NCBI GenBank assembly: GCA_001644455.1
Contig: LSTF01000001.1
Coordinates: forward strand, 13,109-77,108
Reading direction: 5' to 3'
DNA from: Betaproteobacteria bacterium SCGC AG-212-J23
GTDB lineage: Bacteria > Pseudomonadota > Gammaproteobacteria > Burkholderiales > SG8-39
DNA length: 64,000 nt
In this document: piece by piece, positions 1-64,000 of the stretch
Numbering within the stretch: the first letter of the stretch is position 1
How the letters are laid out: each line of letters begins with the position of its first letter
Notes under the pieces: model-generated
Told to the model about the DNA's origin: nothing
What the model saw: the letters and a program-made list of their open reading frames with translations, nothing else
The model's database searches: none
Position numbers and translations under genes: made by a program

Positions 1-432
1 TTTCAGAGCGGCAATCAAGTCCGGAATCGTCTTGATCGGCTTCGACGCGTCGACCGCGATGACGAAGCTGAGCGACGTCAGCGTCGTCACCGGCGCGAAG
101 TCCTTCGCCGGGTCGAAGGGCAGGCTCTTGAAGATGTGCGGCGCGGTGGCGAGCGTCGAGCTCGCCGGGGTGATCATGAGGGTGTAGCCGTCGGCCTTGG
201 ATTTCGCGACGTAGTCGGTGGCGACGGTGCCCTGGTTGCCGGGCTTGTTCTCGACCACCACCGGCTTGCCGGCGAGCTTCGAGAGCCGGTCGCTGTACCA
301 GCGCACGATGATGTCGGCGCCCGAGCCTGCGGAGAAGTTGCAGATCGAGCGGATCTCGCGCGCCGGGTAATCCTGCGCCGGTGCCGGCGCGGCGAAGAGG
401 GTGGCCAGAAGAAAGATTGACGTTCTGCCCAT
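1..432 (-). CDS. Bug/TctC tripartite tricarboxylate transporter substrate-binding protein (3' end runs off the window)
   Basis: Manual translation from ATG 432: MGRTSIFLLATLFAAPAPAQDYPAREIRSICNFSAGSGADIIVRWYSDRLSKLAGKPVVVENKPGNQGTVATDYVAKSKADGYTL. Signal peptide plus Bug motifs; start overlaps the stop of the upstream receiver gene. Confidence 0.9.
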   Translation of the reverse strand, partial: MGRTSIFLLATLFAAPAPAQDYPAREIRSICNFSAGSGADIIVRWYSDRLSKLAGKPVVVENKPGNQGTVATDYVAKSKADGYTLMITPASSTLATAPHIFKSLPFDPAKDFAPVTTLTSLSFVIAVDASKPIKTIPDLIAALK

Positions 433-821
433 CAGCTGGCCTTCTTCGGCAGCAGCCGGCGCACGGCCTTGAGGAGATCCTCCGGCTGGAACGGCTTCGT
501 CAGGTGGCCCTTCGCGCCTTTCCTCACTGCCCAGGCGGCATCGGTCTTGCGCGTCGCGGTGATCATGATCACCGGTACGCGCTCCCAGCCCGGCGTGGTC
601 TTGATCTGCATCATCAGCTCCTCGCCCTTGACGTGAGGCAGCTCGAGGTCGAGCGTCACCAGCGCCGGCGCCCACTGGCTGGTGATGAACACCTTCGCCT
701 CCAGGCCGTCGGCGGCGTGCCGGACCTCGAAGCCTTCGTACTCGAGGACGAGGCGGATCAGCTTCGCCGTGGCCTCGTCGTCCTCGACGACCAGGATGGC
801 CGGCTTATCGGATAGAGTCAT
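432..821 (-). CDS. Single-domain response regulator (CheY-like receiver)
   Basis: ILVVEDD...LVTLDLELP...PVIMITA...KPF receiver motifs. Start 821 or 827 preferred over the ORF-track 890, which lies inside the thiolase. Confidence 0.85.
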   Translation of the reverse strand: MTLSDKPAILVVEDDEATAKLIRLVLEYEGFEVRHAADGLEAKVFITSQWAPALVTLDLELPHVKGEELMMQIKTTPGWERVPVIMITATRKTDAAWAVRKGAKGHLTKPFQPEDLLKAVRRLLPKKAS

Positions 822-825
822 CGCC

Positions 826-2112
826 ATGGCCAACATACCACGCCGCGTCGCGATCCTCGGCGGCGCCCGCATTCCCTTCGCGCGCGCCAATACCGCCTAC
901 GCCGAGGCGAGCAACCAGGACATGCTCACGGCGGCCTTCAAGGCCCTGGTTCAGAAATTCGATCTGAAAAATCAAAAAATGGGCGAGGTCGCCGCCGGCG
1001 CGGTGATCAAGCACTCGCGCGACTGGAACCTGGCGCGCGAGTGCACGCTCGGCTCGGGGCTGCATCCCGAGACGCCCGCGTACGACCTGCAGCGCGCCTG
1101 CGGCACCAGCCTCTCCGCCGCGGCGCAGCTCGCGCACCGCATCGCCGCGGGCGAGATCGACTGCGCGATCGCCGGCGGCGTCGACAGCGCGAGCGACATC
1201 CCCCTCTCGTACGGGAAGAAGCTGCAGCGCGCCGTGCTCAAGCTGAACCGGGCAAGGACCTTCGGCGAGCGCCTCGGCACCATCGGCTCGGTGCGGTTGC
1301 GCGACCTCAAGCCGATGCCGCCGAGCGTCGGCGAGCCGCGCACCGGCCTGTCGATGGGCCAGCACTGCGAGGAGATGGCGAAGGAATGGAAGATCGGCCG
1401 CCGCGAGCAGGACGAGCTCGCGCTCGCTAGCCATCACCATGCGGCAAAGGCGTGGAAGGACGGGTTCTTCAAGGATCTGGTCTTCGAATTCAATTCGCTG
1501 AAGACAGACAACAACGTGCGCGCCGATACCTCGCTGGAAAAGCTCTCGACGCTGAAGACCGCGTTCGATCGTAGCGCGGCGGGCACGCTCACTGCCGGCA
1601 ACAGCTCGCCGCTCACTGACGGCGCGGCTTGCGTGCTGCTGGCCAGCGAGGAATGGGCTGCTTCGAGAAAAATTCCTGTCCAGGCGTATTTGTCTTTCAC
1701 GGAAACCGCGGCGGTCGACTTTGTCGGCATGGCGGGGCCCAAGGAAGGCATGCTGATGGCGCCGGCCTATGCCGTGCCGCGCATGCTCGACCGGGCGAAG
1801 CTGAAGCTGCAGGACTTCGACATCTACGAGATCCACGAGGCTTTCGCGGCGCAGGTGCTCTGCACGCTCAAGGCCTGGGAATCGGAAGATTTTTGTCGAA
1901 AGAAATTGAATCGATCTGCACTGGGGGCGATCGATCGAAACAAGATGAACCCCGTCGGTTCCAGCGTCGCCCTTGGCCATCCCTTCGCGGCCACCGGCGC
2001 GCGCATCGTCGCGACGCTGGCGAAGGAGCTCGCGCAGCGCGGCTCGGGGCGCGGCCTGATCTCGATCTGCGCCGCCGGCGGCATGGGCGTCACGGCCATC
2101 CTGGAGCGATAA
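826..2112 (+). CDS. Acetyl-CoA C-acyltransferase (thiolase)
   Basis: RVAILGGARIPF, catalytic QRACGTS, EIHEAFAAQ, GHPFAATG and ICAAGGMG motifs. Confidence 0.95.
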   Translation: MANIPRRVAILGGARIPFARANTAYAEASNQDMLTAAFKALVQKFDLKNQKMGEVAAGAVIKHSRDWNLARECTLGSGLHPETPAYDLQRACGTSLSAAAQLAHRIAAGEIDCAIAGGVDSASDIPLSYGKKLQRAVLKLNRARTFGERLGTIGSVRLRDLKPMPPSVGEPRTGLSMGQHCEEMAKEWKIGRREQDELALASHHHAAKAWKDGFFKDLVFEFNSLKTDNNVRADTSLEKLSTLKTAFDRSAAGTLTAGNSSPLTDGAACVLLASEEWAASRKIPVQAYLSFTETAAVDFVGMAGPKEGMLMAPAYAVPRMLDRAKLKLQDFDIYEIHEAFAAQVLCTLKAWESEDFCRKKLNRSALGAIDRNKMNPVGSSVALGHPFAATGARIVATLAKELAQRGSGRGLISICAAGGMGVTAILER

Positions 2113-2123
2113 GCTCTCCGGTC

Positions 2124-4859
2124 ATGGGGGTCTCGCTCATCCTCGGCGGCGCGGTCGGCGCCATGGCATTCGGCGCGGTGATGGTGTTCGTCTCGCGCCG
2201 CGCCGACCACGTCTCGCTCTGGCTCGGCTGCTTCCTCGTCTGCGTGGCGACGGAGATCCTGCTCGGCGGCGAAATGGGCCGCGTGGCGGGCATGCTCGGC
2301 CTGCCGTTTCTCGCCGCGTTCCTCGCCGAGGTGAGCCCGGGCAAGTGGCAGCGTCGCGCCGCGATCGCGGTGGCGCTGGTCGGGGTCGCGGCGGCGGCCT
2401 TTGGCGGGATCGGCGTGGTGCAGCTGCTCGCCTTCGGCCTCGTGGGCTGGGCGAGCGTGGTCTCGGTGCAGCTCGCGCGGGAGCGGCGCACCTGGTGGCC
2501 GGTCGTGATCACCGTGATGGCGTTGATGTATCCGTTGCTCACGCTCGGCTTCTTCGATCCGCCGGCGCTCGAGCCCGCGGGCTTTCTCTCCTACGTGGTC
2601 GCGCCGGGCGTGATCCTGACGCGGCGCGCGATCCGCGCCTTCGACGCCGAGGCGCGGCGCGCGCTCGACCAGGCGAAGTTCGCCACGGACGTGTTCGACT
2701 CGGTGCCGGTGGCGCTGTCGATGCGCGACCTCGACGGCCGCTACGTGTTCGTCAACCGCACCTGGGAGAAGTACTACGGCAACCTGCGCGACCGGGTCAT
2801 CGGCACCAGTCCGCGCGACCGCGCCACCCCGGAAGAGGCGAAGGCGCTGCTCGCGCTCGACAAGGCGGCGCTCGACGCCGGCCCGAACCAGCCGACGCCG
2901 CCCGCGGATTTCACGCTCGGCGACAAGCGCTACCTGCAGACGCGCACGGCGATGGTCGATTCGCAGGGCAAGCTGCTCGGCGTGCTCACTGCGAGCATCG
3001 ATACCAGCGAGCGCAAGGCGATGGAAGAGGCGCTCGCCATGGAGCAGCAGCGCCTCGCGCTGGTGGTGCACTCCTCCAAGCTCGGCATGCTCGACTGGGA
3101 CGCCGCGACGCGCAGCGCGTACTACTCGCCGCGCTTCAAGGAGATCCTCGGCTACGCGCCCGACGCCGACACCTCGGGCTGGCCGGACTACTTCGACCTG
3201 CTGCATCCCGAGGACGCGCCCAGCGTGAAGAAGCGCTTCCGCGACCACATCATCGGCAGCCGCGACGATTTCCACGAGGCGCTCGACTACCGGCTGCGCC
3301 GTGCCGACGGCAAGTACATCTGGGTGCAGGCGCAGGGCATCTCGGTGCGCGACGAGAAAGGCTACGCCCGGCGCTTCATCGCCACGCTCACCGACATCAC
3401 CCAGCGCCGCGCGCAGGAGGAGGCGATGCGCGAGAGCATGCACCTGCGCGAAGAAGTGGAGCGCATGTCGCGCCACGACCTGAAGACGCCGCTGAACAGC
3501 GTCATCGCCGTATCGCGCCTGCTGCGCCAGAGCGCGAACCTGTCGCGCGACGACGAGGAGCTGCTGTCGATCGTCGAGCGCGCCGGCTACCGCATCCTGT
3601 CGATGGTGAATCTCTCGCTCGATCTCTTCAAGATGGAGCAGGGCACCTACCAGTTCCGCGCGCAGGCGGTCGATCTCTCGGAAGTGGTGCGCAAGGTCGC
3701 CGCCGACCTCGAGAGCCAGGCGGCGTCGAAGGACGTGGTGATCAACCTCAAGCAGTCGGGCCACGCCACCGCGCGCGCCGAGGAAGTGCTGTCCTACTCG
3801 ATGCTCGCCAACCTGGTGAAGAACGCGATCGAAGCCGCGCCCGAGGGCGGCGTGGTCACGGTGACGGTGGAAGGCGCGGGCGACAACGTCGCGGTGCACA
3901 TCCACAACCCCGGCGAGATCTCGCCGCGGGTGCGGCCGCGCTTCTTCGAGAAGTACGTCACCACCGGCAAGGGCGGCGGCGTCGGCCTCGGCGCCTACTC
4001 GGCGCGCCTGATGGCGCGCGTGCAGGAAGGCGAGCTCACCATGCACAGCGAAGCCGGACCCGGCACCACGCTCTCGGTGCGCATGCGCGCCGCACATGCC
4101 CAGCAGCCGAGTGAAGAGCGCGCCTCGGCGCCGACCGCCTCGCCGGGCGAGCGCCTGCCGGTGCTGCCGGCGCTCAAGGTGCTGGTGGTCGACGACGACG
4201 AGTTCAACCGCCTGGTGTTCCGCCGCATGCTGCCCACCCCGCCGCTCGAGCTCACCATGGCGGTGAACGGCCGCGCCGCGCTCGACGCGGCGAAGGGCGA
4301 CTTTCCCGACGTGGTGCTGCTCGACCTCGAGATGCCGGTGATGGACGGCTACGAGGCCGCCGGCCGGCTGCGCAAGCTGCAGACCCAGCTGAAGAAGCCG
4401 CTGCGCATCATCGCCATCTCCTCGAACGACGATTCGCGCTCGATCGAGCGCGCGCTCAACTCCGGCTGCGACGAGTACCTGGTGAAGCCGGCGCCGCGCG
4501 AGGCGCTGTGGGCGGCGCTGGCGGGAAGCGAGACCACGCCGGCGAGGAAGAAGGAAGAAGATGCCCATGAAAAAGATCCCGTCGATCTCGACGCGGATCT
4601 GCGGGCGACGCTGCCCGACTTCCTGCGCTCGCGGCGCGAGGCGCTCGACGAGCTGCCGCAGGCGCTCGCCGCCGGCGACCGCGAGAAATTCCGCCGCCTG
4701 GCGCACAAGCTCGCCGGCAGCTTCGCGCTCTACGGATTCAAGTGGGCGGGCGCGCAGTGCCGCGCGCTGCAGGACGCGGCGGCGCAGGGCGAAGCCGCCG
4801 ATCTTTCGCGCCGCGTGAGCGCGCTGCGCACGCATCTCGACAAGGTGGAGATCCGCTGA
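2124..4859 (+). CDS. Membrane hybrid sensor histidine kinase (TM-PAS-PAS-HisKA-HATPase-REC-Hpt)
   Basis: Hydrophobic N-terminus, two PAS/PAC segments, RHDLKTPL H-box, NLVKNAIE, GVGLG, VLVVDDD receiver and LAHKLAGS Hpt. Confidence 0.92.
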   Translation: MGVSLILGGAVGAMAFGAVMVFVSRRADHVSLWLGCFLVCVATEILLGGEMGRVAGMLGLPFLAAFLAEVSPGKWQRRAAIAVALVGVAAAAFGGIGVVQLLAFGLVGWASVVSVQLARERRTWWPVVITVMALMYPLLTLGFFDPPALEPAGFLSYVVAPGVILTRRAIRAFDAEARRALDQAKFATDVFDSVPVALSMRDLDGRYVFVNRTWEKYYGNLRDRVIGTSPRDRATPEEAKALLALDKAALDAGPNQPTPPADFTLGDKRYLQTRTAMVDSQGKLLGVLTASIDTSERKAMEEALAMEQQRLALVVHSSKLGMLDWDAATRSAYYSPRFKEILGYAPDADTSGWPDYFDLLHPEDAPSVKKRFRDHIIGSRDDFHEALDYRLRRADGKYIWVQAQGISVRDEKGYARRFIATLTDITQRRAQEEAMRESMHLREEVERMSRHDLKTPLNSVIAVSRLLRQSANLSRDDEELLSIVERAGYRILSMVNLSLDLFKMEQGTYQFRAQAVDLSEVVRKVAADLESQAASKDVVINLKQSGHATARAEEVLSYSMLANLVKNAIEAAPEGGVVTVTVEGAGDNVAVHIHNPGEISPRVRPRFFEKYVTTGKGGGVGLGAYSARLMARVQEGELTMHSEAGPGTTLSVRMRAAHAQQPSEERASAPTASPGERLPVLPALKVLVVDDDEFNRLVFRRMLPTPPLELTMAVNGRAALDAAKGDFPDVVLLDLEMPVMDGYEAAGRLRKLQTQLKKPLRIIAISSNDDSRSIERALNSGCDEYLVKPAPREALWAALAGSETTPARKKEEDAHEKDPVDLDADLRATLPDFLRSRREALDELPQALAAGDREKFRRLAHKLAGSFALYGFKWAGAQCRALQDAAAQGEAADLSRRVSALRTHLDKVEIR

Positions 4860-4869
4860 TGGTGAGCCA

Positions 4870-5241
4870 ATGAGCAACCCGCGCATCCTGGTGGTCGACG
4901 ACGACGAAGCGGTGCTGACCTTCTGGAAGATGAAGCTCGCTTCGCGCTACGAGGTGGTGACGACCAGCGCTCCCGAGAGCGTGCTCGCCATGGCGCGGCG
5001 CGAGAAGCCGCAGCTCATCCTCTGCGACGTCGACATGCCGGACGTGGACGGCGGCGACATCTCGAGCGCGCTGTTCGCGGACGACGAGCTGCGCGGCATC
5101 CCGGTGCTCTTCCTCACCGGCCTGGTCGGGCCGGCGGAGCTGAAGGGCCTCGCCGGCCAGCTCGGCGGCCGCGCCGCGGTGTCGAAGAGCGAGCCGGTCG
5201 AGGCGATCGTCGCCCGGATCGAGTCGCTGCTCGCCCGCTAG
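4870..5241 (+). CDS. Single-domain response regulator
   Basis: ILVVDDD, ILCDVDMP, PVLFLT; directly follows the hybrid kinase. Confidence 0.9.
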   Translation: MSNPRILVVDDDEAVLTFWKMKLASRYEVVTTSAPESVLAMARREKPQLILCDVDMPDVDGGDISSALFADDELRGIPVLFLTGLVGPAELKGLAGQLGGRAAVSKSEPVEAIVARIESLLAR

Positions 5242-5966
5242 AAGACGAGATCGACGCCGAGCAGCAGGCCGATGCCGCCGGCGCGGATCGGCGACTTGAG
5301 GAGGTTGTCGTCGGCGTTCTCGCGCGCCGAATACGCGGTGAGGTAGCCCAGGCCGCCGCGGATCTGGAAGTTCTTGCCCAGCGCGTGCGTGACCGAGATG
5401 TCGCCGCTCGAGGCGCTGGTCACGCCTTCCTTCTTGCCGCCGATGAATTGCAGGAAGCGAAGCTGCAGGGCGGTCGAGCTGGCGAAGCGCCAGATGCCGC
5501 CCAGGCCGATGACGCCGCCGGCATTGCTCAGGCGCTCCGACGCGGTCAGGCCGGTCGCTTCGCCTTTCAGGCCGAGCCCGGCCCAGCCGGCGCCGATCAC
5601 GCCTTCGAGGGCGAACTGGCTGTCGCCGAACCAGAAGCGCGGCCGGTAGCCGACGTGCGCGAGCTGGATGTTGCTCGTCCACTCGATGTCGCCCGCCGCG
5701 CCGGGGAAGACCGTGCCGCCGAAGACCACCGGCTGGTCGCCGGCCTCGCGGTCCTGCCGGCGCTTCGCCTTGGCGTACGAGAAGCCCGCTTCGATGGCGT
5801 GCGAGCTGCCGGTATGGTTGCGCAGCGTCGAGTCGCCGACGACGTCGATGCTCATGCCGACGTTGCCGATCACGGCGCCGCCGCCCGCCTTGGCGTCGTC
5901 GGTGCTGTTTGCAAGAACCGCGCAGGGCGCGAGGAGCGCGAGCGCGGCGAATCGGAAGATTTTCAT
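5238..5966 (-). CDS. Putative outer-membrane beta-barrel protein
   Basis: RBS GGGAGG before MKIFRFAALALLAPCAVLA signal peptide; alternating beta-strand pattern; C-terminal Phe (GVDLVF). Confidence 0.7.
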   Translation of the reverse strand: MKIFRFAALALLAPCAVLANSTDDAKAGGGAVIGNVGMSIDVVGDSTLRNHTGSSHAIEAGFSYAKAKRRQDREAGDQPVVFGGTVFPGAAGDIEWTSNIQLAHVGYRPRFWFGDSQFALEGVIGAGWAGLGLKGEATGLTASERLSNAGGVIGLGGIWRFASSTALQLRFLQFIGGKKEGVTSASSGDISVTHALGKNFQIRGGLGYLTAYSARENADDNLLKSPIRAGGIGLLLGVDLVF

Positions 5967-6028
5967 GATTCCTCCCTTGGTTTGCCGGCAGCGTACACCA
6001 GCCGCGCGCGGGCCGGCGTGTGATCGAT

Positions 6029-7039
6029 TCACCTCAGACGAAACACGCTTTCGATGTTGTCCTGGTAGAGCTTTTTCCGGTCCGCGTCGCTCATCGGCAT
6101 CTCGTCCGTGACTTTTACCTCGTCGGGCACGAACTGGTAGGGATAGTCCATCGCGTACATCACGCGCTCGATGCCGAGCACCGAGATGCAGAACTGGATC
6201 GCCGGCGCCCACTGCATGCCGCTGGTGGTGACCCAGATGTTCCGCTTGAAATAATCACTCACCTTCATTTCGAGGGGCTTCACCCCCGGATAGCGCTGCG
6301 CTCGCACCATTGAGGCGTGCATGAAGTCGAGGCGGAACAGCCAGAACGGCAGGCCCTCGCCGAGGTGGCCGACGACGATGCGCAGCTTCGGGAAGCGGTC
6401 GAAGACGCCGGCGACGATGATGCGCAGGAGATGCAGCCCGGTCTCGACCGCGAAGCCGTAGATCGCGCCGTCGAGGCCGCGCGGCAGGAACGGCGCGATC
6501 ATCTCGCGCGGCGGCGTGTTGGGATGGATGTAGATCGGCACGTCGAGCGCCTGCGCCGCCTCGAAGATCTCCCAGCACTTCGGGTCGTCGAGGTACGCGC
6601 CCTGCGTGTGCGAGTTGACCACCGCGCCCTTCAGGCCCAGTCCGACCGCGCGCTGCAGTTCCTTCACCGCGTCGCGCGGAGCGTGCGGGGCGATCGCCGC
6701 CAGGCCGGCATACCGATCCGACAGGTGGGCGATGAGTTGGTCGTTCATGTCGCGAGCGAGGGCCACGGCCTCGGTCGCCTCGAAGACCTGCACGCCCGGC
6801 GAGCTGAGCAGGATGAGCTGCTTCGCGATGCCGGTCGCGTCCATGTCGGCGAGGCGCTGCGGGCCGAGGTCCTGGATGCGGCGCACGAGCGCAGTGGCGC
6901 GCTCGGTCGGGCCGAGGAAGAAACCCCACAGGCTGCGGAAGCCCGGGTCCCAGGATTCCGGCTTCTCCTGCAGGAGCTTGCGATAGCGCTCGAGGATTTC
7001 CTTCGGCGCCCAGGCTTCCTCTGCCGCGATGCGGATCAT
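6029..7039 (-). CDS. Amidohydrolase-2 family decarboxylase (LigW/5-carboxyvanillate decarboxylase-like)
   Basis: RIAAEEAW, YIHPNTP, GHLGEGLPF, MYAMDYPY motifs. Confidence 0.8.
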   Translation of the reverse strand: MIRIAAEEAWAPKEILERYRKLLQEKPESWDPGFRSLWGFFLGPTERATALVRRIQDLGPQRLADMDATGIAKQLILLSSPGVQVFEATEAVALARDMNDQLIAHLSDRYAGLAAIAPHAPRDAVKELQRAVGLGLKGAVVNSHTQGAYLDDPKCWEIFEAAQALDVPIYIHPNTPPREMIAPFLPRGLDGAIYGFAVETGLHLLRIIVAGVFDRFPKLRIVVGHLGEGLPFWLFRLDFMHASMVRAQRYPGVKPLEMKVSDYFKRNIWVTTSGMQWAPAIQFCISVLGIERVMYAMDYPYQFVPDEVKVTDEMPMSDADRKKLYQDNIESVFRLR

Positions 7040-7044
7040 TGGAA

Positions 7045-7051
7045 TAGCATA
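7045..7051. promoter_or_regulatory. Bidirectional -10 element TAGCATA serving two divergent leaderless genes
   Basis: TAGCAT (+) and TATGCT (-) each lie exactly 6 nt from an ATG (7057 and 7039) in a 17-bp intergenic gap with no Shine-Dalgarno. Confidence 0.7.
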
Positions 7052-7056
7052 GCCGC

Positions 7057-7794
7057 ATGCGATGGGGGATCGCTCTACTGCTTTCGCTTTGCGCGCTCGC
7101 CGCGAGCGCGGCCCGGACGCTCGAGGAGGACACCCAGTACTACCTCGACCTCCTCAACGAGCCCGATGCGCGCCGCCAGGCCACCGAATTCGAGGCGCTC
7201 TCGGCGATGGGTCTCTCCGATCCGCGCCTGTTCGATGCGGTGCAGGAACGGCTGGTCGTCGATTACGAATTCGCGCGCCTCGTCCGCGAGAACCGCGCCC
7301 GGGTGGCCTGGTACTTCCGCGCGCTGGGCTTCTCCGGCCAGGCGAAGTACGAGCCGACGCTCCGGCGCTTCGTCGACGACAAGACCTACCGCAACTACGC
7401 CATCGCCGCGCTGCGCGACCGGCCGCAGTACGAGAAATGGAACCCGGTGATCTCCTCCCGCGCCGCGTTCGATCCGGGCCTGACCGACGACCAGAACCGG
7501 CTGCTGAACATGCTGCGCGCCGACGATCCGCTGCTTTACCGCGTGGCCGCGAAGCGCGCCTTCCTGACCCACGAGACGAATCCCGCGGTGGCGGGCGCGC
7601 TCGCCGACCGGCTGCGCGCCCTGTACCCGACCGCGACCGACGACGAGAGCGAGGAAACCGCCGGCTGGCTGATCAACGCGCTCGGCCGGGCCGGCGGCGA
7701 AACGGCGGCGACGCTCCTCGGCGAGGTCGCCCGGCGCGCGCCCTCCGACAAGCTGAAGCGGCGCGCCGGAACCGTGCTGAGCCGCGGAAGCTAG
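7057..7794 (+). CDS. Secreted hypothetical alpha-helical (HEAT-like) protein
   Basis: Signal peptide MRWGIALLLSLCALAASA; two similar helical units (AWYFRALG / GWLINALG); host-like codon usage. Confidence 0.7.
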   Translation: MRWGIALLLSLCALAASAARTLEEDTQYYLDLLNEPDARRQATEFEALSAMGLSDPRLFDAVQERLVVDYEFARLVRENRARVAWYFRALGFSGQAKYEPTLRRFVDDKTYRNYAIAALRDRPQYEKWNPVISSRAAFDPGLTDDQNRLLNMLRADDPLLYRVAAKRAFLTHETNPAVAGALADRLRALYPTATDDESEETAGWLINALGRAGGETAATLLGEVARRAPSDKLKRRAGTVLSRGS

Positions 7795-7803
7795 ACTCCC
7801 GGA

Positions 7804-10356
7804 GTGCAAATCGAGAAGGGAAAGCTGTTTTCGCGGCTGGCCGAAGGCCACGCGGCGCGCATCACCGTCGTCACGCCGAACAAGCGCCTCTCGCAGGCGC
7901 TGATGCTCGAGTTCGACTCGTTTCAAATAGAGAGAAAACTGTCCGTCTGGGAGGCGCCCGACATCCTGCCGTTCGGCGCCTTCGTGCAGCGCCTCTACGA
8001 GGACGGGCTCTATTCCGATCTCTCCGCCGAGCTGCCGATGCTCCTCACGCCGGCGCAGGAAGAGGAGATCTGGAAGCAGGTCGTCGCCGGCAGCGGCCTG
8101 CTGGCCGTGGACGGAACCGCGGCGAAGTGCCGCGACGCCTGGAACCTCGCCAACCTGTGGCGCGTTCGCCCGGGCGAGAGCAACGAGGACACCAGCGCTT
8201 TTTCCCAATGGTTGAATCACTACAAGAGAAAAATCGGCAGCGACGTCGATAGCGCGCAGCTTCCCGACCTGCTGCACAAGTTCCTGCCCGAGCTGAAGCG
8301 GCCGAAGACTGTCGTCGCCTACGCCTTCGACATCCTGCCGCCGCAGACGAAGGAATTCCTGGACGCGCTGGGAATCGAAGTTCTCTTTTCGAAGCCGACC
8401 CCTCGCGCCGGCGGCGCTTCGCGAGCGGCCTTCGACTCGCCGAAGAAGGAGCTCGAGGCCGCGGCGCAGTGGGCGAGGGCGCGGCTCGAGGCGGGCGCGA
8501 CGCGGATTGGCGTTGTTTTTCCTTCTTTGCAGGAAAGGAGAAAAGAAGTCGCGCGGGTTTTCTCGCGCGTCATGGGCGATGTGAAGCCGTTCAATATCTC
8601 GATCGGCATTCCCCTGGATCGGTACCCGGTCGTCGCGCTTGCCTTGCTGGTGCTTCGCTTTTCGGAAGAGCAACTCTCCTTCGACGAGGTGAGCAGGCTG
8701 GTGCGCTCGCCCTTCATCGGCGGCGCCGAGAGCGAGCTCGGCGCGCGCATGAAGCTCGACCTGCGCCTGCGCGACAAGCTCGGCGCGACGGTGGCGCTGC
8801 CGAAGCTGATCGCTTTCCTGGACAAGAGCCTGGTCCTGAGGCAGAAGCTCGAAAAAGCCTTTGCCTTGCGCGAGACCGGGCTCTTCGCGCAGAAGACGCC
8901 GGCCGAGTGGGCGCGGCATTTCTCGGCGGTTCTCGAAGCCGCCGGCTTCCCCGGCGAGCGCCCGCTCGATTCGGACGAATTCCAGGCGCGGGCCAAGTGG
9001 CACGAGGCGCTCGGCGAGCTCTCGAAGCTGGACCGAATTTCTTCGCCGTTGCCTTTCAATGAAGTCTTCTCGATCTTGAGAAAGATTTGTGCCGACACGC
9101 TTTTCCAGCCCGAGACCCCCGACACGCCGATCCAGGTGCTGGGCCTCCTCGAGTCGGTCGGCGCGGAGTTCGACCATCTCTGGGTGACCGGCCTCACCGA
9201 CGAGGCCTGGCCGCTGAAGAGCGCGCCGAATCCCTTCCTGCCGCTCGCGCCGCAGAGGAAGGCCGGCATCCCCGAGGCGAGCGCGGAGACTTCGCTCGCG
9301 CTCGACCGGCGCATCACCGACGGCTGGAAGCAGGCCGCGGGCGAAGTGGTGTTCTCGTTCTTCACCAAGGAGCAGGACCGCGACGTGCTGGCAAGCCCGC
9401 TGATCGCCGACGTCCCCGAGAAGAAGGTCGAGGTTCCCGCTTTCCCGAGACTGCGCGACTTGATCTTTGCTTCTCGAAAAGTTCAGATCATCGAAGATCG
9501 CGTCGCGCCCGCCGTTAGGGCAAAACAGATCCGCAGCGGTACCAAGGTCCTCTCCGACCAGGCGGCGTGCCCGTTCCGCGCCTTCGCGCGCCATCGCCTC
9601 TCCGCCGAGGAGATGGAGGAGCCCGCCGACGGCCTCGACGCCTCGGAGCGCGGCAAGCTGGTGCACGAGCTGATGAGGCACCTGTGGGAACAAATAAAAA
9701 ATTCAGAAGGGTTGAAAGGCGATGTTTCATCGGCCATCGAGCAAGCCGCGGCAGCCGCGGTGAAGGAACTCAAGCTCGAAGGCCGCATCGCCGAGCTCGA
9801 GCGCGCGCGCCTGGCGCGCCTCGCGCGCGAATGGCTGGAGGTCGAGAAGGCGCGTCCCGCCTTCAGTATTTTTTCCCTGGAAGAAAAACGAACCCTCGAG
9901 TTCGCCGGCCTGGAGTTCGGCGCGCGCATCGACCGCATGGACAAGCTCGAGAGCGGCGGCCACGCGATCATCGACTACAAGACCGGCGGCAGCATCACGC
10001 CGCGGCGCTGGGACCCGCCGCGCCCCGACGAGCCGCAGCTCGCGCTCTACGCGGTGGCGGCGAAGGAGGAGATCTCCGCCGTCGCCTTCGCCAAGGTGCG
10101 TCCCGGCGAGATGCGCTTCATGGGCTACTCGCGCGACGACAAGGCGATCCCCAAGGTGCAGAAGGCGAAGGCGTGGCAGCCGCTGCTGCGCGCCTGGAAG
10201 GACGAGGCCGAGTCGCTCGGCACTTCGTTCGCGCGCGGCGACGCGGGCGTCGACCCCAAGAAGGACCTCATGACCTGCCGCTACTGCGGCCTGGAGACGC
10301 TCTGCCGCGTCTACGAGAAGATCAACGTGCTGGCGGAAGAGGAATTCGAAGAGTGA
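7804..10356 (+). CDS. addB: AddB-like PD-(D/E)XK nuclease subunit with Fe-S cysteines
   Basis: Degenerate helicase-like N-terminus (VVTPNKRL), ACPFRAF, RIDRMD, IIDYKTG, QLALY, CRYCGLETLC; coupled to a UvrD-type gene. Confidence 0.85.
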   Translation: MQIEKGKLFSRLAEGHAARITVVTPNKRLSQALMLEFDSFQIERKLSVWEAPDILPFGAFVQRLYEDGLYSDLSAELPMLLTPAQEEEIWKQVVAGSGLLAVDGTAAKCRDAWNLANLWRVRPGESNEDTSAFSQWLNHYKRKIGSDVDSAQLPDLLHKFLPELKRPKTVVAYAFDILPPQTKEFLDALGIEVLFSKPTPRAGGASRAAFDSPKKELEAAAQWARARLEAGATRIGVVFPSLQERRKEVARVFSRVMGDVKPFNISIGIPLDRYPVVALALLVLRFSEEQLSFDEVSRLVRSPFIGGAESELGARMKLDLRLRDKLGATVALPKLIAFLDKSLVLRQKLEKAFALRETGLFAQKTPAEWARHFSAVLEAAGFPGERPLDSDEFQARAKWHEALGELSKLDRISSPLPFNEVFSILRKICADTLFQPETPDTPIQVLGLLESVGAEFDHLWVTGLTDEAWPLKSAPNPFLPLAPQRKAGIPEASAETSLALDRRITDGWKQAAGEVVFSFFTKEQDRDVLASPLIADVPEKKVEVPAFPRLRDLIFASRKVQIIEDRVAPAVRAKQIRSGTKVLSDQAACPFRAFARHRLSAEEMEEPADGLDASERGKLVHELMRHLWEQIKNSEGLKGDVSSAIEQAAAAAVKELKLEGRIAELERARLARLAREWLEVEKARPAFSIFSLEEKRTLEFAGLEFGARIDRMDKLESGGHAIIDYKTGGSITPRRWDPPRPDEPQLALYAVAAKEEISAVAFAKVRPGEMRFMGYSRDDKAIPKVQKAKAWQPLLRAWKDEAESLGTSFARGDAGVDPKKDLMTCRYCGLETLCRVYEKINVLAEEEFEE

Positions 10357-13300
10357 GCGAGATGAAGGACGCCGCCCAGCGGGAACGCGCGCTCGACGTG
10401 CGCCACTCGTTCATCGTCCAGGCGCCCGCCGGCTCCGGGAAGACGGATTTGCTGGTGCGTCGCTTTCTGAAGCTGCTGGCCACGGCAAAAAAGCCGGAAG
10501 AAATCCTCGCCATCACGTTTACGAAGAAAGCCGCGGCGGAGATGCGCAAGCGCATCCTCAAAGAGCTTCCGAACTCCGCCGAGGTCGCCCACCGCCTTCG
10601 CATCCAGACCATCGACGCTTTCTGTGCAGCCTTGACTCGTCAAGTCCCGGTGCTCGCCCGCTTCGGCGCGCAGCCCGAGATCATCGAGGACGCGCGGCCA
10701 CTCTACAAGGAAGCCGCGGGGCGCGTCTTCGAGGAATTCAATCCCGCGACCGAGCGGCTGCTCGCGCACCTCGACAACAACATCCCGCTCGCCACCGACC
10801 AGCTCGCGAAGATGCTCGAGAGCCGCGACCGCTGGCTGCGCAAGACCGGCGCGGTGCCGACGCGGCAGGAGCTGGAAGCGACCCTGGTCTCCGAAAGGAA
10901 TCGCCTTCTCCACAAAGCCAAGGCCCTTTACCCGAAAGCCTCGGAAGCTCTCGCGCGCGGCTTCCTGACGCAGAAGGGCGAGTGGACCAAGCGCTCCCCG
11001 CCGCCGCCCGAGTTCGTCCAGATCGCCGGCCTGCGCGAAGCGCTCTGGGCGCTCTACAACATGCCGCCGGAGAAGTACGAGGACCGGCAATGGGAGGCGC
11101 TGGAAGCGATCCTCGCGCTGCTCAAGCCCGCCGTCGCGCAGCTGAAGGTGCTGTTCGGCGAGCGCGGCCAGGCCGACTTCACCGAGTTCGCGCACGGCGC
11201 GCTCGCCGCGCTCGGCTCGGTCGACGACCCGAGCGATCTCCTGCTCTCGCTCGACCAGAAGATCTCGCACATCCTGGTCGATGAGTTCCAGGACACTTCG
11301 CTTTCCCAATATGAATTACTTGTGAAGTTGACCTCGGGGTGGTCCGCCGACGACGGCCGCACGCTCTTCCTCGTCGGCGACCCGATGCAGTCGATCTACC
11401 GCTTCCGCGAAGCCGAGGTGTCTTTGTTTTTGCGCGCCAAGCACTCCGGCGTCGGTTCCGTTTCCCTCGAGCCGATCGAGCTCAGCACCAACCGCCGCTC
11501 GCAGGAAGGCCTCGTCGAGTGGTTCAACGCCGCCTTCCCGCGGGTTTTACCTTCACAAGAGGATCAAACCTCCGGGGCTGTCCCGTACCTCCCCGCCACG
11601 CCCTTCGAGCCGAAGCTCGATGGCACCGCCGTGAGCTGGCACTGCGGCTATGACCGCGAAGCCGAAGCAGCCCAAGTTGTTTCAATCGTTAAATCTTCCC
11701 CCGGGAAAAAAGCAATTCTGGTCCGCAACCGCGCCCACCTCGACGAGATCGTCCCCGCGCTCAAGGAGGCGGGCGTGCGCTTCAAGGCGCTCGACATCGA
11801 GCAGCTCGGCGAGAAGCAGGTGGTGCAGGACCTCTATGCCCTGACGCGCGCGCTCCTGCACCTCGGCGACCGCATCGCCTGGCTCGCCCTCCTCAGGGCG
11901 CCTTGGTGCGGCCTGACGCTCGCCGACCTGCTGGCCTTGTCGGTTGGCCCCCCTGACAAGGGGGGAAGCGAGTTTACGAGCGGGGGGTTTTTGGTTTTCG
12001 ATCTTTTGAACGATTCCGTCCATTTGTCCCCCGACGGCTACGCCCGCGTCTCCCGCCTTCGCGATGTGCTCAAGCCGCTGATCGACAACCGCCTGCGCGG
12101 CTCCTTGCGCGAGCGCGTCGAGGGCGCGTGGCTCGCGCTCGGCGGCCCCGCGTGCGTCGAGAGCGCCACCGACCTCGAGGACGCCGAGATCTTCCTCGAC
12201 GAGCTCGAGCGCCTGGAAGAGGCGGGCGAGGTCGACCTCGCCGCCCTCGAAGACCGGATCAAGGGCCGCCTCTACGCGCTCCCCGATGTCGAGGCCCCCG
12301 ACGACGCGGTCGAGATCATGACCATCCACCGCGCCAAGGGTCTCGAGTTCGACCACGTGATCGTCCCCGGCCTCGACCGCCTCCCTCGTTCGGGCCCCAA
12401 ACCACTTCTTGTTTGGAAGTCTTTGGTTTCTTCGGTTTTGCGCCCTGACTCGGGGGTTCGCTCGCCTCGGCCCCCTGACAAGGGGGCAGCGAACGAAGTG
12501 AGCGGGGGTTCTCTTCTCCTCGCGCCCATCGACGAGACCGGCGCCGGCGAAGACCCGACATATAAGTATGTGCGCGAGCTCGACAAGGACGCCGACGACA
12601 TCGAGTCCGGCCGCCTCTTCTACGTCGCCGCCACCCGCGCCAAGCAGCGCCTGCACCTCCTCGCCTGCGCGAAGGCAACCGAAGACCTCGCCGCCCGCGA
12701 TCCCTCGAAGCGCTCCCTCCTCAGCAAGATCTGGTGGCAAGCACGCGCGCACTTCGGCCCCGCGCCCGCCGATGCGATCGCCGAACCCGAGCGCATGCCG
12801 ATTCGAGATGTGTTGCAGCGGCTTCCTGCCGGCTTCGCTGTGCCAGGTGCGCCGACGTCGGTGAAGTGGAGCGCGCCGGAGGATGGACGTCAGGAAGAAG
12901 AGATCGAATTCTCATGGGCGGGCGAGACAGCGCGGCACGTCGGAACGGTGGTGCATCGGTGGCTGCAGCGAATTGCAGACGATGAGTTGCGCGAGTGGGA
13001 CGTGAAGCGCGTCGATGCCCTTAGGAAGAAATTCCGTACGGAGCTCGAACGGCGTGGTGTGCCACTACGCGATATCAAAGCCTCGCTCGAGGCGGTTGGA
13101 GGTGGGCTGAAGAATGCGATTTCAGATGAGCGCGGCCGTTGGATTCTTGGTCCGCATCTAGAGGCGCGCAGCGAGCATCGCCTGCGCGTGTCGGGCAAGA
13201 ACGGCGCGCGGAACTATGTCATTGATCGTCTATTCCGCGACACCTCTGGCGAACGGTGGATCGTGGACTTCAAGATCAGCAGTCACGAGGGCGGGGGGGT

Positions 13301-13430
13301 CGAGGCCTTTCTCGATGAGCAGCAAAAACGGTATGAGCCTCAACTCAACGCCTATGCGGCCTTGTTCGACCGGGCTCGCTTAGGGCTCTACTTCCCGCTT
13401 CTTCGAGGTTGGCGGCGCTGGGGCGCGTAG
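10353..13430 (+). CDS. addA: AddA-like UvrD helicase / C-terminal nuclease
   Basis: APAGSGKT Walker A, AITFTKKAA, LVDEFQD, VGDPMQSIYRFR, MTIHRAKGLEF, YVAATRAK, nuclease IDRL..IVDFK..QLNAY. GTG start overlaps the addB stop. Confidence 0.9.
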   Translation: MSEMKDAAQRERALDVRHSFIVQAPAGSGKTDLLVRRFLKLLATAKKPEEILAITFTKKAAAEMRKRILKELPNSAEVAHRLRIQTIDAFCAALTRQVPVLARFGAQPEIIEDARPLYKEAAGRVFEEFNPATERLLAHLDNNIPLATDQLAKMLESRDRWLRKTGAVPTRQELEATLVSERNRLLHKAKALYPKASEALARGFLTQKGEWTKRSPPPPEFVQIAGLREALWALYNMPPEKYEDRQWEALEAILALLKPAVAQLKVLFGERGQADFTEFAHGALAALGSVDDPSDLLLSLDQKISHILVDEFQDTSLSQYELLVKLTSGWSADDGRTLFLVGDPMQSIYRFREAEVSLFLRAKHSGVGSVSLEPIELSTNRRSQEGLVEWFNAAFPRVLPSQEDQTSGAVPYLPATPFEPKLDGTAVSWHCGYDREAEAAQVVSIVKSSPGKKAILVRNRAHLDEIVPALKEAGVRFKALDIEQLGEKQVVQDLYALTRALLHLGDRIAWLALLRAPWCGLTLADLLALSVGPPDKGGSEFTSGGFLVFDLLNDSVHLSPDGYARVSRLRDVLKPLIDNRLRGSLRERVEGAWLALGGPACVESATDLEDAEIFLDELERLEEAGEVDLAALEDRIKGRLYALPDVEAPDDAVEIMTIHRAKGLEFDHVIVPGLDRLPRSGPKPLLVWKSLVSSVLRPDSGVRSPRPPDKGAANEVSGGSLLLAPIDETGAGEDPTYKYVRELDKDADDIESGRLFYVAATRAKQRLHLLACAKATEDLAARDPSKRSLLSKIWWQARAHFGPAPADAIAEPERMPIRDVLQRLPAGFAVPGAPTSVKWSAPEDGRQEEEIEFSWAGETARHVGTVVHRWLQRIADDELREWDVKRVDALRKKFRTELERRGVPLRDIKASLEAVGGGLKNAISDERGRWILGPHLEARSEHRLRVSGKNGARNYVIDRLFRDTSGERWIVDFKISSHEGGGVEAFLDEQQKRYEPQLNAYAALFDRARLGLYFPLLRGWRRWGA
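11946..11990. repeat. Palindromic repeat copy 1, in frame within addA
   Basis: GGCCCCCCTGACAAGGGGGGAAGCGAGTTTACGAGCGGGGGGTTT; hairpin CCCCCCT-GACA-AGGGGGG; reads GPPDKGGSEFTSGGF. Confidence 0.8.
12443..12510. repeat. Palindromic repeat copy 2, in frame within addA
   Basis: GGCCCCCTGACAAGGGGGCAGCGAACGAAGTGAGCGGGGGTT with outer arm GTTCGCT(12456-62)/AGCGAAC(12488-94); reads PPDKGAANEVSGGS. Confidence 0.8.
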
Positions 13431-13855
13431 TCCCAACGATTGGTCGTGGTGCGTGCGGAAACAATCGTGAGCACAGTGCTGCACGCTTTGGCCAGGTTTC
13501 GATCGATCTCGTGTTCCCAAATGCGGATGACACCCCATCCATTCGATCGTAGCCACCGAGATACCTTCCGGTCTCTTTTCTTATTGGCTAGAAGTTTTGT
13601 CTTCCAAAACGCCCTACGCAACTTCGGCATGACGTAATGCTGCGGGCACCCGTGCCAAAAGCATCCGTCCACGAAGATCGCGACTCGGGCACCCGGAATG
13701 ACAAGGTCCGGCCTGCCCAGAATGGAATTCTTGATCCGATAGCGCACTCCACACGCCCACAAGGCTTTTCGGAACACAACCTCTAGTCTGGTGTCACGCC
13801 CGCGATTCCGCGACATGCAGTAGGCACGTTGCGCGGGTGAAAGAACATCAGCCAC
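13388..13855 (-). CDS. vsr: Very short patch repair endonuclease
   Basis: MADVLSPAQRAYCMSRNRGRDT, GRPDLV, IFVDGCFWHGCP, RIWEHE; lies beside a C5 methyltransferase. Confidence 0.95.
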   Translation of the reverse strand: MADVLSPAQRAYCMSRNRGRDTRLEVVFRKALWACGVRYRIKNSILGRPDLVIPGARVAIFVDGCFWHGCPQHYVMPKLRRAFWKTKLLANKKRDRKVSRWLRSNGWGVIRIWEHEIDRNLAKACSTVLTIVSARTTTNRWDYAPQRRQPRRSGK

Positions 13856-13870
13856 CGCACATCCTTGCGC

Positions 13871-14977
13871 TTATTCGGTCTCGACAACTACCTCGAGAGG
13901 CGTTTCGGCTGCAAAGGTTAAAGTCCGCGGGTCTACGGATATGGCATCCGCCTCAACACCTTTTGGTAGATTCGTGAGGACCTTAAGCACGCCTTCGGCA
14001 AAAGCCTTCATGGGACCAGAGACGCGGAGTTTCGCTTGGCGCTCCACGATTCCGTAGACGCGAAAGATGCGATAGTCCGTCGAGTCGCGCATCTCCAGCA
14101 GTTCAGCGATGGAGATGTGAAGAGGGTTTTCGAAAGGTCCTCTGGTCGTCTTCACGTCAACTAACTGGTTGGCAGCCTTCTCGCGGATTTCAAAGTCAAA
14201 GGGCATGATCGCGTTGTCCCGCGACGCCCATGTGAACGCCTCGATCCTGCCGGCCCCTAATTCGCGGGTGAGGTGGTCATTCACGAATTCCTCTCCAAGC
14301 GCTCCAATCTCCTCCGCCTTCTGTCGCGCCTGTTGTAGCTCTTCCTTGGAAATGCGCCTCAACCCAGACCGTCGCTTGAGCTCGCGCATTCCTTTCGCGC
14401 CACCGACTGCAGCGTCCTCGAGGGACGACTCCAACGAAGCTCCGGCGATTGGGAACGAGGCGAGAAGTCCCTGGTGATTGAGGAGGATGTCCAAGTCAAC
14501 CGGACTAATTTCGGACATCCGCCGCGACCCGAGGTGGCGATCGAACGCGGCGTGGAGCTTTGCGTCCAGCGCTTGGGACACGAGCGCTATGCGCATTGAA
14601 TCTGGAAAGTGCTGTCCCGTGAATTCAAGAAGAGCAATGTCGCCCTCTCTAAGGGTGTTGAACCTATCGGGCGATTCAGGGGGGTTAAAAATGAACTCGC
14701 CGTTCAAGCGCCAGTTCTTGTATTCACCTAGCTTGATGATCTTGCGCTGCAGGTTTAGACGTGGCGCGGGTCCCGGACCGTAAATGTCCAAGTCGACTGC
14801 AAACTTGCCTGCTCGGCTTTTCGCTTCGTCTGGCATGGCAGGAAACAGCAGTTCGACGAGCACATCAGCGTTCAGATTGATCGCCTTTTGGTTCCCTGCG
14901 TTCACATGTCGGAACTGCCATTCAAACAACGTTAGGTCTGAGCGGGTCAGTCGCTTGAGCGCCAGCTTCTTGTGCAT
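13871..14977 (-). CDS. Putative type II restriction endonuclease: B3/EcoRII-N-like DNA-binding domain plus DUF3883 PD-(D/E)XK nuclease
   Basis: N-terminal KRLTRSD..NQKAINL..KNWRL..LREGDIALL; C-terminal IGALGEEFV..PFDFEI..VDVKTT..ISIAE; coupled to the MTase stop (TAATG). Confidence 0.7.
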   Translation of the reverse strand: MHKKLALKRLTRSDLTLFEWQFRHVNAGNQKAINLNADVLVELLFPAMPDEAKSRAGKFAVDLDIYGPGPAPRLNLQRKIIKLGEYKNWRLNGEFIFNPPESPDRFNTLREGDIALLEFTGQHFPDSMRIALVSQALDAKLHAAFDRHLGSRRMSEISPVDLDILLNHQGLLASFPIAGASLESSLEDAAVGGAKGMRELKRRSGLRRISKEELQQARQKAEEIGALGEEFVNDHLTRELGAGRIEAFTWASRDNAIMPFDFEIREKAANQLVDVKTTRGPFENPLHISIAELLEMRDSTDYRIFRVYGIVERQAKLRVSGPMKAFAEGVLKVLTNLPKGVEADAISVDPRTLTFAAETPLEVVVETE

Positions 14978-16443
14978 TAGTGGAGGCCCAGACCGGTCTT
15001 GAAAGTCATTGCTATCCGATAGGCGAGCAGCGGGGGGACTGCATTGCCGATCTGGCGGAACGCTGGATTCATGGTCCCGGCAAAAGCGAAGCCATCAGGG
15101 AAGGACTGCAACCTAGCCGCCTCACGAACGGAGATGGTGCGGGCTTGGCTGCTGTCGTAGTGGATATGGGAATAACTGTCCTTGCCCAAGTGAGCCATGA
15201 GTGTTCGAGCAGGCTTGTTCCGCTCCATCTTTCGCCACTTGTTCGGAAACTTCCCCGGATCATAGGGCGGGACGATCGAACGCTTGACCCGCTCATACTC
15301 GGCGCTTCCCTCGCGTATACGCTTTCCGTTTCTTCGCATCGCCTTCAACTTTGCTTCAAAAAGGTCCAATGCGTGGCGGTGAGCAGCCGGATACTCGTCA
15401 CCCGCATTCATCTTGCTGAAGATTTGGTAGTCGCGTGGGAGCGATCTGATCACGTGGTCTAACACACCGCCATTCGCTTCAAATCCCGGCCACTCTCGCA
15501 TCTGGCGAGCGAAATCGGACAGTGGCTTCTTCTTCGGGTATGGAACTAGCTGAGTAAAGCGGCGAGCGCCCCTCTTGAGACCGCCATTCAAGTGCTCTGT
15601 AATGGAGGGCAAGTCAGAGATTGCGTCATACGCGGTTACCGCCGGAAGCAACGAGTCCTTCTCGGGCTCAGGAGGCGGAGTGTAGAACTGGTCCTGGTCG
15701 AACAAATCGTTGCGGAGCGTCTGAAGAGCTACTTGCCGCGAGCTCACATAGCCCCGCGGTAGTTCGATGTAGTTGAGTGGATTGGGAAATGCTGGTTCGG
15801 CTTTGAGTGATTCGTGATAGGCGATGAGGAACATGCGCTCCCGCATTTCTGGAACGCCATAGAAGACTGAATTTAGTAGCGTGTACCGACACTCATATCC
15901 AAGATCCGCAAGCGTCTCGCATATCTCCTCAGCGATGTTGTGCCCTCCGTAGTTGAGTACATCAGGCACGTTTTCCATGAGAAGTGCCAAAGGCTGGAGT
16001 TCACGCACATAGTGCAGATAGCGTAGGTAGAGGTTGCTTCGCGGGTCCAACTTGAACGCCCGCGGATGCTCCAACACTTCACGAAGCTTTGCGCGGCCAA
16101 CCCTCGCAAACGCTTGGCAAGGAGGGCCGCCAACAATTACGTCAACGACGCGTTCAGGTGGTTCCTGATGGCCGTGTTCCCTAAGGAAGTCCGCCGGCTC
16201 AGTCGATGTTATGTCTCGAGCTCTGGCGTGGATGTCCCTGATGTGCTTTGGCGCTTCCCGACTGAAATTCAGAGCGTGAGACTGCGCGGCATGTGGATCA
16301 AACTCCACTGCGCCGACTAGCTCAAAGCCGGCCCGATGAAATCCAAGCGAAATGCCGCCGCAACCGGCGAAAAGGTCTACGAGTCTCGGTCTGCCGCCAG
16401 CTTCTAGTCGAGCGATCTTTTGTCTGATCGTCTTGTTCAGCAC
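14977..16443 (-). CDS. dcm: DNA (cytosine-5)-methyltransferase
   Basis: Motif I DLFAGCGG, IV GGPPCQ, VI MENVP, VIII GVPEMRERMF, IX RTISVREAARLQSFPD, X QIGNAVPP. Confidence 0.95.
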   Translation of the reverse strand: MLNKTIRQKIARLEAGGRPRLVDLFAGCGGISLGFHRAGFELVGAVEFDPHAAQSHALNFSREAPKHIRDIHARARDITSTEPADFLREHGHQEPPERVVDVIVGGPPCQAFARVGRAKLREVLEHPRAFKLDPRSNLYLRYLHYVRELQPLALLMENVPDVLNYGGHNIAEEICETLADLGYECRYTLLNSVFYGVPEMRERMFLIAYHESLKAEPAFPNPLNYIELPRGYVSSRQVALQTLRNDLFDQDQFYTPPPEPEKDSLLPAVTAYDAISDLPSITEHLNGGLKRGARRFTQLVPYPKKKPLSDFARQMREWPGFEANGGVLDHVIRSLPRDYQIFSKMNAGDEYPAAHRHALDLFEAKLKAMRRNGKRIREGSAEYERVKRSIVPPYDPGKFPNKWRKMERNKPARTLMAHLGKDSYSHIHYDSSQARTISVREAARLQSFPDGFAFAGTMNPAFRQIGNAVPPLLAYRIAMTFKTGLGLH

Positions 16444-16594
16444 TATCTAAATCCCTTGGCCCTCTTCTTGTTGACCCTACTACCGTGCCCAGACGAGATG
16501 CATGAATAAATATACACCAGGACGCTGTCGCCGGAGCGGTGCTTTGGCAGCCGAAACCTACTGACTTAAGCTATCCGCCAACAAAGGGGGGCGT

Positions 16595-17833
16595 ATGGCT
16601 CGGCTCGTGGACTTTGGGAGCATTCTGGACAAGAAGAAGGAGGGGAATAGCACCTGTTATCTGGTTCGATCAAGCCTCAAGCGCTACCTCGCGGCTTTGC
16701 CGGAGGAGTTCGGTGACTACCAGATTCAGCGGGAGGTGGTTACCAATGTATATCTTGATGAGCTGGTCAAGACAGTCCTGAAGTGCGGACACATTCCGCC
16801 GTTGGTATTGATCGGGGAGGGAGCTCTAGCGAACAACGGCGAATTAAGACTTGCGCGGTTCCGAATCCTTGACGGACTGCAGAGGACCGTTCGGCTGAAA
16901 GCGATACACGACGCCGCGGACCTACTAAGCGAGCACGATAACGATGTCAATCATGCGCGAAAGATTGCACGGGAGAGGCTCGCTAAGACAGGCTCAGAAC
17001 GTCTCGTTGAAATCGGCGCCTCTCAGGGTCTCTTTACTGCACTTGCGGAATTTGTGAAGAAACACAGCGAGGCGGACCTTAACGCTGTGTTTGAAAGCAG
17101 TCAGTGGTTTGAGATCTGGACCGATTTGGGCACGGAAGAGCAGATCCGAAAAATGCTGGTGCTCAACGCGGGCCATAAGCCAGTAAGGACACGTCATCAA
17201 TTAGAGCTTCTCTTCTTGAACGTCCTACCAAAGTTGAAAGGGGCGTCTAAACGAGAGATTTCGGTGGTGAGGGAAAAAGAGCGCAGTGCTATCTTTTTTG
17301 CGAAATCCCGGAAGAAAGGCCAATTTCATTTCGCTGAGTTGATAGCAGCGCTAATCGCGATGTCGGAAGGCGAGCCGGTCACCACCAATCCTGCGCTCAT
17401 CACTGATATTCAGAACGGCGAACTCAAGGACGGCCTTGCTTCGTGCCTCAGGGAAGAGGTCCTCGCATCGTTTGTCGACACACTGGTGGCGCTTGAGGAT
17501 GCCGCGCTAAAGGACTCAGAGAAATACGGAGTGCAGTGGGTGGGGCGCGAAGTCGTGTTGGTTGGCCTATTTGCTGCCGTTGGACACTACGCTAATCGCA
17601 AGGGTGTCAGTTTTGAGAAAGGGATGGAGCGGTTGCAGAAGCGGCTCGCAAGGACGGGATGGCTAAAGCTCTCGGAGTTTGAGAAAGAGCGCAACTCTCA
17701 GGACTTGGCAAAGGTCAACATTGGCACCGTGAACAAGCGCGCTGTATTTCGGGCGTTTAGCAATGCGTTAGATGCCGAAGCAGAAGCTCCGGAGGCAGTC
17801 AAATGGGGCAGACTGTTTAGGGAGCCTGCCTAA
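16595..17833 (+). CDS. ParB/Srx-fold DUF262/DndB-like protein
   Basis: YQIQREVV, HIPPLVL, RILDGLQRT and MLVLNAGHKPV match the QR / IPP / DGxQR / lN.g pattern; purine-rich RBS upstream. Confidence 0.7.
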   Translation: MARLVDFGSILDKKKEGNSTCYLVRSSLKRYLAALPEEFGDYQIQREVVTNVYLDELVKTVLKCGHIPPLVLIGEGALANNGELRLARFRILDGLQRTVRLKAIHDAADLLSEHDNDVNHARKIARERLAKTGSERLVEIGASQGLFTALAEFVKKHSEADLNAVFESSQWFEIWTDLGTEEQIRKMLVLNAGHKPVRTRHQLELLFLNVLPKLKGASKREISVVREKERSAIFFAKSRKKGQFHFAELIAALIAMSEGEPVTTNPALITDIQNGELKDGLASCLREEVLASFVDTLVALEDAALKDSEKYGVQWVGREVVLVGLFAAVGHYANRKGVSFEKGMERLQKRLARTGWLKLSEFEKERNSQDLAKVNIGTVNKRAVFRAFSNALDAEAEAPEAVKWGRLFREPA

Positions 17834-19210
17834 ATGGCCAACCCCAGTGTCAATTCACTCCTCAAGCGGCGAATAAAGGAGTTGTCGTCCCTCGCGGTAA
17901 CACCGCCGAAGGGCCTGCCCACATATTGGGGCCGCAAAGGTATGTCAGTTGAAGCGAAAGCAGCTGTCGGCTCTCTGCAAGCCGCGCTGCAGGACCTGTC
18001 AGTTGGATCTTCCATGGAACTCGTGGAATTGGTAGTCAAGCTGCTGGATGACTGCGAGCGGGTTGGGCGGCCAATTCCACATGGCTATCACGCTGCGGCG
18101 TTGCTCGCGGCGCGACTCGTCAAGAAAGTCGGACAGTCTGTCAAAGACGGGTCGCTTCCAGGGACCACATCCGTTGCGAAGGGCAAGGTCATTGCCTTCA
18201 AGCAAGCAATCTTGAACGAGTCATTTGTGTTTGTTGATCCCTCCAGCGCGGCGAGGAATCTCTCCTACTTGGACCTGCAGTATTCGGTAGACAAACGGAA
18301 ATCGTTGGACGTAGCGATCGACTCAACTCCCGAAGTATTACTGTTGATTGCGCTAGCGGGAGTGAAGCCGCTCGAGCGTATTGAAGCACCTTTTCTGGCG
18401 TTGGTGGGTGATGCAATTACTGGCGATGCCGCTCATGTAGCTGCGCTGGCGCGCTTCTACCGACTGGCTCGCGGCCAGATATTTCACGCAACCAACGAAT
18501 ACAAGCGCAAGAGTGATCCAGTCGCGGCGACAAACCTCGATATTGCGGTTGACTACTCGCAATTCGAAGATGTGGCCTATGTGATGAGTGAGGCAAACGA
18601 GAAGCAAGACGTTCTTGATAGGTTCCTGCGTCTCTACCAAGTGCTCGAAAACTTCATGATACGAAGGGTAGTCGCGAAGTTAGCTAACGCCACACCCGGG
18701 CGGGTGTTCTCCCTCCGGGATTTTCGGGGGCTCTATAAGAGCTTTATCGACGGCGAAATCAAAACCCTATCGAACCTATTTGGGGAGGCACTGAAGATTG
18801 CCGTTCCAGCGAGTGCGCCGGGCGGTCCGCATGCCGACCTTGAAGCTTACATTCGATACCTCTGGCACTCGGGTCTGCCGCATGCATCCATGCATGCGGA
18901 CCTTGAGGTCCTTCTGGACCGTATCGATCCTGGTGGAGGATACAAGCCCATAAATAGTTTCCACTCGCAGCTAGATGGGCGGAAGTTCGCGAGACTGATT
19001 TATGCGGTCAGGAACTCCATCGTTCATAACAAGGAGACGGAGTTTCATCTGACACACAAGACGTTGACGCCCGCGCTTGTCATATTGATGAACGAGGTTC
19101 TCTTTCCCGCACTCGAAGAGATGATCTTTTCATGTGTGTGTGCGCCGACACCGGGGAACTTCGTTCGCTATGACCACCGTCAAATGGCTCTCTACGAAAG
19201 GATCGCCTAG
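17834..19210 (+). CDS. HEPN-motif protein (putative RNase effector)
   Basis: DRFLRLYQVLENF helix and C-terminal IYAVRNSIVHNKE (RxxxxH); ATG immediately follows the stop of the upstream gene. Confidence 0.7.
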   Translation: MANPSVNSLLKRRIKELSSLAVTPPKGLPTYWGRKGMSVEAKAAVGSLQAALQDLSVGSSMELVELVVKLLDDCERVGRPIPHGYHAAALLAARLVKKVGQSVKDGSLPGTTSVAKGKVIAFKQAILNESFVFVDPSSAARNLSYLDLQYSVDKRKSLDVAIDSTPEVLLLIALAGVKPLERIEAPFLALVGDAITGDAAHVAALARFYRLARGQIFHATNEYKRKSDPVAATNLDIAVDYSQFEDVAYVMSEANEKQDVLDRFLRLYQVLENFMIRRVVAKLANATPGRVFSLRDFRGLYKSFIDGEIKTLSNLFGEALKIAVPASAPGGPHADLEAYIRYLWHSGLPHASMHADLEVLLDRIDPGGGYKPINSFHSQLDGRKFARLIYAVRNSIVHNKETEFHLTHKTLTPALVILMNEVLFPALEEMIFSCVCAPTPGNFVRYDHRQMALYERIA

Positions 19211-19285
19211 GGCAGGTCGCCGTTCTCGAGCGTGGTTGTGGGCGCAATTGGATGCGAGGCGTCTGTTGCGCAACCGCAGCTCTAA

Positions 19286-20236
19286 CTACAACTGCAACCC
19301 GAACTCCCGGCTGATCCGTGCCGTCTGCTCGTAGGTTTCAGCAAGGATCTTCGCCAGCTCCTCCGGCGTGCTCGAGAGCGCGATCGTGCCCGCCTTTTCC
19401 GCCATCTCGCGATATGCCGCCGACTGCACCACCGCGACGACATGGCGGTTGAGGAGCGAGACGATCGGCTGCGGGGTGCCTGAGCCGACGCAGATGCCGA
19501 GCCAGCCGAAGCGCACGAACGGCAGGCCCTTCTCGACGAGCGTCGGGATCTCCGGCGCGGCGGCGAGGCGCTCGGGGCTCGAGACGGCGAGGAGGCGCAC
19601 GCGCCCGGCCTTGTAGGGCGGAAGCACGGCGAGCGTCGGCGAGACGTAGAGCTGCACGCGGCCGGCGAGGACATCGTTCAGCGCGTCGGCGCCGCCCTTG
19701 TAAGGCACGCCGACCATCTCGGTGCCGGTGAGCTTGCCGAGCTCGAGCGCGAGGATGTGCTGCGCCGAGCCCTTGCCGAGCATGCCGTAGTTCAGCTTGC
19801 CGGGATTCGCCCTGGCGTAGGCGACGAACTCTTCCCAGTCGCGCGCGGGGACGTCGTTCGCGGCGACGACGCCGTAGTAGTAGCGCGAGACCTGGCTCAC
19901 CGGCGCGAGGTCGTCGAGCTTGTAGGGCGCGTTCTTGTAGACCGCGGCGTTGATCGCCTCGAAGTGCGTGCAGAGCAGCAGGCTGTAGCCGTCGCGCGGC
20001 TTCGCGAGCACGTCCTGCGTCGCGATCTGGCCGGCGGCGCCGGGGCGGTTCTCGACGACCACGCGCTGGCCGAGCGCGGCGCCGAGCCGGTCGGCGATGA
20101 AGCGAGCGGGCAGGTCGGTCGGCCCGCCGGCGGAGAAGCCGACCACGAGACGGATCGGCTTGTCGGGATATGGAGCCGAATTTTGCCCGTGGGCCGTGGC
20201 CCACAAGAGCGAAAGGAGGAGGGCACCGAGCCGCAT
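19286..20236 (-). CDS. Bug/TctC substrate-binding protein
   Basis: YPDKPIRLVVGFSAGGPTD, VENRPGA, VPYKGG. Confidence 0.93.
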   Translation of the reverse strand: MRLGALLLSLLWATAHGQNSAPYPDKPIRLVVGFSAGGPTDLPARFIADRLGAALGQRVVVENRPGAAGQIATQDVLAKPRDGYSLLLCTHFEAINAAVYKNAPYKLDDLAPVSQVSRYYYGVVAANDVPARDWEEFVAYARANPGKLNYGMLGKGSAQHILALELGKLTGTEMVGVPYKGGADALNDVLAGRVQLYVSPTLAVLPPYKAGRVRLLAVSSPERLAAAPEIPTLVEKGLPFVRFGWLGICVGSGTPQPIVSLLNRHVVAVVQSAAYREMAEKAGTIALSSTPEELAKILAETYEQTARISREFGLQL

Positions 20237-20256
20237 TGAAGTTCTACTATAGAGCG

Positions 20257-21405
20257 ATGTCGAAGATCCGTACTACCCACACCGGCAGCCTGCCCCGGCC
20301 GAAGCAGATCCTCGAGGCGGTGCGCGAGCACTTCGCGACCGGGAAGGCGATGGACGAGGCGATGCTCGCGCGCACGGTCGGCGACGTGGTGCGCAAGCAG
20401 GTCGAGGCCGGCATCGACATCGTCACCGACGGGGAGATGAGCAAGCCGAGCTTTTTCCACTATCTGTCGGAAAGGCTCGAGGGGTTCGCGCCGCGCGAGC
20501 CCAAAGTGAAGGGGCGCGTCGTCGGGCCGATGGACCTCGACGGCCGCGACGCGATCCAGTTCCCCGACTACTACGCCGGCTTCGAGAAGCACAGCCCGTT
20601 CGAGAACACGATCCGCGTCGCGCCGCGCGCTTGCGTCGCGCCGATCAAATACATGGGGCGCAAGTTCCTGGAGCGGGACATCACGAACCTCAAGCAGGCG
20701 ATGGCGAAGGTCGGCGTGAGGGACGGCTTCATGCCGGCCGCCTCGCCGCTGCCGTTCATGGCGAACGAGCACTACAAGAGCGACGAGGAGTACTTCGAGG
20801 CGTACGGCGAGGCGATGCGCGAGGAGTACAAGGCGATCCTCGACGCCGGCTTCACCCTGCAGGTCGACGACCCGCGCATGGTGAGCGCGTGGGACTCGTT
20901 CAAGGACATGACCCTCGCGCAGTACCGCAAGTGGATGCAGGGCCGCATCGCGCACATCAACCACGCGCTGCGCGGGCTGCCGGCCGAGCGCATCCGCTAT
21001 CACACCTGCTACGGCGTGAACTTCGGGCCGCGCGTCTCCGACCTGCAGCTCGACGACGTGCTGGATCTGCTCTTCACCATCAACGCCGGCTTCTACTCCT
21101 TCGAGGCGGCCAATCCGCGCCACGACCACGAGTGGCGCGTGCTCGCGAAGATCAAGCTGCCCAACGGCAAAAAGCTCATCCCGGGAGCGGTGACGCATTC
21201 CAACGTGACGATCGAGCACCCCGAGGTCGTCGCCGACCGCATGCAGCGCTGGATCGAGGCCGCGGGCGCGCAGAACGTGTTGTTCGGCAACGACTGCGGC
21301 TTCTCGTCGACCGCGGGGAACACGGAGATTCCCGAGACGGTAGCTTTCGCGAAGCTGAAGTCACTCGCAGAGGGGGCGCGGCTCGCCGCTTCACGCGTAC
21401 GATAG
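20257..21405 (+). CDS. Cobalamin-independent methionine synthase II family (MetE C-terminal-like) protein
   Basis: TTHTGSLPRP, DIVTDGE, LQVDDP, Zn ligands YHTCYG, FEAAN and NDCGF. Confidence 0.9.
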   Translation: MSKIRTTHTGSLPRPKQILEAVREHFATGKAMDEAMLARTVGDVVRKQVEAGIDIVTDGEMSKPSFFHYLSERLEGFAPREPKVKGRVVGPMDLDGRDAIQFPDYYAGFEKHSPFENTIRVAPRACVAPIKYMGRKFLERDITNLKQAMAKVGVRDGFMPAASPLPFMANEHYKSDEEYFEAYGEAMREEYKAILDAGFTLQVDDPRMVSAWDSFKDMTLAQYRKWMQGRIAHINHALRGLPAERIRYHTCYGVNFGPRVSDLQLDDVLDLLFTINAGFYSFEAANPRHDHEWRVLAKIKLPNGKKLIPGAVTHSNVTIEHPEVVADRMQRWIEAAGAQNVLFGNDCGFSSTAGNTEIPETVAFAKLKSLAEGARLAASRVR

Positions 21406-21435
21406 AGGGGTTTCCTTCTCGTCAGGCCCCTCCCA

Positions 21436-22218
21436 ATGCTCAAAGGTAAAACCGCGCTGGTGACCGGATCGACGTCCGGCATCGGCCTCGGAATCGCAAC
21501 ACGCTTCGCCGCCGAAGGCGCAAATCTGGTGCTGAACGGCTTCGGCGACGCCGCCGAGATCGAAGCGCTGCGCGCGAAGCTCGCGGCGCAGTACAAGGTG
21601 ACGGTGACCTACGACGGCGCCGACATGCTGAAGCCCGAGACGATCGCGGCGATGGTGCGCAAGGCGATCGAGCGCTTCGGCGCGATCGACGTGCTGGTCA
21701 ACAACGCCGGCATCCAGCACGTCGCGCCGGTCGACGAGTTCCCGATCGACAAGTGGGACGCGATCATCGCCATCAACCTCTCCTCCGCCTTCCACGCCAC
21801 GCGCGCCGCGCTGCCGGCGATGAAGAAGAAGAAATGGGGACGCATCGTCAACATCGCCTCGGCGCACGCGCTGGTGGCGAGCCCGTTCAAGTCGGCGTAC
21901 GTGGCGGCGAAGCACGGCCTCGCCGGCTTCACCAAGACCGTGGCGCTGGAGGTCGCGCAGCAGGGCATCACCGCGAACGCGATCTGCCCGGGCTACGTGC
22001 GCACCCCCTTGGTCGAGAAGCAGATCCCCGACCAGGCGAAGGCGCGCGGCATCAGCGAGGAAGCGGTGGTGCGCGACGTGATCCTCGCCGCGCAGCCGAC
22101 CAAGCAGTTCGTCAAGGTCGAGGAGATCGCCGACCTCGCGGTGTTCCTCTGCTCGGAGGGCGCGGCGTCGATCACCGGCGCCATCCTCTCGATCGACGGC
22201 GGCTGGACCGCGGGGTGA
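21436..22218 (+). CDS. bdhA: D-3-hydroxybutyrate dehydrogenase
   Basis: TGSTSGIG, NNAGIQHV, ASAHALVASPFKSAYVAAKHG, ICPGYVRTPLVEKQI. Confidence 0.93.
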   Translation: MLKGKTALVTGSTSGIGLGIATRFAAEGANLVLNGFGDAAEIEALRAKLAAQYKVTVTYDGADMLKPETIAAMVRKAIERFGAIDVLVNNAGIQHVAPVDEFPIDKWDAIIAINLSSAFHATRAALPAMKKKKWGRIVNIASAHALVASPFKSAYVAAKHGLAGFTKTVALEVAQQGITANAICPGYVRTPLVEKQIPDQAKARGISEEAVVRDVILAAQPTKQFVKVEEIADLAVFLCSEGAASITGAILSIDGGWTAG

Positions 22219-23318
22219 GCCCGCACGGCCAGACCGTGCTGGTGCTGCAGGGCGGCGGCGCGCTCGGCGCCTACCAGGGCGGCGTCTACGAGGCGCTGCA
22301 CGAGGCCGGCCTCGAGCCCGACTGGGTGATCGGCACCTCGATCGGCGCGATCAACGGCGCGCTCGTCGCCGCCAACGCGCCGCAGGCGCGCCTCGAGCGG
22401 CTGCGCGAATTCTGGGCGCGCATCGTGCAGGACACGCCGCTCTACGGGCCGGTCTTGTGGCCGGGCCTGGGTGAGCTGACCGCGCACTTCTCGACGCTGA
22501 CGCGCGGCGTGCCGGGGTTCTTCGAGCCGCGGCTGCCGACGTGGGGCGGGGTGACCGCGCCGGTGGGCGTCGACCTCGCGTCCTACTACAGCACCGCGCC
22601 GCTGCGCGAGACGCTGTCCGAGCTGCTCGACCTGGAGATCCTCGCGAAGAAGAAGCCGCGCCTGACGGTCGGCGCGGTCAACGTGCCCAAGGGCGAGATG
22701 CACTACTTCGACAACCGCGAAATGGAGCTCGGCCTCGACCACGTGATGGCCTCGGGGGCGCTGCCGCCGTGGTTTCCGGCGATCCGCCTCGGCGGCGAGG
22801 CGTACTGGGACGGCGGCGTGTACTCCAACACGCCAGTCGAGGTGGTGTTCGACGACAACCCGCGGCGCGACGCGCTGATCTTCGCCGTCAACGTCTGGCA
22901 GCCGACCGGCCTCGAGCCCGAGTCGATCTGGCAGGTGATGGGACGGCAGAAGGACATCCAGTTCGCGAGCCGCGCCGACAGCCAGATCGCGCGCCAGAAG
23001 CAGATCCACCACCTGCGCCGCATCATTCGCGAACTTTCGAAAAATCTTTCTCTTGAAAAGAAAAATGCCGCGCATCTGCAGAAACTCGACACCTGGGGCT
23101 GCGATACCACCATGCACGTGGTGCGCCTGCTCGCGCCGGCGCTCGCGAGCGAGGACTACTGGAAGGACATCGATTTCAGCTCGGCCGGCATCGCCGCGCG
23201 CTGGCAGGCGGGGCTGGAGGATGCGCGGCGGATGATCGCTGACGCACCGTGGAAAGCGCCGGTCGACCCGATGGAGGGCGTCGTGGTGCACGAGCTCTCC
23301 GCCCGCACGAATGCATGA
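22215..23318 (+). CDS. Patatin-like esterase with DUF3734-like C-terminus
   Basis: LQGGGALGAY, GTSIG nucleophile, WDGG; GTG overlaps the bdhA stop. Confidence 0.9.
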   Translation: MSPHGQTVLVLQGGGALGAYQGGVYEALHEAGLEPDWVIGTSIGAINGALVAANAPQARLERLREFWARIVQDTPLYGPVLWPGLGELTAHFSTLTRGVPGFFEPRLPTWGGVTAPVGVDLASYYSTAPLRETLSELLDLEILAKKKPRLTVGAVNVPKGEMHYFDNREMELGLDHVMASGALPPWFPAIRLGGEAYWDGGVYSNTPVEVVFDDNPRRDALIFAVNVWQPTGLEPESIWQVMGRQKDIQFASRADSQIARQKQIHHLRRIIRELSKNLSLEKKNAAHLQKLDTWGCDTTMHVVRLLAPALASEDYWKDIDFSSAGIAARWQAGLEDARRMIADAPWKAPVDPMEGVVVHELSARTNA

Positions 23319-23358
23319 AATAGGGGAATAAAAGCGTCCGCCGGGCGGTCATTGGCGG

Positions 23359-23631
23359 ATGGACCCCAAAATGCTCGCCGAAGTCTTCGCCGCCGTCTTC
23401 ATCGCCGAGCTGGGCGACAAGACCCAGCTCGCCACCATGCTCTTCGCCGCCGACAAGGCGGTGAGCAAGTGGACGGTCTTCACCGGCGCCTCGCTCGCGC
23501 TGGTCGTCGCCTCCGGCATCGGCGTCCTGGCGGGGACCGCGCTCTCGCAATACGTCAGCCCCAAGGCGATGCACTACGCCGCCGGGGTCGGCTTCATCGG
23601 CATCGGGATCTGGACGCTGGTCCGGGCGTGA
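23359..23631 (+). CDS. UPF0016/GDT1/TMEM165 family small membrane protein (single repeat)
   Basis: AELGDKTQ motif; three TM helices. Confidence 0.9.
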   Translation: MDPKMLAEVFAAVFIAELGDKTQLATMLFAADKAVSKWTVFTGASLALVVASGIGVLAGTALSQYVSPKAMHYAAGVGFIGIGIWTLVRA

Positions 23632-23700
23632 CAGTCTGCTTGATGACGGTCTACGATCAAGCGCGAGGTGCAGAACTTCCTCGAGGAGCCCGCCGAGTAG

Positions 23701-24117
23701 CTAGGTTTCCTGCCCGAGCCGGCGCAGCTGGCAGCCGTTGGTGCGCCAGACGCCGTCCGCGCCGCGCTGCATCGGGTAGAGCGCGATCCAGGCGCGGCCG
23801 TCGGCATCGGTGAGGCGCACGGGCTGCACGAGCGCGTCGTCATCGAGGGGAATCGGTGCGTCGAAGGCGACGCTGCGCGGCCGGTAGACCGCCGCGTACT
23901 GGGTGCGCACCATCTCCATGAAGTTCTCCGCCGTGCCGAAGGTCGTGCGGATACCGGCGGTCGCGTAGGAGAAGGCGCGCGCCGCGTCGTCCTTGCGGAA
24001 GGCGTCGATCTGAGCCTCGATGACTTGGCGTACCGCGGCCGCGTCCGCCGCCGGGACCTGCGCAGTGGTGGTGAAAGACAGTAAGGCAAGGAGTAATCCG
24101 CAGACGGCACGGCGCAT
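23701..24117 (-). CDS. DUF4864 family secreted protein
   Basis: Signal peptide; VIEAQIDAFRKDDAARAFSYA..FMEMVRTQYAAVYRP..WRTNGC. Confidence 0.85.
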   Translation of the reverse strand: MRRAVCGLLLALLSFTTTAQVPAADAAAVRQVIEAQIDAFRKDDAARAFSYATAGIRTTFGTAENFMEMVRTQYAAVYRPRSVAFDAPIPLDDDALVQPVRLTDADGRAWIALYPMQRGADGVWRTNGCQLRRLGQET

Positions 24118-24138
24118 GGCGCTAGCATAGCGGCAAGC

Positions 24139-25236
24139 ATGGCCGCCACCCCGCAGGAACCGCAGGCCCACGTCTCGACGATCGAGCTGTTCTTCGACCT
24201 CGTCTTCGTCTACACGGTCACGCAGCTCACGCACCTCGTCGACCATGCGCACGGCGCGTCCGACTTCGTCCACGCGTTCGTGGTGCTGGTGCTGATCTGG
24301 TGGATCTACGCCGGCTACGCCTGGCTGACCAACGGCGTCGGCGCGGCGCGGAAGATGCGCCTCGTGCTCATCGCCGCCGCGACCGGCTTCCTGGTCATGT
24401 CGCAGGCGATCCCGGGCAGCTTCGGCGAGCACACGCGCGCCTTCGCGTTCTCGTACCTCTTCGTCATCGCGCTGCACCTCGGCGCCTTCGCCTGGCAGGG
24501 CGGGGCGGGCCTCGGCCGCGCCATCGCGCGCCTCGCGCCGTTCAACCTCGGCGCGGCGGGCCTGGTGCTCGCCGCGGCGTTCGCGCCGGAAGCCTGGAAG
24601 CTCGCGCTCTTCGGCGCGGCGGCGCTCATCTACCTCGTCGCCACGCTGGCGCGACGCGAGGTGGGCTTCTCGATCAACGCCAGCCACTTTGTCGAGCGCC
24701 ACGGCCTCGTCATCCTCATCGTGCTCGGCGAGTCGGTGGTGGCGATCGCCACCGGCAGCTCGCCGCGCGGCTTCGGCTCGGAGACGGTGGCGGAGATCGC
24801 GCTCTCCTTCGTGCTGCTGGCGACGCTCTGGTGGTGCTACTTCGACCGCGATGACGAGCGCGCCGAGCACGCGATGCGCATCGCCGGCCCGAGGGCGCGC
24901 GGCCGCATGGCGATCGTCGGCTACTGGTACGGCCACCTGGCGATGATCTGCGGCGTGGTGCTGGTCGCGGCGGGCATCCGCCAGATCCTCGGCGACGATC
25001 CGGCGCGCGGCGCGGTCTGGCTGGTGTCGTGCGGCGTTTCGGTCTATCTCGCGGGCGACGTGCTGTTCCGCACCGCGCTGCACCTCGCGCCGCTCGCCTT
25101 CCGCGCCTTCGGCGCCGCGGCGGCGCCGGCGATCGGCCTGGTCGGCATCTGGCTGGGCGCGGCGGTGGAGCTCGCCGCGCTCGCGGTGCTGGTCGCGGCG
25201 GTGCTCGCGGTCGAGCGCCAGTACAACCTGGTGTGA
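24139..25236 (+). CDS. ltrA: Low temperature requirement protein A family membrane protein
   Basis: VSTIELFFDLVFV, HFVERHGLVILIVLGESV. Confidence 0.9.
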   Translation: MAATPQEPQAHVSTIELFFDLVFVYTVTQLTHLVDHAHGASDFVHAFVVLVLIWWIYAGYAWLTNGVGAARKMRLVLIAAATGFLVMSQAIPGSFGEHTRAFAFSYLFVIALHLGAFAWQGGAGLGRAIARLAPFNLGAAGLVLAAAFAPEAWKLALFGAAALIYLVATLARREVGFSINASHFVERHGLVILIVLGESVVAIATGSSPRGFGSETVAEIALSFVLLATLWWCYFDRDDERAEHAMRIAGPRARGRMAIVGYWYGHLAMICGVVLVAAGIRQILGDDPARGAVWLVSCGVSVYLAGDVLFRTALHLAPLAFRAFGAAAAPAIGLVGIWLGAAVELAALAVLVAAVLAVERQYNLV

Positions 25237-26312
25237 CCGTGGCCGCAAGGAAATCCACCCTGCAGACCCTCGAGCTGCAGTTGCACGAGGCGCAGGCGCT
25301 CGCGCACTTCGGCAGCTGGGAATGGGACCTGCTCGAGGATCGGGTCACCTGGTCGGACGCGATGTACGCGATGATGGGCGCCGATCCCGCCACCTTCCGG
25401 CCGTCGGCGGACGCGTTCATGCGCTGCGTCCATCCCGAGGACCGGGAGCGGGTCGCGCAAGCCGCCGCCGAGAATCGCGCGAAGGGCACCCCGTATGCGG
25501 CGCCGTTCCGCATCCTGCGGCAGGACGGCAGCGTGCGTACCCTGCGCGGCGCCTCGCACGCGGTGACCGACGCCGCAGGGCGGCCGCGGCGCGTGGTCGG
25601 CGTCCTGCAGGACATCTCCGACGAAGTCGCGGCGCAGGAAGCGCTGCGCAGCTACGCGGCGCAGGTCGTGGTCCTCTCGCGCCGCCTGGTCGAGGTGCAG
25701 GAAAGCCATGACCAGGCGCTGGCGCGCGAGCTGCACGACAACCTCGGGCCGAGCCTGACCGCGCTTAGCATCAACCTGCGGCTGATCGAGGACGCGCTAC
25801 CCGCGCCCCTGCGCGAGCAGCTCGCCGCCACCCTCGCCGACTCGCGCGAGCAGGTGCGCCAGGCGACCTCGGCGATGCGCGACGTGATGGGCGAGCTGCA
25901 CCCGCACTCGCTCGACGACCACGGCCTGCCGGCGGCCCTGCGCGTGCTCGCCGGCGCGTTCGAGAAGCGCACCGGCATCCGCGTCGCCGTGACGGTGAGC
26001 GGGCCCGAGCGAGCCGCCGACCGCGTCGCCCTGCCGCTCTATCGCATCGCGCAGGAGGCGCTCAACAACGTCGCCAAGCACTCGCGCGCGCGCAACGTGC
26101 AGATCCGCTACACCGCGAGCGCCATGGGCATCCTGCTCGAGATCGAGGACGACGGCGTCGGCTTTGCCGCGCCGCGGCTCGACGACGCCGAAGTGTCGGG
26201 GTGGGGACTGGCGACGATGCGCGAGCGCGCCGCCGCGGCCGGCGCGTCATGCGAAGTGCTGTCGCGGAGCGGGGGCGGCGCGCTGGTGCGGGTGGCGATC
26301 GGCTCGGCTTGA
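25233..26312 (+). CDS. Cytoplasmic PAS sensor histidine kinase (HisKA_3 type)
   Basis: GSWEWD PAS/PAC, LARELHDNLG, IAQEALNNVAKHS, EDDGVGF, GWGL. Confidence 0.9.
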   Translation: MTVAARKSTLQTLELQLHEAQALAHFGSWEWDLLEDRVTWSDAMYAMMGADPATFRPSADAFMRCVHPEDRERVAQAAAENRAKGTPYAAPFRILRQDGSVRTLRGASHAVTDAAGRPRRVVGVLQDISDEVAAQEALRSYAAQVVVLSRRLVEVQESHDQALARELHDNLGPSLTALSINLRLIEDALPAPLREQLAATLADSREQVRQATSAMRDVMGELHPHSLDDHGLPAALRVLAGAFEKRTGIRVAVTVSGPERAADRVALPLYRIAQEALNNVAKHSRARNVQIRYTASAMGILLEIEDDGVGFAAPRLDDAEVSGWGLATMRERAAAAGASCEVLSRSGGGALVRVAIGSA

Positions 26313-26328
26313 TGCCGCCTCGCGGCGG

Positions 26329-26742
26329 CTAGGGCTCCTTGGGAATATCGACGGCGATCCACACCGCCGCGACGCCCTGGCGGTTCTCGGCCCAGTGCGT
26401 GGTGTCCTTGCCTTCGGCGATGCCTTCGCCGGCTTTGACCACGCGCGGCGGCTTGCCTTCCTCGTGGTAGATCACCTCGCCCTGCAGGAAGTAGCTCACC
26501 GTCGGCCGGTCCTTGTGGCTGTGCAGGCCGATCACGCCGCCGGGCAGCAGCATGATCTTGCGCATGCGCAGCGGCCGGCCCTTCACCGAGTCGATCTCCT
26601 CGCTCAAGTCGAGCGAGCGCAGCTTGTCGGCGCTGAGGCCCTTGTTCTCCGTGGGCGCCTTCATCTGGCCGACGGCGATGCCGGCGGCGAAGCCGAGCGC
26701 GAGCGCGGATGCAACGGCGAGTATTGCTTTGCTGCGGGTCAT
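26329..26742 (-). CDS. Secreted cupin domain protein
   Basis: RBS GGAGGA, signal peptide, PGGVIGLHSH..QGE..HWAEN. Confidence 0.85.
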   Translation of the reverse strand: MTRSKAILAVASALALGFAAGIAVGQMKAPTENKGLSADKLRSLDLSEEIDSVKGRPLRMRKIMLLPGGVIGLHSHKDRPTVSYFLQGEVIYHEEGKPPRVVKAGEGIAEGKDTTHWAENRQGVAAVWIAVDIPKEP

Positions 26743-26809
26743 GGTGGTTCCTCCGTCCACCATTTTCCCAGCGCGCGGCGCGCTTGGGCGACGATTTCGC
26801 GGCCCCGGA

Positions 26810-27637
26810 CTATTTCCTCACGCCGATCGTCACCAAGTACTCGCGCGGCATCGCCACGCCGAGCTCGGTGCGAAAGCCATCGTGGAAGGCGGCGAAGTCG
26901 CGCTGCAGCTCCTTGCGCCGCGCGGCGTCGAGCGAAGCGGCGAGCATCTTGGTCGGCCCGTAGGACTCGACGAAGAGGTCCCACACCGCCTGGCCGCTCG
27001 GCTCGCGCAGCGTGCTGATGCCGGTCTCGAAGTGCAGGTCGAAGGCACCGCCGAGCAGTTCGTGCACGCGCTGCGTGCTGCCCCAGGCGAAGGGCGAGGG
27101 CGGAGGCGTGCCCGCGGGCGCGGCCATGTAGGGTTTCATCGTCTTGAAGACGCCGGCGAGGGTGCCCTCCACCGCCCAGGTGGCGAGTGCGAGGCGACCG
27201 CCCTTTTTCGTGACACGCGCGAGTTCCGCTGCGGCGGCCTCGGGTTTCGAACAGAACATCACGCCGAAGGTCGAGATTGTGGCGTCGAAGCTCGCGTCGC
27301 CGAAGGGCAGCGCCTCCGCGTCGCCGACGTGAAAGCCGATGCGTAGCCGCGCCTCGGCGGCGAGCGCTTTGGCGGCGTCGATCAGATCGGCGTGCAGGTC
27401 GAGCCCGTCGACCGTGGCGCCGCGCGCAGCGGCGAGGCGCGCCGCCCAGCCGGTGCCGGTGGCAACGTCGAGCACGCGCTCGCCGGCTTTCGGCGCGAGG
27501 CGCGCGACGGCGTGCTCGATAGCGTCGGCGATGGTGTGGCTGATGCGGTCGTAGTGGCGGCCGCCCGAGCCCCAGGTGGCGGCGGCCTTGGCGTTGTGCG
27601 GCAGGACGGCTTGCTTCTCGAGCGTGGCGGTGTTCAT
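26810..27637 (-). CDS. Class I SAM-dependent methyltransferase
   Basis: VLDVATGTG, GDAEALPFGDASFD, STFGVMF. Confidence 0.92.
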   Translation of the reverse strand: MNTATLEKQAVLPHNAKAAATWGSGGRHYDRISHTIADAIEHAVARLAPKAGERVLDVATGTGWAARLAAARGATVDGLDLHADLIDAAKALAAEARLRIGFHVGDAEALPFGDASFDATISTFGVMFCSKPEAAAAELARVTKKGGRLALATWAVEGTLAGVFKTMKPYMAAPAGTPPPSPFAWGSTQRVHELLGGAFDLHFETGISTLREPSGQAVWDLFVESYGPTKMLAASLDAARRKELQRDFAAFHDGFRTELGVAMPREYLVTIGVRK

Positions 27638-27694
27638 GGCGTTTCCTTGTGTGGGTGACGCCAGCAGTGTCCGCGCGGACTGTGCTGCGGACCA

Positions 27695-27740
27695 TGGGAG
27701 CGCGGTCCCGCCATCCCGCCGCGGTAGGACCGGAGTCCTA
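27695..27740. promoter_or_regulatory. Tandem palindromic operator candidates upstream of the methyltransferase
   Basis: TGGGAGCGCGGTCCCG (27695-27710) and perfect TAGGAC-CGGA-GTCCTA (27725-27740), 30 bp apart. Confidence 0.5.
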
Positions 27741-28799
27741 TTTCCCCAGGGCGAGGACGATCAGCTGCGCCCGGGTCTCGACCTCGAGCTTGGCGAAGAT
27801 GCTGGTGATGTGGTTGCGCACCGTCTTCTCGGAGAGCTCGAGGCGCGCGGCGATCTGCGCGTTGTCGAGGCCCTGCGCGATGAGCTGCGCCAGCTCGCGC
27901 TCGCGCGGCGTGAGGCCGGCAAGCCCCGCGCCCTCGGCACGCGCCGGCGCCGCATCGCCGAGGAAGCCGAGCACCTCGCCGAACCAGCGCTCGTAGCCCG
28001 GCTCGGTCTCGAGCAGCAGGTGGTTGCGGCTGTCGATGGACACGAAATGCGCGCCCGGGACGAGGCTTGCCACCAGGCGGCCTTCCTCGAACGGCACGCG
28101 CGCGTCGTGCTGGGAATGCAGCACCAGGGTCGGGCAGGCGATGCGCGGCGCGAGCGTGGAAACGTCGATCTCGAGCAGCACGGAGAAGAAGCGCGCGGCG
28201 ATGTGCGGCGCGGTGCACACCCGCGCCAGCTCGTTGAACCACTGGTGCTGCTCCGGCGTGCCGCCGGGGATGAACTGGGTGGTGAAGAACTGGCGGAACG
28301 CCGGGTTCTCCTTGCCCCAGCCGATCTCGATCAGCTTGCGCATGGTCTCGGCCTCCTCACGCTGCTGCGGCGGGGAATCGCGCTTGAGGAAGCCGCGTGC
28401 GTAGGCCCCGCCGAGGACGAGGCGGCTGACGCGCTCGGGATGGCGCACCGCGTAGGCGATGGCGACCGGCGCGCCCTGCGACATGCCGAGCAGCGGAAAG
28501 CGCTCGAGCCCCGCCGCGTTGACCACCGTTTCCAGGTCCTCCACCCAGGCGTCGAAGGAGAGCGCCGCGTCCCAGTCCGACAGGCCGCAGCCGCGCGAGT
28601 CGTAGCGCACCAGCGTGTGGCTGCGCGTCATGCGCTCCAGCCAGCCGCGCCAGACCGGACTTTGCCACTGGTACTCGAGGTGCGTCAGCCAGCTCGCCGC
28701 CATAACGAGCGGCGGGCCTTTGCCCGCGGTCGCATACGCCAGCCGCACGCCATCGGCGGCAGTGCAGAAGCTGATCTGCTGGGCTACCACTTTCCCCAC
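27738..28799 (-). CDS. Alpha/beta-hydrolase-fold / LuxR HTH transcriptional regulator
   Basis: RYDSRGCGLS, GMSQG, C-terminal LTPRERE..NAQIAARLELSEKTVRNHIT. Confidence 0.92.
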   Translation of the reverse strand: MGKVVAQQISFCTAADGVRLAYATAGKGPPLVMAASWLTHLEYQWQSPVWRGWLERMTRSHTLVRYDSRGCGLSDWDAALSFDAWVEDLETVVNAAGLERFPLLGMSQGAPVAIAYAVRHPERVSRLVLGGAYARGFLKRDSPPQQREEAETMRKLIEIGWGKENPAFRQFFTTQFIPGGTPEQHQWFNELARVCTAPHIAARFFSVLLEIDVSTLAPRIACPTLVLHSQHDARVPFEEGRLVASLVPGAHFVSIDSRNHLLLETEPGYERWFGEVLGFLGDAAPARAEGAGLAGLTPRERELAQLIAQGLDNAQIAARLELSEKTVRNHITSIFAKLEVETRAQLIVLALGK

Positions 28800-29176
28800 G
28801 CGCCGTACGGTTTGGTGATGATCTCGAGCAGGTGGCCGCTCAGGTCCTGGAAATAGACGCCGCGACCGCCGTAGTGGCGGTTGATTTCACCTTCCTGCTT
28901 CATTCCGGGGTCGGCCCAGTACTTGAGCTTGCGCTTCTGGATGCGGGCGAAGATGGCGTCGAACTCCTCCTCGCTCACCAGGAACGCATAGTGCTGCATC
29001 TGCACGTCCATGCCTTCCGCGGCGAGGAAGGCGAGCGTCACCTCGTTGCCGAGCTCGACATCGAGAAACGGGCCGAAGGACTTCGGCGCGGGCAGGCCGA
29101 ACAGGCCGGCGAAGAACTGGGCGGCCGCGTCGGGGTCGGTCGAATGAACGATGGTGTGGTTCAGCTTGATGGCCAT
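28784..29176 (-). CDS. VOC/glyoxalase family protein
   Basis: LNHTIV, QHYAFLV, GRGVYFQDLSGHLLEI. Confidence 0.9.
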   Translation of the reverse strand: MAIKLNHTIVHSTDPDAAAQFFAGLFGLPAPKSFGPFLDVELGNEVTLAFLAAEGMDVQMQHYAFLVSEEEFDAIFARIQKRKLKYWADPGMKQEGEINRHYGGRGVYFQDLSGHLLEIITKPYGAWGKW

Positions 29177-29206
29177 GGCGCTATCGTAAAACTACTATGA
29201 TGGGCG

Positions 29207-29458
29207 ATGAAGAATTCCGACGTGCCGATGATGACGCTGCGCCGCGCGGTGCAGCTGTGCAACGGGGTGGATGCGCTGAGCGACGCGCTCAACGTGTCGA
29301 CCGACCGGCTGGAGAAGATGCTGGCGGGCGAGGAGGAGGTGCCGCTCGCCACGTTCACCCAGGCGGTGGGGCTGCTGCTGGAGGCGACGACGACGCGCTC
29401 GCCGAAGCGCGGCAAGCCGGACTCGAACGAGGGCGGGCGCAAGGGCCCGCGGCACTGA
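29207..29458 (+). CDS. Small hypothetical protein, possible Cro-like HTH
   Basis: LRRAVQLCNGVDALSDALNVSTDRLEKMLAGE pattern; host-like codons. Confidence 0.6.
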   Translation: MKNSDVPMMTLRRAVQLCNGVDALSDALNVSTDRLEKMLAGEEEVPLATFTQAVGLLLEATTTRSPKRGKPDSNEGGRKGPRH

Positions 29459-29478
29459 GCTAGACTGAAAACGATCCG

Positions 29479-30900
29479 ATGAACAAGCTCGCCACCCTTT
29501 TTTCACTCGCGCGCCGGACGGCGGCGCCGAAAGCGCCCGCTTCGGACCTGCCGCCGCTGCAGATGCTGGACCATCGCCAGGTGCCCGTGATCATCAACAG
29601 TTTCAACCGGCTCGGCTCGCTGCGCCGGTTGGTGGGTTGGCTCCTGCGGGCCGGGCAGGAGAAGCTCGTCATCATCGACAATGCCTCGCGCTACCAGCCG
29701 CTGCTCGATTACCTCACCGCCCTCGAAGCGGCGCGCCAGGCCACGATCGTCCGACTCGATGGGAATTACGGGCACAAGGCCCTGTGGGAACGCGGGCTGC
29801 TGTCGCAGCTCGGCATCGAGACGGAATACGTCTACACCGATCCCGACGTGGTGCCCTGCGATTTCTGCCCGACGGGCGCGATCAGGTTCCTGCAGGCGGT
29901 GCTCGCCAGCGAGCCCAGGATTGCCCGCGTCGGGCTGGGCCTGCGCCTCGACGACCTGCCCGACACCTATCGGCACAAGCGCGAGGCGATCGATTGGGAG
30001 CGCCATTTCTGGCTGAAGCCGGCGGCGCGCGGCCTCTTCTTCGCCAAGGTCGACACGACCTTCGCCCTCTACCGCCCGCGCCGCGGCTTCGACTTCGAGC
30101 TCCCGGCGCTGCGCACCGGCTGGCCCTATCTCGCCGCCCACGAAGGCTGGTACCTCGACAGCGGGCGCCCGAGCGACGAGGACCTCGTCTATAGCCGGGA
30201 GGCGTCGCCCAAAGTGACGTGCTGGTCGGCCGCGGAGCTGCCGTCCGGGCTCGGCGAGGCCTCGCGGAGGGAAGCGGCCCGGCATCCGCGCGTTCTTCAC
30301 CTCGGCTCGGGCCGCGATCTCCTGCCCGGCTATATCAATATCGATGACGCGGCCGTCGGCGCCGATATCCGCTTCGACCTCGATCGCTGCCGGGCGGAGC
30401 GATTGCCGCTCGCGGACGATTCGGTCGACGGCATGTACGGTTGCCACGTCTTCGAGCACGTGAGGGACACGCTGGCGCTCATGGCCGAGCTGCACCGGGT
30501 CGCGAAGCCGGACGCGCGGCTGATCCTGCGCCTGCCCTATGGGTCGAGCGACGACGCCGTCGAGGACCCGACGCATGCGCGGCCCTATTTCGAAGGCAGC
30601 TTCGTCTATTTCGGCCAGCCCGCCTATTCGCGCGCCGACTACGGCTACCGCGGCGACTGGGCGATCGAGAGCGTGAAACTGGTGCTGCCGCGCGAGCTCG
30701 CGGAGCGGGGCGCAGGCGAGCTGCGCCAGATGATCAGGGAGCGGCGCAACGTGGTGCAGGAGATGATCGTCCATCTGCGCGCCGTGAAGCCGCCGCGGCC
30801 CGCGCGCCTCGATCTGCTGCAATGGCCGGCACCCGAAATCGTCTTCAGCCGGCTCGACTGGGATGGCGGGTTTCTACCCGGCGAGAGCGCGTCGGCCTGA
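29479..30900 (+). CDS. Glycosyltransferase family 2-like / SAM-methyltransferase fusion
   Basis: IINSFNR, IIDNAS, YTDPD (DxD); then LHLGSG..YINID..HVFEH..LHRVAKP..DPTH. Confidence 0.8.
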   Translation: MNKLATLFSLARRTAAPKAPASDLPPLQMLDHRQVPVIINSFNRLGSLRRLVGWLLRAGQEKLVIIDNASRYQPLLDYLTALEAARQATIVRLDGNYGHKALWERGLLSQLGIETEYVYTDPDVVPCDFCPTGAIRFLQAVLASEPRIARVGLGLRLDDLPDTYRHKREAIDWERHFWLKPAARGLFFAKVDTTFALYRPRRGFDFELPALRTGWPYLAAHEGWYLDSGRPSDEDLVYSREASPKVTCWSAAELPSGLGEASRREAARHPRVLHLGSGRDLLPGYINIDDAAVGADIRFDLDRCRAERLPLADDSVDGMYGCHVFEHVRDTLALMAELHRVAKPDARLILRLPYGSSDDAVEDPTHARPYFEGSFVYFGQPAYSRADYGYRGDWAIESVKLVLPRELAERGAGELRQMIRERRNVVQEMIVHLRAVKPPRPARLDLLQWPAPEIVFSRLDWDGGFLPGESASA

Positions 30901-30930
30901 TAGACTTTCTCCGAGGAGAGTGAATCACCC

Positions 30931-31887
30931 ATGACGTACCGTCCGTTCGTCGCCGTGATGGTGCTGGCGCTGTTCGCCGTTTCGGCCGAGGCGCAATACC
31001 CGAACCGCCCCATCCGCCTGATCGTCCCGGCCGCTCCCGGCGGCGGCACCGACATCACCACGCGCGGCTTCGCGCCTGCCCTGCAGGAGCAGCTCGGCCA
31101 GCCGGTGGTGATCGAGAACCGCGGCGGCGCGGGCGGCGTGGTCGGCAGCGACGTGGTGGCGAAGGCCGCGCCCGACGGCTACACGCTGCTCATGGTCTAC
31201 ATCAGCCACGCCACCAACCCGACGCTGGTCGACAAGCTGCCCTATGACACGCTGCGCGACTTCACGCCGATCACGCTGGTCTCGCAAGAGCCGACCGTGC
31301 TGGTGACGAATCCCTCGGTGCCGGCCAGCTCGCTCGCCGAGTTCACCGCCTGGGCAAAGCCGCAGGGCGACAAGCTCTCCTACGCCACCGACCCGGGCAG
31401 CGCGGGCTTCCTCGCCGCCGAGCTCTACAAGCAGCTCGCCGGCGTGAAGGCGACCTACATCCCCTACAAGGGCTCGGGTCCCGCCGCCGCCGACGTGCTC
31501 GCCGGGCACGTGCCCTACATGTGGTCGGTGATCTCGATCATCACGCCGCACGTCAAGTCCGGACGGATGAAAGGGCTCGCCATCGCCGCCGAGAAGCGCG
31601 CGCCGGGGCTGCCCGACGTGCCGACCACCGCCGAAGCCGGGATGAAGGATTTCGCGGTGGGCGGCTGGTACGGCCTGGTCGGGCCGGCGAAGCTGCCGAA
31701 GGAGATCGTCGACAAGGTCAACGCCGCGGCGCTGAAAGCGCTGAAGGACGAGAAGGTCATCGAGCGCCTCGCGGCCGGGGGCTCGCAGCCGATCGGCGCC
31801 GGCCCGGCCGAGTTCGACGCGCACATCCGGCGCGAGATCGAGCGCTGGAACAAGGTGCTCAAGACCGCGGGGATCCAGCTGAAGTGA
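30931..31887 (+). CDS. Bug/TctC substrate-binding protein
   Basis: YPNRPIRLIVPAAPGGGTD, ENRGGAGG, PYKGSG. Confidence 0.93.
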   Translation: MTYRPFVAVMVLALFAVSAEAQYPNRPIRLIVPAAPGGGTDITTRGFAPALQEQLGQPVVIENRGGAGGVVGSDVVAKAAPDGYTLLMVYISHATNPTLVDKLPYDTLRDFTPITLVSQEPTVLVTNPSVPASSLAEFTAWAKPQGDKLSYATDPGSAGFLAAELYKQLAGVKATYIPYKGSGPAAADVLAGHVPYMWSVISIITPHVKSGRMKGLAIAAEKRAPGLPDVPTTAEAGMKDFAVGGWYGLVGPAKLPKEIVDKVNAAALKALKDEKVIERLAAGGSQPIGAGPAEFDAHIRREIERWNKVLKTAGIQLK

Positions 31888-32939
31888 GCGAGGCGACGCC
31901 GGCGCATCACAGTTACGAGGAAGGCCGGCGCTTCGTGCGGCGCCTGTACGGGCCGCGGATCATCGGCTTCCTGCTCGGCACACTCTGCATCGGCGGCGGG
32001 CTGTGGGAGGTCGGCGCGCCGCAGTGGGTCTGGGCCCTGCTCGCGTTGCACGGGTTCGGCTGGCCGCACCTCGCTTACGCGATCGCGGTGCGCAGCCGCG
32101 ATCCCGGCCGCGCCGAGCTGCGCAACCTGCTGCTCGACTCCTTCGGCGGCGGCGTGTGGATCGCGGCGATGAATTTCAACCTCGCGCCGAGCGTGATCAT
32201 CGTCGCGATGCAGGCGATGGACAAGGCGGCGATCGGCGGCCCCCGGCTCCTGGGGCGCTGCGTGCTGGCCCAGCTCGCCGCCGCCGTCGCGGTGGCGGTC
32301 CTTTTCCAGATCGAGCCGCAGGTCATCCTCTCCGGGCCGGTGGCGCGGCTCGCGAGCGCGCCGCTGCTGTTCATCTTTCCCATCATGGTCGGCCTGACCG
32401 CCTACCAGCTGTCGCGACGCGTGCGCCAGCAGAACCGCGAGCTCGCGGCGCTGTCGCGCACCGACGGCCTGACGCGCCTGCCCAACCACACCGCGTGGCT
32501 CGAGGCGGTGGAGCGTGAATTCGCGCGCGCCAAGCGCGAGGGGTCGTCGATGTCGGTGCTGATGATCGACCTCGACCACTTCAAGGCGACCAACGACAAG
32601 CACGGCCACCCGGCCGGGGACGAGGTGCTGCGCGGCGTGGCCGAGGTGCTGCAGGAGGCCCTGCGGCTGCACGACGTGCCCGGCCGCTACGGCGGCGAGG
32701 AGTTCGGGGTGCTGCTGCCCGGCAGCGACCTGTCCGCCGCCGAGGCGATCGCCGAGCGCGTGCGCCGGAAAATCGAGTGGGCGTCGTTCGCCGGGGACGT
32801 CAAGGCCACGGCGAGCATCGGCTGCGCGACGCTCGACGAGAAGGACCTGTTTGCCGCCTCGCTGGTCGCCCGCGCCGACCGCGCCCTGTACGCCGCCAAG
32901 GCGGCGGGGCGCAACCGCGCCATGCGCGAAGCAGCCTGA
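31884..32939 (+). CDS. MASE2-GGDEF diguanylate cyclase (AdrA/DgcC-like)
   Basis: RFVRRLYGPRIIG..GWPHLAY..AELRNLLLD membrane domain; DLDHFK, GRYGGEEF. Confidence 0.88.
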   Translation: MSEATPAHHSYEEGRRFVRRLYGPRIIGFLLGTLCIGGGLWEVGAPQWVWALLALHGFGWPHLAYAIAVRSRDPGRAELRNLLLDSFGGGVWIAAMNFNLAPSVIIVAMQAMDKAAIGGPRLLGRCVLAQLAAAVAVAVLFQIEPQVILSGPVARLASAPLLFIFPIMVGLTAYQLSRRVRQQNRELAALSRTDGLTRLPNHTAWLEAVEREFARAKREGSSMSVLMIDLDHFKATNDKHGHPAGDEVLRGVAEVLQEALRLHDVPGRYGGEEFGVLLPGSDLSAAEAIAERVRRKIEWASFAGDVKATASIGCATLDEKDLFAASLVARADRALYAAKAAGRNRAMREAA

Positions 32940-32977
32940 GGGCCGCCTGAGGTAGACTTCCTCGCAGAGGAGGAATC

Positions 32978-34261
32978 ATGACTTTCATTCGACCGTTGGC
33001 CGCCATGGCCGCGCTGGCGCTCGCCGTCGCCGCGCAGGCGCAGCAGAAGGAAATCAAGATCGGCTTCATCTACGACGTGAGCGGCCCGTTCGCGGGCGGG
33101 GGCTCCGAGCCGGCGCAGATCGGCACCAAGGCGATCGTCGACTACGTCAACGAGCACGGCGGCGTCGCCGGCTACAAGATCGTGCCGATCTTCGCCGACG
33201 CGCAGTCCAAGGTCGACGTGGCGATCAACGAGATGACCCGCCTCATCGACCAGGAGAAGGTCGACATCATCAGCGGCGTGTACTCGAGCGCGCAGTGCGT
33301 GCCGATGGTGCAGCAGGCCGACGCGCGCAAGAAGTTCACCTGGCTCAACGTCTGCGTCGCCACCGCGGTGTTCAAGGACAAGAAGCTGCAGTACGTGTTC
33401 CGCCCGCAGGCGCACTCCGACCAGTTCGGCGCCTGGTCGTGCGACTACATCACTCACTATGCCAAGTCGAAGTTCGGCACCGATCCCAAGAACCTGCGGG
33501 TGGCGATCATCCACGAGGACGGCCCGTACGGCGTCGGCGTCGCCGCGGGCAACGAGGCGCAGTGCAAGAAGGACGGCCTCAACATCGTGCTGAAGGAAGG
33601 CTACTCGGCGACCGCGCCGGACCTCTCCAGCCTGGTCACCAAGCTGAAGCGCGCGCGGCCCGACGTGCTGCTGCACACCGGGTACAACCCGGACATCACG
33701 CTTTTCCTGCGCCAGGCGAAGGAGCAGGGCCTGAAGTTCAAGGCGGTGATCGGCCATGGCGCCGGCCACAGCCAGTTCGACAAGCTCTCGCAGACCTTCG
33801 GCAAGGACGTGAACTACTTCCACACCATCGACCCGGCGGCGGCGCAGCTGCTCGACCCGAAGACGCTCAAGCCCGGCGTATGGGCGATGACGCAGGAGAT
33901 GGTGAAGCGCTACCAGGCGGTGAAGGGCCCGGGCGAGCTGCCGCCGCACGTGTCGATGGGCTTCAACAACACCTGGATCCTGCTGAACGACGTGCTGCCG
34001 CGCGCGATCAAGAAGTACGGCGGCTTCGACTCCGAGTCGCTGCGCAAGGCCGCGCTCGAGACCGACATCCCGGTGGGCGGCACGATGCAGGGCTACGGCG
34101 TCAAGTTCTACCCGCCCGGGCATCCGCTCGCCGGGCAGAACGAGCGCGCCTTCCCGGTGGTGATGCAGTTCGTCGACGGCAAGGCGCGCATCGTCTGGCC
34201 GATGGCGATCGCCTCCGAGCCGGTGCTGCCCTTCCCGAAGGGCCACGCCTACGCCCCATAG
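32978..34261 (+). CDS. Liv-type ABC transporter substrate-binding protein
   Basis: Signal peptide, IKIGFIYDVSGPFA, HEDGPYG; heads an ABC operon. Confidence 0.9.
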   Translation: MTFIRPLAAMAALALAVAAQAQQKEIKIGFIYDVSGPFAGGGSEPAQIGTKAIVDYVNEHGGVAGYKIVPIFADAQSKVDVAINEMTRLIDQEKVDIISGVYSSAQCVPMVQQADARKKFTWLNVCVATAVFKDKKLQYVFRPQAHSDQFGAWSCDYITHYAKSKFGTDPKNLRVAIIHEDGPYGVGVAAGNEAQCKKDGLNIVLKEGYSATAPDLSSLVTKLKRARPDVLLHTGYNPDITLFLRQAKEQGLKFKAVIGHGAGHSQFDKLSQTFGKDVNYFHTIDPAAAQLLDPKTLKPGVWAMTQEMVKRYQAVKGPGELPPHVSMGFNNTWILLNDVLPRAIKKYGGFDSESLRKAALETDIPVGGTMQGYGVKFYPPGHPLAGQNERAFPVVMQFVDGKARIVWPMAIASEPVLPFPKGHAYAP

Positions 34262-34984
34262 GTGTTCCTACAAGTCTCAAAACTCACCAAGAGATTTGGC
34301 GGGTTTACTGCGGTAAGCGACGTTTCGTTCGAGGTGGCCGAGGGCGAGATCCTCGGCCTCATCGGCCCGAACGGCTCGGGGAAGAGCACCACCTTCAACC
34401 TCATCGCCGGCGCGCTGAAGCCCGACGCGGGCTCGGTGCGCTTTCGCGGCGACGAGGTCGGCGGGCTGCCGGCGTACCGCGTCGCGCACGCCGGCATCGG
34501 CCGCACCTACCAGATCCCGCGGCCGTTCAAGAAGCTCTCGCTCCTCGAGAACGTCGCGCTCGCCGCGTTCTACGGCGCGAACTCCCGCCTTTCCCGTGAG
34601 AAGGCATTCGAGCTCGCGAAGGATTCCCTGAAACTAGTTGGGTTACAGGAAACGAAAGTGGAAGGCTTGGGCGCGTCGGCGCTGAAGAAGCTCGAGCTCG
34701 CCCGCGCGCTCGCCACGCAGCCCAAGCTGCTGCTCGCCGACGAGTCGCTCGGCGGCCTCGACCACGCGGAGATGGACGGCGCGGCCGACATGCTGGCGCG
34801 GATCCGCGCCGAGCGCGGCGTCACCATCGTCTGGGTCGAGCACATCATGGGCGTGCTGATGCGCGTCGTCGATCGCTGCGTGGTGCTCGACCACGGCGTG
34901 GTGATCGCCCAGGGCAAGCCGGCCGACGTCGCGAAGGACGCGAAGGTCATCGAGGTGTACCTGGGGACCGATGCTTTCGCTTAG
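34262..34984 (+). CDS. ABC ATP-binding protein (LivG-like)
   Basis: GPNGSGKST, LLADE, WVEH. Confidence 0.93.
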   Translation: MFLQVSKLTKRFGGFTAVSDVSFEVAEGEILGLIGPNGSGKSTTFNLIAGALKPDAGSVRFRGDEVGGLPAYRVAHAGIGRTYQIPRPFKKLSLLENVALAAFYGANSRLSREKAFELAKDSLKLVGLQETKVEGLGASALKKLELARALATQPKLLLADESLGGLDHAEMDGAADMLARIRAERGVTIVWVEHIMGVLMRVVDRCVVLDHGVVIAQGKPADVAKDAKVIEVYLGTDAFA

Positions 34985-35669
34985 CGACATTTCCGCCGCG
35001 TACGGCGGCTTCCAGGCGCTGTTCGGCGTCAGCCTCGAGGTGCGCGCCGGCGAATCGGTGGCGGTGATCGGCCCCAACGGTGCGGGCAAGACGACGCTGC
35101 TCCGCCTGATTTCCAAGCTGATCGAACCCACGCAGGGAACGATCTCATTTCAAGACAATTCCCTTGTGCATGTCCCTCCTCATCAGGTGGTGGGACGCGG
35201 CATTGCCCACGTGCCGGAGAACCGGCGGCTCTTCCCGCGCCTCACCGTCGAAGAGAACCTGCGCATGGGGGCATTCACCGCGCGCGAAAAATACCAGGAA
35301 CGACTTTCGCTGGTTTATGAATTGTTTCCCCGCATGAAAGAACGTCGCGCCCAGCCCGCGGGCACGCTCTCGGGCGGGGAGCAGCAGATGTGCGCCATCG
35401 GCCGCGCGCTCATGTCGGGGCCGAAGCTGCTCCTGCTCGACGAGCCCTCGGCCGGGCTCGCGCCGGTGGTGGTGCAGTCGATCTTCGAGCTGGTGAGGAA
35501 GATCTGCCGCGAGGGCTACACGGTGCTGATCGTCGAGCAGAACATCCGCCAGGTGCTGAAGGTCGTCGAGCGCGCGTACCTGCTCGAGGCGGGGAAGATC
35601 AAGATGCAGGGACCGTCGCAGGACTTCCTCCGGTCCGAAGAAATTCGCAAGGCCTACCTGGGGCTCTGA
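34971..35669 (+). CDS. ABC ATP-binding protein (LivF-like)
   Basis: GPNGAGKTT, LSGGEQQM, LLDEPS, IVEQN. Confidence 0.94.
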   Translation: MLSLSDISAAYGGFQALFGVSLEVRAGESVAVIGPNGAGKTTLLRLISKLIEPTQGTISFQDNSLVHVPPHQVVGRGIAHVPENRRLFPRLTVEENLRMGAFTAREKYQERLSLVYELFPRMKERRAQPAGTLSGGEQQMCAIGRALMSGPKLLLLDEPSAGLAPVVVQSIFELVRKICREGYTVLIVEQNIRQVLKVVERAYLLEAGKIKMQGPSQDFLRSEEIRKAYLGL

Positions 35670-36532
35670 TGGAAATCTTCGACATCTATCTCCTCGAAGC
35701 CGTCCTCAACGGGCTATTGCTCGGCGGGCTGCTCGCGCTGCTCTCGCTCGGCCTGAACCTGATCTTCGGCGTGATCGACGTGGTGTGGATCTGCTACGCG
35801 GAATTGATCATGTGCGGCATGTACGCGGTCTACTACCTGCACGTGCAGTACCACTGGCCGCTCTACGCGGCGATGCCGGCGGCGATCGTCATCGTGGCGA
35901 TGCTCGGCGTGCTGCTGCACCAGCTGGTGATCAAGCCGGTGCTCGCCGCCGAGCCGATCAACCAGCTGCTCGTCACCGGCGGCGTGCTCTTCTTCCTGCA
36001 GGCGGCGGCGACGCTCGCCTTCGGCATCGACTTCAAGAACCTCGGCGTGAGCCTGCCGGCGGTGCGCATCGGCGAGATGTCGTTCTCCGCGGCGCGCCTG
36101 ATCGCGTTCGGCGCGGCAGTCTTGGGAGTCCTCGGTTTATTTGTTTTTTTAAGAAAAACTTATTTAGGTACGGCGATCCGCGCAATCAGTCAGGACCGGG
36201 CGATCATGCCGCTGATGGGCGTGAGCCCGGGGCGCATCTACACGCTCACCTCCGCGCTCGGCGGCGCGCTCGCCGGCCTCGGCTCCTGCCTGCTGGTGCT
36301 GCAGTACGACGTGCACCCGGCGATCGGCCTGTCCTTCGGCCCGATCACCTTCCTCATCTGCGTGATGGGCGGCCTGGGGAGCATGGCGGGCGGCCTGATC
36401 GCGGCGTTCGTCTTCGCCCAGTTCATCTCGGTCGGCGGCTTCTTCTTCGCCGTCGAGTGGGGCTACGTCATCGCCTTCGCCTTCTTCATCGGGATGATGT
36501 TTGTGAGACCCCAGGGCTTGTTTCGAAGATGA
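35669..36532 (+). CDS. ABC permease (LivH-like)
   Basis: GLNLIFGV, GTAIRAISQD, GGLGS, RPQGLF. Confidence 0.92.
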   Translation: MEIFDIYLLEAVLNGLLLGGLLALLSLGLNLIFGVIDVVWICYAELIMCGMYAVYYLHVQYHWPLYAAMPAAIVIVAMLGVLLHQLVIKPVLAAEPINQLLVTGGVLFFLQAAATLAFGIDFKNLGVSLPAVRIGEMSFSAARLIAFGAAVLGVLGLFVFLRKTYLGTAIRAISQDRAIMPLMGVSPGRIYTLTSALGGALAGLGSCLLVLQYDVHPAIGLSFGPITFLICVMGGLGSMAGGLIAAFVFAQFISVGGFFFAVEWGYVIAFAFFIGMMFVRPQGLFRR

Positions 36533-36539
36533 GCAAGCG

Positions 36540-37457
36540 ATGATCGGCAACTACCCGCTGCACCTCATGATCCTGGTGCTGCTCTGGGGCTACATCTATA
36601 CGGGCTGGTCGCTGATGGGGCGCCTGGGCATGGTGAGCTTCGGCCACGGCGCGTTCATGGGCATCGGCGCGTACACGGTGGTGATGCTGTGGAACCACTT
36701 CGGCCTCTCGCCGTGGCTCGGCGCGCCGGCCGCGCTGGCGCTGACCGCGGCGGTCGCGCTGGTCATCGCCTACCCGTGCTTTCGCTTCAAGATCGTCGGC
36801 CACTACTTCGCGCTGGTGACGCTCGCGCTCTCGGAAGTGACGCGGCTGGTGATCACCGCGATGCGCGATGTGACCGGCGGCTCGCTCGGCGCGACACCGA
36901 ACGGCGCGCTCACCGAAGGCCGGAGCGTGGCGATCGGCGCGCTGCAGTTCTCCGACAAGTGGGTCTGGCTCGCCATCATCTTCGCTTTTTGGTTGCTGGG
37001 CCTGTGGGTGTGGCGCCTCGTCGACCGCGGCATGGGACGGCTCGCGCTGCAGGCGATCAGCGAGGACGAGGAGGCGGCGGCCTCGATCGGCATCCACGTC
37101 ACGCGCGCCAAGCTGCAGGTGACGCTCGTCTCGGCGCTCATGACCTGCACCGGCGGCATCCTCTACGCGCAGTACCAGCTCTACGTGAACCCGGACACCG
37201 TCTCGGGCATCGCCATCAGCCTGCAGATGGTGTTCGGCGTCATCGCCGGCGGCATGTTCGTCATGCTCGGGCCGACGGTCGGCGCCGCGTTCACGCTGCT
37301 GCTCGCCGAGGGCCTGCGGCTCGCCTTCGGCAACAAGTACCCGGCGCTCGACACCACGATCTACGGCGCGATGCTGGTCCTGTTCATCATCTTCATGCCC
37401 AAGGGGATCCTGGGCGCGCTGCTTGATCTAGTGCGCCGCCCGCGGCGCGCTTCCTAG
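36540..37457 (+). CDS. ABC permease (LivM-like)
   Basis: SFGHGAFMGIGAY, YFALVTL, AISEDEEAA, MPKGI. Start may be 36528-36540. Confidence 0.92.
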   Translation: MIGNYPLHLMILVLLWGYIYTGWSLMGRLGMVSFGHGAFMGIGAYTVVMLWNHFGLSPWLGAPAALALTAAVALVIAYPCFRFKIVGHYFALVTLALSEVTRLVITAMRDVTGGSLGATPNGALTEGRSVAIGALQFSDKWVWLAIIFAFWLLGLWVWRLVDRGMGRLALQAISEDEEAAASIGIHVTRAKLQVTLVSALMTCTGGILYAQYQLYVNPDTVSGIAISLQMVFGVIAGGMFVMLGPTVGAAFTLLLAEGLRLAFGNKYPALDTTIYGAMLVLFIIFMPKGILGALLDLVRRPRRAS

Positions 37458-38441
37458 CAGCTCTTCCAGCTCTTTCTTCCACCACTTGGCGCTGCCGGTC
37501 GTGCCGTGCCCTGCGGTGTCGGGGCTACCCGGAATCAGCAGCACGCGGCCGTTCTTCACCCGCTTGATCTCGCGATCGAGCACGCCCGTCTCGGGCGGGT
37601 TGCGCTCGTCGTCGGCGGAGTTGATCGCGAGCAGCGTCGCGGTGATCTTCTCGAGGCCGGGCGAAGGGTTGTAGTCGCGCGACGAATCCCACTGGTAGAG
37701 GGTGTCGTCTGGGTCGGCGGTGAAGGGCGCCTTGAGGCGCGCATCGAGGAGCGCGTCGGCCTTCTCGCGCGTCGGCGCGGCCTTGTAGAGCGCCTGGCTG
37801 CCGCCGCTGGTCGCGAAGCCGAAGAACACCGACGCGAACTGGGCGTTCTTCGGGTCGCGGCGGATCGAGTCGATGATCAGGCGCCGCAGGATCCAGTTGC
37901 GGCTCGCCATCTCGGTCGGCAGCGAGGCCATCGGCACGGCGATGTCCATGAAGCCGGGGTGCTTCTCCGCCCAGATCCAGGTCTGCATGCCGCCCATCGA
38001 GTTGCCGATGACGAGGCGCGCGTGGTGCACCTTCAGCCCCTCGGTCGCGAGGCGGTGCGCGGCGTCGACCATGTCGTCGTAGTTGTAGCGCGGGAACTTC
38101 GCGTGCATCCCGTCGGAAGGCTTGCTCGACTGGCCGTGGCCGAGCGAGTCGGGGAGGATGATGAAGTAGCGCTTCGCGTCGAGCGGCTGGCCGGGGCCGA
38201 ACAGCTCGCCCGCAAACGCGGGCGTGAGCATGCTCGCGCCGGAGCCGGTCGTGCCGTGCAGCACCAGCACCGGCTCGCCGGTCGGCGCGCCCAGCGTGCG
38301 GTAGTGCATGCGCAGCTCGGGCAGCGTCTCGCCGGTGTGGAATTTGAAATCGCGCGCGACCCAGCTCCCTTCCTGCGGCGCCGGGTAATCGGCGTGGGCG
38401 GAAAAGGCGATCACCAACAGAAACAGTTTCAAGAGCTTCAT
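37428..38441 (-). CDS. Secreted alpha/beta hydrolase (homoserine acetyltransferase-like fold)
   Basis: RBS GGAGGAG, signal peptide, LHGTTG, GNSMGG, DDERNP, GHGT. Confidence 0.88.
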   Translation of the reverse strand: MKLLKLFLLVIAFSAHADYPAPQEGSWVARDFKFHTGETLPELRMHYRTLGAPTGEPVLVLHGTTGSGASMLTPAFAGELFGPGQPLDAKRYFIILPDSLGHGQSSKPSDGMHAKFPRYNYDDMVDAAHRLATEGLKVHHARLVIGNSMGGMQTWIWAEKHPGFMDIAVPMASLPTEMASRNWILRRLIIDSIRRDPKNAQFASVFFGFATSGGSQALYKAAPTREKADALLDARLKAPFTADPDDTLYQWDSSRDYNPSPGLEKITATLLAINSADDERNPPETGVLDREIKRVKNGRVLLIPGSPDTAGHGTTGSAKWWKKELEELLGSAPRAAH

Positions 38442-38474
38442 GTCTCCTCCTTGCGGGAATCCTACAATGGTCCC

Positions 38475-39422
38475 ATGCGGATATTGGCGGCGGTCCTGCT
38501 TTTTGCGTTCGGCGCGGCGCACGCTGCCTGGCCGGAAAAGCCGATCCGCTTCGTCGTTCCCTCGGCGCCGGGCGGCTCGCCCGACGTCCTGATGCGCATC
38601 CTCGCGCAGCAACTCTCGGTGCAGTTGGGCGTTCCCTTCGTCATCGACAACAAGCCGGGCGCGTCGTACGTGCCGGGGACCATGGACATCGTCCGCGCGC
38701 CGCCCGACGGCTACACGCTCGGCTACGGCAACATTGTCTCGCTCGCCATCAACTACTCGCTGCTGCAGAAGGTGCCGTACCTCGTCGAGCGCGACCTGAC
38801 GCTGGTCTCGAACTGCGTGAACGTCTTCAACATGCTCGCGGTGAGCAACGACCTGCCGGTGCGCACGGTGCCGGAGCTGATCGAGTACGCGAGGAAGAAT
38901 CCGGGCAAGCTCACCAACGGCTCGTCGGGCAACGGCACCACCGGGCACCTCGGCGGAGAGCTCTTCAAGATGATGACCGGCATTTCCATGGTGCACGCGC
39001 CGTACAAGGGCAGCCCGCAGGCGATCAACGACCTGATGGCCGGGCGAATCCAGGTGATGTTCGACAACGTGCCCTCGATCGGGCCGCATGTGAAGGCTGG
39101 CAAGGTGCGCGGCCTCGGCGTCTCCTCGCTCGTGCGCGCGGCGCAGTTCCCGCAGATTCCGGCGATCGCCGAGAGCGTGCCGGGCTACCAGACCAACGCC
39201 TGGGGCGGCGTCATCGGCCCCGCCGGGCTGCCGCCCGAAATCGTCAAGAGGCTTTCCCTGGAAATCAGGAAAGCATTGGCGGCGCCCGAAGTCGCGGAGC
39301 GCTATCGCGTCCTCGACACCGAGCCCGACGGCAGCGGCCCCGAGGCGTTCGCCGAGCTGGTGCGCAGGGAAACCCGCAAGTGGGGAGACGTGGTCTCCCG
39401 TTCCGGCGCGAAGGTGGACTGA
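38475..39422 (+). CDS. Bug/TctC substrate-binding protein
   Basis: WPEKPIRFVVPSAPGGSPD, DNKPGA, PYKGS. Confidence 0.93.
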   Translation: MRILAAVLLFAFGAAHAAWPEKPIRFVVPSAPGGSPDVLMRILAQQLSVQLGVPFVIDNKPGASYVPGTMDIVRAPPDGYTLGYGNIVSLAINYSLLQKVPYLVERDLTLVSNCVNVFNMLAVSNDLPVRTVPELIEYARKNPGKLTNGSSGNGTTGHLGGELFKMMTGISMVHAPYKGSPQAINDLMAGRIQVMFDNVPSIGPHVKAGKVRGLGVSSLVRAAQFPQIPAIAESVPGYQTNAWGGVIGPAGLPPEIVKRLSLEIRKALAAPEVAERYRVLDTEPDGSGPEAFAELVRRETRKWGDVVSRSGAKVD

Positions 39423-40849
39423 TGGACCTGGTGATTCGCAACGCGACCGTCATCGACGGTACCCGCGCTCCCCGCTTTCAGGCCGATATCGGCATCGCTG
39501 GCGGGCGGATCGCAGCGATTGGAAAAGCACCGAAGGGCAATAAGGAGATCGATGGCGGAGGAAAGATCCTGGCGCCGGGATTCATCGACGCGCACACCCA
39601 CGACGACCGCCTGATGCTTTCCGCCCCGGAGATGGCGCCCAAGGTGAGCCAGGGCGTGACCACGGTGGTCGCCGGCAACTGCGGCATTTCGCTCGCTCCC
39701 GCGCCGAAGGGCATGCGAGCACCGGTGACGCCGCCGATCGACCTCATGGACGACGAAGGGAAATGGTTTCGCTTCAAGGAATTCAAGGATTACGTAAAGA
39801 CCCTGAGAGAAAATCCGCCTGCAACCAACTGTGCTCTGCTCGTCGGCCACACGATGCTGCGCGTGCAGACGATGGATGATGTCGAAAGAGCCGCTTCAGA
39901 AAAAGAGATTTCTTCCATGCAACGCCTGGTGGAGGAAGCCCTTGAAGCCGGCGCGATCGGCGTCTCGACCGGCCTCTACTACGAGCCCGCCAGCGCCGCG
40001 CCGACCGAGGAAGTGATCGAGGTCTGCCGCCCGCTCTCGAGGCGCAACGCGCTCTACTGCACGCACATGCGCGACGAGGGCGACCGCATCGTCGACTCGC
40101 TGGAGGAAACCTTCCGCATCGGCCGCGAGCTCGGCGTGCCGGTGGTGATCTCGCACCACAAGCTCGCCGGCACGCCCAACCACGGCCGCTCCGCCGAGAC
40201 GCTGCCGCTCATCGAGAAGGCGATGCGCTCGCAGAAGATCGGCCTCGACTGCTACCCCTACTGCGCGTCCTCGACGATCCTTTCCTTTGGCCGGACCCAG
40301 GTGGCTTCGAAGACGCTGGTGACCTGGTCGAAGCCGCACCCCGAATTCCAGGGGATGGATCTGCGCGACATTGCTACGAAAATGAGACGTTCGATCGAAG
40401 AGACCGTAGGGCAGCTGGTCCCCGCGGGGGCAATCTATTTCTCGATGGACGAGAAAGACGTGCAGCGCATCCTCGCCTTCGAGCACACCATGATCGGCTC
40501 CGACGGCCTGCCGCACGACGCGGCGCCGCACCCGCGGCTGTGGGGGACCTTTCCGCGCGTGCTCGGGCACTATGCAAATGGCCTGAACCTGTTTCCGCTC
40601 GAGACGGCGGTCTACAAGATGACCGGCCTCACGGCGAAGACCTTCGGCCTCGCGGATCGCGGCGTGTTGAAGGAGGGCTATGCCGCCGACATCGTGCTCT
40701 TTGATGAAGGCATCCACGAGAGCGCGACCTTCGAGAAGCCCATCCAGGCGGCGAAAGGCATCGACACCGTGATCGTCAACGGCCAGGCGGTGTGGCGCGG
40801 CGGCAAGCCGACCGGCGCGCGGCCGGGGAAGGTCCTGAGACGGGAATAG
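39422..40849 (+). CDS. N-acyl-D-amino-acid deacylase (D-aminoacylase)
   Basis: PGFIDAHTHDD, GNCGIS, THMRDE, SHHK, GSDG, HPRLWGTFPR. Confidence 0.92.
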   Translation: MDLVIRNATVIDGTRAPRFQADIGIAGGRIAAIGKAPKGNKEIDGGGKILAPGFIDAHTHDDRLMLSAPEMAPKVSQGVTTVVAGNCGISLAPAPKGMRAPVTPPIDLMDDEGKWFRFKEFKDYVKTLRENPPATNCALLVGHTMLRVQTMDDVERAASEKEISSMQRLVEEALEAGAIGVSTGLYYEPASAAPTEEVIEVCRPLSRRNALYCTHMRDEGDRIVDSLEETFRIGRELGVPVVISHHKLAGTPNHGRSAETLPLIEKAMRSQKIGLDCYPYCASSTILSFGRTQVASKTLVTWSKPHPEFQGMDLRDIATKMRRSIEETVGQLVPAGAIYFSMDEKDVQRILAFEHTMIGSDGLPHDAAPHPRLWGTFPRVLGHYANGLNLFPLETAVYKMTGLTAKTFGLADRGVLKEGYAADIVLFDEGIHESATFEKPIQAAKGIDTVIVNGQAVWRGGKPTGARPGKVLRRE

Positions 40850-40899
40850 CAGGCGGTCCGTACTGTTAGTCAACGAACGTTCACCACGGAGGAGGTCCA

Positions 40900-41553
40900 G
40901 TGAAAATCACCATCATCACGGCAGCGTTGCTGCTGGCATTCGGAGCGCAGGCGCAGGACAAGAAGCCCGCAGGCAAGATGTCGTTCTTCGTCACCAGCGC
41001 CGGCAAGGGCAACGGCGCGGACCTGGGCGGCCTGGAAGGCGCCGACGCGCATTGCAACGCACTCGCCAAGGCCGCGGGCTCGAAACAGAGTAACTGGAAG
41101 GCCTACCTCAGCACCTCGCTGCCGGGCGGCGACGCCGGCGTCAATGCGCGCGATCGCATCGGCAAGGGCCCCTGGTACAACGCCAAGGGCGTCATGGTGG
41201 CGAAGAACGTCAACGACCTGCACTCGAGCAAGAACAACATCAACAAGCAGACCGCGCTCGACGAGAAGGGCAACCCGATCAAGGGCCGCGGCGACACGCC
41301 GAACGAGCACGACATCCTCACCGGCTCCGATCCGATGGGCATGTACTCCACCGCCGGCGGCGACACGACCTGCGGCAACTGGACGAAGAGCGGCGAGGGT
41401 TCGGCGATCGTCGGCCACCACGACCTGCAGGGCCTGAAGGACACGCGGCACATGAAGTCGTGGAATTCCTCGCACGGCTCGCGCGGCTGCAGCCAGGACA
41501 ACCTGAAGGCCTCCGGCGGCGCGGGACTGCTTTACTGCTTCGCAGCGAAGTAG
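40900..41553 (+). CDS. Secreted lectin-like (endostatin/DUF1554-like fold) protein
   Basis: RBS GGAGGAGG, signal peptide, FFVTS..LGGLEGADAHC..WKAYLS..GLLYCFA. Confidence 0.8.
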   Translation: MKITIITAALLLAFGAQAQDKKPAGKMSFFVTSAGKGNGADLGGLEGADAHCNALAKAAGSKQSNWKAYLSTSLPGGDAGVNARDRIGKGPWYNAKGVMVAKNVNDLHSSKNNINKQTALDEKGNPIKGRGDTPNEHDILTGSDPMGMYSTAGGDTTCGNWTKSGEGSAIVGHHDLQGLKDTRHMKSWNSSHGSRGCSQDNLKASGGAGLLYCFAAK

Positions 41554-41557
41554 CTTT

Positions 41558-41887
41558 TCATTTCTTCTTGAGGAGGTCCTGGAGCGCGGTGCCGGTCACC
41601 CGCTCCACGCGACCGTCGTTGGTGAGCTCGACTGCCTCGCCGGCGAAGAAGGTGTTGTCTTCGACGTCCACGGTCTGGAAGCCGCCGACGTCCATGCGGA
41701 TCTGCAGGCGATAGAGATGCGGCTCCTTCTCCTTCTTCGTGCCCTGGTTCGGCACCACCGCGATCGAGTCGATCACGCCCGAGCCGGCGCGGAAATTCCC
41801 GGGCCGGACGATCTGGCTCTCGTTCTGCGCCGGGTCGGAGGTGTAGGTACATCCCGCGAGGACGAGAAGCAGCAAGGCGAGGCGCAT
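41558..41887 (-). CDS. Hypothetical lipoprotein
   Basis: Lipobox LAGC. Confidence 0.75.
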   Translation of the reverse strand: MRLALLLLVLAGCTYTSDPAQNESQIVRPGNFRAGSGVIDSIAVVPNQGTKKEKEPHLYRLQIRMDVGGFQTVDVEDNTFFAGEAVELTNDGRVERVTGTALQDLLKKK

Positions 41888-41992
41888 CCCCTGATTCTGC
41901 CATTCTTGACCGGCGAATCTCCCTGATCCGGGCAGCGCAGTGCCTCGCTTCCCCAGTGCAATGGCGGAATCCTCTCCACGAAAGGAAACGCC

Positions 41993-42484
41993 ATGCTGAA
42001 GCAGTCACTGATCCTCGCCGCGCTCGTCGCCATGAGCGGCTGCGATCCTCGGTCTCCGACCAAGGAGGCGCCAAAGGTCTCCGCCCTGCCGCAACCGGAC
42101 ACCTTCCGCGCCGAAGTGCTGTTCGACTTCGAGCGTGCCGAGCTGGGCGGCGAGGGCCGCAAGCTGCTCGACGAGCTGGCGCGCGAGCTGGTCGCCTCGG
42201 ACATCGAGCGGCTGACCGCCACGGCGCACACCGATCGCATCGGCGGTGCGGCGTACAACGAGGAGCTGGCGGCGCGCCGTGCCGAAGCGATCCGCGACTA
42301 CCTGGTCGGCAAGGGCGTGCCCGTGGACTTGCTGCAGGTCGAGGGCAAGGGCGCGCGCGAGCCGGTCACCGCCGGGCGCTGCGACGGCCTGGGTCCCGAG
42401 AACAAGCAGAACGCGAAGCTGATCGCCTGCCTGCGGCCCGATCGCCGCGCGGTGATCGAAGTCAGGCAGCGAGCGGCGCGCTGA
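41993..42484 (+). CDS. OmpA C-terminal-domain lipoprotein
   Basis: Lipobox MSGC, VLFDFE, AHTDRIG..YNEELAARRA, PDRRAVIEV. Confidence 0.88.
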   Translation: MLKQSLILAALVAMSGCDPRSPTKEAPKVSALPQPDTFRAEVLFDFERAELGGEGRKLLDELARELVASDIERLTATAHTDRIGGAAYNEELAARRAEAIRDYLVGKGVPVDLLQVEGKGAREPVTAGRCDGLGPENKQNAKLIACLRPDRRAVIEVRQRAAR

Positions 42485-43955
42485 CCCTGACCACCACGCC
42501 CGAGCCGTCCTCGCGGTCCATCGCCTGCGCTGTCCCGCCGTGGAATTCGGCGATGAGGCGCACGATGTACAGGCCGAGGCCGAGGTGCGGCTCGGTGCCG
42601 TCGCTCTTGCGGATCGAGATCATCGACTCGAACAGCTTGCCCGCCATCGCCGCCGGCAGGCGCGGCCCGCGGTTGCTGACCGTGAGCACCGCCTGGCCGT
42701 CCTTCACCGATAGCCGCACCCGGATCGGCTCGTCGCCGGTGGAAAAATCCATCGCGTTGGCGATGAGCTTGTCGAGCATTTGCGCGTACAGATCCGGCGC
42801 GCCCGACACCCAGACGGGTTGTTCGGGAACCTCGATCTCGAGTTTTTTCTCGGGGTAGCTCTGCAGGCACTTGCGCGCGTCGAAGCGCTCGCGCTCGCCG
42901 CTGCGCACCACCTGCTCGAGGCGCGTAGCCTCGCTCATGCGGGTGAGGATCGTGGTGAGGCGCTGCAGCCCGTCGTCGGCGCGGGCGACGTAGACGTTGG
43001 CGTCCGGCGGCAGCGGCTGCAGCTTCAGGTTGTCGAGCGAGGAGCGCACCACCGCGATCGGCGTACGCAGCTCGTGCGACAGCCGCCCGGCCATGTTCTC
43101 CAGGTAGCTCGTGTACTGCCCGAGGCGCTCGAGCACCGTCGAGAAGCTGCGCGACAGGTCGCCGATCTCGTCGCGCGCCTGCGAGCCGGCGAGCAGCTTG
43201 CCGACGCGGCCGCGGGCATCGATCGCCGCTTCCGCCTCGTCGCGCAGGCGGCGCAGGCGGATCGAGAGGCGCGAGGCGAAGGCGAGCAGCGCCAGCGCGC
43301 CGGCGAGGAAGGCGATCAGCGTCACCGCCACCACCTGCTCGAGCGCGCGGTTGGCGATCGAGCGGATGGCGTTGGTGGTCTCCTCCGCCACCACCGCCGC
43401 CACCACGCGGTCTTCCGCCCAGACAGGGTAGGACGCCGAGAGGATCACGGCGCGCGAGTCGGGCGAGTTGCGCCAGCGCCGCGCCGCGACGCCTTGCAGC
43501 GCGCTCGCCGCCACCGGGTTGACGATCTCGGATTCGGGCAGCGCGTCGTCGAAGTCGTTGGTCGGCCGCTCGAGCATGCGGTTCGTCACCGGCCGGATGA
43601 GGCGCATGGTGTAGTCGAGCGGCGCGGGCGGCGGCGCGAGCGTTTCCTCGTCCTCGCCGGATTTCAGGCTGCCGGCGAGCGCGATCAGGCGGTGGCGCTG
43701 GTCGACGATCCAGATGCGCGACTCGGCGCGCGCCAGGAGCTTCAGCGTGAGGTCCATCTCGCTCGGTCGCAGGCCGAGCGGATCGGGCCGGCTGCTCAGC
43801 GCCGTCGCCACCGAGCGCGCGGTGGCGAGCAGCGCCTGCTCCTGGTTCTGGCGCAGCAGCGCTTCCATCTGCTGCACGTGCAGCCAGCCGACGAACGGAA
43901 TGACGGCCAGCACCAGCGCCACCAGGACGACCTTGCTGCGCAGCCCGAGTCTCAA
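42462..43955 (-). CDS. pdsS: HAMP histidine kinase, PdsS-like (proteobacterial dedicated sortase system)
   Basis: RDEIGDLSRSFS, RLSHELRTPIAVVRSSL, RMSEATRLE, QMLDKLIANAMDF, PHLGLGLYIVR. Confidence 0.8.
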   Translation of the reverse strand: MRLGLRSKVVLVALVLAVIPFVGWLHVQQMEALLRQNQEQALLATARSVATALSSRPDPLGLRPSEMDLTLKLLARAESRIWIVDQRHRLIALAGSLKSGEDEETLAPPPAPLDYTMRLIRPVTNRMLERPTNDFDDALPESEIVNPVAASALQGVAARRWRNSPDSRAVILSASYPVWAEDRVVAAVVAEETTNAIRSIANRALEQVVAVTLIAFLAGALALLAFASRLSIRLRRLRDEAEAAIDARGRVGKLLAGSQARDEIGDLSRSFSTVLERLGQYTSYLENMAGRLSHELRTPIAVVRSSLDNLKLQPLPPDANVYVARADDGLQRLTTILTRMSEATRLEQVVRSGERERFDARKCLQSYPEKKLEIEVPEQPVWVSGAPDLYAQMLDKLIANAMDFSTGDEPIRVRLSVKDGQAVLTVSNRGPRLPAAMAGKLFESMISIRKSDGTEPHLGLGLYIVRLIAEFHGGTAQAMDREDGSGVVVRVSAPLAA

Positions 43956-44641
43956 GCGTTCCAGCGGTACCCTAGACCGTACACGGCGTCGATCGCAACA
44001 AACTGCTCATCCAGCGCCAGGAATTTGCGGCGGATGCGCTTGATGTGCGAGGTGATGGTCGAATCGTCGACGACGATGTGCGCGTCGCGCATCAGCTGCT
44101 CGCGATCCTTGACGTGCCCCGGAAAGCGCGCGAGCGAGTGCACCAGCCAGAACTCGGTGAGGGTGAGATCGACCGTGCGCTCCTGCCACGTGGCGAGGAA
44201 GCGCTTCATGTCGAGGCGGAGCAGGCCGCGATCGAGCACCTCCTCGACCGCGCGCGGCTGCGTCAGCAGGTCGGCGCGGCGGAAGAGGGCGCTGATGCGC
44301 GCGAGAAGCTGCGGCAGCGCCACGTCCTTAGTGAGGTAATCGTCGGCGCCCATGCGCAGACCCGACACAGTGTCGAAGTCGCTGTCGCGCGCGGTGAGGA
44401 AGATGATCGGCAGCGCCGCCGACATCGCGCGCAGCTCGCGGCACAGCGTGAAGCCGCCGTCGGGCTCGTCGCCGAGGCCGATGTCGAGCAGCGCGAGGTC
44501 CGGAAGCTGCGTGCGGAAAGCGTCGGCCGCGGACTTGCGGTCGGGATAGGCGCGCACCTGGTAGCCGTGCTTCTTCAGCATGTCGGCATAGTTGGCGCGG
44601 ATGGCGGCGTCGTCTTCGACGATCGCCACGGTTTTCGGCAT
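43952..44641 (-). CDS. pdsR: OmpR-family response regulator, PdsR-like
   Basis: AIVEDDAAIRANY, DIGLGDEPDGGFTLCRELR, ARDSDFDTVSGLR, LTLTEFW, VDDSTITSHIKRIRRKF. Confidence 0.85.
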   Translation of the reverse strand: MPKTVAIVEDDAAIRANYADMLKKHGYQVRAYPDRKSAADAFRTQLPDLALLDIGLGDEPDGGFTLCRELRAMSAALPIIFLTARDSDFDTVSGLRMGADDYLTKDVALPQLLARISALFRRADLLTQPRAVEEVLDRGLLRLDMKRFLATWQERTVDLTLTEFWLVHSLARFPGHVKDREQLMRDAHIVVDDSTITSHIKRIRRKFLALDEQFVAIDAVYGLGYRWNA

Positions 44642-44765
44642 GGCGCGCAAATATACCCGCCGCGGAGGCGCCCGGAACGCCTTGCCTTCGGTTCGCCACT
44701 ATTGATCTTCAGCCTGCCAGCGGGTCCCCCCGCGCCGGACCGCAATCGGCTGCTGGAATGGCGCC

Positions 44766-44888
44766 ATGAACATCACGACCAAACAGTTCCTGCGGGACTT
44801 CGCGTTTACGTGCGGGGCGGCGATCGCCACCGGCGGCATCGTCAGCGCGGTCGCCGCGACCGTCATCCTGATCTTCGCCGCGGCCTGA
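44766..44888 (+). CDS. 40-aa single-TM small protein (below the ORF-track cutoff)
   Basis: MNITTKQFLRDFAFTCGAAIATGGIVSAVAATVILIFAAA; host-like codons; divergent from pdsR. Confidence 0.6.
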   Translation: MNITTKQFLRDFAFTCGAAIATGGIVSAVAATVILIFAAA

Positions 44889-44995
44889 TCCGGCGCTGCG
44901 GGCTGGTGGCTGGGGCTTTGCCTGACTCCCGCCTAGGACGTGCCGCGTGCCTCCCTCACGCGGCGGTCCCCACGCCACTAGCCCCCAGCGCCGGA
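44889..44995. other. 107-nt structured element (long terminal stem plus inner hairpin); ncRNA or MITE candidate
   Basis: TCCGGCGCTGCGGGCTGGTGGC pairs with GCCACTAGCCCCCAGCGCCGGA; inner GCCGCGTG-CCTCCCT-CACGCGGC. Confidence 0.55.
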
Positions 44996-45079
44996 GCGGT
45001 GCGTTGGTTCGGGCCAAAGCACCGCAAGCGTGCAGGAATCGCCGGCTTTCCGGGCAAAACACCTGGCATGGTTGGTGCA
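44988..45079 (+). promoter_or_regulatory. Two NtrC-type sites and a sigma54 -24/-12 promoter for cynS
   Basis: GCGC-N7-GTGC (44988-45002), GCAC-N7-GTGC (45019-45033), TGGCATGGTTGGTGCA (45064-45079; GG-N10-GC). Confidence 0.75.
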
Positions 45080-45090
45080 AAGAGGCGCGC

Positions 45091-45534
45091 ATGAAGCGCG
45101 AAGACGTGACCGACCTGATCGCATTGCGCAAGGTCAAGAAGGGAATCAAGTGGGCCGACGTCGCCACCAAGGTCGGCCAGTCGAAGGAATGGACCACCGC
45201 CGCGTGCCTCGGCCAGATGCAGATGACCAAGAAGCAGGCCGAGACGGTCGGCAAGATCTTCGACCTGCCGGAAGAAGCGGTCCTCATCCTGCAGACGGTG
45301 CCCTACAAGGGCTCGCTGCCCACCGCGGTGCCGACCGATCCGCTGATCTACCGCCTCTACGAGCTGGTCAACGTCTACGGCACCACGTTCAAGGCGCTGA
45401 TCCACGAGGAGTTCGGCGACGGGATCATGAGCGCCATCGACTTCAACATGGACATCGCGCGCGAGGCGAACGAGAAGGGCGACCGCGTGCGCATCGAGAT
45501 GTCCGGCAAATTCCTGCCGTACAAGACGTATTGA
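45091..45534 (+). CDS. cynS: Cyanate hydratase (cyanase)
   Basis: VPTDPLIYRLYELVNVYGTTFKALIHEEFGDGIMSAIDF, GKFLPYK. Confidence 0.97.
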   Translation: MKREDVTDLIALRKVKKGIKWADVATKVGQSKEWTTAACLGQMQMTKKQAETVGKIFDLPEEAVLILQTVPYKGSLPTAVPTDPLIYRLYELVNVYGTTFKALIHEEFGDGIMSAIDFNMDIAREANEKGDRVRIEMSGKFLPYKTY

Positions 45535-45570
45535 AAGGCTGCTGAAAGTCTGGTCTGCAATAGTGGCGGC

Positions 45571-46110
45571 ATGAAGAACCTGCTCGCCGTCCTCGCTTTC
45601 CTCCTTTCTTCGGCAGCGGCGGCGCAGGACCTCGACCGCGCCATGATGCTGGTCGCCACGCCCGACCTCGAGGGCGCCTACCGCCATACCGCGCTGGTCG
45701 TCATGCCGGTGGGCGAGAACCGCCACCTCGGCTTCATCGTCAACCGCGCCTCGGAGATGCAGCTCGCCGCCTCGACGCTCTACTACGGCGGCCCGGAGAT
45801 GGTCGGCGCGGTGTTCGCCCTGGTGCGCAAGGACCCCGGCCAGCCGTCGATGCACATGTTCGGCGAGGTCTACGTGACCGGCGACCGCGAGGTCATCGAC
45901 CACGTCCTCGGCGAGACGCCGGGAAGCGCGCGGCTCTTCGCGGGGTTCGTCGGCTGGGAGTCGGGCGAGCTCGCCGACGAAATCGCCGCCGGCTACTGGT
46001 ACGTGGCCGAGCCGGAGGTGGCGCAGGTGTTCAGCCAGGAACCGGGCGAGAACGTGTGGAGCGACCTGGTGAAGCGCGTCGGCCGGAGGCTGCAGACCCG
46101 CCTATACTGA
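45571..46110 (+). CDS. YqgE/AlgH (DUF179) family protein with signal peptide
   Basis: MLVATPDL, LGFIVNR, YYGGP, RLFAGFVGWESGELADEI..GYW. Confidence 0.8.
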   Translation: MKNLLAVLAFLLSSAAAAQDLDRAMMLVATPDLEGAYRHTALVVMPVGENRHLGFIVNRASEMQLAASTLYYGGPEMVGAVFALVRKDPGQPSMHMFGEVYVTGDREVIDHVLGETPGSARLFAGFVGWESGELADEIAAGYWYVAEPEVAQVFSQEPGENVWSDLVKRVGRRLQTRLY

Positions 46111-46114
46111 GGCG

Positions 46115-46891
46115 ATGAGAGCATCCATCGCCGCGGTCCTCGTTCTCGCCGGTTGCGCGGCAGCCGGGCCTTCGCAGGAAGCAAAAACCCAACTCGCGCC
46201 GACCGGCGCGCTCCGCGTCGCGGTGCTGACTTCCAATCCGATCATCGGCACCAAGGCCGGCAACGAGGTCGGCGGCACGACGGTGACTCTCGGCCGCGAG
46301 CTCGCCGCGAGCGCGGGCGTGGCGGCGCAGATCCTCGACTACGCCGCGATCAATCGCCTGATGGAGGACGCGGGCAAGAACGTCTGGGACGTCGCCGTGG
46401 TGGCGATCGATCCGGCGCGCACCAGCATCGTCGATTTCGCGCCGGCGCACCTCTCCGCCGACGGCTTTCTCACCGTGCTCGTGCCGCCGGGCTCGGCGGC
46501 GCGCACCATGGCCGACCTCGACCAGCCCGGGAAGAAGATCGCCGCGGTGCGCGGCGCGGCGCCGCTCATGGTCCTGCAGCGCACGCTGAAGAGCGCCACG
46601 GTCCTGCCCGCCGAGAACGAGAACGCCGCCTTCGCCTCGATGCAGGAAGGCCAGGCCGACGGCTATGCGCAGAACCGCTTCATGCTGCGCGCCCGCGCCG
46701 CGACGCTGCCCGGCTCGCGGCTGCTCGACGATTCCTTCGCCGGGCTGCAGCTCGCGTTCGCGGTGCCGAAGGGACGGCCGGCGGCGGCAGGCTACGTCGC
46801 GAAATGGGTGGAGGACGCGAAGGCTTCCGGCACGGTGCAACGCGCGATCGAGCGGGCGAAGCTCGTCGGCGAGGTCAGTGTTGCGAAGTGA
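46115..46891 (+). CDS. Polar-solute (family 3) substrate-binding lipoprotein
   Basis: Lipobox LAGC, LAPTGALRV, IDPART..VDF, AFAVPKGRP. Confidence 0.85.
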   Translation: MRASIAAVLVLAGCAAAGPSQEAKTQLAPTGALRVAVLTSNPIIGTKAGNEVGGTTVTLGRELAASAGVAAQILDYAAINRLMEDAGKNVWDVAVVAIDPARTSIVDFAPAHLSADGFLTVLVPPGSAARTMADLDQPGKKIAAVRGAAPLMVLQRTLKSATVLPAENENAAFASMQEGQADGYAQNRFMLRARAATLPGSRLLDDSFAGLQLAFAVPKGRPAAAGYVAKWVEDAKASGTVQRAIERAKLVGEVSVAK

Positions 46892-47759
46892 CGTGCTTGC
46901 GCACGGCCTCGATGATGGCCGTGTGATACGCCTCGCCCAGTCCGAGCGAAACCGCTTCCGCCAGTAGCTTCTGCACCGTGCCCGCGGACTGCAGCGCGAG
47001 CCCCGCGTCGCGCGCGAGCTGCAGCGCGTAGCTCACGTCCTTCAGCATGTAGCTCACGGGAAAGGCGCGCTCCGGGTGCGACTCGGGGAGCAGCGATTTC
47101 ATGCCGTGGTTGCGCAGCGCGAAGCTGTCGGCCGAGCCCTTGGCGAACGCGTCGAAGAGGAGCTTCGGCTCCACCAGGCCGCTCGCCTTCGCCACCGCCA
47201 GCGCTTCGGCGAGCGCGGTCACGGTCGCCGACAGCACCATGTTGTTGAGCAGCTTCACCGCCTGGCCGGCGCCCGGCGGCCCGCAATGCGTGACGTCGCT
47301 GCCCATCGCGCGCAGCAGCGGTTCGATGCGATGGAAGAGGAAGGCATCGGCGCCGACCATGAAGGCGAGGGTGCCGTCGATCGCCGCCTGGCGCGTGCGC
47401 GCCACCGGCGCATCCGCGAAATGCGCGCCGCGCGCCGTGAAGGCGGCGGCGAGCTCGCGGGCGAGGGCGACCGGGGCGGTGCTGCAGTCGACGATCGCCT
47501 GCCCGGCGCGCGCCGCGAGCGAGAGCTCGAGGCCCACCGAGCGCACCTGCGGCTCGCCCGGCAAGGAGAGAAAGATGACGTCCGCCTGCGAGGCAAGCTC
47601 GGCGATGGAATGCGTCGCGGCGACGCCGTCGACCGAGAGCCGCTTCAGCGGCTCGGGTCGCAGGTCGTGGGCGAGGACCTTGCCGCGCTGCTTGCGCGCG
47701 AGGTTGCGGCACATGGGCTCGCCCATCACGCCCAGGCCGATGAAACCCAGCTTGTCCAT
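46875..47759 (-). CDS. NAD(P)-dependent beta-hydroxyacid dehydrogenase family protein
   Basis: GFIGLGVMG, DCST, DAPV, GQAVKLLNN, KD. Confidence 0.92.
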   Translation of the reverse strand: MDKLGFIGLGVMGEPMCRNLARKQRGKVLAHDLRPEPLKRLSVDGVAATHSIAELASQADVIFLSLPGEPQVRSVGLELSLAARAGQAIVDCSTAPVALARELAAAFTARGAHFADAPVARTRQAAIDGTLAFMVGADAFLFHRIEPLLRAMGSDVTHCGPPGAGQAVKLLNNMVLSATVTALAEALAVAKASGLVEPKLLFDAFAKGSADSFALRNHGMKSLLPESHPERAFPVSYMLKDVSYALQLARDAGLALQSAGTVQKLLAEAVSLGLGEAYHTAIIEAVRKHVTSQH

Positions 47760-47760
47760 C

Positions 47761-47782
47761 GCTCCCTCCGGAAGGAGGGAGC
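47761..47782. promoter_or_regulatory. Perfect 9-bp hairpin containing the dehydrogenase RBS; terminator-like on the + strand
   Basis: GCTCCCTCC-GGAA-GGAGGGAGC followed by TTATTT on +; on - the GGAGGGAG arm lies just before ATG 47759. Confidence 0.6.
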
Positions 47783-47796
47783 TTATTTCATAACGG

Positions 47797-47988
47797 CTAG
47801 ACCAGGGGTCCCGGTCCGGGCCCGCGGCCGCGGCCGCGCAGGTGCATCACCAGCGAAACGACGAACGCGATCAGGAACAGGAAGAACAGCACCTTGGCGA
47901 TTTCGACCGCGCCGGCGGCGAGGCCGCCGAAGCCGAACACCGCGGCGATGATGGCGACGATGAAGAACGTGATGGCCCAGCTCAGCAT
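47797..47988 (-). CDS. DUF1328 (UPF0391) small membrane protein
   Basis: RBS AGGAGG; [35 protein letters not shown]. Confidence 0.92.
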
Positions 47989-48036
47989 GAGACCTCCTGG
48001 CGTAAGTGACGGCCAGGGATGCTGCAATTTGCGCTC

Positions 48037-50238
48037 CTAGGCGAAGCGCAGGTCCTGAGCCGAAAGAGGCAGGGAGCGTACCGGCTTGCCCGCGAGGGCG
48101 AGGATCGCGTTGGCGAGCGCCGGCGCGATCACGGGCGTCGAGGGCTCGCCGACGCCCGTTGGGTTGTCTTTTGAAACGACGATGGCGGTTTCTATTTTCG
48201 GCATCTGGCTCATGCGCAACACTTGGTAGTCGTGGAAGTTCGACTGGTCCACCATGCCATCGGTCAGGGTGATCGCGCCGCTGAGCGCGGCCGAGAGGCC
48301 GTAGGCGATGCCCGATTCCATCTGCGCGGCGACGACGTCCGGATTCACCGCTACGCCGCAGTCGACCGCGCAAATCACTTTCTCGATTTTCAGTCCGGCC
48401 TTTCGTTGCGACAGCTCGACGACTTGCGCGACGACCGTGTTGAAGGACTCGTGCACCGCGATGCCGCGCGCTATGCCCTTGCGCGGCCGGCCGGCGCGCC
48501 GCGCGGCGAGGTTCAACGCGGCGAGATGGCGCGGTTGCTTCGCCAGCAATGCCCGGCGCAGCGCGAGCGGATCCTTGCCCGCCGCCCGAGCGCATTCGTC
48601 GAGGAAGCATTCGGTGGCGAACGCGGTGTGCGTCGAGCCGACCGAGCGCCACCATTGCACCGGCACGCCGACCTTGGGCGAATGCAGGGTCACCGAGAGG
48701 TTGGGAATGGCGTAGGGCAGGTTGGCCGCGCCCTCGACGGAGGTCGCGTCGATGCCGTCCTTCACCATCATCGGCTCGAAGGCGGTGCCGGCGAGGATCG
48801 ACTGGCCGACGATGGTGTGCTGCCAGGCGACGAGGTTGCCCTGCGCGTCCAGCCCGGCCTTGAGCGCGTGCACGTAGAGCGGCCGGTAGTAGCCGGCGCG
48901 CATGTCGTCCTCGCGGCCCCACACCAATTTGATGGGATTGGGTTTGGAAAAACTCTTGGCAATTGCGGCAGCTTCGAGGAGGTAGTCCGACTGCGGATTG
49001 GCGCGCCGGCCGAAACTGCCGCCGGCGTAGAGCTGGTTCAGCTTCACCTGTTGAGGCTTCAGGCCGAGGAACTGCGCCAGCGCCGCCTGGTCGACGGTCT
49101 GGAACTGCTCGCCGTTCCAGACTTCGCAGCCGTCGGCCGAGAGGCTGACCACGCAGTTCATCGGCTCCATGGAGGCGTGCGCGAGGTAGGGGAACTCGTA
49201 CATCGCCTCGAGGGTTTTCGCCGCGCCGGCGAGCGCGGCGGCGACGTCGCCTTCCTTGCGCGCCGCGCGTCCCGGGCCGGCGGCGAGCTTTCGATAGTCG
49301 GCAAGAAGTTCTTTCGATGAACCCTTGAAGGCGGCAGAGTCATCCCACTCCGCCTTCAACGCGTCGCGCCCCTTCCGCGCGGTGAAGTAGTCGCGCGCCA
49401 GCACCGCGACGCCGTTCGTCGCCGGCGTCGAGAACGCGACGGCGTCGACCACGCCGGGAATCGCTTTCGCTTCCGCCGCATCGAAGCGCTTCAGCTTCGC
49501 GCCGAAGCGCGGCGGATGCAGGACGACGGCGGTCAGCATGTCGGGCAGCCTCATGTCCTGCGTGAACACGGCCTTGCCGGTCGATTTCGCACGCGCGTCG
49601 AGTCGCGGCGCGCTCTTGCCGATGTAGAGGAAGCGGCCCGGATCCTTGAGCTTCACCTCGGCCGGGACTTTCTGCTTCGCGGCGTCAGGGGCGAGCTGAC
49701 CGAAGGTCGCTTTTTTCTCTTTCCACGAAACCACGCCCCTGGACACGCGGATTTCAGCAACCGGCGCCTTCCATTTCTCCGCCGCGGCGGCGACGAGCAT
49801 GGCGCGCGCGGTCGCGCCGGCCTTGCGCATCTGTTCCCAGGAGTTCGCGAGCGCGGTGCTGCCGCCGGTGCCCTGCGCCGGGCCCCACAGCAGGTTGTTG
49901 TACTTCGCGGCGTCGGCGGGCGCGCCCTCGACGCGAACCTGCGACCAGTCGGCGTCGAGCTCCTCGGCGACGAGCGTCGGCAGGCCGGTGTACGTGCCCT
50001 GGCCCATCTCCAGGTGCTTGACGATCACCGTGACCGTGTTGTCGCTCGCGATGCGCACGAAAGCGTTGGGCGAGAAGCCGCGGTGCAGGAACAGGCTGTC
50101 TTCCTGGGCGCGCGCGGGAAAGCCGACCGCGAGGAGCAGCCCGCCGGATGCCTGCAGGAAGCGGCGGCGGCTGACGTTGCGCACGCCGGGTATGGCGTTT
50201 GCTCCCTTCCGGTCAAACTTTTCGAAAAGGAATCCCAT
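48037..50238 (-). CDS. Molybdopterin-binding oxidoreductase large subunit (isoquinoline 1-oxidoreductase beta / IorB-like), Tat signal
   Basis: VSRRRFLQ, EMGQGT, QGTGGS, HASMEP, GGSFGRR, WRSV, GVGEP. Exact start uncertain. Confidence 0.9.
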   Translation of the reverse strand: MGFLFEKFDRKGANAIPGVRNVSRRRFLQASGGLLLAVGFPARAQEDSLFLHRGFSPNAFVRIASDNTVTVIVKHLEMGQGTYTGLPTLVAEELDADWSQVRVEGAPADAAKYNNLLWGPAQGTGGSTALANSWEQMRKAGATARAMLVAAAAEKWKAPVAEIRVSRGVVSWKEKKATFGQLAPDAAKQKVPAEVKLKDPGRFLYIGKSAPRLDARAKSTGKAVFTQDMRLPDMLTAVVLHPPRFGAKLKRFDAAEAKAIPGVVDAVAFSTPATNGVAVLARDYFTARKGRDALKAEWDDSAAFKGSSKELLADYRKLAAGPGRAARKEGDVAAALAGAAKTLEAMYEFPYLAHASMEPMNCVVSLSADGCEVWNGEQFQTVDQAALAQFLGLKPQQVKLNQLYAGGSFGRRANPQSDYLLEAAAIAKSFSKPNPIKLVWGREDDMRAGYYRPLYVHALKAGLDAQGNLVAWQHTIVGQSILAGTAFEPMMVKDGIDATSVEGAANLPYAIPNLSVTLHSPKVGVPVQWWRSVGSTHTAFATECFLDECARAAGKDPLALRRALLAKQPRHLAALNLAARRAGRPRKGIARGIAVHESFNTVVAQVVELSQRKAGLKIEKVICAVDCGVAVNPDVVAAQMESGIAYGLSAALSGAITLTDGMVDQSNFHDYQVLRMSQMPKIETAIVVSKDNPTGVGEPSTPVIAPALANAILALAGKPVRSLPLSAQDLRFA

Positions 50239-50458
50239 GGAATACGCTCAGCTTAATCCGACCGATACCAACATCCACCGCACGTCGGAAGAAATCAAGG
50301 ACGAGGCGCGCGCAACCTTCGAGGAGGCCACACGCTATGCGAAGCGCAGCGTTCGGGAAAACCCCTGGACGGCTGTGGGAATCAGCTTCGGCGCCGGGGT
50401 CGTTTTCGGCGCCTTGATCACCCTCGCCCTGGTCACCCTATCGGCGAGCAGGGCTTAG
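50237..50458 (+). CDS. ElaB/YqjD/DUF883-like tail-anchored small protein
   Basis: VRENPWTAVGISFGAGVVFGAL C-terminal motif. Confidence 0.7.
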   Translation: MEYAQLNPTDTNIHRTSEEIKDEARATFEEATRYAKRSVRENPWTAVGISFGAGVVFGALITLALVTLSASRA

Positions 50459-50778
50459 TAGCGCTGCTGGCCCTTGATCGCCCACGGAATCGTGGGTCCG
50501 GAGGATTCCCCGTCCTTGTTCTCGCCGCCGTTGTTCGCGTTCTTCTTCGGGCGGCCGGGACGATAGGTGACCTGGAAGATCTTCAGGGGCGGCACCACCG
50601 GGGGGCTTTCGAGGAATTTGCAATCCGACTCGGTCGGCATGCTGAGGAAGGCGCCGAGGCGCTTGCCGTTCAGCATCACCGTGTAGCGCAGCATGTGCAT
50701 GGAGCCGAGCGCCGGTTGAGCGAGGATGTCGTACTTGCCGATCTTGAACTGCCTGCGTTGCTGGGGCGAAGGTGCCAT
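50455..50778 (-). CDS. Hypothetical protein with AT-hook-like RPGRPKK
   Basis: RBS AGGAG; consensus TATAAT at 50821-50826 (-); host-like codons. Confidence 0.7.
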   Translation of the reverse strand: MAPSPQQRRQFKIGKYDILAQPALGSMHMLRYTVMLNGKRLGAFLSMPTESDCKFLESPPVVPPLKIFQVTYRPGRPKKNANNGGENKDGESSGPTIPWAIKGQQRY

Positions 50779-50828
50779 GGGCTCCTGAATAGCCTGTAGG
50801 GGTCGACCGGGGAAACGACCATTATAAG

Positions 50829-51380
50829 TCACGGGAGCACATAGAGAAAGACGCATGATCGGCGGTCAAAACCGGCCTTTTCCCCGCCATCTCCCGCGAT
50901 CCCGCGCGCCATCATCCGCGCACCCCGGCTGGCATTGCGGATCTCCGGCATCTGCTCCGCGCTCGCGCCGCGCAGCGAAAGATCGTCGACCAGGAGGGTG
51001 GTATTTCCGTCGTCCCTGCGCAGCGAGTAGCCGCCCCCGCCGTATTCGAGGCGTCCTTCGACCTGGAGCGTAGTGCCGCGCGTCCCGGCGTGCTCGGCGG
51101 GGGCGATCGTCCAGAGAAGCTGGGGCACCTCGGGCAGGTCGAGCCCGCTCGGCACGCTTTCCTGCAGCGCTTGCAGCGTCGCCAGGCGCTCGAGGCGCGA
51201 GCGGCTCGAGCAAGCGGCGTCCTTGCAAGCGTCGAGGCTTCTCTGCCAGGCCTGCTGGTCGCCTTCCAGGCACGCGGCGTTCTCGGCGAGAGCGACCTTG
51301 GCGCCGAGATAGAAGCGCTCCACCAAGGCCTCGAGATCGGGCTCGACCGCGAGCGCGAGGAGAAGCAGCAGGGCTTTCAT
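50829..51380 (-). CDS. Secreted hypothetical protein (LprI-like Q..W...C....C helix pattern)
   Basis: RBS AGGAG; MKALLLLLALA; DQQAWQRSLDACKDAAC..ERLATL; overlaps the dinB stop. Confidence 0.6.
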   Translation of the reverse strand: MKALLLLLALAVEPDLEALVERFYLGAKVALAENAACLEGDQQAWQRSLDACKDAACSSRSRLERLATLQALQESVPSGLDLPEVPQLLWTIAPAEHAGTRGTTLQVEGRLEYGGGGYSLRRDDGNTTLLVDDLSLRGASAEQMPEIRNASRGARMMARGIAGDGGEKAGFDRRSCVFLYVLP

Positions 51381-52423
51381 GGCTCCTGGGTCAGCCCGTG
51401 CGCGCCGACGCCGAGCAGGCGCACCGGCCGGCGGTCGGCCTCGGTGCGCTCGAGCAGCATCTGCGCGCGGTTGACGATCTCCGCCTTCGAGGCGGTGAAC
51501 GCCTTCGCCGTATGGCTGCGCGTGACGGTGGTGAAGTCGGAATAGCGCACCTTGATGGTGATGGTGCGCGCGCGCAGGCTCTTCGCCGCCAGGTCCTGCG
51601 CCAGCTCGCGGGCGAGGCGGGCGATCTCCTCGTTCGCCTCCGAGAGGGTCTGCAGATCCTTGGCATAGGTGGTCTCGCACGACACCGATTTCGTCTCGCG
51701 GTGCGGCTCGACCGGGCGCGGGTCGTCGCCGTGCGAGAGCTGCACCAGCCATTCGGCGAGGCTGCCGACCGTCTTCGTCAGCAGCTGGAAGTCGGCGTTG
51801 CGCACGTCCACCAGCGTCTTGATGCCGGCGGCATGCAGCTTCTTCGCCGTCACCGGCCCGACGCCCCAGAGCGCCTCGACCGGCAGCTTGCGCAGGAAGC
51901 TCTCGACGCGCTCGGGCGCGATCACCGTCAGGCCGTCGGGCTTCTGCCAGCCCGAGGCGATCTTCGCCAGGAACTTGTTGGGCGCGACCCCCGCGGATGC
52001 GGTCAAGCCCGTTTCATCGAGGATGGTTTTTTTTATTCGCAGGGCGACATCGCGAGCGAGCGGCATTGCCCAGAGGTTCTCCGTGACGTCGAGATAAGCC
52101 TCGTCGAGCGAGAGCGGCTCGACCAGCGGCGTCGCCGAGTGCAGGATCTCCATCACCCGGTCGGACGCCTCGCGATACTTGCCGAAGTCGGGGCGGACGA
52201 TGACGAGCTGCGGGCAGAGGCGCACCGCGCGCGACATCGGCATCGCCGAGCGCACGCCGAACTCGCGCGCCTCGTAGCTCGCCGCGGCGACCACGCCGCG
52301 CGACTCGGGCGAGCCGCCCACCACCACCGGCTTGCCGCGCAGCGCCGGGTCATCGCGCATCTCCACCGACGCGTAGAACGCGTCCATGTCGATGTGGATG
52401 ATGCGGCGCGACGGTTCGCTCAA
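51377..52423 (-). CDS. dinB: DNA polymerase IV
   Basis: IIHIDMDAFYASVE, AASYEAR, SLDEAYLD, KFLAKIAS..KPDG; TTG start overlaps the upstream TGA. Confidence 0.95.
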   Translation of the reverse strand: MSEPSRRIIHIDMDAFYASVEMRDDPALRGKPVVVGGSPESRGVVAAASYEAREFGVRSAMPMSRAVRLCPQLVIVRPDFGKYREASDRVMEILHSATPLVEPLSLDEAYLDVTENLWAMPLARDVALRIKKTILDETGLTASAGVAPNKFLAKIASGWQKPDGLTVIAPERVESFLRKLPVEALWGVGPVTAKKLHAAGIKTLVDVRNADFQLLTKTVGSLAEWLVQLSHGDDPRPVEPHRETKSVSCETTYAKDLQTLSEANEEIARLARELAQDLAAKSLRARTITIKVRYSDFTTVTRSHTAKAFTASKAEIVNRAQMLLERTEADRRPVRLLGVGAHGLTQEP

Positions 52424-53262
52424 TTCAAGTGGGTGGTCAGGAACCGGAGGCGCGCGGCGAGCGCGCTCAAGAGCGTGGACGCGAACTGCGGGCTGATCTT
52501 GACGAGCTGCAGGAACGCCGGCCGGCCGATGGCGAGCAGTTCGCAGTCGGTCTGCGCGGTGGCGCTCGCCAGCCGCGCCGACTCGGTGACCAGCGCCGCT
52601 TCGCCGAACACCCCGCCCGGCCCGAGCAGCTCGACGATGCGGCCGTCGATCGACACCGCCACCTCGCCCTCGATCACCGCGTACATGCGGATCCCGGTCT
52701 GGCCCTTGGCGATGATCTGCGCGCCCTGGCGGAAGAAGATCGGCGGGTCGTCGGCCAGGCCGGCGACGAGCTGCTCGAGCTGCTTCTTGTCGAAGACGAT
52801 CGCCTCGTCGAAGTCCTCGTCGTGCGCGAGCGCGCCGGATACCGAGAGCTGGGCGATGGTCTCGCGCAGGCGCCGGATCAGCATGCTCATCAGCATCAGC
52901 GCGAAGCCGGGCTTGTGCGCGAGCGCCGCCTCGAATTCCTCCGGGTCGAGGGCGATGACGCGGCACTCGCTCTTCGCCACCGCGCCGGCGCTGCGCGGCG
53001 CGTGCGCCATCACCGCGATCTCGCCGAAGACCTCGCCCGGCTTCACCGTGCCGATCGGCTGCTTCTTGGCGCGCAGCTCGACCTCGCCCTTGAGCAGCAG
53101 GTACATCTTGCTCTTGCGCAGCAGCGGGATGGCGCGCTCGCTCTCGCTGAAGATCTTCGCGCCCTCGGCGAAGGTCTCGGGCTTGCCCGCGGACTTGAAG
53201 AAATCGAGCGCGACCGCCGGGTCGTAGGCGACCTCGGCTTTTTGCGGGGTCTTCGTTGCCAT
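52420..53262 (-). CDS. Tandem cyclic-nucleotide-binding domain protein (no HTH)
   Basis: Two repeats: GEVFGEIA..PRSAGAVA and GGVFGEAAL..RLASATA; RBS GAGGAG. Confidence 0.88.
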   Translation of the reverse strand: MATKTPQKAEVAYDPAVALDFFKSAGKPETFAEGAKIFSESERAIPLLRKSKMYLLLKGEVELRAKKQPIGTVKPGEVFGEIAVMAHAPRSAGAVAKSECRVIALDPEEFEAALAHKPGFALMLMSMLIRRLRETIAQLSVSGALAHDEDFDEAIVFDKKQLEQLVAGLADDPPIFFRQGAQIIAKGQTGIRMYAVIEGEVAVSIDGRIVELLGPGGVFGEAALVTESARLASATAQTDCELLAIGRPAFLQLVKISPQFASTLLSALAARLRFLTTHLN

Positions 53263-53316
53263 TGCGTCTCCTCTGCGGGCGGCTAAGATGCCACGAAATT
53301 CTGCGCGGAGCCTGAC

Positions 53317-54291
53317 ATGGATCGCAAGATCGGCCTTGAGGAACATTTCGCCATCCCCGACACGCTGAACGACTCGAAGGGGTTCCTCGGCGACCATGTC
53401 TGGCCGGAGCTGGAGAAGCGCCTCCTCGACATGCAGGAGTACCGGCTGTCGCAGATGGACAAGCACGGCATGCAGATGATGATCCTGTCGCTGAATGCAC
53501 CCGCGATCCAGGCGATCCCGGACGTGAAAAAGGCCACAGAAACGGCGCGAAAAGCGAACGACTTTCTCGCCGCGGAGGTGAAGAAGCGCCCGGATCGCTT
53601 CCAGGCCTTCGCCGCGCTCGCCATGCAGGACCCCGACGCCGCGACCCGCGAGCTGGTGCGTTGCGTGAAGGACCTGGGCTTCCGCGGCGCCCTCGTGAAC
53701 GGATTCTCTTCGATCGAAAAGGAATCCATGGTCTATCTCGACGACCGCCGTTACCAGGGATTCTGGGCCGAGTGCGACAAGCTCGGCGTTCCCTTCTATC
53801 TCCACCCGCGCAACCCGCTGCCGAGCGCTTCGCAGATCTACGAAGGCCATCCCTGGCTGCTCGGCCCGACCTGGGCGTTCGGCCAGGAGACCGCGGTGCA
53901 TGCGCTGCGCCTGATGGCCTCGGGACTCTTCGACCGCCACCCGAAGCTGCAGATCGTCCTCGGCCACCTCGGCGAAGGCCTGCCCTACAGCATCTGGCGG
54001 GTCGACAACCGCAATGCCTGGACCAAGGCGCCGCCGCGCTACCCGGCGAAGAAGAAGCTCGGCGATTACTTCCGCGACAACTTCCACCTCACCGTGTCGG
54101 GCAACTTCCGCACCCAGACGCTGATCGACGCGATCCTCGAGGTCGGCTCGGACCGCATCCTGTTTTCCACCGACTGGCCGTTCGAGAACGTCGACCATGC
54201 CGCCGACTGGTTCGACGCCTGCCCGATCAGCGAGGCCGACCGGCTGAAGATCGGCCGCACCAACGCCGAGCGGCTGTTCAAGCTACTCTAG
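53317..54291 (+). CDS. tsdA: Gamma-resorcylate (2,6-dihydroxybenzoate) decarboxylase
   Basis: LEEHFAIP, SLNAPAIQAIPD, YLHPRNPLP, HPWLLGPTWAF, SGNFRTQTLIDAILE, FSTDWPFEN; closely matches the recalled Rhizobium enzyme. Confidence 0.88.
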   Translation: MDRKIGLEEHFAIPDTLNDSKGFLGDHVWPELEKRLLDMQEYRLSQMDKHGMQMMILSLNAPAIQAIPDVKKATETARKANDFLAAEVKKRPDRFQAFAALAMQDPDAATRELVRCVKDLGFRGALVNGFSSIEKESMVYLDDRRYQGFWAECDKLGVPFYLHPRNPLPSASQIYEGHPWLLGPTWAFGQETAVHALRLMASGLFDRHPKLQIVLGHLGEGLPYSIWRVDNRNAWTKAPPRYPAKKKLGDYFRDNFHLTVSGNFRTQTLIDAILEVGSDRILFSTDWPFENVDHAADWFDACPISEADRLKIGRTNAERLFKLL

Positions 54292-55506
54292 GAATTTCGC
54301 GGCAGGAACCTCGCGGCTGAACTGCGGGCCGCTGATGAACTGCTGCGGGTCGTAAGTCCAGAACTGCGACACCTCGGGGTAGGTGGCGATGGTGGTGTTC
54401 ACCAGCTGGCCATCCTTCTTCTCCACCTTGCGGATGTAGATGTTGAGGATCGGCTTGCCGTGCTCGCCAAGCCGGATCGGGCCCATCGGCCCGTGCTCGA
54501 GCTTCACTTCATGCAGCGCACGGATGAAGGCCGGCTTGTCCTCGAACTTTCCCTTGACGCGCTTCAGCGCTTCCTCGAGCCACAGGCCTGCGGTATAGGT
54601 GCCGGCGGTGTAGAACCCAGGCGTCGCCTTGTATTCGCGCTGGATCGACTCGACGAAGCGCTTGTTATCGGCGGTGTTGCGATCGACTGTGTACCAGCTT
54701 GCCGAGTAGACGCCGAGCGCCTCGTCGCCCATGTTCTTGAGGATCCCCTCGTCGACGAAGGTCGGGTTGCCGAAGAGCGGCAGCTTCAGCCCGTACTCCT
54801 TGTAGGCGCGCAGGAAGCGCAGCGGGTTCGAGCCGGCGAAGCCGGCGTAGACGCCGTCGACGTTGGTCTTCAGCTGGCCGATGAACGAGCCGTAGTCCGG
54901 CACGTTGAGCGGCGGCCAGAGCTTCTGGATCACGCGCCCGCCGGCGTCCTCGAACACCTTGTGGAAGCCGGCCGCGCCCTCGTGGCCGTAGGTGAAGTCG
55001 TCGGCGATCATCGCCACCCGCTTCATGCCGAGCTTCTTCGCCGCGTAGTCGCCCAGCGCGTACATCGGCTGCGCCGCGGTGCCGTAGACGTGGATCACGT
55101 ATTCGCTCTTCTTCTGCTGCGCGAGGTCGTTCTGCGCCGCCGAGGTCGGCGTGATGAGCGGCGTCTTCGAGGTCAGCATGTACTCGTCGATCGCCAGGGC
55201 CTCGAAGGTGGCGAGCGGGCCGATCACCACCGCCACCCGGTCGCGCTCGACCAGCTCCTGGGTCTTGGTCTTGGCCTGCGCGGGCTGGCCGGCGGTGTCG
55301 GCGAAGATGATCTCGACCTTGCGGCCGGCGAGGGTGTTGTTGCGCTCCTTGAGCAGCAGGTTGATGCCTTCTTCCATCTGCCGGCCGCCGGCGGCGAGCG
55401 GACCTGTCCGCACCGTCAGGAAGCCGATGCGCAGGGGCTCCTGCGCCTGGGTCTGTTGCACCGCGGAGAAGAACAAGGCAAGCGCAGCGAAAGCGAAGCG
55501 AACCAT
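54283..55506 (-). CDS. Liv-type substrate-binding protein (aromatic-acid-binding subgroup likely)
   Basis: Signal peptide, LRIGFLTVRTGPLA, ADDFTYGHE, WPPLNVPDY. Confidence 0.85.
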   Translation of the reverse strand: MVRFAFAALALFFSAVQQTQAQEPLRIGFLTVRTGPLAAGGRQMEEGINLLLKERNNTLAGRKVEIIFADTAGQPAQAKTKTQELVERDRVAVVIGPLATFEALAIDEYMLTSKTPLITPTSAAQNDLAQQKKSEYVIHVYGTAAQPMYALGDYAAKKLGMKRVAMIADDFTYGHEGAAGFHKVFEDAGGRVIQKLWPPLNVPDYGSFIGQLKTNVDGVYAGFAGSNPLRFLRAYKEYGLKLPLFGNPTFVDEGILKNMGDEALGVYSASWYTVDRNTADNKRFVESIQREYKATPGFYTAGTYTAGLWLEEALKRVKGKFEDKPAFIRALHEVKLEHGPMGPIRLGEHGKPILNIYIRKVEKKDGQLVNTTIATYPEVSQFWTYDPQQFISGPQFSREVPAAKFLE

Positions 55507-55558
55507 GGTTATTTACTCCCTCCTCTTGTGAGTACCATAGCAGAACAGAGGAGAAACC

Positions 55559-56254
55559 ATGAGATTCCATTGGCTCGCAGCTCTCGTTGGCCTGCATGCG
55601 TCCGGAGCGCTCGCCCAGGCTCCCGCAACCCCGCCGCCGCCGGTTCCCGCCGACGTGAGTCCGCTCTACGTCGTCACGTACGTCGAGCTCAAGCCCACGG
55701 CGCGTAGCGACGGCACCGCGGTCCTGAAGTCCTGGCGCGATGCGCAGCGCAAGGCCGAAGGCAACCTGCGCGCCGAAATCGTCCACCACACGACCCGGCC
55801 CGGGCAGTTCGTCGTCATCGCCGCCTGGCAGAACAAGGCGGCGTTCGACGCTCACGCGGCCGCAGGGCAGTCGTTCCGCGACAAGCTCCAGGAACTGCGC
55901 AATGCGCCCGCCGATGACCGGTTCCACAACGCGCTCTCGGTCGGCAAGCTCGAGGCGGCACGCGGTGCGCTCGTGGTCGTCACGCACGTCGACGTGATCC
56001 CGCCCCGCCGCGAGGACGCGGTCGTGGCGCTCAAGGCGCTGGGCGAGGCGAACCGCGCTGCGGACGGAAACGTGCGCTACGAGGTGGTGCAGCAGACCAA
56101 CCGGCCGAACCACTTCACCGTGGTCGAGACCTGGCGCTCGCGCCAGGCGTACGACGCGAACAGCATGTCCGCGCATCAGCGCGAGTTCCGCGACAAGCTG
56201 GCGCAGATGACCGGGGCACTGTACGACGAGCGCCTGTACGAAAGCATCGACTAG
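55559..56254 (+). CDS. Secreted tandem ABM-domain (antibiotic biosynthesis monooxygenase-like) protein
   Basis: Signal peptide; two repeats YVVTYVE..GNLRAE..RPGQF..W and VVTHVDV..GNVRYE..RPNHF..ETW. Confidence 0.82.
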   Translation: MRFHWLAALVGLHASGALAQAPATPPPPVPADVSPLYVVTYVELKPTARSDGTAVLKSWRDAQRKAEGNLRAEIVHHTTRPGQFVVIAAWQNKAAFDAHAAAGQSFRDKLQELRNAPADDRFHNALSVGKLEAARGALVVVTHVDVIPPRREDAVVALKALGEANRAADGNVRYEVVQQTNRPNHFTVVETWRSRQAYDANSMSAHQREFRDKLAQMTGALYDERLYESID

Positions 56255-56266
56255 CCGAGGCAAGCC

Positions 56267-58123
56267 ATGGACAACGAAGCCCGCCGTTCCTTCCTGAAGG
56301 GCGCGGCGGCGATCGGCAGCACGCTCGCCGCCAATAGCGTCGTCGCCCAGTCCTCCGGCGCTGAAAAAGAGAAGAAGAGCAAGGCGGCCGGCGTGGCCAA
56401 GACCATCGCCCGGCCGGGCTCGGACTTCATGGTCGACGTGATCCGCTCGCTCGGCATCGACTACATCGCTTCCAACCCGGCGTCGAGCTTCCGCTCGCTG
56501 CACGAGTCGATCGTCAACTACGGCGGCAACCGCAAGCCGGAGTTCATCACCTGCATGCACGAGGAATCGTCGGTGGCGATCGCCCACGGCTACTACAAGG
56601 CCGCGGGCAAGCCGATGGCGATGCTCGCCCACGGCTCGGTCGGCATCCAGCACGCGGCGATGGCGGTCTATAACGCCTGGTGCGATCGCGTGCCGGTGGT
56701 GCTGATGGGCGGCAATTTCATGGACGCGGCGCAGCGCCGGCCGGGCGTGGAATGGGCGCATTGCTCGCAGAACCCGGCCGCGCTCTTGCGCGACTACATC
56801 AAGTGGGACGACCAGCCGGCGTCGCTGCAGCATTTCGCCGAGTCGACGGTGCGCGCCTACAAGATGGCGATGACCCCGCCGATGGAGCCGGTGATGATCG
56901 TCGCCGACGGCATGCTGCAGGAGGAGCCGATCGAGGACGAGAAGGGCCTGTCGATCCCGAAGCTCGCCCTCTCCGCGCCGCCGCAGGGCGAGTCGGGGGC
57001 CGTGCGCGAGGCGGCAAAAATACTTTCATCTCATGAAAATGTCGTGATCATCTGCGAGCGGGTGGCGCGCAACCAGGAGGGCGTGAAGCTGATGGTCGAG
57101 CTCGCCGAGGCGCTGAACGCGCCGGTGGTGGATCTCCTCGGCCGCATGAACTTCCCCACCACGCACTACCTCTGCCGCTCGAGCGACGGGCGGGCGCTGG
57201 TGCGCGACGCCGACGCGATCCTGTTCCTCGAGGTCGCCGATCCCTGGGGCCAGCTGAACAGCATCAGCGACCCGCACCACGAATACCGGCGCGTCGCCAA
57301 GGCGGACGTGAAGACCGTCCACGTCACGCTCGCCGACCAGCTGATGAAGTCGAACTACCAGGACATGCAGCGCTTCTGCCCGGTCGACATCTCGATCAGC
57401 GCCGACTGCCAGGCGACCCTTCCGTCTTTGATCGAAGCCATCCGGAAAATTGGCAACCCGAAATTCGGAAAGACCGAAGCGCTGCGCAAGGAATACCTGC
57501 AGATGAAGGCGCGCACGCGCGAGGCGGCGGCGCTCGCCTGGGACGCGAGCCCGGTCTCCACCGCGCGCCTGCACGCCGAGCTGTGGAACGTGCTGAAGAA
57601 CGAGAACTGGTGCCTCGCCGAGTCGCGCAACGGCTCATGGGCCGCGCGCCTCTGGCCGGCGACGCAGCACCACAACTTCCTCGGCCAGTCGGGCGGCGCG
57701 GGCGTCGGCTACATCGCGCCGGCGGCGGTCGGCGCGGCGCTCGCCAACAAGGACAAGGGCATCGTCACCGCGGTGGTGCAGCCCGACGGCGACCTGATGT
57801 ACGCCCCCGGCGTGCTCTGGACCGCGGCGCACCACCGGATTCCGCTCCTCTCGGTGATGCACAACAACCGCGCCTACCACCAGGAAGTGATGCACCTGCA
57901 GAAGATGGCCGGCCTGCACAACCGGCGCATGGACACGGCGCGCATCGGCACCGCCATCGAGGACCCGAACATCGACTACGCCAAGCTCGCCCAGGCGCAG
58001 GGCGTCTGGGCCGAGGGACCGATCACCGATCCGGCGAAGATCGGCCCGGCGCTGCAGCGCGCGCTCGCGGTGGTGAAGAAAGGCGAGCCGGCGCTGGTCG
58101 ACGTGGTGACACAGGGGCGCTGA
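56267..58123 (+). CDS. Thiamine-diphosphate-dependent enzyme (acetolactate synthase/decarboxylase family) with Tat signal
   Basis: EARRSFLKGAAAIG; MHEESSVAIAHGY; ThDP motif PDGDLMY..HNN. Confidence 0.88.
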   Translation: MDNEARRSFLKGAAAIGSTLAANSVVAQSSGAEKEKKSKAAGVAKTIARPGSDFMVDVIRSLGIDYIASNPASSFRSLHESIVNYGGNRKPEFITCMHEESSVAIAHGYYKAAGKPMAMLAHGSVGIQHAAMAVYNAWCDRVPVVLMGGNFMDAAQRRPGVEWAHCSQNPAALLRDYIKWDDQPASLQHFAESTVRAYKMAMTPPMEPVMIVADGMLQEEPIEDEKGLSIPKLALSAPPQGESGAVREAAKILSSHENVVIICERVARNQEGVKLMVELAEALNAPVVDLLGRMNFPTTHYLCRSSDGRALVRDADAILFLEVADPWGQLNSISDPHHEYRRVAKADVKTVHVTLADQLMKSNYQDMQRFCPVDISISADCQATLPSLIEAIRKIGNPKFGKTEALRKEYLQMKARTREAAALAWDASPVSTARLHAELWNVLKNENWCLAESRNGSWAARLWPATQHHNFLGQSGGAGVGYIAPAAVGAALANKDKGIVTAVVQPDGDLMYAPGVLWTAAHHRIPLLSVMHNNRAYHQEVMHLQKMAGLHNRRMDTARIGTAIEDPNIDYAKLAQAQGVWAEGPITDPAKIGPALQRALAVVKKGEPALVDVVTQGR

Positions 58124-58124
58124 C

Positions 58125-58454
58125 ATGAAATGGGTTTTCGTCCTGTTCGTCGGCACTGCTTTTTCGCAAGACGGCGACGTGAAGCGCGGCCAGGCCGCAT
58201 TCCTGAAATATCAGTGCTACACCTGCCATGGAACGGTCGGGCAGGGCGCTGAGCGCGGCGCGGGGCCGAAGCTCGCGCCCAACCCTTTTCCGTGGGCGGG
58301 ATTCCAGTTCCAGGTGCGCACGCCGCGGCAGGACATGCCGGCGTACCGCCGGGAACATTTGCCCGACCAGGACCTTGCAGATATTTACGCTTACGTGCGC
58401 TCCATCAAGCCGTCGCCGTCGGCGAGCGCGATTCCCCTGTTGAAAATCGACTGA
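58125..58454 (+). CDS. Monoheme cytochrome c
   Basis: Signal peptide, CYTCH, GPKL, distal MP. Confidence 0.9.
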   Translation: MKWVFVLFVGTAFSQDGDVKRGQAAFLKYQCYTCHGTVGQGAERGAGPKLAPNPFPWAGFQFQVRTPRQDMPAYRREHLPDQDLADIYAYVRSIKPSPSASAIPLLKID

Positions 58455-58503
58455 TCTGACAGATCCTCACGGCGGCGCCCGCGGCTTTCGCTAGGGTGTG
58501 GCC

Positions 58504-58854
58504 GTGGGCTACCGGATCGAATACGCAGTGCGCGGCGGCACGATGCAGGCCCGGGTTTCGGGCAAATCCTCGCTCGGCCACGCGACGCGCATCGCGCGCG
58601 ACATCGCCGAGGAAGCGGCGCGCCGCGCCGTGCGCGACCTGCTCATCGACGTGCGCGGCCTGATGGATCGCGTCGGCACGCTCGGCACCCTCGCGCTGGG
58701 CGCCTGCAGCTCCGCGCCGCGCGTGGCGCTGGTCGACACCAGCGACAACCAGCGCTTCCACATCCTCTCCGAGGGCCTCGCCCGCAGCCGCGGCTACGCG
58801 CTGCGCTGCTTCCACGACCGCGCCTCCGCTATGGCGTGGTTGCTGGAGCGGTAA
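58504..58854 (+). CDS. Hypothetical protein (SpoIIAA/STAS-like pattern)
   Basis: LLIDVRGL, RVALVD, F.D..SAMAWL; TAGGGT 6 nt upstream. Confidence 0.6.
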   Translation: MGYRIEYAVRGGTMQARVSGKSSLGHATRIARDIAEEAARRAVRDLLIDVRGLMDRVGTLGTLALGACSSAPRVALVDTSDNQRFHILSEGLARSRGYALRCFHDRASAMAWLLER

Positions 58855-59437
58855 GGTCCCGCATCCGCTTCGCGCCGGCGTAGTAGAGCAGCATCGCCGC
58901 GATCTGCACCACGTGGTACAGGTCGTTGTGGTTGAAGTATTCGTGCAGCGCCACCCGCCCGGCCTGAATGCCCGCCGCAATCAGCGACACCGCCACGCCG
59001 CCGAGGATCCAGCGCGTCGCCGGGTTGTCGAGCCTGAAGAGATGTAGCGCCGCGACCGCGAGCATGGCCGACGCCGTGTCGGCGACGACGAAGATGAACG
59101 CGTCGTGGCCGAGCATCCACGCTTCGTAGGACACGAGCTTCAGCGCCGCGACGACGAGCAGCACGCGGCGCACGCTGCCGGAGGTCGTGGCGTACGCGCT
59201 GCCGGCGAGCATGCCGAAGCTCGCGACGCCGACCGACAGCACCGTCGGCTTCCAGAGCCACTCCCAGCGAAAGCCGTGATACGTGCCACCGAGCAATGCG
59301 CCGAGCGCGAGGGCGACGAACGCCAGCGTCCAGAAGCGGCAAGAAACCGTGGGATTTTTCCTGAGTCGAAAAGCCAGGCAGGCGGTTACGCCGGCCAGCG
59401 CGTAATCCGTGAGCAGTGTGACGGGCTCAGCTACCAA
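58829..59437 (-). CDS. Multi-TM membrane protein (DUF6962-like)
   Basis: EPVTLLTDY, GGTYHG, FNHNDLYHVVQ. Confidence 0.7.
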   Translation of the reverse strand: MVAEPVTLLTDYALAGVTACLAFRLRKNPTVSCRFWTLAFVALALGALLGGTYHGFRWEWLWKPTVLSVGVASFGMLAGSAYATTSGSVRRVLLVVAALKLVSYEAWMLGHDAFIFVVADTASAMLAVAALHLFRLDNPATRWILGGVAVSLIAAGIQAGRVALHEYFNHNDLYHVVQIAAMLLYYAGAKRMRDLTAPATTP

Positions 59438-60932
59438 AATACATTCGGCGGTAGTGGCGGTACCAGTCGCTCTGGAAGAGCTCTTCCTTGTCGTACTTGC
59501 GCTTGAGCTGCAGGAATTCGCGGAACTGCGGATAGCAGACGTCGATCTGCTGGCGCAGCGCGTGGCGGTGGTAGGTGAGGTAGTAGCTGCCGCCGTGCTT
59601 GATGCCGATGTTGATCAGGCGGCGGAAGGCGTCGCCGGCGCGGATCGAGCCGCGCGTCGAATGCTCGACGTGCAAATTGAAGATCACGCAGGCGTAGGGT
59701 TTCCTCGCCCACGGCAGGAAGCTCTCGAAGTCCTGCTCGATCAGGCGGATGGTGCCGTAGATGATCTCGACCTGGTCGCGCTTCACGTACTCGCGCACGT
59801 CGGCCATGAACGGCTCGAGCGCGTCGCGGTCGCAGTAGATCTCGGCGATCACCTCGCTCGCGCGATTGGTCGCGGCGTAGCGCTTCTCGAGCTCGCGGTG
59901 GTAGTTGTCGGGGTAGACGCTCATCTGCGCCTCGTCGGACCAGTACACCTGGCCGTTGGTCGACTGGTAGAACGAGGCGTAGCGCTTGAAGGCGCCGGTC
60001 TTGTCGGTGTGCGCGAGGTAGAGCAGGTCCACCCAGTCGCGCTCGCTCATCGCTTTCTTCACCGGTGTGAGCGGCGTGTCGTCGGCGACCGGCCGGTAGC
60101 AGGAGAACACGCCCTTGCGCAGGAAGTCCTCGGAGCGGTCGTCGATCGCGTACTGGAAGTCGCCGAACGTGAAGCCGTCGCGCACGCGCTCGCCGAAGGC
60201 GCTGATCAGGCCGGCGATGTCGCGCACCTCGACCACGCGCTCCAGCTTGCGCCGCGGCACGAGGCGCAGCGTCACCGAGTAGACGAAGCCGAACAGCCCG
60301 TAGCCGCCGATCGCCAGCTTGAACAGCTCCGGGTTCTGCGCGCGGCTGCAGGTGAGCAGTTGCCCCTGCGCGTTGACCAGCTTGAAGGACTCGATGTCGC
60401 CGATGAAGGGCGGCAGGGTCAGGCCGCGGCCGTGGATGTTGGACGAGAGCGAGCCGCCGATGGTGACGCGGTCGACGCCGGTCTGCTTCTGCGAGAAGGT
60501 CCAGTGCTGCGGCAGGCCGCGCTGCACCGTGCTGAGGTGCTCGAGCAGTTGCGGCCACATCATCCCGGACTCGACCTCGATCAGGCCGCGCTCGGTGTCG
60601 AAGGCGAGGACCTTGGAGAGCTTGCGCGTGTCGATCATCACGCCGTCCTGCGCGAACGGCTGCCCGCCCATCGAGTGGCGGCCGCCGGCGATGCAGACGC
60701 CGCGCTCCTCCTCGCGCGCCTGCGCGAAGGCCTTGGCGACGTCGTCGAGGTTTTCCGGGCGGGCGATGGCGAAGACGCGCGCCGAGCTGAGCTGGCCGTG
60801 GACGTCGTTGACCAGGATCGTGCCCGGCGCCGCCTTGGTCGCCGCCTTGGGCGCCTGGGCGAGCTGCGCGAAGGAAGCGTTGGGCGCGGCGGCGGCGAGC
60901 CCCGCCGCCTTCAGGAACGTGCGTCTTCTCAG
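59427..60932 (-). CDS. FAD-binding oxidoreductase (VAO/PCMH fold) with Tat signal; CTG start
   Basis: Frame open from CTG 60932: LRRRTFLKAAGLAAA..VNDVH..AGGRHSMGGQ..GGSLSSNIHGR..GGYGLFG..GGSYYLTY. ORF-track start 60671 truncates the FAD motif. Confidence 0.85.
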   Translation of the reverse strand: MRRRTFLKAAGLAAAAPNASFAQLAQAPKAATKAAPGTILVNDVHGQLSSARVFAIARPENLDDVAKAFAQAREEERGVCIAGGRHSMGGQPFAQDGVMIDTRKLSKVLAFDTERGLIEVESGMMWPQLLEHLSTVQRGLPQHWTFSQKQTGVDRVTIGGSLSSNIHGRGLTLPPFIGDIESFKLVNAQGQLLTCSRAQNPELFKLAIGGYGLFGFVYSVTLRLVPRRKLERVVEVRDIAGLISAFGERVRDGFTFGDFQYAIDDRSEDFLRKGVFSCYRPVADDTPLTPVKKAMSERDWVDLLYLAHTDKTGAFKRYASFYQSTNGQVYWSDEAQMSVYPDNYHRELEKRYAATNRASEVIAEIYCDRDALEPFMADVREYVKRDQVEIIYGTIRLIEQDFESFLPWARKPYACVIFNLHVEHSTRGSIRAGDAFRRLINIGIKHGGSYYLTYHRHALRQQIDVCYPQFREFLQLKRKYDKEELFQSDWYRHYRRMYFGS

Positions 60933-60968
60933 ATTCTTCTCCTCGGACGGCTAAAGTAACATGCCGCC

Positions 60969-61766
60969 ATGCCCGCCGCCGAGATCCAGTACACCGTCGA
61001 CACGGGCGAGAAGCTGGTCAACGAGACCTTCGGTCCGAACAACATTCGCCGCCGCTCGAGCGGCGCGCAGGAAGCGAAGAAAGTCACGATCGCCGACGGC
61101 CGCGCGCTCGCCGGCGAACTGTCGCTCGATCGTCAAGGCTTCGTGCTCGTGCGCCATGCCACCGCGATGCGCGACTTCTTCGACGCCGCCGAGCTCAAGA
61201 ATGTGTACACCCCCGAGGTCGAGCGGCTGGTGCGCGAGCTTTCCGGCGCGACGCGAGCGGTGATGTTCGACCATACGCTGCGCTCGGGCGACGAGGCCGA
61301 GCGCGAGGCGCGCCTGATCCGCGAGCCGGTGCTCAACGCCCACAACGACTACACCGAATGGTCGGGGCCGCAGCGCGTGCGGGATCTGCTTCCCGACGAA
61401 GCGGAAAGTCTCCTGAAAAAGCGCTTCGCGATCATCCAGGTCTGGCGGGCGATCAACCAGCCGATCCGCGCCAACCCGCTGGCGCTGGTCGACGCGCGCA
61501 GCGTCGCGGCGGAGGATCTGCTGATCTCGGAACGGCGCTACCCGAACCGGGTGGGGCAGACCTATCGCCTCAAATACAACCCGGCGCACCGCTGGTTCTA
61601 CTTCCCGAAACTGGCGCGCGACGAGGCGATCGTCTTCAAGGTGTTCGACTCGGCGACCGACGGCCGGGCGCGCTTCACGCCGCACACCTCGTTCGCCGAT
61701 CCGGCGACGCCGAGGGACGCGCCGCCGCGGCAGAGCATCGAGGCGCGGGCATTGGCGTTTTTCTAG
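60969..61766 (+). CDS. CmcJ/NvfI (AsaB-like) family oxidoreductase
   Basis: LDRQGFVL, FDHTLR, AHNDYT, QVWRAI, PLALVD, TPHTSF, RQSIEAR. Confidence 0.85.
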   Translation: MPAAEIQYTVDTGEKLVNETFGPNNIRRRSSGAQEAKKVTIADGRALAGELSLDRQGFVLVRHATAMRDFFDAAELKNVYTPEVERLVRELSGATRAVMFDHTLRSGDEAEREARLIREPVLNAHNDYTEWSGPQRVRDLLPDEAESLLKKRFAIIQVWRAINQPIRANPLALVDARSVAAEDLLISERRYPNRVGQTYRLKYNPAHRWFYFPKLARDEAIVFKVFDSATDGRARFTPHTSFADPATPRDAPPRQSIEARALAFF

Positions 61767-61767
61767 G

Positions 61768-62229
61768 ATGCAGCTGACGCCGCACTTCACGCTGGAAGAG
61801 TTGTGCTTCAGCCAGGAAGCGGCTCGCGCAGGCATCGACAACACGCCTTCCGGCGAGGTGACCGCCAACCTGCTGCGCCTGGCGAAGATGCTGGAGAAGG
61901 TGCGCGCGCTGCTGAAGCATCCCCTCCACATCAGCAGCGGCTTTCGCTGCGCGGCGCTCAACGCCCGCGTCGGCGGCTCGAAGACCAGCGCGCACCTGGA
62001 GGGAAGGGCCGCCGACTTCATCTGCCCGGCGTTCGGCACGCCCTACGTGGTGGCGAGGAAGATCGCCGGCACGCGCCTGGGATACGACCAGATGATCCAC
62101 GAGTACGGCCGCTGGGTGCACCTCGCCGTGCCGCGCGCGAACGAGCGCGCCGATCGCGAGCTGCTGACGATCTTTGAGCCGGGGAAATACCTGGCGGGAC
62201 TAACGCAGCTGAACGAAGGGCGCGCCTAG
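61768..62229 (+). CDS. Peptidase M15A (D-Ala-D-Ala carboxypeptidase family)
   Basis: LTPHFTLEE, ISSGFRC..LN, SAHLEGRAAD, WVH. Confidence 0.9.
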   Translation: MQLTPHFTLEELCFSQEAARAGIDNTPSGEVTANLLRLAKMLEKVRALLKHPLHISSGFRCAALNARVGGSKTSAHLEGRAADFICPAFGTPYVVARKIAGTRLGYDQMIHEYGRWVHLAVPRANERADRELLTIFEPGKYLAGLTQLNEGRA

Positions 62230-62628
62230 CTGCGCGCACTGCTCGCGCGCATAGCGCGTGCCGACGACGCCGCTGTCGTCCGGGCCGCCGTTCACGGCGA
62301 CGATCTTCTCGTCGCGCAGCACGAAGCTCATCGGGTAGAAGCCCTCGAAGACGCCGCGGCGGTTCTTGTCGTTCACCCAGACGCACACGCCCCAGCCGTG
62401 CTGCTGCTCGCGCAGCGCGGTCTTGCGCTGGAAGAGCTGCTTCGGCTCGGTGCGGATGTCGACGATCGCGTCCTTCGGATCGGCCAGGCGGAGGCGCAGG
62501 TAGCTGAGGATTTCCTCCTTGTAGCGCGCCGGCGCCGGGCCGTACTCGACCGAGCTCATCTCCTGCTTGGAGACGGTGGTGTTGCAGCCCGCGAGCGCGA
62601 GCAGGAGGAAGGTCAGGATTCTTCGCAT
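62200..62628 (-). CDS. Hypothetical lipoprotein
   Basis: Lipobox LAGC; L.DP.DA, VCVWVN.KN..G.F.G. Confidence 0.75.
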   Translation of the reverse strand: MRRILTFLLLALAGCNTTVSKQEMSSVEYGPAPARYKEEILSYLRLRLADPKDAIVDIRTEPKQLFQRKTALREQQHGWGVCVWVNDKNRRGVFEGFYPMSFVLRDEKIVAVNGGPDDSGVVGTRYAREQCAQLGAPFVQLR

Positions 62629-62635
62629 CGCGAAA

Positions 62636-63877
62636 TTATGGCGCAGCCGCCGCCGGAAGCCGAGGACGTTTTGCCAGCACGAAAAACAGCGACCCCAGGC
62701 CGGCGAGCAGCGCGAGGATGGTGAACCCGGCGCGGTAATTGCCGGTGAGGTCGGCCATGATGCCGGCGATCATCGGCCCGCCGATCTGGCCGATGACGAT
62801 GATCATGAACGACAGCCCGAGGATCATGCCGATCGCGCTGCGACCGAAGTAGTCGGCGCGCAGCGCCTGCATGAACGGCCCGCGCAGGCCCCAGGCGGCG
62901 CCGTGCAGCACGGCGAACGCGAGCACCATCGCCACGTTCGCCGCGTAGGTGAGGAGCAGCAGCGCCGTCATGTGGGTCAGCATGCACGCCGCCGAGATGA
63001 GGCGCTTGTCGTAGCGGTCGCCGATCAGCCAGCCGATGAACACCCCGCCGAGCTGCGACAGCGTGAGCACGGTGTAGACCAGCGACGCCTGCGCGAGGGA
63101 GTAGCCGAGCCCCTGGTTCATGTGGGTGATGGAGTGCACGCTCACCGCATGCACGACCAGCAGCGCGAAGCCGTGGCCGAGCGAGAGCAGCCAGAAGGCC
63201 GGCGTGCGCAGCGCCTCGCGCGCGGTGAAATCGCGAGTCGCGCCGGGTGTCGATGAGACCCCTTCTTTGGGCGGGGCCGGAGGGATGCCGTCCACGGTCT
63301 CGCCGTAGTCCTCGGGGCGGCGGCGCATGACGAACGCCAGCGGCAGGCCGACGACGATCATCACCACCCCGGAGCCGAACGCCGTGGCGCGCCAGCCGAA
63401 GGCGCCCATCGACCAGGCGAGCATGGGCAGCGAGATGCCGCCCAGGGCGAGGCCGATCGACATCGACGACAGGGCGCGCGCCCGCCAGCGCTCGAACCAG
63501 TTGATGAGCGCGACGTTGACCGGAAAGAAGCCGCACAGGCTCGAGCCGAGGGCGATGACGATGAAGGCGCCGTAGAACGTGAGCAGCGTGTCGGTGAAGC
63601 TGAGCAGCATCAGGCCGATGCCGAACACCACCACGCCGATGCGGATCCAGATCTGCGGCCCGAAGCGGTCGATCATCCAGCCGAGGATCGGGCCGAGGAT
63701 CGCCACTTCCATCTGCTGCAGCGCCGCCGCGCCGGACAGCGCGGTCTTGCTCCAGCCGCGTTCCTCCTGCAGTACTGCCACGTAGGCGCCGAACGCCTGC
63801 GTCATCAATCCGGCCTGGAGAAACTGCAGGCCGGAGCCGGCGCCGACCATGTACCATCCGTGGAAGATTTTCTTCAA
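62636..63877 (-). CDS. MFS transporter
   Basis: About 12 TM helices; GWMIDRFGP, GWLIGDRYDKR, WFERWRARA. Confidence 0.92.
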   Translation of the reverse strand: MKKIFHGWYMVGAGSGLQFLQAGLMTQAFGAYVAVLQEERGWSKTALSGAAALQQMEVAILGPILGWMIDRFGPQIWIRIGVVVFGIGLMLLSFTDTLLTFYGAFIVIALGSSLCGFFPVNVALINWFERWRARALSSMSIGLALGGISLPMLAWSMGAFGWRATAFGSGVVMIVVGLPLAFVMRRRPEDYGETVDGIPPAPPKEGVSSTPGATRDFTAREALRTPAFWLLSLGHGFALLVVHAVSVHSITHMNQGLGYSLAQASLVYTVLTLSQLGGVFIGWLIGDRYDKRLISAACMLTHMTALLLLTYAANVAMVLAFAVLHGAAWGLRGPFMQALRADYFGRSAIGMILGLSFMIIVIGQIGGPMIAGIMADLTGNYRAGFTILALLAGLGSLFFVLAKRPRLPAAAAP

Positions 63878-63895
63878 GGCTTATTAGGCTAATCC

Positions 63896-64000
63896 ATGAC
63901 GATCTCGATGTATCAGGCGAGCGCGCCCCGTTTCGCGCGCATGCTGCGCAACCTCTCCGCGATCCTCGCGAAGGCGCAAGCCCACGTCGAAGCGAAGAAG
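63896..64000 (+). CDS. DUF1993 family protein (5' part only)
   Basis: MTISMYQASAPRFARMLRNLSAILAKAQAHVEAKK. Confidence 0.8.
   Translation, partial: MTISMYQASAPRFARMLRNLSAILAKAQAHVEAKK

Follow-up and report, generated by a model that had tools for sequence, protein, structure and literature searches.

A Dazbog-family gene pair beside a cytosine-methylating restriction-modification operon in a betaproteobacterial low-GC island

The two genes at positions 16595–19210 of the 64,000-nucleotide window (the whole stretch of DNA analysed) belong, judging from their protein sequences, to the Dazbog family (dzbA-dzbB), and with a probability of about three in four we read them as a two-gene abortive-infection system in which DzbA would be the sensor and DzbB a HEPN RNase, dividing the labour of defence with the adjoining restriction-modification (R-M) operon. 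The original prediction had presented the pair as unnamed, and this proved wrong: because the PADLOC models of DzbA and DzbB match both proteins, the pair carries a name already and its novelty falls away. The system is assigned through these models, with the Bacillus proteins known here by description. Dazbog was named and experimentally validated as a two-gene anti-phage system (Millman et al. 2022), and the Bacillus system is described as acting by abortive infection and as being triggered by the C5-cytosine methylase activity of a phage (Stokar-Avihail et al., bioRxiv 2022.08.27.505566). The literature further states that Dazbog is toxic together with the C5 methylase of phage SPR and that escaper phages lose CCGG methylation, that its two genes suffice in a foreign host, that it defended in Bacillus subtilis without a linked R-M system, and that defence is abolished on loss of the DUF262 gene. 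A description of the Dazbog mechanism was not found in the searchable literature.

The first gene (gene A, dzbA-like; 16595..17833, plus strand) encodes 412 amino acids with a DUF262/ParB-like N-terminal part and a large, conserved C-terminal part. Its product matched the PADLOC DzbA model PDLC03835 with an E value of 1.3e-32, covering positions 14-121 and 117-373 of the 393 in the profile; at E≤1 DzbA was the sole PADLOC family listed for it, and the 40 relatives compared likewise all matched DzbA and no other family, relatives of A numbering at least 559 at about 40% identity. The DUF262 family itself (PF03235, GmrSD_N) was found weakly in gene A (E 0.062, 13.8 bits versus a cut-off of 33.2) and was the sole Pfam family to recur among the relatives, in 23 of 40 at E≤1 with a best value of 2.8e-5. 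Invariant in all 40 were Q45 and R46, I67 and P68, the DGLQRT motif at D93-T98 (16871..16888, plus strand) and LNAGHK at L190-K195. DGLQRT is predicted to be a nucleotide-binding signature of the ParB/DUF262 type; for DGQQR, a related motif in GmrSD-like proteins, a part in nucleotide hydrolysis has been described (bioRxiv 2024.01.29.577857). The ParB/DUF262-like assignment made from the letters alone is thus supported by the recurrent, if weak, GmrSD_N match and by the invariant motif. Among PDB chains neither a sequence nor a profile search returned a match for gene A; a search turned up no fused, longer form of it, an outcome that the tool itself flags as weak evidence; and neither NCBIfam nor PHROGs was informative for either gene.

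The second gene (gene B, dzbB-like; 17834..19210, plus strand) encodes 458 amino acids, laid out as a four-helix bundle (residues 1-109), an alpha/beta middle part (about 117-235) and a HEPN-like C-terminal domain (236-458; 18539..19207, plus strand). Its match to the PADLOC DzbB model PDLC03836 (E 4.9e-15) aligned residues 250-421 with profile positions 193-324 of 341, that is, the HEPN part, leaving the first 250 residues outside the coverage of the model. At E≤1 PADLOC returned DzbB and a weak Orf5 match only, and 64 of 78 relatives of B matched DzbB and no other PADLOC family. None of the relatives scored better than E 6.5e-17 against the DzbB model, which also matches a protein in a genome without DzbA (G214). 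Taken together, the partial match, the moderate scores throughout the clade and the hit in a genome without DzbA indicate that this clade is distant from the PADLOC seed sequences.

B appears to end in a HEPN RNase domain, with an R-x4-H motif as its predicted active site, a view resting on structural models and on conservation. AlphaFold2 (AF2) modelling of full-length B gave a pLDDT of 86.1 and a pTM of 0.75, and a model of the domain by itself had 90.0 and 0.87. The modelled domain is all-helical and carries the R-x4-H motif RNSIVH (R393-H398; 19010..19027, plus strand), in keeping with the HEPN pattern of R-x4-6-H at a helix start within an all-alpha domain. R393 and H398 were invariant in 140 of 140 relatives, N399 was kept in 138, E403 and H405 in 139 each, and E272, which lies within LYQVLENF, was invariant as well; the motifs quoted in the original prediction are present in both translations and conserved. 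A structural search with VIA-align was headed by HEPN-family chains and placed the domain closest to 5yep_B (Z 7.2, rmsd 2.7, 111 residues aligned), followed by the C-terminal domain of AbiA (Z 6.5), the HEPN toxins 8xdj and 7ae2 (both Z 6.4) and AbiV (Z 5.5), with Csm6, Csx1, Las1, the sacsin HEPN domain, LsoA and RnlA lower down; the fold thus resembles HEPN toxins, AbiA and AbiV, all at Z values below 8, where, as the tool warns, helical matches may reflect a common arrangement only. Foldseek found no match in the PDB at E≤0.001 with the full B model or with the domain model, and PDB-chain sequence and profile searches with gene B were empty. No curated Pfam HEPN family matched B at E≤1, and one of the 78 relatives matched pEK499_p136 (E 0.005). 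In the ESM Atlas, B fell among unnamed clusters only, two of which carry PF17419 (MauJ) on 14-17% of their members. We found no paper in the literature that calls DzbB a HEPN protein, nor does Dazbog feature in a 2024 survey of defence systems that contain HEPN domains. The HEPN call for B finds its support in the invariant motif and the structural matches.

The two genes abut exactly as had been claimed, the TAA stop of A at 17831-17833 being followed at once by the ATG of B at 17834, and they do so as members of a family pair. In 69 of the 80 metagenome loci gene A was followed by B in the same orientation; in the remaining 11 the contig ended, at most 424 nt after A, before B could appear. 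Pairing is therefore far beyond chance, and the co-occurrence on which the original proposal depended was found. The A-then-B order was also seen on a Priestia plasmid, and a single-protein scan of genome contigs gave 3 loci. A profile search with B collected 373 cluster representatives, mostly of 440-465 amino acids. By these sequence comparisons the pair is a member of a large, widespread and diverged clade of proteins of about 410 and 450 amino acids.

Both genes lie within a low-GC island of about 5.9 kb (13388..19285, without strand), which also holds the R-M operon; the GC content is 0.54-0.58 across 13-19 kb versus 0.64-0.74 elsewhere in the window. The island has a UvrD/AddB-like gene on one side and a minus-strand gene of the high-GC flanking DNA on the other, and no direct repeats were found around it. 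Two related genomes (G001 and G007) hold both island flanks, the left and the right on different contigs, and a search of 40 related genomes did not find gene B.

The left operon, on the minus strand, comprises a dcm-type C5 cytosine DNA methyltransferase (14977..16443; PF00145 over its full profile at E 9.2e-59, PADLOC MTase_II at E 4.7e-76), a candidate restriction endonuclease (13871..14977) whose start overlaps the dcm stop by 1 base, and vsr, a very-short-patch T:G mismatch endonuclease (13388..13855; PF03852 at E 1.7e-26, TIGR00632 at E 1.1e-38). The candidate nuclease has a NOV_C/DUF3883-like nuclease domain at about residues 200-330: it matched the C-terminal model of TmtA (E 5.8e-10) and PDC-S36 (E 3e-7) in PADLOC, and PF13020 NOV_C occurs in the ESM Atlas clusters closest to it (score 0.97), with no Pfam match and no PDB-chain match in sequence and profile searches. 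DUF3883 has been placed in the PD-(D/E)XK superfamily (PMC3424549). We identify the operon from its sequence as a type II m5C R-M operon with Vsr, in agreement with the original dcm-REase-vsr assignment, its middle gene being nuclease-like by its resemblance only to NOV_C/DUF3883 and to TmtA/PDC-S36. Between dcm and gene A runs a divergent intergenic region that measures 151 bp from the ORF coordinates (16444..16594, without strand). The spacer is as had been described; its designation as a shared promoter region reflects the geometry only, since a promoter scan for the sigma-70 consensus found no sigma-70-like promoter. Purine-rich ribosome-binding stretches precede both starts, that of gene A (ATG at 16595) and that of gene B.

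Comparison with known systems placed the pair nearest to Dazbog, with which it shares the two-gene operon led by the DUF262-type gene, the match to both PADLOC models and the location on a mobile island among defence genes; it differs in that only the C-terminal HEPN-like part of DzbB was matched and in that the pair stands head-to-head with a host C5 methylase operon. In the literature PD-T4-2 (Vassallo et al. 2022) is listed as a multi-gene DUF262 system with a HEPN domain and without DUF1524, so that the overall recipe is that of PD-T4-2; the likeness is by description, as no PADLOC PD-T4-2 model matched A or B at E≤1. With the DUF262 plus DUF1524 type IV systems GmrSD, BrxU and SspE the pair shares the ParB/DUF262-type N-terminal domain, of a family known for reading modified DNA, and the DGxQR motif, whereas its partner is a separate HEPN-like protein, and A, B and the island lack a DUF1524/HNH match in Pfam, on which ground GmrSD was rejected. 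Menshen, in which the DUF262 gene is followed by the NsnB ATPase and a third, effector gene, was rejected as well, only two plus-strand genes preceding the island end and no ATPase family being matched. PrrC-EcoprrI, RloC, the C-terminal domain of AbiA, AbiV and the HEPN-MNT toxins have in common with the locus a HEPN or HEPN-like domain with R-x4-H and R-M linkage, but at the locus neither an ABC ATPase nor a reverse transcriptase nor an MNT partner is present, and the published Dazbog trigger is a methylase rather than an anti-restriction peptide. The ORF list and Pfam revealed no HNH/DUF1524, ABC ATPase or nucleotidyltransferase gene within the island, and Pfam and PADLOC upheld the earlier exclusion of GmrSD, Menshen, PrrC and MNT-HEPN. 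Finally, an association of a HEPN protein, a ParB-like protein and a DNA methylase, as at this locus, is described in PMC3710099; the likeness is one of gene association only, for PF18737 (HEPN_MAE_28990) and PF18871 (HEPN_Toprim_N) were unmatched in the genome at E≤10.

On the Dazbog reading, DzbA, as a nucleotide-binding protein of the ParB/DUF262 type, would read how DNA is modified, and by the precedent of Bacillus Dazbog it would be triggered when a phage C5-cytosine methylase is active. It would then release the activity of DzbB, whose HEPN domain would cut RNA and so stop the growth of the infected cell. The two proteins would be co-translated and probably form one complex, each restraining the other. 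In the most likely division of labour the restriction enzyme would cut unmethylated phage DNA and Dazbog would catch phages that evade restriction through cytosine methylation of their own, the host methylation pattern having to be tolerated by Dazbog. If m5C DNA is the trigger, life beside a host C5 methylase needs explaining.

A survey of neighbourhoods bears on how close the tie to cytosine methylation is. Within 6 kb, 12 of 26 well-flanked loci had a C5 methylase, a vsr gene or a Z1/DUF4420/AIPR cassette, versus one with an N6 methylase, and because of this disparity the link of the Dazbog family to m5C modules looks real, its function being a prediction only. Dazbog could also have come to lie next to dcm-nuclease-vsr simply because defence genes ordinarily cluster on mobile islands, without any functional tie to m5C; this we regard as possible though we lean against it. 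It is favoured by the 14 of 26 loci in which neither a C5 methylase nor Vsr nor a Z1/AIPR cassette was found within that distance, by the other defence and mobile genes nearby (type I R-M, Cap4 nuclease, Schlafen-type helicase, SocA/Panacea, integrases, a P2-like prophage and Tn7-like TniQ) and by the published function of Bacillus Dazbog as two genes alone. Against it, the DNA methylases adjoining the pair are nearly all of the C5 type (9 loci versus 1 with N6), and operon-like arrangements occur, in the order Vsr-M-A-B at L020 and A-B-M at L082, L084 and L086, with genes that overlap or nearly abut. The linked methylases are moreover diverse (median pairwise identity about 29%) and their association is scattered over a quick IQ-TREE tree of A, needing at least 8 changes. 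With about 177 match rows for PF00145 across 151 genomes of the phylum, we roughly estimate that a C5 methylase would be expected in well under 1% of 12-kb stretches. The pair also recurs directly after Z1/DUF4420/AIPR/HATPase_c_3 cassettes.

Tentatively, and with more doubt than confidence, we also consider that Dazbog pairs may be functionally integrated with C5 methylation, DzbA comparing the m5C of DNA with the 'self' pattern of the linked methylase. A foreign pattern, such as that of a multispecific phage methylase, would then cause DzbA to switch on the DzbB HEPN RNase. If this is true, the pair together with the restriction enzyme would close both escape routes, unmethylated and over-methylated, and would be an exchangeable output module of the poorly understood m5C-linked Z1/DUF4420/AIPR/HATPase_c_3 systems.

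The assignment of sensor to DzbA and effector to DzbB meets a difficulty in the published genetics. According to the Millman preprint, attempts to transform the dzbB deletion failed, 'possibly due to toxicity', and this deletion is grouped with three antitoxin deletions, which points to DzbA being harmful by itself and fits poorly with B as the only effector; the simple model of a sensor gating a HEPN toxin, as originally proposed, does not accommodate it. The roles might be reversed, with DzbA the harmful effector, acting for instance by nucleotide hydrolysis or by binding or nicking DNA, and DzbB restraining or modulating it. Consistent with this, A is far more conserved than B (mean column identity 0.56 versus 0.26-0.28 over residues 1-235 of B), and PMC3710099 counts ParB-like domains among the DNase domains. 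The invariance or near-invariance of R-x4-H, E272, E403 and H405 in the 140 relatives of B argues, however, that B is an enzyme and not a passive antidote, and the HEPN member acts as the toxin in the HEPN-MNT pairs found among the best structural matches. We consider the reversal unlikely.

Far less probable is that the pair guards the R-M system as PrrC does with EcoprrI, sensing phage inhibition of R-M and firing the HEPN RNase. The head-to-head placement with an R-M operon, the recurrence of R-M and m5C modules at other loci and the PrrC precedent described in the literature are in keeping with it; but Bacillus Dazbog is reported to have defended, and to have been triggered, without linked R-M in Bacillus subtilis, the published trigger is a phage methylase and not an anti-restriction protein, a majority of the well-flanked loci lack a neighbour of this kind, and the ABC ATPase of PrrC is absent. 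Of the tie to the neighbouring R-M operon that the original prediction drew, the cytosine-methylation link was thus supported and the logic of a backup or guard that senses R-M inhibition was not. Least credible is that A and B are themselves the restriction arm, acting on unmethylated invaders while the linked C5 methylase protects host DNA: the tight gene order of the A-B-M and Vsr-M-A-B loci and the lack of a recognisable restriction enzyme near L082 and L084 speak for it, but the window already has a separate nuclease gene between dcm and vsr, published Dazbog is tolerated without a methylase, with methylation sensitising the phage and not protecting it, and 14 of the 26 well-flanked loci have no methylase module.

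The locus itself is ordinary, and standard defence finders should label the pair Dazbog. The Dazbog family is linked repeatedly and in varied arrangements to C5 methylases, Vsr and the Z1/DUF4420/AIPR cassette, and this link, set beside the published triggering of Dazbog by a phage C5 methylase, raises the question of how host m5C is tolerated and phage m5C sensed. The strictly conserved R-x4-H of the HEPN-like DzbB in turn offers a concrete catalytic hypothesis for Dazbog and points to the mutants to make.

The low-GC stretch in the window spans 5.9 kb (GC 0.54-0.58 vs 0.64-0.74 in its surroundings) and carries five genes. Three lie on the minus strand: vsr, for a T:G mismatch endonuclease (13388-13855; PF03852, E 1.7e-26), the gene of a candidate restriction enzyme (13871-14977; 368 aa), and a C5 cytosine methylase gene (14977-16443; PF00145, E 9e-59). 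Beyond a 151-bp spacer, gene A (16595-17833; 412 aa) and gene B (17834-19210; 458 aa) follow on the plus strand, abutting at a TAA/ATG junction, with a ribosome-binding stretch ahead of both. The original prediction had described this pair and its restriction-modification layout, and we could confirm the ORFs, the spacer and the junction, while the motifs it quoted for A and B were all found and are all conserved. The database gene call (P0001) places the start of gene B at Met61, giving 398 aa, 60 residues later (window 17834-18013); since a 450-aa relative aligns with 100% of the 458-aa query, the longer form, abutting the stop of gene A, is the better call. At the other end, the 3' end of vsr shares the last 43 bases of a plus-strand UvrD/AddB-like ORF (9567-13430; overlap 13388-13430), so that the left boundary of the island falls within this ORF or at its very end.

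The middle gene of the minus-strand operon has no Pfam match, but resembles NOV_C/DUF3883-bearing clusters (ESM Atlas score 0.97) and matches the C-terminus of the PADLOC TmtA model (E 5.8e-10); its NOV_C/DUF3883-like domain is C-terminal, beyond the N-terminal 200 residues. Because DUF3883 is placed among PD-(D/E)XK nucleases in PMC3424549, a putative restriction enzyme is a fair reading of this gene. Some Atlas clusters with the NOV_C/DUF3883-like domain also carry ScoMcrA_N or DUF3427.

Against the PADLOC library, A matched DzbA (E 1.3e-32) and B matched DzbB (E 4.9e-15), and no other hit stood out. DzbA and DzbB together make up Dazbog, a defence system that owes its name to Millman et al. 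2022. The pair had been put forward as an unnamed new system; it was correctly observed, but it is already known and named, and this match makes it a further member of that kind. The alignment of A covers DzbA profile positions 14-373 of 393, and residues 250-421 of B cover only positions 193-324 of 341 of the DzbB profile. At least 559 proteins are related to A at ~40% identity, and a profile search with B returned 373 cluster representatives, mostly of 440-465 aa. For all 40 sampled relatives of A, DzbA was the sole PADLOC family matched (best E 6.7e-40), and 64 of 78 relatives of B matched DzbB only (best E 6.5e-17). The clade of the pair is large and coherent, and somewhat removed from the sequences that the PADLOC models derive from. 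The DzbB model also matches a 436-aa protein in genome G214, which lacks DzbA; a DzbB match alone is therefore not diagnostic, and the Dazbog call rests on both genes together. At that locus (L008, G214:C1) the protein is encoded by ORF 802-2112 (E 9e-13), the next ORF (2214-3497) gives weak PD-T4-6/mad6-type matches, and the two seem to form a HEPN-type pairing of a different kind.

When metagenome contigs were scanned with the A alignment, a member of the B family was found directly after A on the same strand in 69 of the 80 loci returned, and in the remaining 11 the sequence runs on for no more than 424 nt beyond A; a small number of B copies are truncated by a contig end or look disrupted. 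A Priestia megaterium plasmid carries the pair too, as do four viral-contig loci (L090-L093, L092 being on the same contig as L081). As a search of 40 related genomes, of which 23 are 90% complete or better, found no B, and as the PADLOC DzbB model matches only two of the 401 genomes in the phylum, the present one counted, the island is apparently an acquired rarity in this lineage. Several neighbourhoods of the pair are themselves of note. On the Priestia plasmid (L009, NZ_CP018877, 1253-7740) a dense defence stretch ahead of it holds a C5 methylase, an MspI-family restriction enzyme, a UvrD-type helicase-PD-(D/E)XK nuclease fusion and an HNH endonuclease. In L065 (1039-11905) the pair is part of a P2-like prophage; the gene of a replication gene A protein flanks it on one side and portal, terminase and capsid genes on the other, the kind of variable site where such phages carry defence cargo. 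Elsewhere a Schlafen-group-3-type helicase and a Cap4-type nuclease (L033, 2126-8356) or two SocA/Panacea antitoxin-domain genes (L055, 9984-11149) are nearby.

The only Pfam match of A is to GmrSD_N (DUF262), and it falls below the threshold (E 0.062); the same family is the sole one recurring among its relatives (23/40, best E 2.8e-5), DGLQRT is invariant among them, and no solved structure matching A by sequence was found. The predicted full model of B (pLDDT 86) comprises a four-helix bundle (1-109), an alpha/beta part and an all-helical C-terminal domain, which modelled separately from 38 sequences reached pLDDT 90 and pTM 0.87. Neither Foldseek, run with the full and the domain model, nor the Pfam HEPN families gave a match to B, and the HEPN_MAE_28990 (PF18737) model had none in this genome. 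Another structural search placed 5yep_B first for the domain (Z 7.2, rmsd 2.7, 111 residues), then the AbiA C-terminal domain (6.5), 1jog (6.5), the HEPN toxins 8xdj and 7ae2 (6.4) and, further, MtlR/YggD and AbiV (5.5), every Z value being below 8, where, by the tool's own warning, similarity between helical folds may be unspecific. We take 5yep, 1jog, 1ylm and 1wwp to be HEPN-type. Lower in the list stand an Archaeoglobus HEPN protein, Csm6, Csx1, Las1, sacsin HEPN, LsoA and RnlA; several titles name HEPN, and AbiA-CTD, MtlR, Csm6 and Csx1 appear in the HEPN table of PMC3710099. Given the consistent list, coverage of the whole domain and an invariant R393-x4-H398 with N399, E403 and H405, the C-terminal domain of B is likely, though not proven, to be HEPN. 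Over its whole length A is much better conserved, with a mean column identity of 0.56, than B is in its first 235 residues (0.26-0.28).

The C5 methylase opposite the window pair, and an MspI-family restriction-modification system 4 kb from the pair on the Priestia plasmid, led us to survey the neighbourhoods. With an iterated profile, C5 methylase or Vsr was present in 23 of 83 loci, many with little flank. Requiring at least 4 kb on each side left 27 loci, or 26 without L073 (a 97.6% copy of L072), some of them kin, and Pfam was run on all 189 flank ORFs of at least 150 aa within 6 kb. PF00145 occurred in 9 of the 26, Vsr gave one further locus, and a cassette of a Z1-domain protein, DUF4420 (PD-(D/E)XK) and an AIPR protein was present in six, directly upstream of A in most. 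Together these mark 12 of 26 loci, and 14 have none; an N6 methylase was found in one locus only, in a type I system. The cassette loci are L027, L032, L034, L050 and L076 (upstream of the A match at about 7000), and also L002; L034 alone adds a HATPase_c_3 protein, and a C5 methylase or Vsr is often near the cassette. We take it to resemble the MORC/MutL-like ATPase restriction-modification cassettes that Iyer, Abhiman and Aravind reportedly described in 2008.

That the pair stands beside the methylase operon by chance is possible but doubtful: 14 loci go without such genes, and by rough estimate PF00145 would rarely fall within a given 12-kb stretch by chance, the background being ~177 match rows in 151 phylum genomes, with no matching for defence islands. 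A quick tree built from 70 A proteins requires 8 or more changes of the methylase label, which shows no clustering (64 of 500 shuffles scored as low). The linked methylases are diverse (median pairwise identity ~29%) and the arrangements vary (Vsr-M-A-B, A-B-M, M-HATPase-x-Vsr-A-B, cassette-M-M-x-A-B, convergent M, where M is a methylase). That the pair is a PrrC-like guard of the restriction-modification system is very improbable, and so is a role as the restriction arm of the methylase.

According to Stokar-Avihail et al. (bioRxiv 2022.08.27.505566), B. mycoides Dazbog acts in B. subtilis as an abortive-infection system and turns toxic once the phage SPR C5 methylase is expressed, escaping phages have lost CCGG methylation, and the DUF262 domain is proposed to sense methylated DNA. 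A review states that defence is abolished without the DUF262 gene, and the Millman preprint that a dzbB deletion was not transformable, 'possibly due to toxicity'. Reversed toxin roles of A and B are unlikely. A search of the literature outside subscription journals and supplements did not find DzbB described as a HEPN protein. Of two papers mentioning both Dazbog and HEPN, neither connects them, and one of these, a survey of 18 HEPN-containing systems, includes PD-T4-2 but leaves Dazbog out; for DzbA and DzbB by name, the Millman preprint was the sole relevant paper, and it uses dzbB but never the word Dazbog.

For the pair itself we observed homology, an operon, conserved motifs and fold likeness. 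In the most likely mechanism, DzbA, a ParB/DUF262-type nucleotide-binding protein, would sense DNA with foreign cytosine methylation and control DzbB, whose HEPN domain would cut RNA and arrest the cell; the two would be co-translated, probably into one complex, and the reported difficulty of deleting dzbB suggests that each protein holds the other in check, instead of one simply switching on the other. A type II m5C restriction-modification operon and Dazbog would then cover opposite phage escape routes. The interest of the pair lies only in the likely HEPN assignment for DzbB and in its recurrent tie to C5-methylation modules.
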